Made by a program: the position numbers and the translations under genes | The notes under the pieces: model-generated | The model's database searches: none | What the model was told of the DNA's origin: nothing | Seen by the model: only the letters and a program-made list of their open reading frames with translations | Shown here: one piece after another, positions 1-37,605 of the stretch | Layout: each line of letters starts with the position of its first letter | Numbering within the stretch: the first letter of the stretch is position 1 | Source of the DNA: Elusimicrobiota bacterium | GTDB taxonomy: Bacteria > Elusimicrobiota > Elusimicrobia > Elusimicrobiales > UBA9959 | Reading direction: 5' to 3' | Assembly (NCBI GenBank): GCA_030639665.1 | Contig: DAOWCC010000002.1 | Coordinates: 1 to 37,605, forward strand | DNA length: 37,605 bases

Positions 1-1
1 A

Positions 2-973
2 GTGTCTGAGCCGGATATAACTTCTCCCGAGGAAGCCTACACTTATCTAACCGAGCTTAAAAAAACGATGCAATGGATAGAAGTTTCAAATTGCGATATG
101 GAAAAGGGAGAACTGCGCTGCGATGTAAATGTGTCCGTAAAACCAAAAGGCCAAAAAGAACTGGGAAAGAAAGTTGAGATCAAAAACCTTAATTCCTTTA
201 AAGCCGTGAAAGACTCTCTTGTTTATGAGATTTCGAGACAGATTAAAATGGCTGAAAAAGAAGAAACTATTGAGACCGATACCCGGCTTTGGAACGATAA
301 AGAAGAAAAAACATATTCCATGCGTTCAAAGGAAGAGGCAAATGATTATAGATATTTTCCCGAGCCAGATCTTATCGCTTTGAAGTGCGATGAAGCGTAT
401 ATCGCTGAAATAAAAAACGGCTTGGGCGAATTGCCCCACGAGAAAAAAGCCGGATTCATCAAGGGTTATGGTTTAAACAATTATGACGCCAATCTTTTAA
501 CGGCCAATAAAACCCTCTCCTCTTATTTTGAAAATTGCGTTAAACTGGGCGGCGACGCCAAGGTATCGTCCAATCTCATAGCCACGGAAATTATGGGAAG
601 ATTAAACGCCGACAAACTGGAAATAAAAGATTGCCCCATCCCGCCGCGATATATCGCCGAACTCGCGCAATTATTAAAATCAGGCGAAATATCCAATACA
701 ATATCCAAACAAGTCTTGGATAAAATATGGGAAAAGCCCTCGTCGCCCAAAGAAATGATAGAAACTTCCGGAATGAGCCAAGTATCCGATGAAAATCAAA
801 TCCGCGAATGGGCAAAAGAAGCTTTAAATAAAAATCCGAAAGCCATAGAAGATTTTAAAAGCGGAAATGAAAAAGCGATAGGCCCGATAATGGGAATGAT
901 AATGAAAAAATCCAAGGGAAAAGCCAATCCCAAAGTTGCGAGTTCAATAATAAAAGATTTGATTCAAAGTTAG
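2..973 (+). CDS. gatB: Asp-tRNA(Asn)/Glu-tRNA(Gln) amidotransferase subunit B, C-terminal 323 aa (5' end outside window)
   Basis: ORF is open from the window edge. Contains the GatB hallmark YRYFPEPDL and a GatB/YqeY-type C-terminal helical tail (GPIMGMIMKKSKGKANP). Confidence 0.9.
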   Translation: MSEPDITSPEEAYTYLTELKKTMQWIEVSNCDMEKGELRCDVNVSVKPKGQKELGKKVEIKNLNSFKAVKDSLVYEISRQIKMAEKEETIETDTRLWNDKEEKTYSMRSKEEANDYRYFPEPDLIALKCDEAYIAEIKNGLGELPHEKKAGFIKGYGLNNYDANLLTANKTLSSYFENCVKLGGDAKVSSNLIATEIMGRLNADKLEIKDCPIPPRYIAELAQLLKSGEISNTISKQVLDKIWEKPSSPKEMIETSGMSQVSDENQIREWAKEALNKNPKAIEDFKSGNEKAIGPIMGMIMKKSKGKANPKVASSIIKDLIQS

Positions 974-1001
974 AACAATAATATATATTATTCTCTGTTT
1001 T

Positions 1002-1718
1002 TTATCTTTCACTTTTATTTTTAACGCCAATAGCCGGCAAAAATAAAGTCGTTCTTTCATTAAACAGCTTAAAACTCTTAGCTAAATCACAAACATTAAC
1101 CTTTATCAATGTGTCATTATCTCTGACAACGGATTTAACATCAACTATAAAAAACTCAGCGGTTTTGGGATAAACGGCCATAAGTTTTTTAATAAAATTT
1201 TTCTTATATTTTTCATTCCCTTTTAAGTTCAAAATTCCAATCATAAAAAACAATGTGTCCATTTCGGGAGTAAACACAATACTTTTATTACAACTGATAG
1301 TATTCACCACCCTAATGCCGCTATCTGAAAATTCAGTTAACTCCAAAAGTGAAATTATGGCGTCAAAGGACGATATGGCGTTTAAAACCGTTGTTTTAAT
1401 GCCGGCTTTTAAAGCTTCCTTTTTTAAACAAATGGTGGTGGCGTCCAAAAACATCGGGTTTCCATATGTAAAATAACAAATCTTATCAAACTCTTTAAAA
1501 GCCGAAACAACTTTTTGAGCTGTTTTTTCAAGCTTGCAATTTCCGCTTATAACCTTAACGCGAGCGGAGATTTTTTCTAAAAATCGCAGAATTTCATCGC
1601 CGCGTATATCGGAAAAAACAATATCGCATGTTTTAATCCGGGCCAATACTTCAAGCGTGCATTGATTTTTAAAAAGCCCCAAAGAACACACTACAAGCTC
1701 TTTATTTTTTCGCATCAA
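1002..1718 (-). CDS. Tetrapyrrole (corrin/porphyrin) methylase-fold SAM-dependent methyltransferase-like protein
   Basis: 238-aa ORF. N-terminal pattern (VVCSLGL...TLEVL..IKTCDIVFSD) and YGNPMF motif resemble the TP_methylase fold. Its start overlaps the upstream gene's stop by 4 nt. Confidence 0.5.
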   Translation of the reverse strand: MMRKNKELVVCSLGLFKNQCTLEVLARIKTCDIVFSDIRGDEILRFLEKISARVKVISGNCKLEKTAQKVVSAFKEFDKICYFTYGNPMFLDATTICLKKEALKAGIKTTVLNAISSFDAIISLLELTEFSDSGIRVVNTISCNKSIVFTPEMDTLFFMIGILNLKGNEKYKKNFIKKLMAVYPKTAEFFIVDVKSVVRDNDTLIKVNVCDLAKSFKLFNERTTLFLPAIGVKNKSER

Positions 1719-3226
1719 GATTCCCCTATAAAATAATTTATTTTAATTTTCATCTTTCCGTTAGAATCCATATATATTTTAAAAGGATTAAAAACAATAT
1801 CAAAAAACAGCTTTTGAACTCTTTTATTGGCAAGAGAATACTCATTAATATTTTTAATGGATTTGCTCATTCTTTCCAGCGTATTTACAATATCTCCGCC
1901 GCCGCTTGAATTTTGAATCATTAAAGAGAATACTTCGTCCTCTCCGCCATTTTTTATTTTCAAAAGCAATTCTTCTATTTTGGAGGAATCTTTCCGGAGC
2001 CGGAGCGTAAGCGCGCCATAACGTGGAAGAGGATTTAAAGTTTTCAAATATGTAAAAATCAAAAAATCGGAAACGCAGGAAAACCTTATATCATCACCCC
2101 TTTTTTTAAACGCGAGAAGCCATAAATAAAAATCATTCTTTAAAGTTGAATTTTTTACGCCAGAATAAATACCGGCCGCGCTTAAATTAAGTTCTTTAAG
2201 CCCGAGTTCTCCTTCCTCGATTTTATTAAGCGATTTTAAAATTTCTTTAAGAGTCTCTTCGCTCCCTGAGCTGAGAAAGGCAAAATCAGGATACTTTTCA
2301 TCAAAAATTTTAGTTTGAAAATTAAGGCGCCCATATTCCATAAGCAATTGCAGAGCGGTTAAGTTTTTGCGCAAAAGCAATCTTTCTCCTTCAAGTTTTA
2401 ATGATTCCTCAGCCGTTATATTCTTGCGGCCTTTAAGCGAAGACGCTCTCACAATAAATTTCTTATACAATCTGAACGCGTTTATATATACGGCCCGGAT
2501 TTTTTCTCTATCATATCCTTTTGAATTTTTTTCTTGATATATCTTTTTTTCAACACTGTTTTTAAGCGCTGAAACCCATAAAGTTATATTTTTGGTTTCT
2601 TTTTCCAAAAGAGCGTGATTTAATTTAAAATCCGCGAAGTCAAATTCCTCTCGCGCCTCTTCCTTTGCCGGCATAAAAGACGGCAGGTGGACATTGGCAT
2701 AATCCGGTTTTATAAGAAGCCCTTCAAAAAGCCTCTTGCCGGCTATGGTCAGAGTTTCATCATCAAGAGAGAAATTTTTTGCCGAAGCATTAAGGTTTTC
2801 AACCAATTGGACAAAATGAGAATTTAATTTTCCTTTAAGGCTATTGTATTTGATTTTTTTGGGTTTCCCCTCCGGTTTTCGTCCATAAATATTAAAATAC
2901 ATTTCAGCGGCTTTATCGGGATTATTATGTATCCATATTATAAGAGCCTCTCGAACCTCGGAATATGATTTTCCGCTCACATCGCCCAATACTTCCCCAT
3001 AAAGTTTAGCGTCTATAAAACCGTCCGCGACTTCCCCTCTAAAAAAAAGATTTGTCAGAATTTTATTTTTAATTTCATCCAATGAAAGTTTTTCCACCCC
3101 AAGCAATTTCCCGCCGGATTCTTTTATCTCGCCGCCGGCATAGGTGGGAACAGGGTCATTACCTTGTGAATGAACACACAGTCCAAAAACAAATATACAT
3201 GTAAGAGTTATAAATATAAATCTCAT
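1715..3226 (-). CDS. Secreted hypothetical protein (503 aa)
   Basis: Long ORF with an N-terminal signal-peptide-like segment MRFIFITLTCIFVFGLCVHSQ. No recognisable catalytic motif. Co-oriented and tightly packed in the pil-distal operon. Confidence 0.6.
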   Translation of the reverse strand: MRFIFITLTCIFVFGLCVHSQGNDPVPTYAGGEIKESGGKLLGVEKLSLDEIKNKILTNLFFRGEVADGFIDAKLYGEVLGDVSGKSYSEVREALIIWIHNNPDKAAEMYFNIYGRKPEGKPKKIKYNSLKGKLNSHFVQLVENLNASAKNFSLDDETLTIAGKRLFEGLLIKPDYANVHLPSFMPAKEEAREEFDFADFKLNHALLEKETKNITLWVSALKNSVEKKIYQEKNSKGYDREKIRAVYINAFRLYKKFIVRASSLKGRKNITAEESLKLEGERLLLRKNLTALQLLMEYGRLNFQTKIFDEKYPDFAFLSSGSEETLKEILKSLNKIEEGELGLKELNLSAAGIYSGVKNSTLKNDFYLWLLAFKKRGDDIRFSCVSDFLIFTYLKTLNPLPRYGALTLRLRKDSSKIEELLLKIKNGGEDEVFSLMIQNSSGGGDIVNTLERMSKSIKNINEYSLANKRVQKLFFDIVFNPFKIYMDSNGKMKIKINYFIGES

Positions 3227-3266
3227 ATTTAATATTGTCGCCTAACGCCTATTGCCTAACGCCTCT

Positions 3267-4427
3267 CTATAGCCAATATCTGAAAAAATAAAGAGCTTTG
3301 CTCCCCATTTTAGACAATAGCCGTCTATTCACGCAATCATCCATTGTAATCCGGTTGGAATTTTTTAAATCCTCGAAAAAAACATCCGCCATTTTATTTC
3401 CGAAGCTTTTGTCAAAAACATTTATATTAAGCTCCAGATTATAATATAAACTTCTATGGTCTAAATTATGACTCCCAACCGACGACCACTGTCCGTCTAT
3501 AACCGCCGCCTTGGAATGGAGAATGGCGCCTTGCCATTCATAAATTTTAATTCCGCTTTTTATCATATTCGTATACAAAGCCCATGAAGCCCATCGCACA
3601 TAAGGATGATCGGTATTAAACGGCGTTATTATTCGAACATCCACGCCTCTTTGAGCCGCCTTCACAAGTTTCCTGTAAATTATTCTATCGGGAAGAAAAT
3701 ACGCGTTGGTTATAAAAATATTATCTTTGGCTTTTTCAATGGCATATTTATAACTCCTTCTTATTGACATCATATTTTTGATGCCCGAAGCTGAAACAAT
3801 GGCGGCGGCCATTGCTCCTGTACAAGATGAATGGCTTTTCTTTCCGGCTTTCAAACTGTGAATATTCTCTTTGGGCCCGGGACATCTGTCCCAAGAAGAT
3901 AAAAACTCTTTTTCAATAGCGGGCACAATATCGCCTTTTATTTCCGCCACCATATCTTTCCAACCGCGCCCGCCCATGGATTTCGGCGCGTCATATTCCG
4001 ATATATTAAACCCTCCGACAAAAGCCATCGCGCCATCCACACACAAAAGTTTTCTATGGTCTCTTTTAAATAAACTCCAATGAGGCTTCCATGGAGCGGC
4101 TTGATGATATTCTTTAACTTTAATTCCCTCACTCTTCATCATTTTAAAAAAATTACCGCTGGTCGCGATGGAACCGATGGAATCATAAACGATATAGACC
4201 TTAACGCCTTGATGAACTTTTTTAATTAATATATCGCTAAATGCCCTTCCTATATGGTCGTCGCTGAAAGAATAAACCTCAAGAAATATATATTTTTTCG
4301 CGGCCTTTACTTTTTCAACTATAAAAGGAAAGGCGTCTTCTCCGCCTGAAATTAAATTAATATTATTATGAAGAAAAATATTATCGGGACTCAAACAATA
4401 ATCTTTCCATTTTTTTTCATCTGCCAT
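3267..4427 (-). CDS. Phospholipase D family protein, cardiolipin synthase (ClsB-like), two HKD motifs
   Basis: Two HxK(x4)D motifs: HRKLLCVDGAMAFVGGFN and HSKAAVIDGQWSSVGSHN. No N-terminal TM segment. Its start overlaps the upstream gene's 3' end by 37 nt. Confidence 0.8.
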   Translation of the reverse strand: MADEKKWKDYCLSPDNIFLHNNINLISGGEDAFPFIVEKVKAAKKYIFLEVYSFSDDHIGRAFSDILIKKVHQGVKVYIVYDSIGSIATSGNFFKMMKSEGIKVKEYHQAAPWKPHWSLFKRDHRKLLCVDGAMAFVGGFNISEYDAPKSMGGRGWKDMVAEIKGDIVPAIEKEFLSSWDRCPGPKENIHSLKAGKKSHSSCTGAMAAAIVSASGIKNMMSIRRSYKYAIEKAKDNIFITNAYFLPDRIIYRKLVKAAQRGVDVRIITPFNTDHPYVRWASWALYTNMIKSGIKIYEWQGAILHSKAAVIDGQWSSVGSHNLDHRSLYYNLELNINVFDKSFGNKMADVFFEDLKNSNRITMDDCVNRRLLSKMGSKALYFFRYWL

Positions 4428-6115
4428 AATCGGTTTTTTAAACTATTATATTTATTCCGATTAAACCTTAAAAGAGCTTTATTATAATCGGAATACTTAA
4501 TCGTTTTGGAATTTCCAATGATTTCCTCTATATTTAATATTTCTTTAAAAGCGGCTTTAAACTTCCCTTCAGCGTATAATATTTCAGAAAGCATAAGTCT
4601 CGCGGACAAGCAATTGGGCTCTGTAATAAGAGTATCCCTTGTTTTTTCTTTCGCTTTCGGATAATTTAAAGTTCTGAAATAAATTTCAGCCTGCATAAAC
4701 TTAAATGTCCATGACAGGGGATAAAGCTTTTCACCATGACGCGCGCTCGCCAGCGCTGAAGCATAATTTGAATTTAATAAAAGTTTTGTTTTAGTATTCT
4801 CAAAAAGCAACACTTCATCACCCTCGCTACATTTGCTGATTTTTTCAAGCGCTTCGCGTTTATTTGAGAGACTCGCGCAATTTAAAGCGCAATCGCGCAG
4901 ATTATTATGCTGTTGCCGGATATATAAAGAACCGGCCAAGATAATGGCGGAAAAAATCAATATTCCGGTTTTAATTTTATCGGATTTTTGATTTTTTTCA
5001 AATTTTAAAGAGGACGCGACGAAACCCAAACTTCCAAAAAAGAATAAATTAACGCTCCCCGCGTAGAAAATCATATCCACGCAGGATTGCAGAAAAACAA
5101 CTATGGCAAAAATTCTGACAATATCAATGTAGACATCATTCTTTATTTCAAATTTTAAAGATTTTACAAATGCCGCCAAAAAAATAAACGCCGCGGCTAT
5201 GCCGCTGGTGGCTGCGATATTTAAAATCTCGCTATGAGCATGACGGGCATAATGGCCAAAATAAGAGAGCCCATCGAAAGCCGGAAATTTTAATTGCGAA
5301 AAGAAATTTTCAAAACCGCCCGCGCCATAACCCCAGAAAGGATAGAAATAAATTCCTTCAAGAGCGGTCTTCCAAATATTTAATCTTTGAAAAGCGTTAA
5401 TATCATGAATTTTCAATAATTCAGCCATTAAATCCTTCGGCATAAAAATCACGCCCGCCACCATTAAAAGCAAACTAAAAATAAAGGTTCTGTAATATCT
5501 GCGATAAATTAAAATAAGCAAGGAAACAATAATAAATGATAATAAGGCTCCTCTTGAACGCAGATTAAACATTGCTATCAGAAAAACCATAAGCAAAGAA
5601 AACGCGCCCAAGCGAACTTTAATAAAGCGAACCGAAACAATGACTAAAACAAGAGCGGCGGCGCAAGCAGCCAGAAAAGCCGCCGTATAATTTGGGTTTT
5701 TAGGAATAAGGAGATTAAACTCCGGCGCTTGATAAAAAATAATTGTCGCGCTTAAAGCCGCGAAAGAAAAAACCATAAACACCCATAGCTTTAAAGCCGG
5801 TTTTTCCATTGATGCGGTAAAACAGAAAAACAGAATAAATAGCAAGTATTTGGAAAATTGCCAAAAACTTTCCAATGGCGCTTGGGAAAAAAACATTGAA
5901 ATTAAAATCCAAAATCCGAAAACAAGCCATAAGCCGGCTTTTTCAATTCTTATTTTTTCGCGGAAAAACAAAAAAATACCGATAAATATCAAGCTGAAAA
6001 CGCCCCATTCATCAAATTTCCTCAGCCCCTCCAGAAAAAAAGATAAAGCCAATAAGATTGACGGCAACGCGTCTATCGCCCTATATTTGTCTTTTAGTAT
6101 ATTTAAAAATGTCAT
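4391..6115 (-). CDS. O-antigen ligase-like (Wzy_C) polytopic membrane protein with C-terminal TPR-like domain
   Basis: Many hydrophobic helices. Wzy_C-type loop RLNIWKTALEGIYFYPFWGYGAGGF...HAHSEILNIAATSGI. Helical repeat-like C-terminal tail. Start overlaps the upstream stop (ATGA). Confidence 0.75.
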   Translation of the reverse strand: MTFLNILKDKYRAIDALPSILLALSFFLEGLRKFDEWGVFSLIFIGIFLFFREKIRIEKAGLWLVFGFWILISMFFSQAPLESFWQFSKYLLFILFFCFTASMEKPALKLWVFMVFSFAALSATIIFYQAPEFNLLIPKNPNYTAAFLAACAAALVLVIVSVRFIKVRLGAFSLLMVFLIAMFNLRSRGALLSFIIVSLLILIYRRYYRTFIFSLLLMVAGVIFMPKDLMAELLKIHDINAFQRLNIWKTALEGIYFYPFWGYGAGGFENFFSQLKFPAFDGLSYFGHYARHAHSEILNIAATSGIAAAFIFLAAFVKSLKFEIKNDVYIDIVRIFAIVVFLQSCVDMIFYAGSVNLFFFGSLGFVASSLKFEKNQKSDKIKTGILIFSAIILAGSLYIRQQHNNLRDCALNCASLSNKREALEKISKCSEGDEVLLFENTKTKLLLNSNYASALASARHGEKLYPLSWTFKFMQAEIYFRTLNYPKAKEKTRDTLITEPNCLSARLMLSEILYAEGKFKAAFKEILNIEEIIGNSKTIKYSDYNKALLRFNRNKYNSLKNRLWQMKKNGKIIV

Positions 6116-7689
6116 TTCAAATATTTAGCTCGCCTTAATTTAATATCCTTAATCAGTTTTTTCTCTCCGGCATATTCATAAATTTCCAAAAGTTTTTTAT
6201 AAGCCGCTTTATCATAAGGATTATGAATAAGAGCTTCTTCAAAGGAAGCCGCGGCTTCAAAAAGCGACAATCTGTCTTTTTTCTTCCGCGCTTCTTTCAA
6301 ATACAAGCCCCCTTTCAATCTGTAAATCAATGAATTATTTTTATCAATTTTTATCGCCTTATCGCATAAAAACAAAGACTCTTTAAAATCACCCGCGTTT
6401 GAAACTTGGCCGCCAGAGGCTTGAATTATATCCTTATATACGCCGTTTAGCTTTAAACGCTTATAGCCATAATTTAAGGAGGTCATAAGCAAACAAAAAA
6501 TAATTAAAGCGTAAAATTTTCCACGCGCCGATTTCTTATGCTCATTATGTTTGGGCGATTTATTATTTACGCCCAATATAAAACAAAAAACCCAAAAATT
6601 AAAAGGAAGAGAAAGACCGAAATCAACAAATGAATGCAGTAAAACCGCGAGAATGGAATATTTTATAATGGACCGGCCTTTAATAAATGAAACAGCCAAA
6701 AAAACAAACCATATCACTGAAGAAACTATTCCATTTTCCGCTAAAAATTCCAGGAAATAATTATGAGCGTAAATGGATGAAATTCCCCCGATTACGGACT
6801 CATGATAAGCCGGGTATATAAAGGAAAAGCTTCCAAAACCAAATCCAAGAACCAACCTATCCGAAACTATTTTAAACCCGTCTTGCCACCACAGAAGCCT
6901 GTCAGTAATTGATTTGAATTCTAAACCGACAAAAGCATAAACAATCATTATAGCGCCAAAAACAATAACCGAAATAATAAACTTTTTACTTTTTATGCCA
7001 TAGACTTCAGCCAAATAAAACAATAGAGCCGCCGCGAAGGCCATAAGCCCGGCTAAAGACGCGGTTAAAACCAAAACAATAAAAACAATGCCCGCAAGCG
7101 CGTAATTCTTAATCGATAAAGCTAACGGAATTATCATAAGAGAGAAAAGAGCGAGAGAATTTGGATTGATTAAAGTGGAGGATGGAGGAAATTGCCCTTT
7201 AAATAATATTTCATAGAAAGCCAGAGCGCAAATTACATAACTGGCCAAAATAATAAATTTAAATATTTTCTTCTCTTCTATCGCGCTTAAGCCTCCGCTT
7301 AAAATAATAATCAAAAAACCTATGGCCAAATTCAGCCATTCTCCCGAAATAAGATTTTTTATGGGACTTAAAATAAGCGAGATAGCGGAAAGAAAAAGCA
7401 GCAAAGCCATGACTTTGCTTTTAGCATCTATAAAGAAAGCGGGAATCCGCTTGGAATATAGAACGGAACACATATAGAAAGAAAAAATTATTAAGATTGA
7501 ACTTTGAAGAAAGGTTTGAACTTCAAGATTCCATATGCCGCCCAATAATGGAGCAATGGACAAAATAGCGGCTAAAGGATAAAACAAGCTCGACCATCCT
7601 ACGCTAACAAGCTTCGGAAAGGCAAGCAGCGCGACAGCTCGACAACGCGACAGCAAACGGCTTAATCTTTGCAATCGGACAAGTTGCAT
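6112..7689 (-). CDS. O-antigen ligase-like (Wzy_C) polytopic membrane protein with C-terminal TPR-like domain
   Basis: Polytopic. Wzy_C-type loop RLLWWQDGFKIVSDRLVLGFGFGSF...YAHNYFLEFLAENGI. C-terminal TPR-like repeats (ALIHNPYDKAAYKKLLEIYEYAGE). Confidence 0.75.
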   Translation of the reverse strand: MQLVRLQRLSRLLSRCRAVALLAFPKLVSVGWSSLFYPLAAILSIAPLLGGIWNLEVQTFLQSSILIIFSFYMCSVLYSKRIPAFFIDAKSKVMALLLFLSAISLILSPIKNLISGEWLNLAIGFLIIILSGGLSAIEEKKIFKFIILASYVICALAFYEILFKGQFPPSSTLINPNSLALFSLMIIPLALSIKNYALAGIVFIVLVLTASLAGLMAFAAALLFYLAEVYGIKSKKFIISVIVFGAIMIVYAFVGLEFKSITDRLLWWQDGFKIVSDRLVLGFGFGSFSFIYPAYHESVIGGISSIYAHNYFLEFLAENGIVSSVIWFVFLAVSFIKGRSIIKYSILAVLLHSFVDFGLSLPFNFWVFCFILGVNNKSPKHNEHKKSARGKFYALIIFCLLMTSLNYGYKRLKLNGVYKDIIQASGGQVSNAGDFKESLFLCDKAIKIDKNNSLIYRLKGGLYLKEARKKKDRLSLFEAAASFEEALIHNPYDKAAYKKLLEIYEYAGEKKLIKDIKLRRAKYLK

Positions 7690-7741
7690 AAGTTTTTTTG
7701 TTGCTAAACTTTGAAATACGAATAAGGAGCCATTGTCTCCA

Positions 7742-9580
7742 TTAATGCAATATTTTAGGCGTAACGAAAATTAACAACTCTCTCCTCTCTCTGGTATTGG
7801 TTTTCTTTTTGAAGAGCCATCCCAAAAGAGGCAAATCACCCAAAAGAGGAATCTTAAATTCTCCCTCGGATTTGTAATCGTGTATTAATCCGCCGATAAC
7901 AACCGTTTCACCATCGGCGACAATGATTTCAGTATCAATGCTTCTAGTATCAATACCCGGCGCGCCTCCGGCAACCGCCGTTATGGTGGGAGAAACCTGG
8001 CTTATATCAGGATTTAACTTAAGAGACACTTTCCCGGTGGAGGTGATAGTGGGCAAAACTTTAAGAACGATACCTGTTGTAAGATATGTGACAACGGTAG
8101 TTGTAATCGGAGGAGTTGAACCGGTAGTCTCACTGGTTGTATAAGGAATCTGAGTGGTGATATTTATAGTGGCTTCCTTATTATTAAGCGTAGCTATTTT
8201 AGGGTCGGAAAGCACTTTTGCCTTTCCTTTGCTTGCAGCCGCGCTAATAACCGAATCAAAAATATAACCGCTTGTAATTTTACCAAGCCTAAACGCGCCA
8301 TATATTATATTGGCAGGAAGATTTACTCCCGTTCCTCCGCCCGTACCGGATAAAGGAAGTTGAGTTTCGCCTACTGTCGTGCCCATATTGTCGACCCAGG
8401 TAACTTTATTGTTCGCATCCCCGTAACTGAATCTGGTATCACCATCTTTATCAGCGCCATAAATGGACCACTGTATGCCCAAATTGAAATCATTATTAAG
8501 CGCGACTTCCACAAGTTTAACTTCAATTAAAACCTGTCTTGGCTGTCTATCCAAATCTCTTATCAATCTCGCGTCTTCTTCAAGTCCCATTGGAGTATCG
8601 GTAATAACAATGGCATTATTCGCGGTATCAACACTGCAAGTAAGTGAACGCTTTTTAGCGGCTGCAGCCGCTAAAACCTGCGTCATAATATCGGCCGATT
8701 TGGCATAATCCAAGAAAAATACTTTTGTTTGAGGCATGGCCTTTTTTGCCTCAGCTATAAAAACCTTGGGAGACGCGATTCTGAGAATATTATCTCCCAC
8801 TTGCTGAGTAGCCAAACCGTTAACATTTAATATGGTCCTAAAGGCCTCATCAAAAGGCACATCATTAAGCTTTATGGTTATATTATTTGAAACGCCAGAC
8901 GCGAAAATAACATTAATCCCTATTTTGGCAACCATCATATTTATAACATCTTTAATGTCGGCGTCAATATAATCGAGATTCATTGAATATTTGGGCAAGC
9001 TAGCCATTATATCTTTTGAACGATTCGCTTCTTTTTGCTTTTTTGATATTGAAGATCGTCTGATTCTTTTGGGAACCGTTTTGACCGAAATAACCGGAAG
9101 TTTCGCCTCTAAAAGATCCTTGTTTTCGGGGACTATAACTTTTACCGATTTTTTAATGTTTGGAGAATCTTTCTTTTTGGCTTTTTTCTTAAAAACTTTT
9201 CCACCCAAGACAATCATTATATCATTGCCTTTTTTCACCACATCATAGGCTATCTTTTGGGACAATTCCAAAACTATTCTTGAAATACTGTTTGGCTGCG
9301 TTTTATATTGGCCGGTTCTCACCCTTTTAAGAAAAGTTCCTCTGGCCGGTATCTCTTCAAGAGTTTTAAGTTTCGTATTCATGAGATCAATCACTATCTT
9401 GGGAGGATTTGAAATCATAAACGCTTTATGCTCAACCGGTTTGTCGGTTCTTATATAAACGCTTTCCGCGGAAACCCTGACGGATTTCACAGTTGCCTCG
9501 TTAATGGCGGCGCATAAAATCATTGAATTTTGCGTTAGAAAAAAGATGGAAATCGTTATCAAAGATATTATTCTTCTCAT
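7742..9580 (-). CDS. pilQ: Type IV pilus secretin PilQ (AMIN domain + secretin)
   Basis: Signal peptide, AMIN-like N-terminus, Lys-rich linker, and a secretin C-domain (VLSDPKIATLNNKEATI...VVIGGLI...IPLLGDLPLLGWLFKKK). Confidence 0.9.
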   Translation of the reverse strand: MRRIISLITISIFFLTQNSMILCAAINEATVKSVRVSAESVYIRTDKPVEHKAFMISNPPKIVIDLMNTKLKTLEEIPARGTFLKRVRTGQYKTQPNSISRIVLELSQKIAYDVVKKGNDIMIVLGGKVFKKKAKKKDSPNIKKSVKVIVPENKDLLEAKLPVISVKTVPKRIRRSSISKKQKEANRSKDIMASLPKYSMNLDYIDADIKDVINMMVAKIGINVIFASGVSNNITIKLNDVPFDEAFRTILNVNGLATQQVGDNILRIASPKVFIAEAKKAMPQTKVFFLDYAKSADIMTQVLAAAAAKKRSLTCSVDTANNAIVITDTPMGLEEDARLIRDLDRQPRQVLIEVKLVEVALNNDFNLGIQWSIYGADKDGDTRFSYGDANNKVTWVDNMGTTVGETQLPLSGTGGGTGVNLPANIIYGAFRLGKITSGYIFDSVISAAASKGKAKVLSDPKIATLNNKEATINITTQIPYTTSETTGSTPPITTTVVTYLTTGIVLKVLPTITSTGKVSLKLNPDISQVSPTITAVAGGAPGIDTRSIDTEIIVADGETVVIGGLIHDYKSEGEFKIPLLGDLPLLGWLFKKKTNTRERRELLIFVTPKILH

Positions 9581-9601
9581 TGTTATTATTCTCCCAAAAA
9601 A

Positions 9602-10036
9602 CTATTCTTTTTCTCGCAGATTAATCGGAAATATTTTTTTATCTTCCGTCATAAGTATAACCTGCTTTCCCTTTATTACGCCGGTAACTCCCTTAACCGT
9701 CTTTTTTTTGCCGTCCACAAGCTTCCCAAACCGAAGTATATATGTTTGACGAGTATTTTTATCTTTCAACATGGCTTGCTTGCCCGATGAGTCTTCCATT
9801 ATCCCCGAAAGAGATAAATTATAAATTGAAAAAGTTGTTTTTGAAACTTCCGAAACTTTTACCGAGGGCCATGGCTTTTGATCGCCAAAGACATTGGAAA
9901 CAACCATAGGATCTCTTAGAGTAACAGGCCTGTAAACCTGCTCCACAGTCAAAGTCGGCGTTGAAACTTCAACCGTGACCGGCTTGTCCGCCGCCTGCGT
10001 CGTTATCCCTAAAAGTAAAATAAATGTCAAATGCAT
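9602..10036 (-). CDS. PilP-like pilus assembly protein
   Basis: 144 aa with a signal peptide and an RDPM motif (PilP typically has RDPF), followed by a beta-rich domain. Sits between pilO and pilQ. Confidence 0.55.
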   Translation of the reverse strand: MHLTFILLLGITTQAADKPVTVEVSTPTLTVEQVYRPVTLRDPMVVSNVFGDQKPWPSVKVSEVSKTTFSIYNLSLSGIMEDSSGKQAMLKDKNTRQTYILRFGKLVDGKKKTVKGVTGVIKGKQVILMTEDKKIFPINLREKE

Positions 10037-10086
10037 AAATACTGCTCCTTAAAAATCTGTTATTTCCGGCCTCTTGCTTCAATTTT

Positions 10087-10638
10087 TTATCCGCTATATT
10101 GATACGACGTTAAAACGAAATTAACATTAATCGTATAGTCATCGGATTTTGCCGCTGTTATCGAAACATTTTCCATGGTAAGAATTCTTTCCTCAAGAGC
10201 TAAAGCCGTCAGAAACCTACCCAGAGAGTGATAAGAGGAGGTCAAGGTAATATTGTAAGCGACTTTTGTAAAATATCGCTCTTTTTTCGCGACGGAAGGA
10301 TTTATTCTGCTTATAGAAATATTGTGTTTTTTACTCAAATAGGTCAACATCCGTATTAAATCGGGAACTTTTTTCTCTTTTGGAAGCTTTTTTTGAGCCG
10401 CTTCTTTTTGAACCACCAAGCCGGCCAATTTTTTTTCAAGATTCTTGTACTGCGCTTTTTTAACCCTAGCCTTGGTTATATCTTTTTCTATAGTCGCGAC
10501 TTTTTTCGTATTCTCGGTTATTTTCTTCGACAAAGGAAGCCAAAAATAAGCGACATAAAAATATCCGAAAATACCGGCAAAAAAGAGGCCGGCCACAAGT
10601 TGAGTTATTTGGTCTTTAGTCAGTTTTATTTCTTTCAT
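10087..10638 (-). CDS. pilO: Type IV pilus assembly protein PilO
   Basis: Single N-terminal TM, coiled coil, C-terminal ferredoxin-like part (SYHSLGRFLTALALEERIL). Position after pilN. Confidence 0.8.
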   Translation of the reverse strand: MKEIKLTKDQITQLVAGLFFAGIFGYFYVAYFWLPLSKKITENTKKVATIEKDITKARVKKAQYKNLEKKLAGLVVQKEAAQKKLPKEKKVPDLIRMLTYLSKKHNISISRINPSVAKKERYFTKVAYNITLTSSYHSLGRFLTALALEERILTMENVSITAAKSDDYTINVNFVLTSYQYSG

Positions 10639-10641
10639 AAA

Positions 10642-11193
10642 TTATTTACGAACATATTTGGTTTTAATGGGAGAGCTAAAAGTATTCCCCTCTTCAGATT
10701 CCTTTATTGAAAAGGCCCCCATTTCAACCTCTGAATATTTTTTGTCGCTTTCAAGCAAATTAACCCAATAGGCCAAATCATAAGCCGACCTTGATTGGAG
10801 AGCAAAACTCAAACTCAACACATCCCCTTTTAAATCGGTTTTAATGCTCTTAAACCATATGGTTTCAGGCAAATCAACAAGCAAATCCTGCATGAAATAT
10901 GTATAAATAAATCTGGTTTTGGTTATTTGATTAATGGCGCTTAAATATCTCTCCACTTCGCTAATTTGAGCTTCTATGTCATTTACTTTTTGAAGATCTT
11001 TTTGAAGGGATTTCAATTCCGTTTGTTTTTCAACAAGCAAGGTATCAAGATTTTTAGCTCTTGTGGCATGCCAAAGAGAAACAAAAGCTATACAAGCAAT
11101 AACCGCGATAGCGACAAGAACCACTTTCGCCACCAGCATCTTGCGGTTTATACTATCTATATATTCGGCGGGAATAAGGTTTATTTTTATCAT
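10642..11193 (-). CDS. pilN: Type IV pilus assembly protein PilN
   Basis: N-terminal INLIP motif (PilN INLLP), one TM, coiled coil. Start overlaps the pilM stop. Confidence 0.8.
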   Translation of the reverse strand: MIKINLIPAEYIDSINRKMLVAKVVLVAIAVIACIAFVSLWHATRAKNLDTLLVEKQTELKSLQKDLQKVNDIEAQISEVERYLSAINQITKTRFIYTYFMQDLLVDLPETIWFKSIKTDLKGDVLSLSFALQSRSAYDLAYWVNLLESDKKYSEVEMGAFSIKESEEGNTFSSPIKTKYVRK

Positions 11194-12299
11194 TATTCCC
11201 AGTCCTTTAATTTTCTGAGCGCGAGTCCGGTCGCCACAGCCAAGGCGGGCAAGACATCCTTAGGTATATTTTTGGTTTGTTCCGCCAAAGGAGCGAGCGG
11301 ATTTAAAATTTCCACAGGCACCTTAAACTTTTCCGATATGTATTTACTGATATTTCCCAAGTTGGACATACCGCCGGTAAGAATTATTCTTGAAATTGAT
11401 TGCTCCACACCTTGTGAAAGATAAAAATCTATGGAACGGGAAATCTCCGTGTATAAATCCTGCAATACCGCGTGAGAGGCTTTGGACACGCCCAAATATT
11501 CTTTATCATAATCTTCTATCGCGCCCTCTTTATCCTCAACAGACAAAAGAACGCCCTTCTGTTTCTTAAGTTCGCCCGCGGCATCTATTTCCACTTTAAA
11601 ACTTTTGCTTATGGCCTTGTCAAAAGACGCTCCGGCTATAAAAATATCCCGGACAACTCTTGTTGTACCTTTAGCAATTATTGAAAGATTTGTGACTTTA
11701 TGTCCGATATTGAGAAAAAGAATAGCCGCATCCGAAACTTCGGGATTATGCCATTCATAAAGCGATTCCAAAGCGAAAGCGTCCACATCTATAATGATGG
11801 GATCGAGACCCGCGTCCGAAAGAACCTCTATTTTACTATCCACAACATCTTTTTTCGCGGCTACGAGAACCGTTTCCATTTTTGGCTGGCCTTCTTCCGT
11901 AATATCGTTTAAAGGCCAACAGGTTAGATTAACATCATTTATATCAAACGGAATAAAAGGCTCAGCTTCCACATGAAGCGTAAGCGCCAATTCTTTCTTT
12001 GATAATTTGGGTAATTTTACATAGCGCACTATTACGGAATTGCCCGAAATTGACGCGGCGGCAAATTTAAATTGAATGCCTTTCTTTTTTAAATATTTTT
12101 TTATTTCTTCGGAAACAAAGACTTTTTTCTCTTCGGGGGTGATATCGGGAGGAAAATCCAAAGGTATATAACCCCAATCTTTAAGCTTGATTACTTTCTT
12201 TTCTTCAACAAAAGAAACCAACTTTACGGCGTAATTGCCGATATCAATACCGATGATTCCTTTTTGCGGAAATAAGCTTTTTGCGATATTCAAATCCAT
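11193..12299 (-). CDS. pilM: Type IV pilus assembly ATPase-fold protein PilM
   Basis: Actin-like fold motifs (GIDIGNYAVKLV, ILTGGMSNL). GGAGGA Shine-Dalgarno upstream. First gene of pilMNOPQ. Confidence 0.9.
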   Translation of the reverse strand: MDLNIAKSLFPQKGIIGIDIGNYAVKLVSFVEEKKVIKLKDWGYIPLDFPPDITPEEKKVFVSEEIKKYLKKKGIQFKFAAASISGNSVIVRYVKLPKLSKKELALTLHVEAEPFIPFDINDVNLTCWPLNDITEEGQPKMETVLVAAKKDVVDSKIEVLSDAGLDPIIIDVDAFALESLYEWHNPEVSDAAILFLNIGHKVTNLSIIAKGTTRVVRDIFIAGASFDKAISKSFKVEIDAAGELKKQKGVLLSVEDKEGAIEDYDKEYLGVSKASHAVLQDLYTEISRSIDFYLSQGVEQSISRIILTGGMSNLGNISKYISEKFKVPVEILNPLAPLAEQTKNIPKDVLPALAVATGLALRKLKDWE

Positions 12300-12471
12300 T
12301 TATTTAAAGTATTCCTCCACTTTCCCTGTAACGCGATTACCCTCGTTTGCAAAAAGATATTTCCAAACTTAGGCAAATTCAAGTAACAGTATATTATTAT
12401 TACAGGTAAATTGCGATTTGTCAAGGCTTTTTAGGATGAAACGCTCGTTATTTTTTTATACAATCTATATT

Positions 12472-13182
12472 ATGAAAGCCATATTTTTTGATTTCGGCGG
12501 AACATTGGATTCAAACGCCATTCCCTGGAGGCAAAATTTTTATTCAATATATAAACGAGAATTTAAAACTCTCGACGAAGAAACCTTTGCCAAAGCTTTT
12601 TTTGATTCGGATGACAACCTTCATCTCCGCCATGATTTATCAAAAGCGAATCTTGAGAAAACGGTCCGGCTTCAAGTCATGGATGTTTTTAATTTTTTAA
12701 AAATTAAAGACATCCGCGCAGCTGAAAAAATAATAAAAACATTTATAGACAATTCAAGAAAATATTTTCAATATTCCATACCAATTCTTGAAAACCTGAA
12801 ATCAAAAGGTTTAAAGCTTGGAATAATTTCAAATTTCTACGGCAATCTTCAACCGATACTTGAAGGTGAAAACCTTCTAAAATACTTTGACGCGGTGGCG
12901 GACTCCTGGCAAGTGGGTTTTATAAAACCTGATCGGGAAATATTTGAGTGGGCGCTAAAAAAAACAAATACCACCGCTCAAGAATCCGCCATGGTGGGAG
13001 ATTCCGCCCATCGAGACATGAAGGGCGCCGCTCTCATGGGCATGCCGCATTTTTGGCTTTGCGGAGATAACAATAAAGAAGATTTTAAACTTTCTTATCC
13101 GAAAGCCATTATCTTAAACAATCTCAACGAACTTCCGAATAAATTGGAAAATCTCAAAACTCAAATAACAAATCGTAAATAA
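12472..13182 (+). CDS. HAD-superfamily hydrolase (subfamily IA-like)
   Basis: Motif I FFDFGGTLD sits at the N-terminus if translation starts at ATG 12472. The track ORF from TTG 12418 adds an implausible leader. Motif IV is VGDSAHRDMKGA. Confidence 0.75.
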   Translation: MKAIFFDFGGTLDSNAIPWRQNFYSIYKREFKTLDEETFAKAFFDSDDNLHLRHDLSKANLEKTVRLQVMDVFNFLKIKDIRAAEKIIKTFIDNSRKYFQYSIPILENLKSKGLKLGIISNFYGNLQPILEGENLLKYFDAVADSWQVGFIKPDREIFEWALKKTNTTAQESAMVGDSAHRDMKGAALMGMPHFWLCGDNNKEDFKLSYPKAIILNNLNELPNKLENLKTQITNRK

Positions 13183-13248
13183 TATGCAAATTCCAATATA
13201 CAAAACTTTAAAATTTCACTTCCTCTACGCGAAAAAAGAGGCGCTGAG

Positions 13249-13965
13249 GTGATAAAACACGCGGGAATTTTTGCGGCGGGACACGGGTCAAGGCTTAAAA
13301 AAGCTTTCCCTAACTTAATTAAGCCGATAATCCCAATTAGAAAAAAACCTCTCATAGAGTGGATGTTAAAACTTTTAAAAGAGGCGGGCTTTAATAAAGT
13401 AACTATTCTCTTTAATAGCCGCGGCGAAGAAGCCATTCGCTATTTAAATACTCTCAATGATTTTAAAGGTGATTTGGATTTTATCGTAAAAGACACCGAA
13501 TCATCATGGGAAAGCTTTTCTCTTTTATCAAAAGAGATGGCAAAAAAATCCGAAAACTTTCTGCTTACCACAGTGGACTCTTTTTATAAGCCCGAAGAAC
13601 TTAAAGGCCTTGTGAACGCGCAAAGCAAAACAAAAGCGGACCTCGTGCTCGGCATAACAAATAAAATCCACGATGAGAAACCTCTTTACTCTGACATTGA
13701 ACCCTCTGGAAGAATTATAAACATAGGCCATTCTTGCATGCAAAAGGAATATATAACATCAGGCTTATATTTGGTCTCAAAAACTCTTGCCGATAAGATG
13801 CCTGAGGCGGAAACATTTCCCGCTTTAAGATATTATCTCGCGAATATTGTTTTGCAAAATAAAAAAATCTGGTCGCATAAAATTTCAGCAAGCGTGGATG
13901 TTGACGACGCGTCAGATATTCTTCTCGCTGAAGATTTTATTGACGAATATTTAAGCTTACAGTAG
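13249..13965 (+). CDS. Nucleotidyltransferase (sugar-/alcohol-phosphate NTP-transferase fold)
   Basis: N-terminal GxGxRL signature (AAGHGSRLKK...KPIIPI). GTG start preceded by AAGAGG. Confidence 0.7.
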   Translation: MIKHAGIFAAGHGSRLKKAFPNLIKPIIPIRKKPLIEWMLKLLKEAGFNKVTILFNSRGEEAIRYLNTLNDFKGDLDFIVKDTESSWESFSLLSKEMAKKSENFLLTTVDSFYKPEELKGLVNAQSKTKADLVLGITNKIHDEKPLYSDIEPSGRIINIGHSCMQKEYITSGLYLVSKTLADKMPEAETFPALRYYLANIVLQNKKIWSHKISASVDVDDASDILLAEDFIDEYLSLQ

Positions 13966-14052
13966 CATTCTGTAATACAAACACTCATCATAATGCTAAA
14001 ATATTTATATTACGCGGGGGTTCCAGCGCCCCCTCATTAGGAGAAAAGATTT

Positions 14053-14904
14053 ATGAGTTTTAAATGCCTTGGTATTTTCCGTGAAAAAACAAATTCCCCA
14101 AACAGGGAAAACGATGATACCTTAATACTCAAAGGAGTGACGGAGGAATTATCACACCTTGGCGCCGAAACTCATTTAATAGAACCTGAAAGCATAGATA
14201 CCATTAATCCCAAGGACTGGGATGTCATTCTGCCTATGTGCGAGAATCTCCCAAATATTTCAAAACTTGCCGAATGGAAAGATAATTACCTCATAAATCC
14301 CGTGGATTCGGTTTTAAATTGCTATCGCAATAAAATGACTGATATACTGCAAAAAGAATCTTCGCCTTTCTATCCAAAAACGGAAAAAAAACTTATGGAA
14401 AATTTTCCGGGCGATATCCCGCCGATTTTTTTTACCGAGAAAGGCTGTTGGGTAAAAAGAGGAGATGTTCACAATACCTGCACTCATGATGTGCATTTTG
14501 TTAAAGATTGGAATGATTGCAAAAAAGTAAAAACAGATTTTGAGTCCAGAAATATAAAATCCGTTGTCATTCAAGATCATGTCCCGGGAGATTTAATAAA
14601 ATTCTACGGCATTGGACCGTATAAATGGTTTGATTGGTTTTACCACAGACCTCAAGAACTTTCCAATTTTAAGTTTGATTTAAAAGATTTGGAAAAAGCC
14701 GCCGGAGAAATCGCCAAATCCATGGACCTTGAAGTTTATGGCGGAGACGCGATAATAACACCTGAAAGTGAAATTTTCGTAATAGATATAAATAGCTGGC
14801 CAAGTTTTGCCAGAGTAAGAGATGAAGCTAAAGTTCATATAGCCGAACATATTTATTCAAAAAGAACTATAAACACCACACAGGAGCAGACTACGCTGAA
14901 GTGA
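14053..14904 (+). CDS. ATP-grasp-like enzyme (weak assignment)
   Basis: 283 aa. C-terminal half resembles ATP-grasp (VVIQDHVPGDLIKFYGIG...YGGDAIITPESEIFVIDINSWPSF). AGGAGA RBS. Confidence 0.45.
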   Translation: MSFKCLGIFREKTNSPNRENDDTLILKGVTEELSHLGAETHLIEPESIDTINPKDWDVILPMCENLPNISKLAEWKDNYLINPVDSVLNCYRNKMTDILQKESSPFYPKTEKKLMENFPGDIPPIFFTEKGCWVKRGDVHNTCTHDVHFVKDWNDCKKVKTDFESRNIKSVVIQDHVPGDLIKFYGIGPYKWFDWFYHRPQELSNFKFDLKDLEKAAGEIAKSMDLEVYGGDAIITPESEIFVIDINSWPSFARVRDEAKVHIAEHIYSKRTINTTQEQTTLK

Positions 14905-14954
14905 GATGTTGCTACGGACGCCTCACGGCGAACACAAAACAAGAAACTGATATT

Positions 14955-14962
14955 TGTATAAT
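14955..14962 (+). promoter_or_regulatory. Extended -10 promoter element TGTATAAT (repeat copy 1)
   Basis: Perfect TGnTATAAT match inside the duplicated unit. Confidence 0.4.
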
Positions 14963-15085
14963 ATTCTTGGAGATTTACCTAAGTTTAAACTAAAAACCTA
15001 TAACTAAGCCGGGAGAGCAGACTACGCTGAAGTGAGATGTTGCTACGGACGCCTCACGGCGAACACAAAACAAGAAACTGATATT

Positions 15086-15093
15086 TGTATAAT
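15086..15093 (+). promoter_or_regulatory. Extended -10 promoter element TGTATAAT (repeat copy 2), about 65 nt upstream of the aminotransferase ATG
   Basis: Perfect TGnTATAAT match, followed by a hairpin and a GGGAGAG RBS. Confidence 0.45.
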
Positions 15094-15157
15094 ATTCTTA
15101 AGAGATTTACTTAAAGTTTAAACTAAAAACCTATAACTAAGCCGGGAGAGCTACCAA

Positions 15158-16516
15158 ATGAAAACAGAAGAAAAAATTTCACACAATCAAAATAAAGATG
15201 TTTTTCAAGCCGGACCGAAATCAAAAGCTATTTTTAAAGATGAACAAAAATATATAGCTCCCGGCGTTCAAAGCATAGGGCTTTTTTCCGAGCTTGTAAT
15301 GGAAAAAGGAGAAGGCTCAACTTTTATAGATGTGGACGGAAATAAATATATCGATATGTACGCGGGCGTTGGAGTTGCAAGTTTAGGACACGGACTTAAA
15401 GGTTATGCCAAAGCTATAAGCGACCAAGTTACAAAAATAAATACCGGCAGCTTTAGCACGCAGCAACGACGGGATTATTGTAAAACAATAAGCGAAGTCG
15501 CTCCGGGAAACTTAAATAGGATACAGCTTTATTCAAGCGGAGCCGAAGCGGTTGAAGCGGCCATAAGACTCGCGAAAAGCTATACAAAAAACAATGAGAT
15601 AGTGGGCTTTTGGGGAGGCTTTCACGGAAAGACCGGAACGGTAATAGGTTTGCTCGATACTTTTAAAAGAGAAATGGGGCCTGTGATGAGCGGCGTGCAC
15701 AGCGTGCCATACGCTTATTGCTATCAATGCCCTTTTAAAATGAAACTTTCCACTTGCGATCTTTTTTGCGTTGATTACATAAAAAAGGCACTTAAACAAT
15801 CAAGCGCGGGAAAGATAGCCGCTTTCCTTATAGAGCCGATTCAAGGAACAAATGGAAATGTGGTTCCTCCTCCGGGCTTTCTTAAAGCCGTTCAGGAAAT
15901 AGCTAAAGAAGAAGGCGCTCTTATTATAGCCGATGAAATGATTACCGGCTTTGGAAGAACCGGCAAAATGTTTGCCGTTGAACATGAAGATTTGGTTCCC
16001 GATATAATAACCGTGGGTAAAGGCATGGGAAACGGATTTCCCGTAAGCGGACTTATATCTTCCGATGAAATAATAAATGCCAAACCCTTTTCCAACCCCA
16101 GCGGCAGTTCATCAAGCTATGGAGGAAACCCCTTGACGTCCACAGCCGTTAATACAACCTTAAACACCATCATAGATGATAAGCTTGTGGAACATTCCAA
16201 AACCCTCGGCGAATTTATGATGAATAAATTAAAAGGCATGCAGGAAAAATACCGCTTTATCGGTGATGTGAGAGGCAGAGGCATGATGATAGGCGTTGAA
16301 TTGGTAAAAAACAGAGACACCAGAGAAAATCTGGAGAAACATATTACCCGCGCTCTTTTTGATGAATGTCTTAAACGGGGAGTGATGTCTATGTGTTATA
16401 CCCACTCAATCAGAATAAATCCCCCTCTTGTAATAACAAAAGAAGAAGCTGAAAAAGCTCTTGATATATTGGATGAATCTTTCGGCGTGATAGCTAAAAG
16501 ATTTAACCTTAATTGA
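15158..16516 (+). CDS. Class III pyridoxal-phosphate-dependent aminotransferase
   Basis: Motifs GFWGGFHGKT, DEMITGFGRTGKMFA, and the PLP-lysine region TVGKGMGNGFPVS. Confidence 0.85.
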   Translation: MKTEEKISHNQNKDVFQAGPKSKAIFKDEQKYIAPGVQSIGLFSELVMEKGEGSTFIDVDGNKYIDMYAGVGVASLGHGLKGYAKAISDQVTKINTGSFSTQQRRDYCKTISEVAPGNLNRIQLYSSGAEAVEAAIRLAKSYTKNNEIVGFWGGFHGKTGTVIGLLDTFKREMGPVMSGVHSVPYAYCYQCPFKMKLSTCDLFCVDYIKKALKQSSAGKIAAFLIEPIQGTNGNVVPPPGFLKAVQEIAKEEGALIIADEMITGFGRTGKMFAVEHEDLVPDIITVGKGMGNGFPVSGLISSDEIINAKPFSNPSGSSSSYGGNPLTSTAVNTTLNTIIDDKLVEHSKTLGEFMMNKLKGMQEKYRFIGDVRGRGMMIGVELVKNRDTRENLEKHITRALFDECLKRGVMSMCYTHSIRINPPLVITKEEAEKALDILDESFGVIAKRFNLN

Positions 16517-16518
16517 TT

Positions 16519-17532
16519 ATGAATAAAATGAAAGGCGCGATTATAGGATTCGGCGAAGTGGTTAAAAAAGCCCATGTTCCGGCTTTTGCTGATCATAAAG
16601 AAAGTTTTGAAATTATTGCCGTGGTTGATACCAATCTTGAAACATTGAATCAAGCCGAAAAATATTTTCCAAATGCCGCTAAATATTCCTCTCTTGAAGA
16701 ACTTCTCACCAATGAAAAGAACCTTGATTTTGTGGATATCGCAAGCCCGCCAATGATTCACGCCAAACTTATAAAGCAAGTTCTCAATGCAAATCTTCAT
16801 GTTTTATGCGAAAAACCCCTTGTGCTTGATACACAAGAGTTTGAAGAAATTAAAAAACTCTCAACAGAAAAAAACTTATGCTTATTTACGGTGCATAATT
16901 GGAAAAATTCCCCTCAAATGCTTAAAATAAAAGAAATACTGGACTCCAATGTTCTTGGAAATATCCATTATGGAGAATTAGACACCTTAAGACAAAGGCC
17001 TTCCATAAGCTCGCTTAAAGGCTGGCGCAAAGACCCAAAGCTCTCGGGCGGCGGCATACTGATTGATCATGGCTGGCATGTTTTCTATCTGATAACGAAT
17101 ATGCTGCGCAAAACGCCCTTATCCATATCGGCCAAACTTGAAATGTCAAAAGAAGAAAACCCCGTGGATGAAATAGCCAATTGCAAAATACATTTTGACA
17201 ATGCCAGCGCCACAATGCATCTCTCATGGAAAAGCCCCGTAAGAAAGAATACCGCCGCCATTTACGGCGATAAAGGACTGTTGCTATTTAATGACAATAA
17301 TATAGTCCTTGAAAGCCAAGACGGAAAAAAAGAAATAAAATTTGAAACCGGCTTATCTCAAGGCTCCGCCCACCCCGAGTGGATGACATCACTTTTGGGA
17401 GATTTTCTGGAAGAACTGGAAAAACCGGAAATACGCCTGGCAAACTTAAAAGAGGCCGAGACCTGCTTAAAACTTATAAAAGGCGCCTTAAAATCACATT
17501 CAAACAACTATTCAGCCATTGAAATTAATTAA
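16519..17532 (+). CDS. Gfo/Idh/MocA family NAD(P)-dependent oxidoreductase
   Basis: N-terminal Rossmann motif (KGAIIGFGEV), EKPL motif (LCEKPLVL). Start is ambiguous (TTG 16513, ATG 16519 or ATG 16528). Abuts or overlaps the aminotransferase stop. Confidence 0.8.
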   Translation: MNKMKGAIIGFGEVVKKAHVPAFADHKESFEIIAVVDTNLETLNQAEKYFPNAAKYSSLEELLTNEKNLDFVDIASPPMIHAKLIKQVLNANLHVLCEKPLVLDTQEFEEIKKLSTEKNLCLFTVHNWKNSPQMLKIKEILDSNVLGNIHYGELDTLRQRPSISSLKGWRKDPKLSGGGILIDHGWHVFYLITNMLRKTPLSISAKLEMSKEENPVDEIANCKIHFDNASATMHLSWKSPVRKNTAAIYGDKGLLLFNDNNIVLESQDGKKEIKFETGLSQGSAHPEWMTSLLGDFLEELEKPEIRLANLKEAETCLKLIKGALKSHSNNYSAIEIN

Positions 17533-17572
17533 ACATTTAACAGTAGGATATAATTAATATATAATAAAGATA

Positions 17573-17602
17573 TTGAACTATATTATAGTTTTGTGTTATT
17601 AT
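17573..17602 (+). promoter_or_regulatory. Sigma70-type promoter: TTGAAC-N18-(TGt)TATTAT
   Basis: -35 TTGAAC at 17573-17578. Extended -10 TGtTATTAT ends at 17602. Predicted start site falls just before the palindrome. Confidence 0.5.
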
Positions 17603-17606
17603 GGGG

Positions 17607-17633
17607 TTTAGGTTCTGTATCACAGAACCTAAA
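17607..17633. promoter_or_regulatory. Perfect 12-bp inverted repeat TTTAGGTTCTGT-atc-ACAGAACCTAAA (operator or 5' leader hairpin)
   Basis: Arms are exact reverse complements. Lies between the predicted -10 and the GGAGGA RBS of the 54-aa gene. Confidence 0.6.
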
Positions 17634-17649
17634 GTACTTGGAGGAAACA

Positions 17650-17814
17650 ATGATTATTGAAAGAACCGAATATAAAGGACAGCCCGTGCTGATTCTTAAA
17701 AGAAATGAAAATGACAGATATCCGTTCTCATTTGGCATGTCCAAAGCAAGAATGATATTGGAAGCGATTGAAGATATTAAAAAATTCGTCGCCGAAAACG
17801 AACCTAAAGACTAG
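17650..17814 (+). CDS. Small hypothetical protein (54 aa)
   Basis: ATG 17650 is preceded by GGAGGA at optimal spacing. The track ORF from 17593 would begin inside the palindrome. Sequence: MIIERTEYKGQPVLILKRNENDRYPFSFGMSKARMILEAIEDIKKFV... Confidence 0.6.
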   Translation: MIIERTEYKGQPVLILKRNENDRYPFSFGMSKARMILEAIEDIKKFVAENEPKD

Positions 17815-17837
17815 CAATTAGCTTTAGACCTTGAAAA

Positions 17838-18533
17838 ATGCCGACTAAAACCGAAAAAGTTATTTCCGGTTTTTATGACGGCATTTTTCATTTTTACGAA
17901 GCCGCGAATATTTTTTTAACCTTCGGCCTTATCCGCTTATGGAGGAATCGGGCCGCTCGCATAGCCTTAAAACACAATCCGGCCTTATGCCTTGACTTAT
18001 GCTGCGGAACAGGCGATTTTACAATCCTGCTGGATAAGCTATCCATCAATAAAACCAAAATAATCGGCCTTGATTTAAATTCTTCCATGCTCGCGAAGGC
18101 CTCCAAAAGAACAAATCTCTCTTTCATTTTAGGCAGCGCGCGGGAAATTCCTTTTAAGGGGAATCACTTTGATCTTGTCACTATTTCATTTGCCTCAAGA
18201 AATATAAATATTGATAGGGATTTTTTTATTGCCGCGCTTAAAGAAATAAAAAGAGTTTTAAAGCCGGGAGGAGTTTTTATAAACCTTGAAACAAGCCACC
18301 CCGAAAATGCTTTTATCCATAAAATCTTTCTAGCTTATACAAAAACCATAATTTACATCTTAAGATTATTTTCTCCTAAAAACGCCAAAGCCTATCTTTT
18401 TCTTTCAAACTCAATAGCCTCCTTTTATAATGCAAAAGAACTTTCCGAAATTCTTCTGGAAGCCGGATTTAAAAAACCGGAATTTACATATCTGTTTTTT
18501 GGCGCCGCCGCCATTCATAAAACGACAAAATAA
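17838..18533 (+). CDS. ubiE: Demethylmenaquinone/ubiquinone methyltransferase (UbiE/MenG family, class I SAM MTase)
   Basis: UbiE-like N-terminus (YD..F..YE..N..LTFGLIRLWR) and SAM motif I LDLCCGTGDFT. Confidence 0.7.
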   Translation: MPTKTEKVISGFYDGIFHFYEAANIFLTFGLIRLWRNRAARIALKHNPALCLDLCCGTGDFTILLDKLSINKTKIIGLDLNSSMLAKASKRTNLSFILGSAREIPFKGNHFDLVTISFASRNINIDRDFFIAALKEIKRVLKPGGVFINLETSHPENAFIHKIFLAYTKTIIYILRLFSPKNAKAYLFLSNSIASFYNAKELSEILLEAGFKKPEFTYLFFGAAAIHKTTK

Positions 18534-18636
18534 AGCGACCTTCTTCTCCTCATTGCAATAGGCCTAAATACTCATAAAAAGATGGGACCTTGGTTACTGG
18601 TGGACCAATTTGATGGGTGCTATACTTTTACTACAT

Positions 18637-20025
18637 ATGAAAACTTTGATTCTCGCGCTTTCCATGTTTATCCCAATCGTAGGCTGGACAAACCCTTTCC
18701 CCGTTTCAAAGAATGCCGCGACAATTTCCCCTGAATTGTCTGGATTTATCGTACAATATGGCCCCGGCATGGGTCTTGGCATAAGCGCTCAAACCGGCAT
18801 ATTTCGGATTCAAGCCGGTTATAATAAAGAATCTAAAGCAGCCGCTCTTCCACCCTGCCTAATCTCGCATTTGGAAGATTTTGTGAGCGAACTTCCGAAA
18901 GAAAACATCGACCTTGGAATGGCCCTTATTCTCGGAGATTATTTATCTGTCAAAACACCTTCTCAGGATATTAACAAGTATCTTTCGGGAAACGGCACGA
19001 TGAATGTCCGCCTCAACAATACCGGACTCCGCCTCCTATCTGAATTATTGTTAAAAAAGGAAAATTGTGGGGAAATTGCGCCGGAGAATTTTGACACCGG
19101 AATCATTAAAGATATAAAAATTTCATCCGATACAGCCATGATAACTGACGAAAATTCCACCCGGTCATTGCGCTATTTAGAGACGATTCTATCCGACCCT
19201 GGAATCGCTTTTGAAGGAACGCGCAAAAACGAGGAAGAAGTCTGGTTGGACGGCAATACGGAAGAGGCCTCTCTCTATCAGGAATACAGAGTAAGCGGAG
19301 ACTCCGAATATTTGACCGCCTTTAACTCCAAACACCTGATTAAAACCAAACCGCCAAAACCGAAAAAAGAGGAGCCTCGCCGCGTCGTCAGAAGCGGATT
19401 TTGGGATGTGCGTTGGGCAAGACAGTGTTGGAAAGACATGGACATTCCCGTAGTGTCGGGCGTAATGGATTTTTTTGCCGGGATGGTACAATTCGCGCAG
19501 GATGACGGAGCCATTATCGGCTATGAAGGAATCACCTCGCCGAAAGGACGGAAAGCCGCGCTTGATTTTTTAGTAAACAGCTTTTGGATGGTGGCATCCG
19601 TTCCATCGGCATCAAAAGTTATAACCGGAGTGGCCGCCAATGTGGCCTCGAGTATATTCAAAGGCGGAAGCGCGGTCATTGGAAAATACAGAATAATATC
19701 CCGCTTTCATTCCGTTACCGGCGTAAATTATACGAATGCGGAACCCATATGGATAGGCGTGGAAAAAATTATAAAAGGTTCCGGCGCCGGCAAAGGAATA
19801 ATACATGTCGGGTTCGCCAAATTCCAAGCCGGAGCTCACATTGGTCTAAATTTCCTGGGAGAAACACATCTTTATCTTTCGCATGTCTATATAGGGGCAT
19901 TGAATATGACAATACCGAACGGGGTTATACGCGAACTCTGGAAATATTTTGACAACAAATCAAACACCGGAAACACACTTTCTTCCATGCCCGGAACTTT
20001 AGCGAAACAAAATCAATTATCGTGA
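18637..20025 (+). CDS. Secreted hypothetical protein
   Basis: Signal-peptide-like MKTLILALSMFIPIVGW if translation starts at ATG 18637 (the track ORF starts at 18610). No recognisable domain. Confidence 0.55.
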   Translation: MKTLILALSMFIPIVGWTNPFPVSKNAATISPELSGFIVQYGPGMGLGISAQTGIFRIQAGYNKESKAAALPPCLISHLEDFVSELPKENIDLGMALILGDYLSVKTPSQDINKYLSGNGTMNVRLNNTGLRLLSELLLKKENCGEIAPENFDTGIIKDIKISSDTAMITDENSTRSLRYLETILSDPGIAFEGTRKNEEEVWLDGNTEEASLYQEYRVSGDSEYLTAFNSKHLIKTKPPKPKKEEPRRVVRSGFWDVRWARQCWKDMDIPVVSGVMDFFAGMVQFAQDDGAIIGYEGITSPKGRKAALDFLVNSFWMVASVPSASKVITGVAANVASSIFKGGSAVIGKYRIISRFHSVTGVNYTNAEPIWIGVEKIIKGSGAGKGIIHVGFAKFQAGAHIGLNFLGETHLYLSHVYIGALNMTIPNGVIRELWKYFDNKSNTGNTLSSMPGTLAKQNQLS

Positions 20026-20184
20026 GCTTCCGAGTAAAAGACTTATTCAATAACAGTTTTTTATAAAGCAACAAAATAAACCTATCCTTTATTATTTCAT
20101 AAATCCCGCGTATATCAAGCTTGCCGGCCTTATGCAATAGTACTATAAAAAAATAGGTCCAAAGTCTGTAAAAACAACGGACTT

Positions 20185-20213
20185 TTGACTCATGCCCCTG
20201 CCAAACATATATA
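20185..20213 (+). promoter_or_regulatory. Sigma70-type promoter TTGACT-N17-TATATA
   Basis: Good hexamers with 17-nt spacing, about 55 nt upstream of ATG 20268, which carries an AAGGAGAG RBS. Confidence 0.5.
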
Positions 20214-20267
20214 TCAAACTATTTTATCGCAATATAACTTCTCAAAAAAAAAGGAGAGTACATAAGT

Positions 20268-20849
20268 ATGAAAAAAACAATGTGCATTATTACATTACTG
20301 ATAACGACGGCGGGATTCGTTTCGGCAAACAATCTTAACGAAACCGCTTTCTCAAAAGGCGCCCATTACACCGCCAACAACTGTGAGATATTTATAGACA
20401 AAATCAGCGCCAACAACAGTTCTCACGCATATAGAGGATTAAATATCTGGATAAAAACCATTAATTCCAGCCTGGATTCCGAAATCGCGGAAGTGGGTTT
20501 CCGCTATAAGAAAACGGGAATGGAATATTCATACGGCCCTATAGATACCGGATGGAAAGAGAAAAAACTAACTCCGCTTCTGGGAAGCAAGGATTATTTT
20601 ACACTCTCTATAGATATATCCAGTGGTTTCGGCTGGGCCGTGTATGAGGGAGCCTTCTATGTACGCACAAAAGCCGGAACAAACTATTGGTTCAAGCCGG
20701 CTGGCGGTGGTAATTTCGTCTTTGACGAGAACGCTTATAATAATATTGCCAATGCCATGGGAAATGTCGGTTACAGTAGTGGCGTCGACGCCGCATTACC
20801 GACACAAAGAGACGATTTAAACTATTATAACCCCGGAGTGTGTCATTAA
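20268..20849 (+). CDS. Secreted hypothetical protein (193 aa)
   Basis: Strong RBS. Signal peptide MKKTMCIITLLITTAGFVSA. No recognisable domain. Confidence 0.65.
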   Translation: MKKTMCIITLLITTAGFVSANNLNETAFSKGAHYTANNCEIFIDKISANNSSHAYRGLNIWIKTINSSLDSEIAEVGFRYKKTGMEYSYGPIDTGWKEKKLTPLLGSKDYFTLSIDISSGFGWAVYEGAFYVRTKAGTNYWFKPAGGGNFVFDENAYNNIANAMGNVGYSSGVDAALPTQRDDLNYYNPGVCH

Positions 20850-20853
20850 TTCA

Positions 20854-20876
20854 AAAATCCCCTTTAAGGGGATTTT
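20854..20876 (+). terminator. Stem-loop AAAATCCCC-tttaa-GGGGATTTT directly after the stop codon
   Basis: 9-bp stem. T-run forms part of and follows the 3' arm. Confidence 0.55.
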
Positions 20877-21035
20877 CAGAAGAGAACGACCGGAAGTTTT
20901 TAAATCCGGTCGTATCCGGTGGCAAAGCAACAATCCGTCCTAAAGCCAATTGCCGTTATCCTTAACAATAAAGACTGCCGATATTGTAAAGGTAAGCAAA
21001 CCAACGGAACTACAGTTTAACATCAAACAAATTAA

Positions 21036-21066
21036 ACTTCCGGCAACCTTGCGGGTTGCCGGAAGT
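21036..21066. other. Strong GC-rich hairpin ACTTCCGGCAACC-ttgcg-GGTTGCCGGAAGT in a 370-nt noncoding gap
   Basis: 13-bp perfect stem, flanked by T-rich sequence on the minus-strand side (TTAATTTGTTTG) and by ATTTGT on the plus side. Confidence 0.5.
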
Positions 21067-21249
21067 ATTTGTAAAAGATGCCAAATAATTGCCGACAAAC
21101 ATCCTTAAATGCTAAATTAATCTTGCCCCGTTAGAGGTATATAAGCAAAAGTTTTATCTAAACTGCCGAAAACGAGGAAAGTTCCAACGATTTATAATAA
21201 CTTCAAAGACTATGCGTCCCGCTGAGGGACTATCTCTAATGGGGTATCA

Positions 21250-22164
21250 ATGAAACCAATCCGCTTCTTAGTTTTACTCTCAATATTTTCTCTCTTGTTT
21301 GCCGGAAACTCATTTTCCGAAGAAAAAGCCACCACTTTTGAACTTCAGCTTGACCCCTATTATTCCGCCATAGGCGTTTACAATAGCTTAACGGGAAAAC
21401 CCATTCCTCATTTAAAAGGAAAATCGGAAACCGAAATTTACAAAAGATTGCTTTCAAAGTTTTATATGCCGAGAACCTTAATATTGGAAGCCAGCATCAA
21501 TCCCCTTCCTTATGGCGGCACTCTGATAAGAAAACACAATAAAAGATTCTATGATGATACGCAGGTCTCAGAAAGCCTTAATTTGGTGAAATCCGTAACT
21601 GCCGGATTTGAAGAGCCCTGGGCATTTTCAATCTTTCTTGGCAATGTGGTTTCTTTCGATTCCATAAAAAGCGATTTTCTGGGAAAAAGAAAAGGTTATT
21701 CCGGCCTATTGCTCGACCTTGGAAATAAGCATATAAAAGACAATGTTCTTATTGATGATAATTGGGCGCAAATGGAATTAAAACTTAAAGGAGAACAAAT
21801 ACTTAAAGACCGCAGTTTAACCTGGAGTTTCAGAGTAGGCTCAAAATTTCATGAACATAAAGACATATCGGATTCTTTTTTTCTGGGTTTCCGTCGCAGC
21901 CGAACCGACTTTAAGCAATCCGGCAATTTCTGGATGAATAATAGCGGCTTTACATATGCTTCTTATTTTTCTCAAACCAATTTTAAACCCATTAAACATA
22001 TCTTTATCGTGGATAAAAAATTTCCGTTTAAAAAATCGAGGAAAGCGTTTTGTCTCGGCCTGGGGTTTGTATGGGAATCCAATAATAAATATTCAGGAAA
22101 CCTCGCCGCTCAAGATTCTTCCCCCAACTTCCAGTTCCTTATCAGACCCAATCTGGAATTCTAA
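21250..22164 (+). CDS. Outer-membrane/secreted hypothetical protein (possible beta-barrel)
   Basis: Signal peptide MKPIRFLVLLSIFSLLFAGNSFS. Alternating-hydrophobicity segments. C-terminal ...RPNLEF ends in Phe, as in many OMPs. Confidence 0.6.
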   Translation: MKPIRFLVLLSIFSLLFAGNSFSEEKATTFELQLDPYYSAIGVYNSLTGKPIPHLKGKSETEIYKRLLSKFYMPRTLILEASINPLPYGGTLIRKHNKRFYDDTQVSESLNLVKSVTAGFEEPWAFSIFLGNVVSFDSIKSDFLGKRKGYSGLLLDLGNKHIKDNVLIDDNWAQMELKLKGEQILKDRSLTWSFRVGSKFHEHKDISDSFFLGFRRSRTDFKQSGNFWMNNSGFTYASYFSQTNFKPIKHIFIVDKKFPFKKSRKAFCLGLGFVWESNNKYSGNLAAQDSSPNFQFLIRPNLEF

Positions 22165-22180
22165 AAACTTTAAACTATAT

Positions 22181-22429
22181 CGGCAAAGTTTTTACGCTCA
22201 CTAAACTATGCGGGATAGCAGGTATATTTACACGCATGACCAAGGTCGCTTAGTACTGCGCCTTTCCGTATCTCAGCCTCCAAGTAAGCCCAAGTCGGCT
22301 TCCGAACGGCCATGCTTAGCAAACACACCTACTATCCCATTGCCTCATTTATTATTTGATTCTTTATTAAGAAATCCCAACCCCAATTAAGATAAACCTG
22401 AATTACCCAACCCTGCATAAGGAGAACCT
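22181..22429 (-). repeat. GC-rich noncoding element, copy A (sense on the minus strand), immediately 3' of the 197-aa orphan ORF
   Basis: Read on the minus strand: CCTTATGCAGGGTTGGGTAATTCAGGTTTATCTTAATTGGGGTTGGG ... GGCGCAGTACTAAGCGACCTTGGTCATGCGTGTAAATATACCTGC ... AAAAACTTTGCC. Aligns block by block with copy B on the plus strand. Confidence 0.85.
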
Positions 22430-23023
22430 TTATAAATTACCTTCACGAATTTCAGAACGAACAAAAGCATTATAAGTAGTATATTGCTTCGATTTGGCTT
22501 CTATATTAATTACTCCAATTTTTTTTCTATATTCATCAACACGACCTCGTAATTCATTAGGTAATGGTCTATCATCCCCAGACACATGTTTTTCGTTATT
22601 TGGATCACCATACATTGGAAACATTTTTCTAACTTTAATCATCGCTTCATCTGAATTTAATCCCTCTTTCTTAAAAGTTTCAAAACTAGCAAAACGAAAA
22701 ATATCTTCTGACCAAAAAACCATCCTTCTCTGTAAATCATTTAAATTCCAAAATTCTCGTATATCATCATCTGTAGCTTTTTCCTTTCGTGCTCTATCCA
22801 CAATTTTTCTAGAATTTGAATTACCATTTACTGCTTCTCGCAACAATAAATCACCATAATTTTCAGGAAGATTATTAGTGCCTTCTTTCAATGCCTGTTT
22901 TTTAGAAACTTTAATTCCCATTCTTGTTAATTCTTGAGCTTTTTCTAATGTCATACCACAAACCCGAGACATCATTTGAGAATACATTTCTTCTAACTCT
23001 TTTTCAATATCGGAGTTATTCAT
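22430..23023 (-). CDS. Orphan hypothetical protein (197 aa)
   Basis: Clean ORF with an AAAGG RBS region. No motif I can assign. Flanked by inverted copies A and B. Confidence 0.6.
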   Translation of the reverse strand: MNNSDIEKELEEMYSQMMSRVCGMTLEKAQELTRMGIKVSKKQALKEGTNNLPENYGDLLLREAVNGNSNSRKIVDRARKEKATDDDIREFWNLNDLQRRMVFWSEDIFRFASFETFKKEGLNSDEAMIKVRKMFPMYGDPNNEKHVSGDDRPLPNELRGRVDEYRKKIGVINIEAKSKQYTTYNAFVRSEIREGNL

Positions 23024-23073
23024 TTTTTATTTACCTTTATGTGTATCTATTTTATTTTTTAGTTCTCCCTAGG

Positions 23074-23104
23074 AACAATATATCAAATTCCATCAGACAT
23101 TACC
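23074..23104 (-). promoter_or_regulatory. Conserved promoter-like box (minus strand GGTAATGTCTGATGGAATTTGATATATTGTT, extended -10 TGATATATT)
   Basis: Near-identical boxes at 35809-35840 and 35321-35353. Each lies about 40-60 nt upstream of an orphan ORF start. Confidence 0.55.
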
Positions 23105-23538
23105 TTATGTCGGGTGGGTCCGCCCTTTCTGGGCGAGATCTCGCCAATGGCAGTTGCCAATGGCGGATAATTCGGCTGTACCTTAATTTGGGTTGGGCGG
23201 GAACTATTCTCTGAAAAAAGTTAAAGAGGTTGGTAAATATTAAGCGGGTGGCAGTAAGATTTGCCGAGCAGGGATGTTCGGAACCCGACTTATAACATGC
23301 AGGAGGGTGGGTGGACTGGGCTTTCAAAGGACTGCTACGGACACAAGTTCTCGAGTTGCTATCTTGCAGTGAGACGAAAGGGCGCAGTACTAAGCGACCC
23401 TGGTCTTGCATGTAAATACACCTGCCATGACTCAATAAACTGTGTAGACCCCGGTCCCAAAGGTAAATATCGAAAAACCTCTAATCACTGAAGAAAATTT
23501 ACTAACAGAACCCGCCCTAACCAAAACCTTTGCCAGCC
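23103..23538 (+). repeat. GC-rich noncoding element, copy B (sense on the plus strand), the longest copy
   Basis: Shares its 5' blocks with A and C (CCTTATG, TAATTC, CTTAATTTGGGTTGGGCGGGA, GGCAGTAAGATTT). Shares the 19-mer GGCGCAGTACTAAGCGACC with A and the 18-mer GGTCCCAAAGGTAAATAT with C. Confidence 0.85.
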
Positions 23539-23553
23539 TAATCTCAGTAAACA

Positions 23554-23590
23554 TAAAAAAAGCGGCCAAATTATATTTGAGCCGCTTTTT
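23554..23590 (-). terminator. Rho-independent terminator of the atp operon (bidirectional hairpin)
   Basis: AGCGGC-N14-GCCGCT stem, flanked by an A-run and a T-run. On the minus strand the stem is followed by TTTTTTT. Confidence 0.75.
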
Positions 23591-23656
23591 GATTTTAAAA
23601 CTATCTCACAATTTTTTAGCTGCCAAGCTGCCAAACTGTCGAGCTGATTACTGATG

Positions 23657-24088
23657 TTACTTCTTTCTTCGACGCTGCTTGCCTTTTATTTCCAAGGCTT
23701 TGATTCTCAATGAACTGCGTCTTAACGCGGCATTAGCGGCATCCAAATCTATGTCCGCGCCTTTCGCCAAAAGAGCATCTTTAGCTTTTTGATATTCCTG
23801 GCGGGCTGTTTCCTCATCTATTTCTTTTGTAAGCTCCGCGCCCTCGGCAAGAACTATAACTTTATTTTTATCAACTTGCGCGAAACCACCCAAAATGGCA
23901 AACATCTCTTCTCCCTCTTCAGAGGAATATCTCAAAAAACCGTCTTTAAGCTGAACAACAAATGAAATATGACCTGGCAATATTCCCATCTCGCCTTCGG
24001 ATGCGGGAAGAGCGACAAAATCAACTTTCCCCTCAGAAAGATAAACCTTTTCAGGAGTCACTATGCTTAATATTATTTTTTCTTTCAT
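23657..24088 (-). CDS. atpC: F1 ATP synthase subunit epsilon
   Basis: N-terminal beta-sandwich motif (VTPEK...ALPASEGEMGILPGH) and operon position after atpD. Confidence 0.9.
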   Translation of the reverse strand: MKEKIILSIVTPEKVYLSEGKVDFVALPASEGEMGILPGHISFVVQLKDGFLRYSSEEGEEMFAILGGFAQVDKNKVIVLAEGAELTKEIDEETARQEYQKAKDALLAKGADIDLDAANAALRRSSLRIKALEIKGKQRRRKK

Positions 24089-24102
24089 AATTTCAGCTCA
24101 AA

Positions 24103-25551
<1,449 letters not shown>

Positions 25552-25558
25552 CTATGCC

Positions 25559-26461
25559 CTATCCTTCGAGCGCTCCCGCTCCGGCCACGATTTCATTAAG
25601 TTCCGTGGTTATCATGGTTTGCCTGGTTTTATTGAGTTTAAGGGTTAAATCCTCAATAATATCGGAAGCATTTCCACTGGCAGCCTCCATGGCATTCATT
25701 CTGGCCGCGAGTTCCGCGGCTTGAGACTCAAGTAAAATTTTAAAAATCTGAGCTTTTATATATCTCGGCAGAAGAGAGGACAAGAGTAATTCCTTTGCCG
25801 GTTCAAAATCAAAATCACTAAATTTATTTTTAGCCGCTTCATCGCCGGTTTTCATAAAATGGCGCTTAAGAGGAAGAAACTTATTGCGAATTATTTCCTG
25901 CGACATCATGGATTTAAATCTATTATAAATGATGGTTACGCTATCGGCTTCTTTTTCATAAAGTTTAAAAAGATTGTCCGTCACAAGTTTTGCATGAGCA
26001 TAACTGGCTTTGGGAAAAATTCCAACCAATTCATAGGCTATGGATAAATTCAAGCCCTTTAGCCTCTTGAAAAAATCCCGTCCTTTTCTGCCCACAGCTA
26101 TAACTTTAATCTCTCTGTCTTTATTCTCTTTCAGCCAAATAACGGCGCGCTTGAGAACATTAACATTAAAAGAGCCGCAAAGGCCTTTATCCGAAGTTAT
26201 AACTATAAGAACACTTACATTGGATTCTTCATGTTTTTCAAACAATTTGAAAGCGGGAGAATGTCTAAAATCTTCTTCGCCCATTTCCGTATATAAATTT
26301 TTTATGGCCTCTTCCATTTTATCGGCGAAAGGCCGGGAATTCAGAATTTTATTCTGCGCCTTTTTAATACGCGCGGCCGCGACCATTTTCATGGCATAAG
26401 TTATCTGCTTTATGCTTTTAACGGATGAAATATGTCTTCGTATATCTCTTAAAGATGCCAT
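25559..26461 (-). CDS. atpG: F1 ATP synthase subunit gamma
   Basis: N-terminus MASLRDIRRHISSVKSIKQITYAMKMVAAARIKKAQ and C-terminus ITTELNEIVAGAGAL are typical of gamma. Confidence 0.95.
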   Translation of the reverse strand: MASLRDIRRHISSVKSIKQITYAMKMVAAARIKKAQNKILNSRPFADKMEEAIKNLYTEMGEEDFRHSPAFKLFEKHEESNVSVLIVITSDKGLCGSFNVNVLKRAVIWLKENKDREIKVIAVGRKGRDFFKRLKGLNLSIAYELVGIFPKASYAHAKLVTDNLFKLYEKEADSVTIIYNRFKSMMSQEIIRNKFLPLKRHFMKTGDEAAKNKFSDFDFEPAKELLLSSLLPRYIKAQIFKILLESQAAELAARMNAMEAASGNASDIIEDLTLKLNKTRQTMITTELNEIVAGAGALEG

Positions 26462-26464
26462 GTT

Positions 26465-27382
26465 TTATTTTTCACCTTCCAAGGTTTTAACATAATCTTT
26501 AATTCCGCATTCAATATCCCATTCGGGGCGATAATTAATATGAGCTTTCGCCTGCCTTAAATCGGCTTGCGTTTTATTCTGATAAAAATCATAAGGATTA
26601 TCAAAATATTCGGGAGCCAAATCTTTTCCCATGGCGGAATTTAAACATTCTATGACTTTATTGAAATTCTCAGGCTTTCCCGAAGCGGCATTGCAAATGC
26701 AAAATTTTCCGGCGTCAAGAGCGTTTAAATTGGCCCTGACAATATCCTTAACATAAACAAAATCTCTCATCTGTTCGCCGAATTTGAAAATTCTGGGCCG
26801 TTTGTTTTCTTTCATTTGAAGATAAAGCTGATACATCATGCTGGCAAACTTGCCTTTATGAAATTCTCTAGGGCCATAAACATTAAAATATCTCAAACCC
26901 ACAAGCGAAACATCTTTATGGCTCTCGGCAAATTGCGCCGCCACATTATCCATAATAACTTTTGAAAAACCGTAGACATTTTCAGGCGTTAAATCCTGGT
27001 CTTCATGCATGGGACAATTGCCATTGCCGTAAACCGCCGCCGAAGAGGCATAAACTATGGTTTTTATATCGTATCTGAGAGCATAGTTTAAAACGCTTCT
27101 AAAACCGTCAACATTTATTCTCATCATTTCTTTCTGGTCCATCACCGTGGTATCGGTTATGGCCGCTTCATGAAAGATAGCGTCGACTTTTCCGGCTTTT
27201 TCATGCCAAGAGTCATTTACGATATCATCGGCAATAATATCGCCTTTAAAGCCGATAAGGTTTTTAAAATCTCCCGATGAAAAATTATCAACAATAACAA
27301 CTTTGGCCTTTCTCTCCTCTTCAAGAGCGAAAGCTATATTGCTGCCTATAAATCCGGCTCCGCCGGTTACAAGATATCGCAT
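26465..27382 (-). CDS. hldD: ADP-L-glycero-D-manno-heptose 6-epimerase (extended SDR)
   Basis: TGGAGFIGSN, YASSAAVYG, YGFSK, and the HldD-typical RYFNVYGPREFHKGKFASM. Sits 1 nt after the atpA stop and 3 nt before the atpG start. Confidence 0.8.
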   Translation of the reverse strand: MRYLVTGGAGFIGSNIAFALEEERKAKVVIVDNFSSGDFKNLIGFKGDIIADDIVNDSWHEKAGKVDAIFHEAAITDTTVMDQKEMMRINVDGFRSVLNYALRYDIKTIVYASSAAVYGNGNCPMHEDQDLTPENVYGFSKVIMDNVAAQFAESHKDVSLVGLRYFNVYGPREFHKGKFASMMYQLYLQMKENKRPRIFKFGEQMRDFVYVKDIVRANLNALDAGKFCICNAASGKPENFNKVIECLNSAMGKDLAPEYFDNPYDFYQNKTQADLRQAKAHINYRPEWDIECGIKDYVKTLEGEK

Positions 27383-27383
27383 A

Positions 27384-28907
27384 TTAGATAAAATCCTTTT
27401 TGAATTCCGTTATAACGGATATAAGCTTTTCTTTAAGTTCATCGGTTATAACTTTCTTTTCATTCAGTTCTTTTTCAAGTTCGGAATGTTTGCTTTCAAT
27501 AAAACTGAATAAGTCAGTTTCAAATTTCTTTATCTTGGTAGTTTCAATATCATCAAGATAGCCGTTTGTTCCGGCAAAAATAATCACAACCTGATGAGCG
27601 GCGCTCATAGGCTGATACTGGTCTTGTTTAAGCAATTCGACAAGCTTTTCTCCTCTCAAAATCTGCTGTTGGCTGCTTTTATCCAAATCGGAGCCGAATT
27701 GCGCGAAGGCCGCGAGTTCATTATACTGAGCTAGTTCCAAACGAAGCTTTCCGGCAACTTGCCTCATGGCTTTTATTTGAGCCGCTCCGCCCACTCTGGA
27801 AACCGATATTCCCGCGTTCACGGCGGGCCGGATACCTGAATGGAAAAGACTGCTTTCAAGATAAATCTGTCCGTCCGTAATGGAAATAACATTGGTGGGA
27901 ATATAAGCGGTAACATCATTAGCCTGCGTTTCAATTATCGGTAAAGCGGTTAAAGAGCCTCCGCCGTTTTTCTCGGATAATTTACACGCCCTTTCAAGAA
28001 GTCTTGAATGAAGATAAAAAACATCTCCCGGATATGCTTCTCTGCCCGGAGGTCTTCTGAGCAATAATGACATCTGTCTATAAGCCTGAGCGTGTTTGGA
28101 TAAATCGTCATAAACAGCCAAGGCATGCTTGCCATTCCATAATAATTCTTCACCGATGGTACAAGCGGTATAAGGCGCGAGATATAATAAACTGGCGGGC
28201 TCGGACGCCGTGGCAGAAACAATAATGGAATATTCCATCGCGCCCGCATCTTCCAATGTCTTAACAATTCTGGCAACGGTGGACTCTTTCTGGCCTATGG
28301 CCACATAAATACAAATTGGTCTTGTAGCTTCGGGCTCTTTCTTTTGGTTTATAATAGCGTCAATGGCGACAGCTGTTTTTCCGGTTTGCCTATCGCCGAT
28401 AATAAGCTCTCTTTGGCCGCGGCCTATCGGTATCATGGCATCTATGGCTTTTAAGCCGGTATTAAGAGATTGGGTAACGGGAGCTCTTTCAACCACGCCC
28501 GGCGCTATAACTTCAACGGGTCTTCTCTTTTTGGCGTTAATCGGACCCTTGCCGTCGATAGGTCTGCCTAAAGCGTCAACGACTCTGCCTATAAGCTCGG
28601 GGCCGACGGGAATATCCATAACCCTATTGGTTCTTTTAACTTTATCACCTTCTTTAATTTTGGTATCGGGGCCCATGATAACACAACCGACATTTTGATA
28701 TTCAAGATTTAAAATCATGCCGAAAACACCGCTTTCAAATTCCACAAGCTCGCCCATAAGAGCGTTTTTCAAACCGTAAATCCGGGCTATGCCGTCTCCA
28801 ACCTGTAGGACTTGTCCCACTTCCCCCGTTTCGGCGTCGGGAACAAATTTTTCAATTCTAGTTTTTATAATATCGGTTATTTCTTCGGGCCTAATCATAT
28901 TATCCAC
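27384..28907 (-). CDS. atpA: F1 ATP synthase subunit alpha
   Basis: Walker A GDRQTGKT and alpha-specific motifs throughout its 507 aa. Confidence 0.95.
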
Positions 28908-28935
28908 CTTGTCTGTTAGCTATTCGCCAAATAAA

Positions 28936-29484
28936 TTAGTTAAGTATTTCCTTTTTGAGTTTATTAATTCTTCCGTTTAAACTCGCGTCAACAAATAAAT
29001 CGTCCATTTTAATTTTAATGCCGCCGATAATGGCTTCGTCAATACTTTGAGAAAGCATTACTTTCTTGTCTATTATCGCGCCTAAAGCCTTTTCAAGCTT
29101 TTCAATCTCCGCCTCATCAATCTTGGTCTTGGAAGAAGCCAAAGCTCTGACTATGCCGGCATATCCGTCGACTATGCGCCCGGCCTCTTCAATTATGGCG
29201 CTTATCAAATAAAATCTATTTTCTTTAAGCAATAATTCAATAAAACCGGGGCAATTCCCGCTTAAATCAAATTTCGCTTTTCTGAAAATTTCCACCTTGC
29301 CGTCAAAAGGCAAAGCGGGATGAAGAAGAAATTTTTCAATAGGCTTAATTTCTTCTTGCAACCTAGTCAATTGGCTTACTTGCTCTCTGGCGGTCTTTTC
29401 GGTTTTCGCTAAATAGTCCAAACCGTCAAGATTTAAATACGCTCTCGCGTAACGCACGGCAAGAATTCTATCTGATGAATTCAT
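28936..29484 (-). CDS. atpH: F1 ATP synthase subunit delta (OSCP)
   Basis: 182 aa. N-terminus ...VRYARAY... Operon position between atpF and atpA. Confidence 0.85.
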   Translation of the reverse strand: MNSSDRILAVRYARAYLNLDGLDYLAKTEKTAREQVSQLTRLQEEIKPIEKFLLHPALPFDGKVEIFRKAKFDLSGNCPGFIELLLKENRFYLISAIIEEAGRIVDGYAGIVRALASSKTKIDEAEIEKLEKALGAIIDKKVMLSQSIDEAIIGGIKIKMDDLFVDASLNGRINKLKKEILN

Positions 29485-29488
29485 AATG

Positions 29489-29998
29489 TCAATTCTTTAA
29501 AGTTTTTCCGCTTTCAATATCATCTATCAAATCCGCGACTATCGTTTTATTAATATTCGCGTCTACGCTTTTTTTAAGAACTTTTTCCGCAGCCTTAAGA
29601 GAAATTTCCGCGATATCATTTTTCAATTCTTTCGCGAGCTTATCTTTTTCGGCGCTTAGCGCTTTTCTTGAATTTTCAAGAAGTTTTTGAGCATTGTCGC
29701 GCGCTTCGCCTAATATCTTATCTCTTTGCTTCTGGCCTTCTTTCCGCGCTTCGTCAAGCTTTAAACCCACATTTTTCTTAAGATCGGAAAGCTTTTCATC
29801 CAGGTTTTGTCTTATTAACTCAGCTTCTTCCCTATCTTTTTGGGCGGTCTCTCTTTCAAGACGAAGATTATTTTCCCTATCTTCAATAGCTTGAATAAGA
29901 GGCTTCCAAGCCATTTTGGAAAGTAAAATAAGTAAAATAATGAATATGGATATAGTCCAAAACATCAAACCAAATTCAGGTTTAACCAAAGCTTCCAT
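29489..29998 (-). CDS. atpF: Fo ATP synthase subunit b
   Basis: Single N-terminal TM followed by a long charged coiled coil. Operon position. Confidence 0.85.
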   Translation of the reverse strand: MEALVKPEFGLMFWTISIFIILLILLSKMAWKPLIQAIEDRENNLRLERETAQKDREEAELIRQNLDEKLSDLKKNVGLKLDEARKEGQKQRDKILGEARDNAQKLLENSRKALSAEKDKLAKELKNDIAEISLKAAEKVLKKSVDANINKTIVADLIDDIESGKTLKN

Positions 29999-30092
29999 AA
30001 AATCTCCTTAAACTACAATATAAAGAGCGGAGTCAGAAAGGCCGCGCCATTAATTACCCGGCGGACCCTCCATTCTCTGCAATCTTTATAAA

Positions 30093-30386
30093 TTATTTAT
30101 GCGCTTCAACAGCGGTATTATGATCCGCGCTCGGTTGTTTGGGTCCACTGAAATTCATGGCTATAAGCAAACAAATAACGAGAGCAAAAAATCCCAAACC
30201 TTCGATTAAAGCCGCGGCAATAATCATTGAAGTTCTTATGGCTCCGCCCGCTTCAGGCTGGCGAGCTGTTCCTTCCATGGCGCTGGCAGCCAATTGGCCT
30301 ATGCCTTTCGCCGCTCCCATCAAAACAATTCCGGCTCCGAGTCCGGCTCCAAGATAACCCATTCCAAGATATAACATATCGTTCAT
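30093..30386 (-). CDS. atpE: Fo ATP synthase subunit c, with an unusual hydrophilic C-terminal extension
   Basis: Two-helix hairpin with the ARQPE loop and carboxylate in AAALIEGLGFFALV. An extra roughly 20 residues (NFSGPKQPSADHNTAVEAHK) follow helix 2. Confidence 0.9.
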   Translation of the reverse strand: MNDMLYLGMGYLGAGLGAGIVLMGAAKGIGQLAASAMEGTARQPEAGGAIRTSMIIAAALIEGLGFFALVICLLIAMNFSGPKQPSADHNTAVEAHK

Positions 30387-30641
30387 ACTATTTCTCCTTT
30401 CGTTCAGTTTTCTGCCATTACTTCTTCGGCGGACCCGCCAACAGCCTGCCCGCCAAAGTTGTAATGGAGGGCTTTAGTGGCGGGAAGATTGAGGTTAAGA
30501 ACAAAAAAACCAAACCTCATTTAAAATTCCGCTTTAATTTTCAAAAATCTATTGCACTTCATTAACATCTCTTCATTGTTCAGTTTAAGAAACTTCTTAA
30601 AACTCTCTCAACTCAATCTCGGCCTTAATCTTAACCTGCCG

Positions 30642-31406
30642 TTAATGAGGATTCATCGCTCCACCGACAAAAATTGCCGTTAAAAAAGTAAAAATATACG
30701 CCTGCAAACAAGACACAAAAAGTTCAAGCAAAGAAACAAATAAAATCATAACTACGCTGACCGGAGCGGTAACGCCCAAACCAAGCAATGGATTAATGGC
30801 TCCAAACATAAAAATCAAACCCATAAAAGAGAGAATAACAATATGTCCGGCTATCATATTGGCAAATAAACGAATACAAAGAGCAAAAGACTTGGTTATG
30901 AGCCCGATTACTTCAATTGGAAAAAGCAAAGGAAAAAGCCAAACGGGAACACCCGCTGGAACTATATGCTTTATATAATTTGAAAACCCTTGTTCTCTGA
31001 TGCCCGCAAAATTTATAAATACAAATGTGGTAAGCGCCATAGCTCCCGTTACGGCTATATTGCCGGTGGCGGTGGCGCCGAAAGGAACCATGCCCAATAA
31101 ATTACATATCAGAATGAAAAAAAACAATGTGGCAAAGTATGGAAGATATTTAATTCCGCCTTGACCCAAATTGGGAATGACAATATCATCGCGAATAAAA
31201 AGGAATATGGCTTCAAGCGCGGTTTTAAACGGCATGAGTTTGGAACTTTTGATTCTTATTATAAGAGGAAAAAAGACAAGCATTATCAAAGCCGCGATAA
31301 TCATCATTAGCAAGTGCTTGCTTAAAGGAAGCTGTAGGGGCCCGAGGTTTACCCAATTCCAAGCATGGTCTATTATATGATGTTCAAGAATCTCTTTGAG
31401 GTCCAT
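30642..31406 (-). CDS. atpB: Fo ATP synthase subunit a
   Basis: Conserved Arg helix ALCIRLFANMIAGH. Polytopic. Confidence 0.9.
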   Translation of the reverse strand: MDLKEILEHHIIDHAWNWVNLGPLQLPLSKHLLMMIIAALIMLVFFPLIIRIKSSKLMPFKTALEAIFLFIRDDIVIPNLGQGGIKYLPYFATLFFFILICNLLGMVPFGATATGNIAVTGAMALTTFVFINFAGIREQGFSNYIKHIVPAGVPVWLFPLLFPIEVIGLITKSFALCIRLFANMIAGHIVILSFMGLIFMFGAINPLLGLGVTAPVSVVMILFVSLLELFVSCLQAYIFTFLTAIFVGGAMNPH

Positions 31407-31671
31407 TTTTTTTAATAGGTTTTAATTCAAAAATAAATTGTGAAAATATTAAACTTAACGCAAAAGGCACTATCATTATACTATTTTTATATTTTAAGTA
31501 AACGACCGCCGCCACAAGGAAAACAAGCCTGTAAAATATTCCCAGAAGCCAGACGGAATAAAAAATCTTATCGGATTTATTTATCGCGAATTTAAGCGAA
31601 ATTCTTGATATCAAGCCGTTAAAAACTCCGAAAACAATACCCGTCAATATATAATTAAACATCCCCATCAT
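31384..31671 (-). CDS. AtpI-like small membrane protein
   Basis: 95 aa with about 3 hydrophobic helices, located directly upstream of atpB where atpI usually sits. Confidence 0.55.
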   Translation of the reverse strand: MMGMFNYILTGIVFGVFNGLISRISLKFAINKSDKIFYSVWLLGIFYRLVFLVAAVVYLKYKNSIMIVPFALSLIFSQFIFELKPIKKNGPQRDS

Positions 31672-31864
31672 CCTTTTTTACCGCTCTATAAAGCAAATAA
31701 AATCCCGCGGCCATGCCCGCAAATGAACCTAAAACAGTACACCAAGGCAATGAGTCTAAAAATCCGTCAAGCTTATAACCGCCATAAAATCCCAAAAGCA
31801 CGGCCCCGGCCAGCTCAAGACCTATTTGAGTATATTTGAAAGCGTTATTTTTCTTATCAATCAC
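31655..31864 (-). CDS. AtpZ/ATPase_gene1-family small membrane protein
   Basis: Sequence ...YTQIGLELAGAVLLGFYGGYKLD...LGSFAGMAAGFY matches the AtpZ family pattern. GTG start. First gene of the atp operon. Confidence 0.65.
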   Translation of the reverse strand: MIDKKNNAFKYTQIGLELAGAVLLGFYGGYKLDGFLDSLPWCTVLGSFAGMAAGFYLLYRAVKKDDGDV

Positions 31865-32004
31865 GCCAAAATTTTACCAAATTTTGGTCGTTCCCCGTGT
31901 AACTTTTCACAGGACTAACATCCTTGGAATCTTTCAGATTCCTAAGGGCACACAGTTACCGACACTTTATGACGCATAGCCTCAATTTTTGCTATTATCT
32001 AATT

Positions 32005-33726
32005 ATGGGCGAGAATAATGAAAATCCTAAAATTCTGATAGTAGACACCGATGGCAGAAACATTGAAATGCTTGCTCAATTATTGGAGCCGGAAAACTAT
32101 ATTGTCCGCGACACCTCCAATTATCAAACATCTTTAACCACCATTCAAAACTGGAAACCCGATTTGGTCGTGTTAAATGTTTTAATTTCAACTTTCAATC
32201 CCATTGATTTTATAGCGGAAATAAGAAAAAACCCCTTTATTGAGAATCAAAAAATCTTAATTTTATCCCAAAATCCAAAAATAGATATTGTTACCGGACC
32301 CGCGCCAAAAGTTACGGGTTATTTAACCAAGCCGGTAGACTTCGAAGTTTTAAAAAGCGAACTCGCGCGAAACATTGGTCCAAGTGAAAAAAACAATCCT
32401 CTTACCGTAATGGTAGCCGACGACGATGAAGAATTTTGCGATTTACTTAAAATGTTTTTGGAATCCAATTCATATAAGCCTTTAATCATTAATGACGCGC
32501 AAAAAGTTGTCCAAGCGGCAAAAGAGAAAAACCCCAACCTTTTGCTTCTCGACTTGATGATGCCGCGAAAAGACGGCTTTCAAATAATGGATGAACTTCA
32601 AGATGAAGCTCAAACAGCTGAAATCCCAATAATAGTTTTAAGCGCCCTAAGACTTAATGATTATCAAGAAAAAGGCGTGCTTACGGGACTGCCTGAAATA
32701 ATATCCAAAGAATTGCCTAAAGACATAGTGCTTAAGGTCATCAAAAACTGCATAGGCAAAAATAATTCTCCTGAAATCAAAGAATTGGACAAAACAATAA
32801 AACCCCGAGTTTTAATCGCGGACGATCAAACCGAACTTTTACTTTTAATGAAAGAAACCTTGGAGAATGAAGGTTTTGAAGTTGCCGCGGCAAACGACGG
32901 AAAAGAAGCTCTTCAAATGGCTTTTGAAAGCCATCCCGATATCGCGGTCTTGGATTATAATATGCCGCATAAAGACGGTTTAGCGGTGGCGGCGGAATTA
33001 AAAGACAATCCTCTATTCGCTCATGTGCCAATAATAATTGTAACCGCTTATAGCGAGAAACAAACCAAGATGAAAGGGCTAAGCATGGGAATAGACGACT
33101 ATTTGATAAAGCCCGTTGACACGGATGAATTAATAGCCAGAATAAGAATGATACTTAAACGCACCAAACAAGTTTTAGATACAAATCCCTTATCCAAACT
33201 TCCCGGAAACCCTTCAATACAAGCGAGAATTGAAAGAGAAATCGCGAAACAATCCGATTTCGCCGTTCTTTATTTGGACCTCGACCATTTTAAGGCCTAT
33301 AATGACGCTTATGGTTTTGACGCCGGAGACTTGGTATTAAAAACAACGGCCAACCTTTTAGTTAAGCTGACTATGCAAAATGAAAATTCCGAAGATTTTA
33401 TAGGCCATATAGGCGGAGATGATTTTATTATCGTTACCACCTATCAAAGAGCCGAAGACTTATGTAAAACCATAACCAATAGCTTTGATGAAATATCCCC
33501 TTCCTTCTATAATGAAAAAGATAAAGCGGAAGGCAGTATAATTTCCACCGATAGACAAGGCAATGCCAAGAAATTCCCCTTTGTTTCAATATCAATCGGT
33601 GTAATTCACAATAAACTGCGCCGACTTACCTCATTCGCCCAAATAAGCAATATCGGAACAGAACTCAAGAAAAAAGCAAAAAAAGAACTTACCAGCTCTT
33701 ACGTCTTTGACCAAAGAAAAGATTGA
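32005..33726 (+). CDS. Response regulator with three receiver domains and a C-terminal GGDEF-like domain (signature GGDDF)
   Basis: REC1 lacks the phospho-acceptor Asp (DLVVLNVLIS). REC2 (LLLLDLMMPRKDG) and REC3 (IAVLDYNMPHKDG) are canonical. The GGDEF fold shows LYLDLDHFKAYND and HIGGDDFIIV. ATG 32005 is preferred over the track's TTG 31924. Confidence 0.85.
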   Translation: MGENNENPKILIVDTDGRNIEMLAQLLEPENYIVRDTSNYQTSLTTIQNWKPDLVVLNVLISTFNPIDFIAEIRKNPFIENQKILILSQNPKIDIVTGPAPKVTGYLTKPVDFEVLKSELARNIGPSEKNNPLTVMVADDDEEFCDLLKMFLESNSYKPLIINDAQKVVQAAKEKNPNLLLLDLMMPRKDGFQIMDELQDEAQTAEIPIIVLSALRLNDYQEKGVLTGLPEIISKELPKDIVLKVIKNCIGKNNSPEIKELDKTIKPRVLIADDQTELLLLMKETLENEGFEVAAANDGKEALQMAFESHPDIAVLDYNMPHKDGLAVAAELKDNPLFAHVPIIIVTAYSEKQTKMKGLSMGIDDYLIKPVDTDELIARIRMILKRTKQVLDTNPLSKLPGNPSIQARIEREIAKQSDFAVLYLDLDHFKAYNDAYGFDAGDLVLKTTANLLVKLTMQNENSEDFIGHIGGDDFIIVTTYQRAEDLCKTITNSFDEISPSFYNEKDKAEGSIISTDRQGNAKKFPFVSISIGVIHNKLRRLTSFAQISNIGTELKKKAKKELTSSYVFDQRKD

Positions 33727-33751
33727 GCTTCATAGAGTTTCTATGAAGCGA

Positions 33752-33836
33752 AACCCACACACATACATAACACCTTTCAAGCTTTCTTTAAAAAAGCTAA
33801 CAAATTTACATATGTGTGCGGGTTATTTTCTTTTGT
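33752..33836 (+). terminator. Compound hairpin followed by a U-rich tract (terminator of the regulator gene)
   Basis: AACCCACACACAT (33752-33764) pairs with ATGTGTGCGGGTT (33812-33824) with one mismatch. It encloses an AGCTTT/AAAGCT hairpin and is followed by ATTTTCTTTTGTT. Confidence 0.5.
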
Positions 33837-33885
33837 TAAAACACTTATTACCCTGCGACGGAGGGTTATCCCGCCTATGGCGGGA

Positions 33886-33920
33886 TAAAAAACGCCGTCC
33901 CTTTATTCAAGGAACGGCGT
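33886..33920 (-). terminator. Rho-independent terminator of the SWIB gene
   Basis: On the minus strand, ACGCCGTTCC-ttgaataaa-GGGACGGCGT is followed by TTTTTT. A second hairpin TTATCCCGCC-tat-GGCGGGATAA (33866-33888) is adjacent. Confidence 0.7.
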
Positions 33921-33942
33921 AATTTAGAAATAAAAGACAAGT

Positions 33943-34203
33943 TTATTTCGCGTGATTGCCTATGAACTTCGCAAGCTCAAACATGCTGACTTGTTTTTTA
34001 CCGCCAAAGAACTTTAAAAGCTTCTCATCGGCATTGATGTTTCTTCTGTTTTTGCTATCTTGAAGATTATTCTTCTTGATATATACCCAGAGTTTCTTAA
34101 CAATCTCTGTTCTCGGCACTGGTTTATTTCCAATAATGTCGGAAAGAACAGCATCAAGGGTAAGGGGCTTCATAAACTTTGAATTCTTTTTTGCAACTGC
34201 CAT
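33943..34203 (-). CDS. SWIB/MDM2 domain protein (86 aa)
   Basis: Diagnostic pattern ...PVPRTEIVKKLWVYIKKNNLQDSKNRRNINADEKLLKFFGGKKQVSMFELAKFI... Confidence 0.85.
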   Translation of the reverse strand: MAVAKKNSKFMKPLTLDAVLSDIIGNKPVPRTEIVKKLWVYIKKNNLQDSKNRRNINADEKLLKFFGGKKQVSMFELAKFIGNHAK

Positions 34204-34402
34204 AGTGATTCCTCCTGATTAAAATTATACTGTACCTAATTTAATACCGTATATTTGTGTTTTCATATATTACCATATTTTCACCCCCTACTTGTCAATA
34301 GGTTTTTTAATTTCCCCTATGAGTCTGTCCGGCATAGAGCTTTCATGGCGAAATTGATGATTTTAAGACTAAAGGACATGGATTCAAGTCTTCATTATTT
34401 TA

Positions 34403-35263
34403 TTAATCCCACTCATTCCAGCTCTTCTTCTCCGAATCATAAGTATATTTCATAAACATGAAAGTTTTGCAGGTCATAATATAACCATCCTCTCCTACGG
34501 CGGGACCGGGGAATGGAGTATCATTCAGCCTCTTGAGAAAATATAAAAGTCTACGCCTTCTACCCGGACATTTAGGCACGGCCGCAATATAGTCAGGGAC
34601 AAGCGCAGAGGGATGAGAAGGGTAATACCCTGTTTTGGCATGATAACTGTCTATAGCGGAAATCAGAGGCTGCATGGTTTTCTGAATTTTATGTCTTAAA
34701 TAATATCCGCCGTGAACCATTCCGGCGGCCCCCAGAATAACAGCCAACATCCAGACAAAAGCCTTCCGTTTGTCAGCCAAACCCTTTGGCGTAGGTTTTG
34801 AGTGATAGCCAGTCGCCATAACAAAAAACCGTCCTACTGTAAATAGTAAGGCGATACCGATAAATGGATAAAGCATCATCTGGATATTGAATGACAAATG
34901 ACTCAGAATCCAGAACGCAATCACAAAAATAATAGCGCCCCATGGGATAGAAACTCGGCTTGCGACCTCCGTCGTTTCCATGGTTTTGCTACCCACTTGC
35001 TCTTCAACTTTACAAATTACAGGCGCCGCTCTTTCTTCCGGGGAACCGGAATCGGGACACAATGACATTATCCACTTGTAAGAGCGAATCATTAGAGCAT
35101 ACGCCCCCCACGCTAAAAACGCGTAAACAATAGTCTTAAGCGGGGTTCCTATTCTTAAATTTAGAACGGCGATAAGCGCAAAATGTAGCGCCGCTATTGC
35201 CAAGATTATGGTAATTATCCACGCAAATATTTTAATTACAATCTTATAGATTGATATAGCCAT
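34403..35263 (-). CDS. Orphan polytopic membrane protein with a soluble C-terminal domain
   Basis: Several TM helices. The C-terminal segment ISAIDSYHAKTGYYPSHPSALVPDYIAAVPKCPG is reminiscent of the pseudopilin/GspG-type motif. ATG 35263 has an AGAGGA RBS (the track gives TTG 35281). Confidence 0.6.
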   Translation of the reverse strand: MAISIYKIVIKIFAWIITIILAIAALHFALIAVLNLRIGTPLKTIVYAFLAWGAYALMIRSYKWIMSLCPDSGSPEERAAPVICKVEEQVGSKTMETTEVASRVSIPWGAIIFVIAFWILSHLSFNIQMMLYPFIGIALLFTVGRFFVMATGYHSKPTPKGLADKRKAFVWMLAVILGAAGMVHGGYYLRHKIQKTMQPLISAIDSYHAKTGYYPSHPSALVPDYIAAVPKCPGRRRRLLYFLKRLNDTPFPGPAVGEDGYIMTCKTFMFMKYTYDSEKKSWNEWD

Positions 35264-35320
35264 AAATCCTCTTGCACTCAACGGAATGTTTTAAATTTTT
35301 GCTTATACCCAACTTCCTTA

Positions 35321-35353
35321 AAAATAATATATCAAATTCATCGAACATTACCC
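35321..35353 (-). promoter_or_regulatory. Conserved promoter-like box (minus strand GGGTAATGTTCGATGAATTTGATATATTATTTT)
   Basis: Third copy of the box, upstream of the membrane-protein ORF. Confidence 0.5.
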
Positions 35354-35382
35354 TTTTCTTGCGATTGGTTTATTTAAAGAAG

Positions 35383-35443
35383 TGCCCACACCCTAATTAT
35401 TACTTGAATTACCCAACCCAAAACAAGGAAAGCATTTATAAAT
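35383..35443 (-). repeat. GC-rich noncoding element, truncated copy D (first ~60 nt only), immediately 3' of the 107-aa ORF
   Basis: Minus strand TTTCCTTGTTTTGGGTTGGGTAATTCAAGTAATAATTAGGGTGTGGGCAC parallels the start of copy A, CCTTATGCAGGGTTGGGTAATTCAGGTTTATCTTAATTGGGGTTGGG. Confidence 0.7.
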
Positions 35444-35767
35444 TTAATTATTTTTAAGAACTTGTTCTAAAACATGATTTATAGCCATTTTTGCACCTTT
35501 AGAAGTTTTAGAATCTTGAAGAACTGGGTCTATAAACTTAATTTTAACCTCATCCAAAGGGATAGGACCACAAAGTTCAAAAACCAAATTAGACTTTGCT
35601 TTATCAACAGCATCAACATCCTTTTGAGTCTTTGTTCCTGTGCGTTGCATATTATCCCAAGCAACATTCGAAACCTCAATTAATTTTGAACAACACTCTC
35701 TAATATTTGCCTCAGATGTTTCGATTGCCTTTTTTTTAAACCAAGAAATAATTTTTGATATCATCAT
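35444..35767 (-). CDS. Orphan hypothetical protein (107 aa)
   Basis: Clean ORF with a GAGGGAGAGGG RBS. No recognisable motif. Confidence 0.55.
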   Translation of the reverse strand: MMISKIISWFKKKAIETSEANIRECCSKLIEVSNVAWDNMQRTGTKTQKDVDAVDKAKSNLVFELCGPIPLDEVKIKFIDPVLQDSKTSKGAKMAINHVLEQVLKNN

Positions 35768-35808
35768 CCCTCTCCCTCTATGTTATTTAAGTACACATTA
35801 TAACTTAA

Positions 35809-35840
35809 AAACAATATATCAAATTCATCAGAAATTTCCT
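35809..35840 (-). promoter_or_regulatory. Conserved promoter-like box (minus strand GGAAATTTCTGATGAATTTGATATATTGTTT)
   Basis: Second copy of the box, about 40 nt upstream of the 107-aa ORF. Confidence 0.55.
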
Positions 35841-36096
35841 TATGACAAGGGTAATTCCGCCGTATCTTAATTAGGGTTGGGAGGGATATTTATATACAAA
35901 GGAAACAACGATGCTGCGAAGGGTTGGCAGTAAGATTTTGCGGAATAATATTAATGAGGCATTTCGGTGTTTGCCTGTGGGGCTCTTCGGAGCTCCGCAT
36001 ACGCTTACAGCGGAGTGAGAGAGAGAAGGGCGGGCTTGGCTCGTGCCGACCCTGGTCCCAAAGGTAAATATTGAAAGGCCTCTAATTAAACCCTAG
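35838..36096 (+). repeat. GC-rich noncoding element, copy C (sense on the plus strand)
   Basis: CCTTATG..GGGTAATTC..TCTTAATTAGGGTTGGGAGGGA..GGCAGTAAGATTT..GACCCTGGTCCCAAAGGTAAATAT..CCTCTAAT, as in copy B. Contains a UUCG-capped hairpin at 35979-35996. Confidence 0.85.
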
Positions 36097-36104
36097 TGGA
36101 ATAT

Positions 36105-36344
36105 TTAGCGGGAGCAATTGACGCAGAGAGGAGTTTCCGGCATGGCCTCTAGGCGGGCTTCGGCAATCGGCTTCTCACAAGCGACACAAATTCCGTAAGC
36201 CTTACCGCTTAAGATTTTTCCCAACCAATCCCCCTTTCTACTAATTTTTATCTGAAAAACCTTCGCAAAACGCTTCAAAAAGTTTTTCCGCAGTGGCAAA
36301 TTTTTCCTCAAGATCACTCCCGAATAAACTACTTGCAATAGCAT
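36105..36344 (-). CDS. DksA/TraR-type C4 zinc-finger small protein (start uncertain)
   Basis: C-terminus CVACEKPIAEARLEAMPETPLCVNC is a CxxC-N17-CxxC TraR/DksA finger. The 79-aa ATG version overlaps the upstream gene by 104 nt. An alternative TTG at 36224, with an AGGGGGA RBS, gives 39 aa. Confidence 0.45.
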   Translation of the reverse strand: MLLQVVYSGVILRKNLPLRKNFLKRFAKVFQIKISRKGDWLGKILSGKAYGICVACEKPIAEARLEAMPETPLCVNCSR

Positions 36345-37077
36345 TTAAAAGTTTCTCTTTTTTATTCAAAATCTCTTTTATACTATTTATATTTTTAGCA
36401 TTCAAAATCATCCGAACATCTCTTCCCAAAAGAACAGCTCCGACTTTTTCAATATCAGAATCCAACACACGCAATAATTCTATATCTTCATATAAGCGTT
36501 TCTCATCTAAAATCAGGTTATATTTATGAAGTAATATGGAAATATCTTGCGCGTCTTTGGGTTCAAATCTATCATTCCATGCCAAAAGCTTTAATACCAT
36601 CAATCCAGGTATGGATGCAATGCGTATTACCATTTTATTTTTAAAAATATTTATCTCTTCTGCCGCGGCATTGATATCCTGAAACCCTTGCACATTCATA
36701 ATCATATCACCATCAGGCGGCCAAGAAATGGAACCTTGCGGTTTTTCCAATTTCCCAAATGGAAGCAAATCAATTGGCATTTTCTCTTTATAAATCAATC
36801 GCTGACATTTCTTACTATCATTTTTAAAATCACCTGTTTTTATCAGCTGATTTTTTAAATAATTAAATTCCTCCCAACTTTTAAGCGCTACTATAAAATC
36901 TATATCTTCGGTAGGACGATATATCGGCAAACCATGCACATTATGTAAAAGCAAATCTACTGCCCTGCCACCAACTAATAAATAAGAAACTCCCATTTTC
37001 TTCGTGGCATCTTGAATATACCGTAATACCTCTAAAACTTCAGGCTCCATAGGAAAATCTTTTTTAATCGTAAGCAT
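36241..37077 (-). CDS. Nucleotidyltransferase, AbiEii-like toxin of a type IV toxin-antitoxin / abortive-infection pair
   Basis: N-terminal LLVGGRAVDLL...RPTEDIDFIV (GG.A...T.DIDF NTase motif). 14-nt overlap with the upstream AbiEi-like gene. Confidence 0.6.
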   Translation of the reverse strand: MLTIKKDFPMEPEVLEVLRYIQDATKKMGVSYLLVGGRAVDLLLHNVHGLPIYRPTEDIDFIVALKSWEEFNYLKNQLIKTGDFKNDSKKCQRLIYKEKMPIDLLPFGKLEKPQGSISWPPDGDMIMNVQGFQDINAAAEEINIFKNKMVIRIASIPGLMVLKLLAWNDRFEPKDAQDISILLHKYNLILDEKRLYEDIELLRVLDSDIEKVGAVLLGRDVRMILNAKNINSIKEILNKKEKLLNAIASSLFGSDLEEKFATAEKLFEAFCEGFSDKN

Positions 37078-37605
37078 TGGCTATATATTGCTCATAAATA
37101 ATTTTTGCTACTTCATGATTGCGTGGGTCTTTAGTTGCCATTAAATCCGCGTATACAAGTAATGGCGGAACAATTTGCTTCTCTTCATTATCAAAATTAA
37201 AGTTCCAAAATTTTTCCACTATTTCCACAGACCCGTGAGGATTAGATTTAAGACGATTATCAATAATAATTTTTGTGAGATTGCCTTCCATATAAAAAAG
37301 AGCATTACTCGGCTTTCTGTAATGAGTGAGAATATCTCCGGCAATTTCTCCTCCAAATAAAGCCCCATATTTTTCTGGATTCAAATTTTCCCACCAACTA
37401 TCTTTTGGAGCGCTAAAACATTGCGTTCGTAATTTTGGACGAAGTTTAATCGGATAATTTATAACCCATTCCTCTATTAAACGCTTTGGATTAATAAAAC
37501 GACGCTTCTTGCCTTTCTCACCAAATAGCAAGTGACCTCTTTCTTTAAGGGCAAAAAAAACCCATCCCACGGAACCTAAAGCAACTCCCGCAGCTTCGGC
37601 AATAT
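37064..37605 (-). CDS. AbiEi-family antitoxin/transcriptional regulator (N-terminus outside window)
   Basis: Frame stays open to the window edge (upstream peptide ...IAEAAGVALGSVGWVFFALKERGHLL looks like a wHTH). C-terminal pattern FWNFNF...VPPLLVYADLMATKDPRNHEVAKIIYEQYI is typical of the AbiEi C-domain. Confidence 0.6.
   Translation of the reverse strand, partial: IAEAAGVALGSVGWVFFALKERGHLLFGEKGKKRRFINPKRLIEEWVINYPIKLRPKLRTQCFSAPKDSWWENLNPEKYGALFGGEIAGDILTHYRKPSNALFYMEGNLTKIIIDNRLKSNPHGSVEIVEKFWNFNFDNEEKQIVPPLLVYADLMATKDPRNHEVAKIIYEQYIANAYD

Follow-up and report, generated by a model that had tools for sequence, protein, structure and literature searches.

The attC sites of integrons are single hairpins of 57-141 nt, folded from single-stranded DNA, with core sites of the form RYYYAAC ... 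GTTRRRY, and their cassettes are arrayed unidirectionally beside intI and attI. The large ornate non-coding RNAs of bacteria, among them OLE, GOLLD, ROOL and the HEARO/omega RNAs, are all in Rfam, and most of them are single-copy or tied to a protein gene, as the omega RNAs are to IscB or TnpB. REP sequences are palindromes of 20-40 nt and REPINs, the REP doublets mobilised by RAYT, measure ~100 nt. Correia elements span 100-155 bp, are bounded by terminal inverted repeats of 26 bp, duplicate a TA and are highly identical from copy to copy. The locus described here resembles each of these systems in some traits and departs from each of them in others.

The window, that is, the whole stretch of 37,605 nt that was analysed, contains a block in which a 197-aa ORF is enclosed by two copies of one element, A and B. 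They are homologous, inverted, and each of them reads outward relative to the ORF. The features of the block are the following.

22181-22429, minus strand: copy A, the short paralogue, defined by its alignment to B and by nhmmer (core E 5e-34, head E 8e-12), with its head at 22375-22429, its core fold at 22213-22338 and the tail motif AAAAACTTTGCCG at ~22181-22203
22430-23023, minus strand: 197-aa accessory gene, the cargo of the block, member of a conserved protein family
23066-23102, no strand assigned: conserved box at the head of copy B, with the exact 14-mer AATATATCAAATTC at 23077-23090
23103-23538, plus strand: copy B, the long paralogue, orthologue of the 130-nt minimal element found at the same site in the relative L039
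23103-23205, plus strand: head of copy B, including a two-hairpin insertion of ~48 nt at ~23110-23157
23244-23430, plus strand: core fold of copy B, with a 60-nt extension at ~23311-23370
23442-23485, plus strand: 3' hairpin module of copy B, followed by the tail AAAACCTTTGCC at 23523-23538
23557-23590, no strand assigned: hairpin and T-run, common to the end of copy B (plus strand) and to atpC (minus strand)

The presence of two inverted, outward-reading arms at these places, which was the core of the original prediction, was borne out. The inverted-repeat search paired 22215-22277 with 23366-23428 (63 nt, 84% complementary) and found two further colinear inverted blocks beyond these arms, and blastn of an arm against the window gave an E-value of ~1e-14. 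Alignment of A with B by MAFFT recovered their common motifs and located insertions of 48 and 60 nt in B. The head pattern TAATTC-N8-CTTAATT-N-GGGTTGGG was found three times in the window and not once in 100 shuffles. The arms had also been described as richer in GC than their surroundings and copy A as abutting the ORF, and both descriptions hold: the GC fraction is 0.44-0.51 in the arms against ~0.31 in the 197-aa ORF, and copy A starts 1 nt past the stop codon at 22430-22432. A TATAAA hexamer overlaps this stop codon, 8 nt 5' of the CCTTATG of copy A.

The pair is not the only one in the window. Two further copies, C and D, which the original prediction had missed, were found around a 107-aa ORF, in the same architecture.

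35315-35352, no strand assigned: third copy of the box, with the 14-mer at 35326-35339, at the far end of copy D
35345-35433, minus strand: copy D, head only, detected by blastn and nhmmer (head E 2.5e-6)
35444-35767, minus strand: 107-aa ORF, the cargo of this second block and a true orphan
35802-35835, no strand assigned: second copy of the box, which separates the 107-aa ORF from copy C and has its 14-mer at 35813-35826
35836-36090, plus strand: copy C, with a head 85-89% identical to the other heads and a different body

Copy D, which starts ~10 nt past the stop codon of the 107-aa ORF, belongs to the sub-type of the A head, with which it forms a direct repeat of 43 nt and 81% identity. 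The only database match of the 107-aa ORF was a 97% variant from the same strain, and its comparison with Pfam returned nothing credible. Copies C and B share 86% identity in the 3' hairpin module (36043-36086 in C), and the orthologue of C in the relative L008/L027 has kept the head and carries another body. The same layout, a divergent copy followed by the box, one or more ORFs and a co-oriented copy, was thus seen at three loci: 22181-23538, 35345-36090 and L014, where two small membrane ORFs lie between the copies. At L010, an unrelated locus of another MAG, a head-to-head pair encloses no ORF. Solitary copies outnumber paired ones.

The original prediction had proposed a search for additional copies, and nhmmer together with pattern scans yielded ~17 distinct heads in related Elusimicrobiota MAGs and metagenome contigs, a count that is to be read as a lower bound. 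Six contigs of a single Elusimicrobiaceae MAG contain the head pattern, as do one further Elusimicrobiota MAG and some metagenome contigs, and a scan of viral contigs found it in none. Comparison of the copies gives the anatomy of the element, whose length goes from 130 nt in the minimal form to ~450 nt. The head, ~45 nt long, is conserved in sequence and carries G-tracts (GGGTAATTC-N8-CTTAATT-N-GGGTTGGG-N-GGGA); the body is a multi-helix core with a long closing stem and optional inserted hairpin modules; and the 3' part consists of a hairpin and a AAAACYTTTGCC tail. A match to an Rfam family had been named beforehand as a possible contrary outcome. None was obtained for the whole window with Rfam 15 at the gathering threshold, a permissive search of 22100-23650 returned chance-level matches only (E >= 0.2), and the nine related element-bearing loci gave two tRNAs and nothing else. 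A scan of the window for tRNA and tmRNA was negative, and no description of an Elusimicrobia RNA or repeat family was found in the literature. By these comparisons A and B are paralogues within a putative, so far undescribed family of modular structured RNAs, which is dispersed as numerous copies over a narrow clade of Elusimicrobiota.

Analysis of the core was carried out on eight copies, including A, which are paralogues and not an independent sample. RNAalifold predicted 39 pairs in these eight cores, 16 of them with compensatory changes. Of the core cells, 91% were paired, against 39-43% when the partners were slid, and on each of five measures all 500 shuffles fell short of the observed value. 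The fold depends on the strand: the sense, G-rich strand was 91.0% paired with 48 G.U cells, and the antisense strand 77.9% with 7 G.U cells. No reading frame is open across the eight copies on either strand; the peptides DQGRLVLR and AVLSDPG, shared between the arms, raised the possibility that these are coding, which was discarded on account of the closed frames and of indels that shift the frame. The arms are most simply understood as structured RNAs read outward because of the covariation, the preference for the G-rich strand and the lack of a conserved frame. In each arm, the covariation and the G.U asymmetry show that an RNA fold is under selection on the strand that reads outward. Of the three options offered in the original prediction, the one that fits best is for this reason the last, in which a structured RNA is present twice, as the 3' UTR of the ORF and as a divergent transcript.

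The head behaves differently from the core. Its columns are 85% identical with almost no variation, three to four G3 tracts are found in most copies, and a hairpin predicted in it by MFE was rejected after inspection by hand, since the few variable columns did not covary. In addition, in every strain or species difference that was compared (four pairwise comparisons) one of the breakpoints falls immediately upstream of a head, as when L016 is compared with L024, L014 with L030 and the window with L027. A head conserved in sequence and not by covariation, rich in G3 tracts and placed at breakpoints would suit a function at the level of DNA, such as a protein-binding or recombination site with, for example, a G-quadruplex in the head, or else the elements could be decaying repeats, and in both cases the RNA fold would be incidental. 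This is considered very unlikely, because 16 compensatory pairs and G.U pairing specific of one strand are not expected from neutral decay or from a site in duplex DNA, and the paralogues, despite being old, have nonetheless kept the fold.

The box at the head of B adds a second conserved component. Read leftward, the segment 23066-23102 yields TTTGATATATT, which resembles an extended -10 and lies 54 nt 5' of the ATG of the 197-aa ORF, and read rightward it presents -10-like hexamers ahead of the element. The conserved box CAATATATCAAATTC holds a -10-like hexamer on either strand and is flanked by the ORF and by the RNA element. The 14-mer has three exact copies in the window, each ~45-55 nt upstream of the start of a minus-strand ORF; the third is ~45 nt upstream of an ORF for a 292-aa membrane protein (34403-35281, minus strand). 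Conservation of the box, as judged by eye, ends 3-4 nt beyond the -10, and a scan with a sigma-70 pattern left the conserved box uncalled. From these features we infer that the box at the head of B is a bidirectional promoter. More generally, -10-like hexamers are conserved upstream of the heads, and terminators lie 3' of B and of the L036 element, the latter with an intrinsic terminator on the sense strand at its end. The hairpin at 23557-23590 is an inverted repeat in the window, and its orthologue in L039 is a perfect hairpin followed by a T-run; the terminator pattern scan left it uncalled at atpC, and it is read here as a putative bidirectional intrinsic terminator.

Taken in this way, the head of each copy would be the place from which it is transcribed outward, the near-symmetric -10 box of B would fire in both directions and so supply the promoter of the 197-aa gene, and the transcript of this gene would continue into copy A, which would give it a structured 3' end. 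One could go further and suppose that copy A, in the 3' UTR of the mRNA, and the free RNA B compete for one binding factor, so that B would tune the stability or translation of the ORF mRNA and the pairing of the copies would be functional and not merely positional. Read outward, A and B are homologous, not complementary, and have the core fold in common; the core holds invariant GGA-containing motifs (GGAGG and CGGAAG), the ORF and the divergent RNA would be co-regulated through the box that they share, and the architecture is seen three times with unrelated ORFs. This proposal is regarded as quite unlikely, given that D is reduced to a head and has no core, that the arms of L014 differ in their bodies and that the copies are mostly solitary. 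For the role of the RNA by itself our guess, made by analogy with REP/BIME or Correia elements, is a module that binds a protein or protects transcript ends.

Location of the box between the arms bears also on a second option of the original prediction, inversion of the segment formed by promoter and ORF with the arms as substrates, be it a site-specific or a homologous event. The 63-nt, 84% inverted repeats on both sides of the segment would be appropriate for such an event. The promoter box is inside the segment, and flipping would thus not switch expression; the arms differ by large indels; the window has no invertase or recombinase; and the orientation is unchanged in independent assemblies, in the window and L017 for the first block and in L018, L019 and L045 for the second. 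An invertible segment is accordingly most improbable.

The remaining option was a non-autonomous foldback or MITE-like cassette, whose ends would be the arms and which would move as a unit, with or without cargo, by means of an enzyme encoded elsewhere, for example a tyrosine recombinase or a Y1 transposase of the RAYT kind. Part of what it implies was observed. The family is multi-copy, there are pairs with other cargo (L014) and, at the unrelated locus L010, a head-to-head pair that is empty, and the outer ends of the block carry an inverted 12-nt motif, GGCAAAGNTTTT. The relatives L039/L040, whose flanks are ~84% identical to those of the window, lack copy A and the ORF, and have 167 nt in place of the 1355 nt of the window. 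These 167 nt are not a vacant target: they include a 130-nt minimal orthologue of B, so that the change is a replacement and not a clean insertion, and B was resident at the site rather than newly arrived. No direct repeats indicative of target-site duplication were found at the outer ends (22170-22181 and 23538-23550) or in the flanks of the L010 pair, and it is the inner head, in place of the outer terminus, that is best conserved. The absence of transposase, integrase, invertase and reverse transcriptase from the window, already pointed out in the original prediction, is true of every ORF scanned, Pfam included; no recombinase domain was detected in the window ORFs scanned, and no RAYT in the window or in the related loci examined.

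The similarity among copies is informative in the same respect. Copies within a genome are 67-84% identical, most of them 67-80%, and the best pair reaches 83.5% over 176 nt; as no pair within a genome exceeds ~84% over more than 100 nt, a recent burst is not indicated. Pairs from different species are as similar as those within a genome (80% both for B with L010b and for L016 with L036), and therefore the paralogues are old and have been maintained. Moreover, single copies outnumber pairs, arms are absent around the nearest homologues of the cargo gene, and transposon ends have no need of a multi-helix fold that depends on G.U pairs of one strand. The foldback option, supported by the absence of the block from a close relative, the other cargos and the empty pair, and opposed by the lack of target-site duplication, the low identity, the minimal copy kept in the relative and the armless homologues, is judged unlikely.

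The 197-aa gene had been called an orphan, and this did not stand: 79 homologues were found, distributed over Bacteroidota, Caldisericum, Zixibacteria and other MAGs, the best one outside the species with an E-value of 1e-76. A link between this protein family and the arms was considered and ruled out, since the homologue loci L001-L007, L043 and L044 are free of the element. The protein has no match in Pfam, PHROGs, PADLOC or a PDB sequence search. AlphaFold2 predicts with high confidence (pLDDT 94.9) an all-alpha structure of ten helices, for which Foldseek found no relatives in PDB or BFVD; the family of the cargo is widespread, and its confidently modelled fold has no known relative. Neither the whole block (blastn) nor the ORF (tblastn) matched phage or plasmid records.

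The explanation that we hold to be somewhat probable is that the arms are paralogous structured RNA elements, and that their heads, with the symmetric promoter box, mark the spots at which accessory genes are gained and lost. The 197-aa ORF would be an unrelated accessory gene placed between the heads through recombination at or next to them; the block would not have arrived by transposition as a whole, nor would it be an invertible switch. A stronger version makes of the element a platform for gene capture and expression, in which the head, through a G-quadruplex or a dedicated recombinase, would be a site-specific hot spot where promoter-less ORFs are inserted or exchanged, the head serving as bidirectional promoter and the partner copy as 3' end. 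The result would be integron-like cassettes with no visible integrase in a single clade of Elusimicrobiota; this version we consider rather doubtful. If the explanation based on paralogous RNA elements is true, a phylum that is little studied and for the most part uncultured would contribute a large RNA family (130-450 nt), supported by covariation and new to Rfam. This family would be a dispersed repeat maintained over long times as a folded RNA, unlike a decaying MITE, and it would tie a repeat to both the turnover and the expression of accessory genes by means of a shared predicted promoter box, a structured 3' end and breakpoints at the heads. The way in which streamlined environmental genomes acquire small orphan genes could then be approached by concrete tests.

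Among described systems, REP/BIME and REPINs (PMC3116915, PMC3337134) are likewise dispersed intergenic repeats located at the 3' ends of genes or between convergent genes, of mosaic and modular make-up, persistent in their lineages and folded on transcription, and the inverted REPIN doublets with a short spacer recall the L010 pair. The arms described here differ in their length of 130-450 nt, in their core, a multi-helix junction for which there is covariation, and in that their pairs can enclose whole genes. With Correia elements and other MITEs (PMC2649163, PMC2229807, PMC10969869) the element shares its multi-copy nature and, both of them predicted here, outward promoters and the co-transcription with neighbours, and, as in Neisseria, it marks differences from strain to strain. 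Unlike Correia elements, it shows no duplication and low identity between copies, and its best conserved part is the inner head and not the outer terminus. Integron cassettes, too, are small, often orphan ORFs followed by a structured repeat (attC, as in the Vibrio cholerae repeats), with repeats conserved within a lineage and a promoter from outside the cargo, which is predicted here. The GTTGGGY of the head fits the attC core GTTRRRY, a 1-in-1024 pattern of low information, and length and fold do not fit; furthermore, the repeats are inverted about the ORF, are far longer and have their RNA fold on the outward strand, and there is no integrase. The ornate non-coding RNAs are similarly long, multi-helix, supported by covariation, restricted to lineages and often found in variable or mobile regions, while the element is multi-copy and modular, has no constant protein neighbour and matches nothing in Rfam. 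Finally, the box, -10-like in both directions, is a candidate for the bidirectional promoters based on -10 symmetry (10.1101/2020.01.31.928960; PMC12825309).

The inverted homologous arms that the original prediction placed around the 197-aa ORF are present, as seen by repeat finder, alignment, blastn and head pattern. Within 21800-23900 the repeat finder returned three colinear inverted blocks, 22215-22277/23366-23428 (63 nt, 84% complementary), 22376-22408/23165-23197 and 22292-22323/23260-23291. The predicted motifs are visible when the reverse complement of 22165-22432 is aligned with 23098-23560, and the same pairwise alignment places two large insertions (48 nt and 60 nt) in copy B relative to copy A. 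In blastn against the window either arm matched the other with E ~1e-14, and the window has three matches to the head pattern TAATTC-N8-CTTAATT-N-GGGTTGGG, against none in 100 shuffles. The arms are richer in G+C than the ORF (0.44-0.51 vs ~0.31) and copy A begins 1 nt past the ORF stop codon, both as claimed. The same blastn search revealed two additional copies that had been missed, C and D, arranged around a 107-aa ORF in exactly the layout of the first cassette; a conserved -10-like stretch, the box, precedes the heads of B and C.

22181-22429, minus strand: copy A
22430-23023, minus strand: 197-aa ORF
23103-23538, plus strand: copy B
35326-35339: third copy of the box, preceding a 292-aa membrane-protein ORF (34403-35281)
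35345-36090: second cassette, with D (minus), 107-aa ORF (minus), box and long copy C (plus)
35345-35433, minus strand: copy D, head only
35444-35767, minus strand: 107-aa ORF, between D and C
35836-36090, plus strand: copy C

Directly beside copy C, at 36105-37570, lie an AbiEii/AbiEi pair (type IV toxin-antitoxin/abortive infection) and a small DksA/TraR zinc-finger ORF, and the second cassette is therefore located in a defence-type neighbourhood. The window itself is ordinary chromosome, with gatB, pil genes, O-antigen ligases, the atp operon and the AbiE pair.

The 107-aa ORF is a true orphan. The 197-aa ORF had been wrongly taken for one: its family extends across several phyla, with 79 homologues at 32-64% identity and E as low as 1e-76, the source MAGs being labelled Bacteroidota, Caldisericum, Zixibacteria and others. 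Integrase, restriction-modification, MazE/PrlF antitoxin and IS1595 genes are among the neighbours at these loci. The arms are absent from the homologue loci examined, including the two closest outside the window's species (L043, 64%; L044, 59%). The predicted structure of the 197-aa protein, all-alpha and confident (pLDDT 94.9), resembles no fold in PDB or BFVD, and searches of Pfam, PHROGs, PADLOC and the PDB sequences gave no match.

An element copy consists of a head, a core, optional hairpin modules and a 3' hairpin with a tail. The head (~45 nt; mean column identity 85% over 12 copies) has an AT-rich centre and three or four G3 tracts. The core starts GGCAGU..., finishes ...ACUGCC and contains an invariant GGAGG; inserted hairpin modules include 48 nt in the head of B and an extension of 60 nt shared by the B, L010b and L009 cores (L numbers denote loci in related MAGs or metagenome contigs). 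The 3' hairpin, GACCCYGG...GGUAAAUAU..., is followed by CCUCUAAU and by the tail AAAACYUUUGCC. The shortest form (L039, 130 nt) is head, 3' hairpin and tail, while B reaches ~440 nt. Orthologues in related species may retain the head yet exchange the whole body, as do C and L008 at the DksA-zinc-finger site, and the family is therefore mosaic. At that site (L008/L027 117-634 against window 35821-36219) the flanking gene is kept, as is the head at 86% identity, and the 320-nt body differs completely; the L008/L027 body is 83.5% identical to L014-right, another copy in the same MAG, a resemblance that points to exchange of body modules among copies. Other repeated GC-rich modules occur beside the element (L046 1690-3141, L038 5916-6100, L016 4093-4200), for example GGCGGAAACTGCGGAG, antisense pieces of the core extension and a ~270-nt direct repeat in L046; it seems that these Elusimicrobiota genomes contain several repeat families, interleaved with one another.

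The prediction had offered a structured RNA as one explanation of the arms, and this option is backed by covariation and by G.U strand asymmetry in eight paralogous cores (A, B, L009, L010a, L010b, L016, L027m and L036). RNAalifold gave 39 pairs in five helices, 16 of them with compensatory double changes. Paired cells amount to 91.0%, compared with 39-43% once the 3' partners have been displaced by 1-3 columns, and these displaced controls contain 4-6 double-change pairs; on all five measures the observed value was unreached in 500 column shuffles (0/500). G.U cells number 48 and the complementary strand is only 77.9% paired under the same structure, an asymmetry that shows selection to act on the G-rich strand (plus for B and C, minus for A and D). 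No frame is open across the copies on either strand, and single-sequence folds modestly beat shuffles (A, z = -3.3; B, z = -2.8). On the comparison of these eight paralogous cores, the arms are a predicted folded RNA that is read outward. MFE folds suggested a head hairpin, for which the few columns that vary in the otherwise highly conserved head give no support. Most heads (e.g. 23165-23205, 35849-35890, 22375-22410) have four G3 tracts spaced as GGG-22 nt-GGG-TT-GGG-N-GGG, an arrangement compatible with a G-quadruplex whose first loop is long. That the RNA fold is incidental and the head acts at the DNA level, by forming a G-quadruplex or as a protein site, appears quite improbable to us.

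One exact head pattern was used to scan one genome per species and, separately, metagenomes, so that diverged copies are missed and copies under-counted. Matches in the genome scan fell on six contigs that all belong to one Elusimicrobiaceae MAG and on one contig of another Elusimicrobiota MAG, the two remaining matches being chance; the metagenome scan returned the same organisms and one new contig, L036. Profiles of head and core (nhmmer) gave ~17 distinct copies, a lower bound, and further module fragments occur in a 79% relative. Nothing similar was found in viral, phage and plasmid collections, Rfam 15, whose search had been proposed with the prediction, matches no copy, and literature searches turned up no description of such an Elusimicrobia RNA or repeat family. 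Copies inside one MAG are 67-84% identical, and similarity between species equals this (B-L010b 80%, L016-L036 80%, A-L036 77%); hence the sub-families are older than the species and have been retained with their fold. The copies are old paralogues with no recent burst, a pattern not expected of a decaying MITE population.

Comparison of sites bears on how the cassettes arose. The 304-aa gene left of cassette 1 is conserved in Elusimicrobiota. In the related loci L039/L040 (89% protein identity, ~84% nucleotide identity in both flanks), 167 nt stand in place of window 22168-23522 (1355 nt) and contain only a minimal copy, in B's position and orientation, beside the atpC terminator. B is therefore resident: either it has grown in the window or its counterpart in L039/L040 has become shorter. 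The window has A, the 197-aa ORF and the box in addition. Different sequences again occupy the site in L038 (91% protein identity) and in L046 (79%), and sharp divergence just upstream of a head recurs in three more pairs (L016 vs L024, L014 vs L030, window vs L027). The 197-aa ORF, the 107-aa ORF and, in L014, two small membrane ORFs lie inside head-to-head pairs, and the pair of L010 encloses only ~90 nt with no ORF. This empty pair, the indel polymorphism and an inverted tail motif would suit a foldback or REPIN-like mobile unit, which we nevertheless consider rather unlikely, since the expected target-site duplications were not seen, identity among copies is low, B is resident and many copies are solitary. 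Transposase, integrase and invertase domains are absent from the window ORFs scanned, in agreement with the prediction. Its inversion option, an invertible switch, is very hard to sustain, as independent assemblies of the same strain keep the window orientation (L017 for cassette 1; L018, L019 and L045 for cassette 2). We lean, by a modest preference, to reading the two arms as paralogous copies of one new, modular element made of structured RNA, whose heads carry a two-way promoter box and mark gain and loss of accessory DNA.

Elsewhere in the window, a 2.7-kb stretch (18534-21244) with 471-aa and 193-aa ORFs without family match and ~400 nt of non-coding DNA is missing from both relatives covering the region (L038, L039); on this comparison it counts as a further lineage-specific insertion, with no element copy at its borders. 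Between two sugar-metabolism ORFs, 14884-15151 is a perfect tandem duplication (period ~131 nt, two 100% identical copies), with ~62 nt in L038 against ~194 nt in the window, and would either have arisen recently or be an artefact of assembly.

The tail faces the 3' end of a convergent gene in 11 of the 16 copies examined, often a few nt from the stop codon, and at least seven copies lie behind a co-oriented, usually small ORF (A, D, L014-left, L015, L016, L027m, L039). A sense-strand intrinsic terminator follows L036, and B continues into a hairpin and T-run common to B and atpC. The window has three exact copies of the 14-mer of the box, AATATATCAAATTC, one lying 45-55 nt upstream of the start of each of three minus-strand ORFs (197-aa, 107-aa and 292-aa); two of these copies also immediately precede the heads of B and C. 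Toward the ORF the box reads TTTGATATATT, extended -10-like, and toward the element it gives -10-like hexamers; conservation ends 3-4 nt beyond the -10 and the downstream 5' UTRs are unrelated. Heads of the A/D type have TATAAA instead, 6-9 nt ahead of CCTTATG. A sigma-70 scan called none of the box or TATAAA sites. By its symmetry the box looks like a putative bidirectional promoter, comparable to the symmetric ones described in 10.1101/2020.01.31.928960 and PMC12825309. In the structured-RNA reading that we prefer, heads bearing this putative two-way promoter, with accessory DNA gained or lost at them, would generate the cassette layout; the 197-aa ORF would be transcribed from the box of B and its transcript would end in A, thereby acquiring a folded 3' end. 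The same two RNAs might instead form a decoy pair, free B and the A-bearing mRNA competing for a common factor, which we hold to be unlikely.

The element is rated as a dispersed structured intergenic repeat that matches no Rfam family. It differs from integron cassettes, as the window ORFs scanned include no integrase and both orientation and length are wrong. Closest in working are REP/BIME/REPIN and Correia elements (PMC3116915, PMC3337134, PMC2649163, PMC10969869), with which it has in common intergenic dispersal, mosaic make-up, putative co-transcription and promoter donation, and the marking of variable sites. It departs from them in size, duplication and copy identity; as to terminal structure, its outer ends share an inverted motif and conservation is strongest in the inner head. 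What makes it unusual is its size, nested modularity, covariation-supported junction fold and repeated bracketing of accessory genes.
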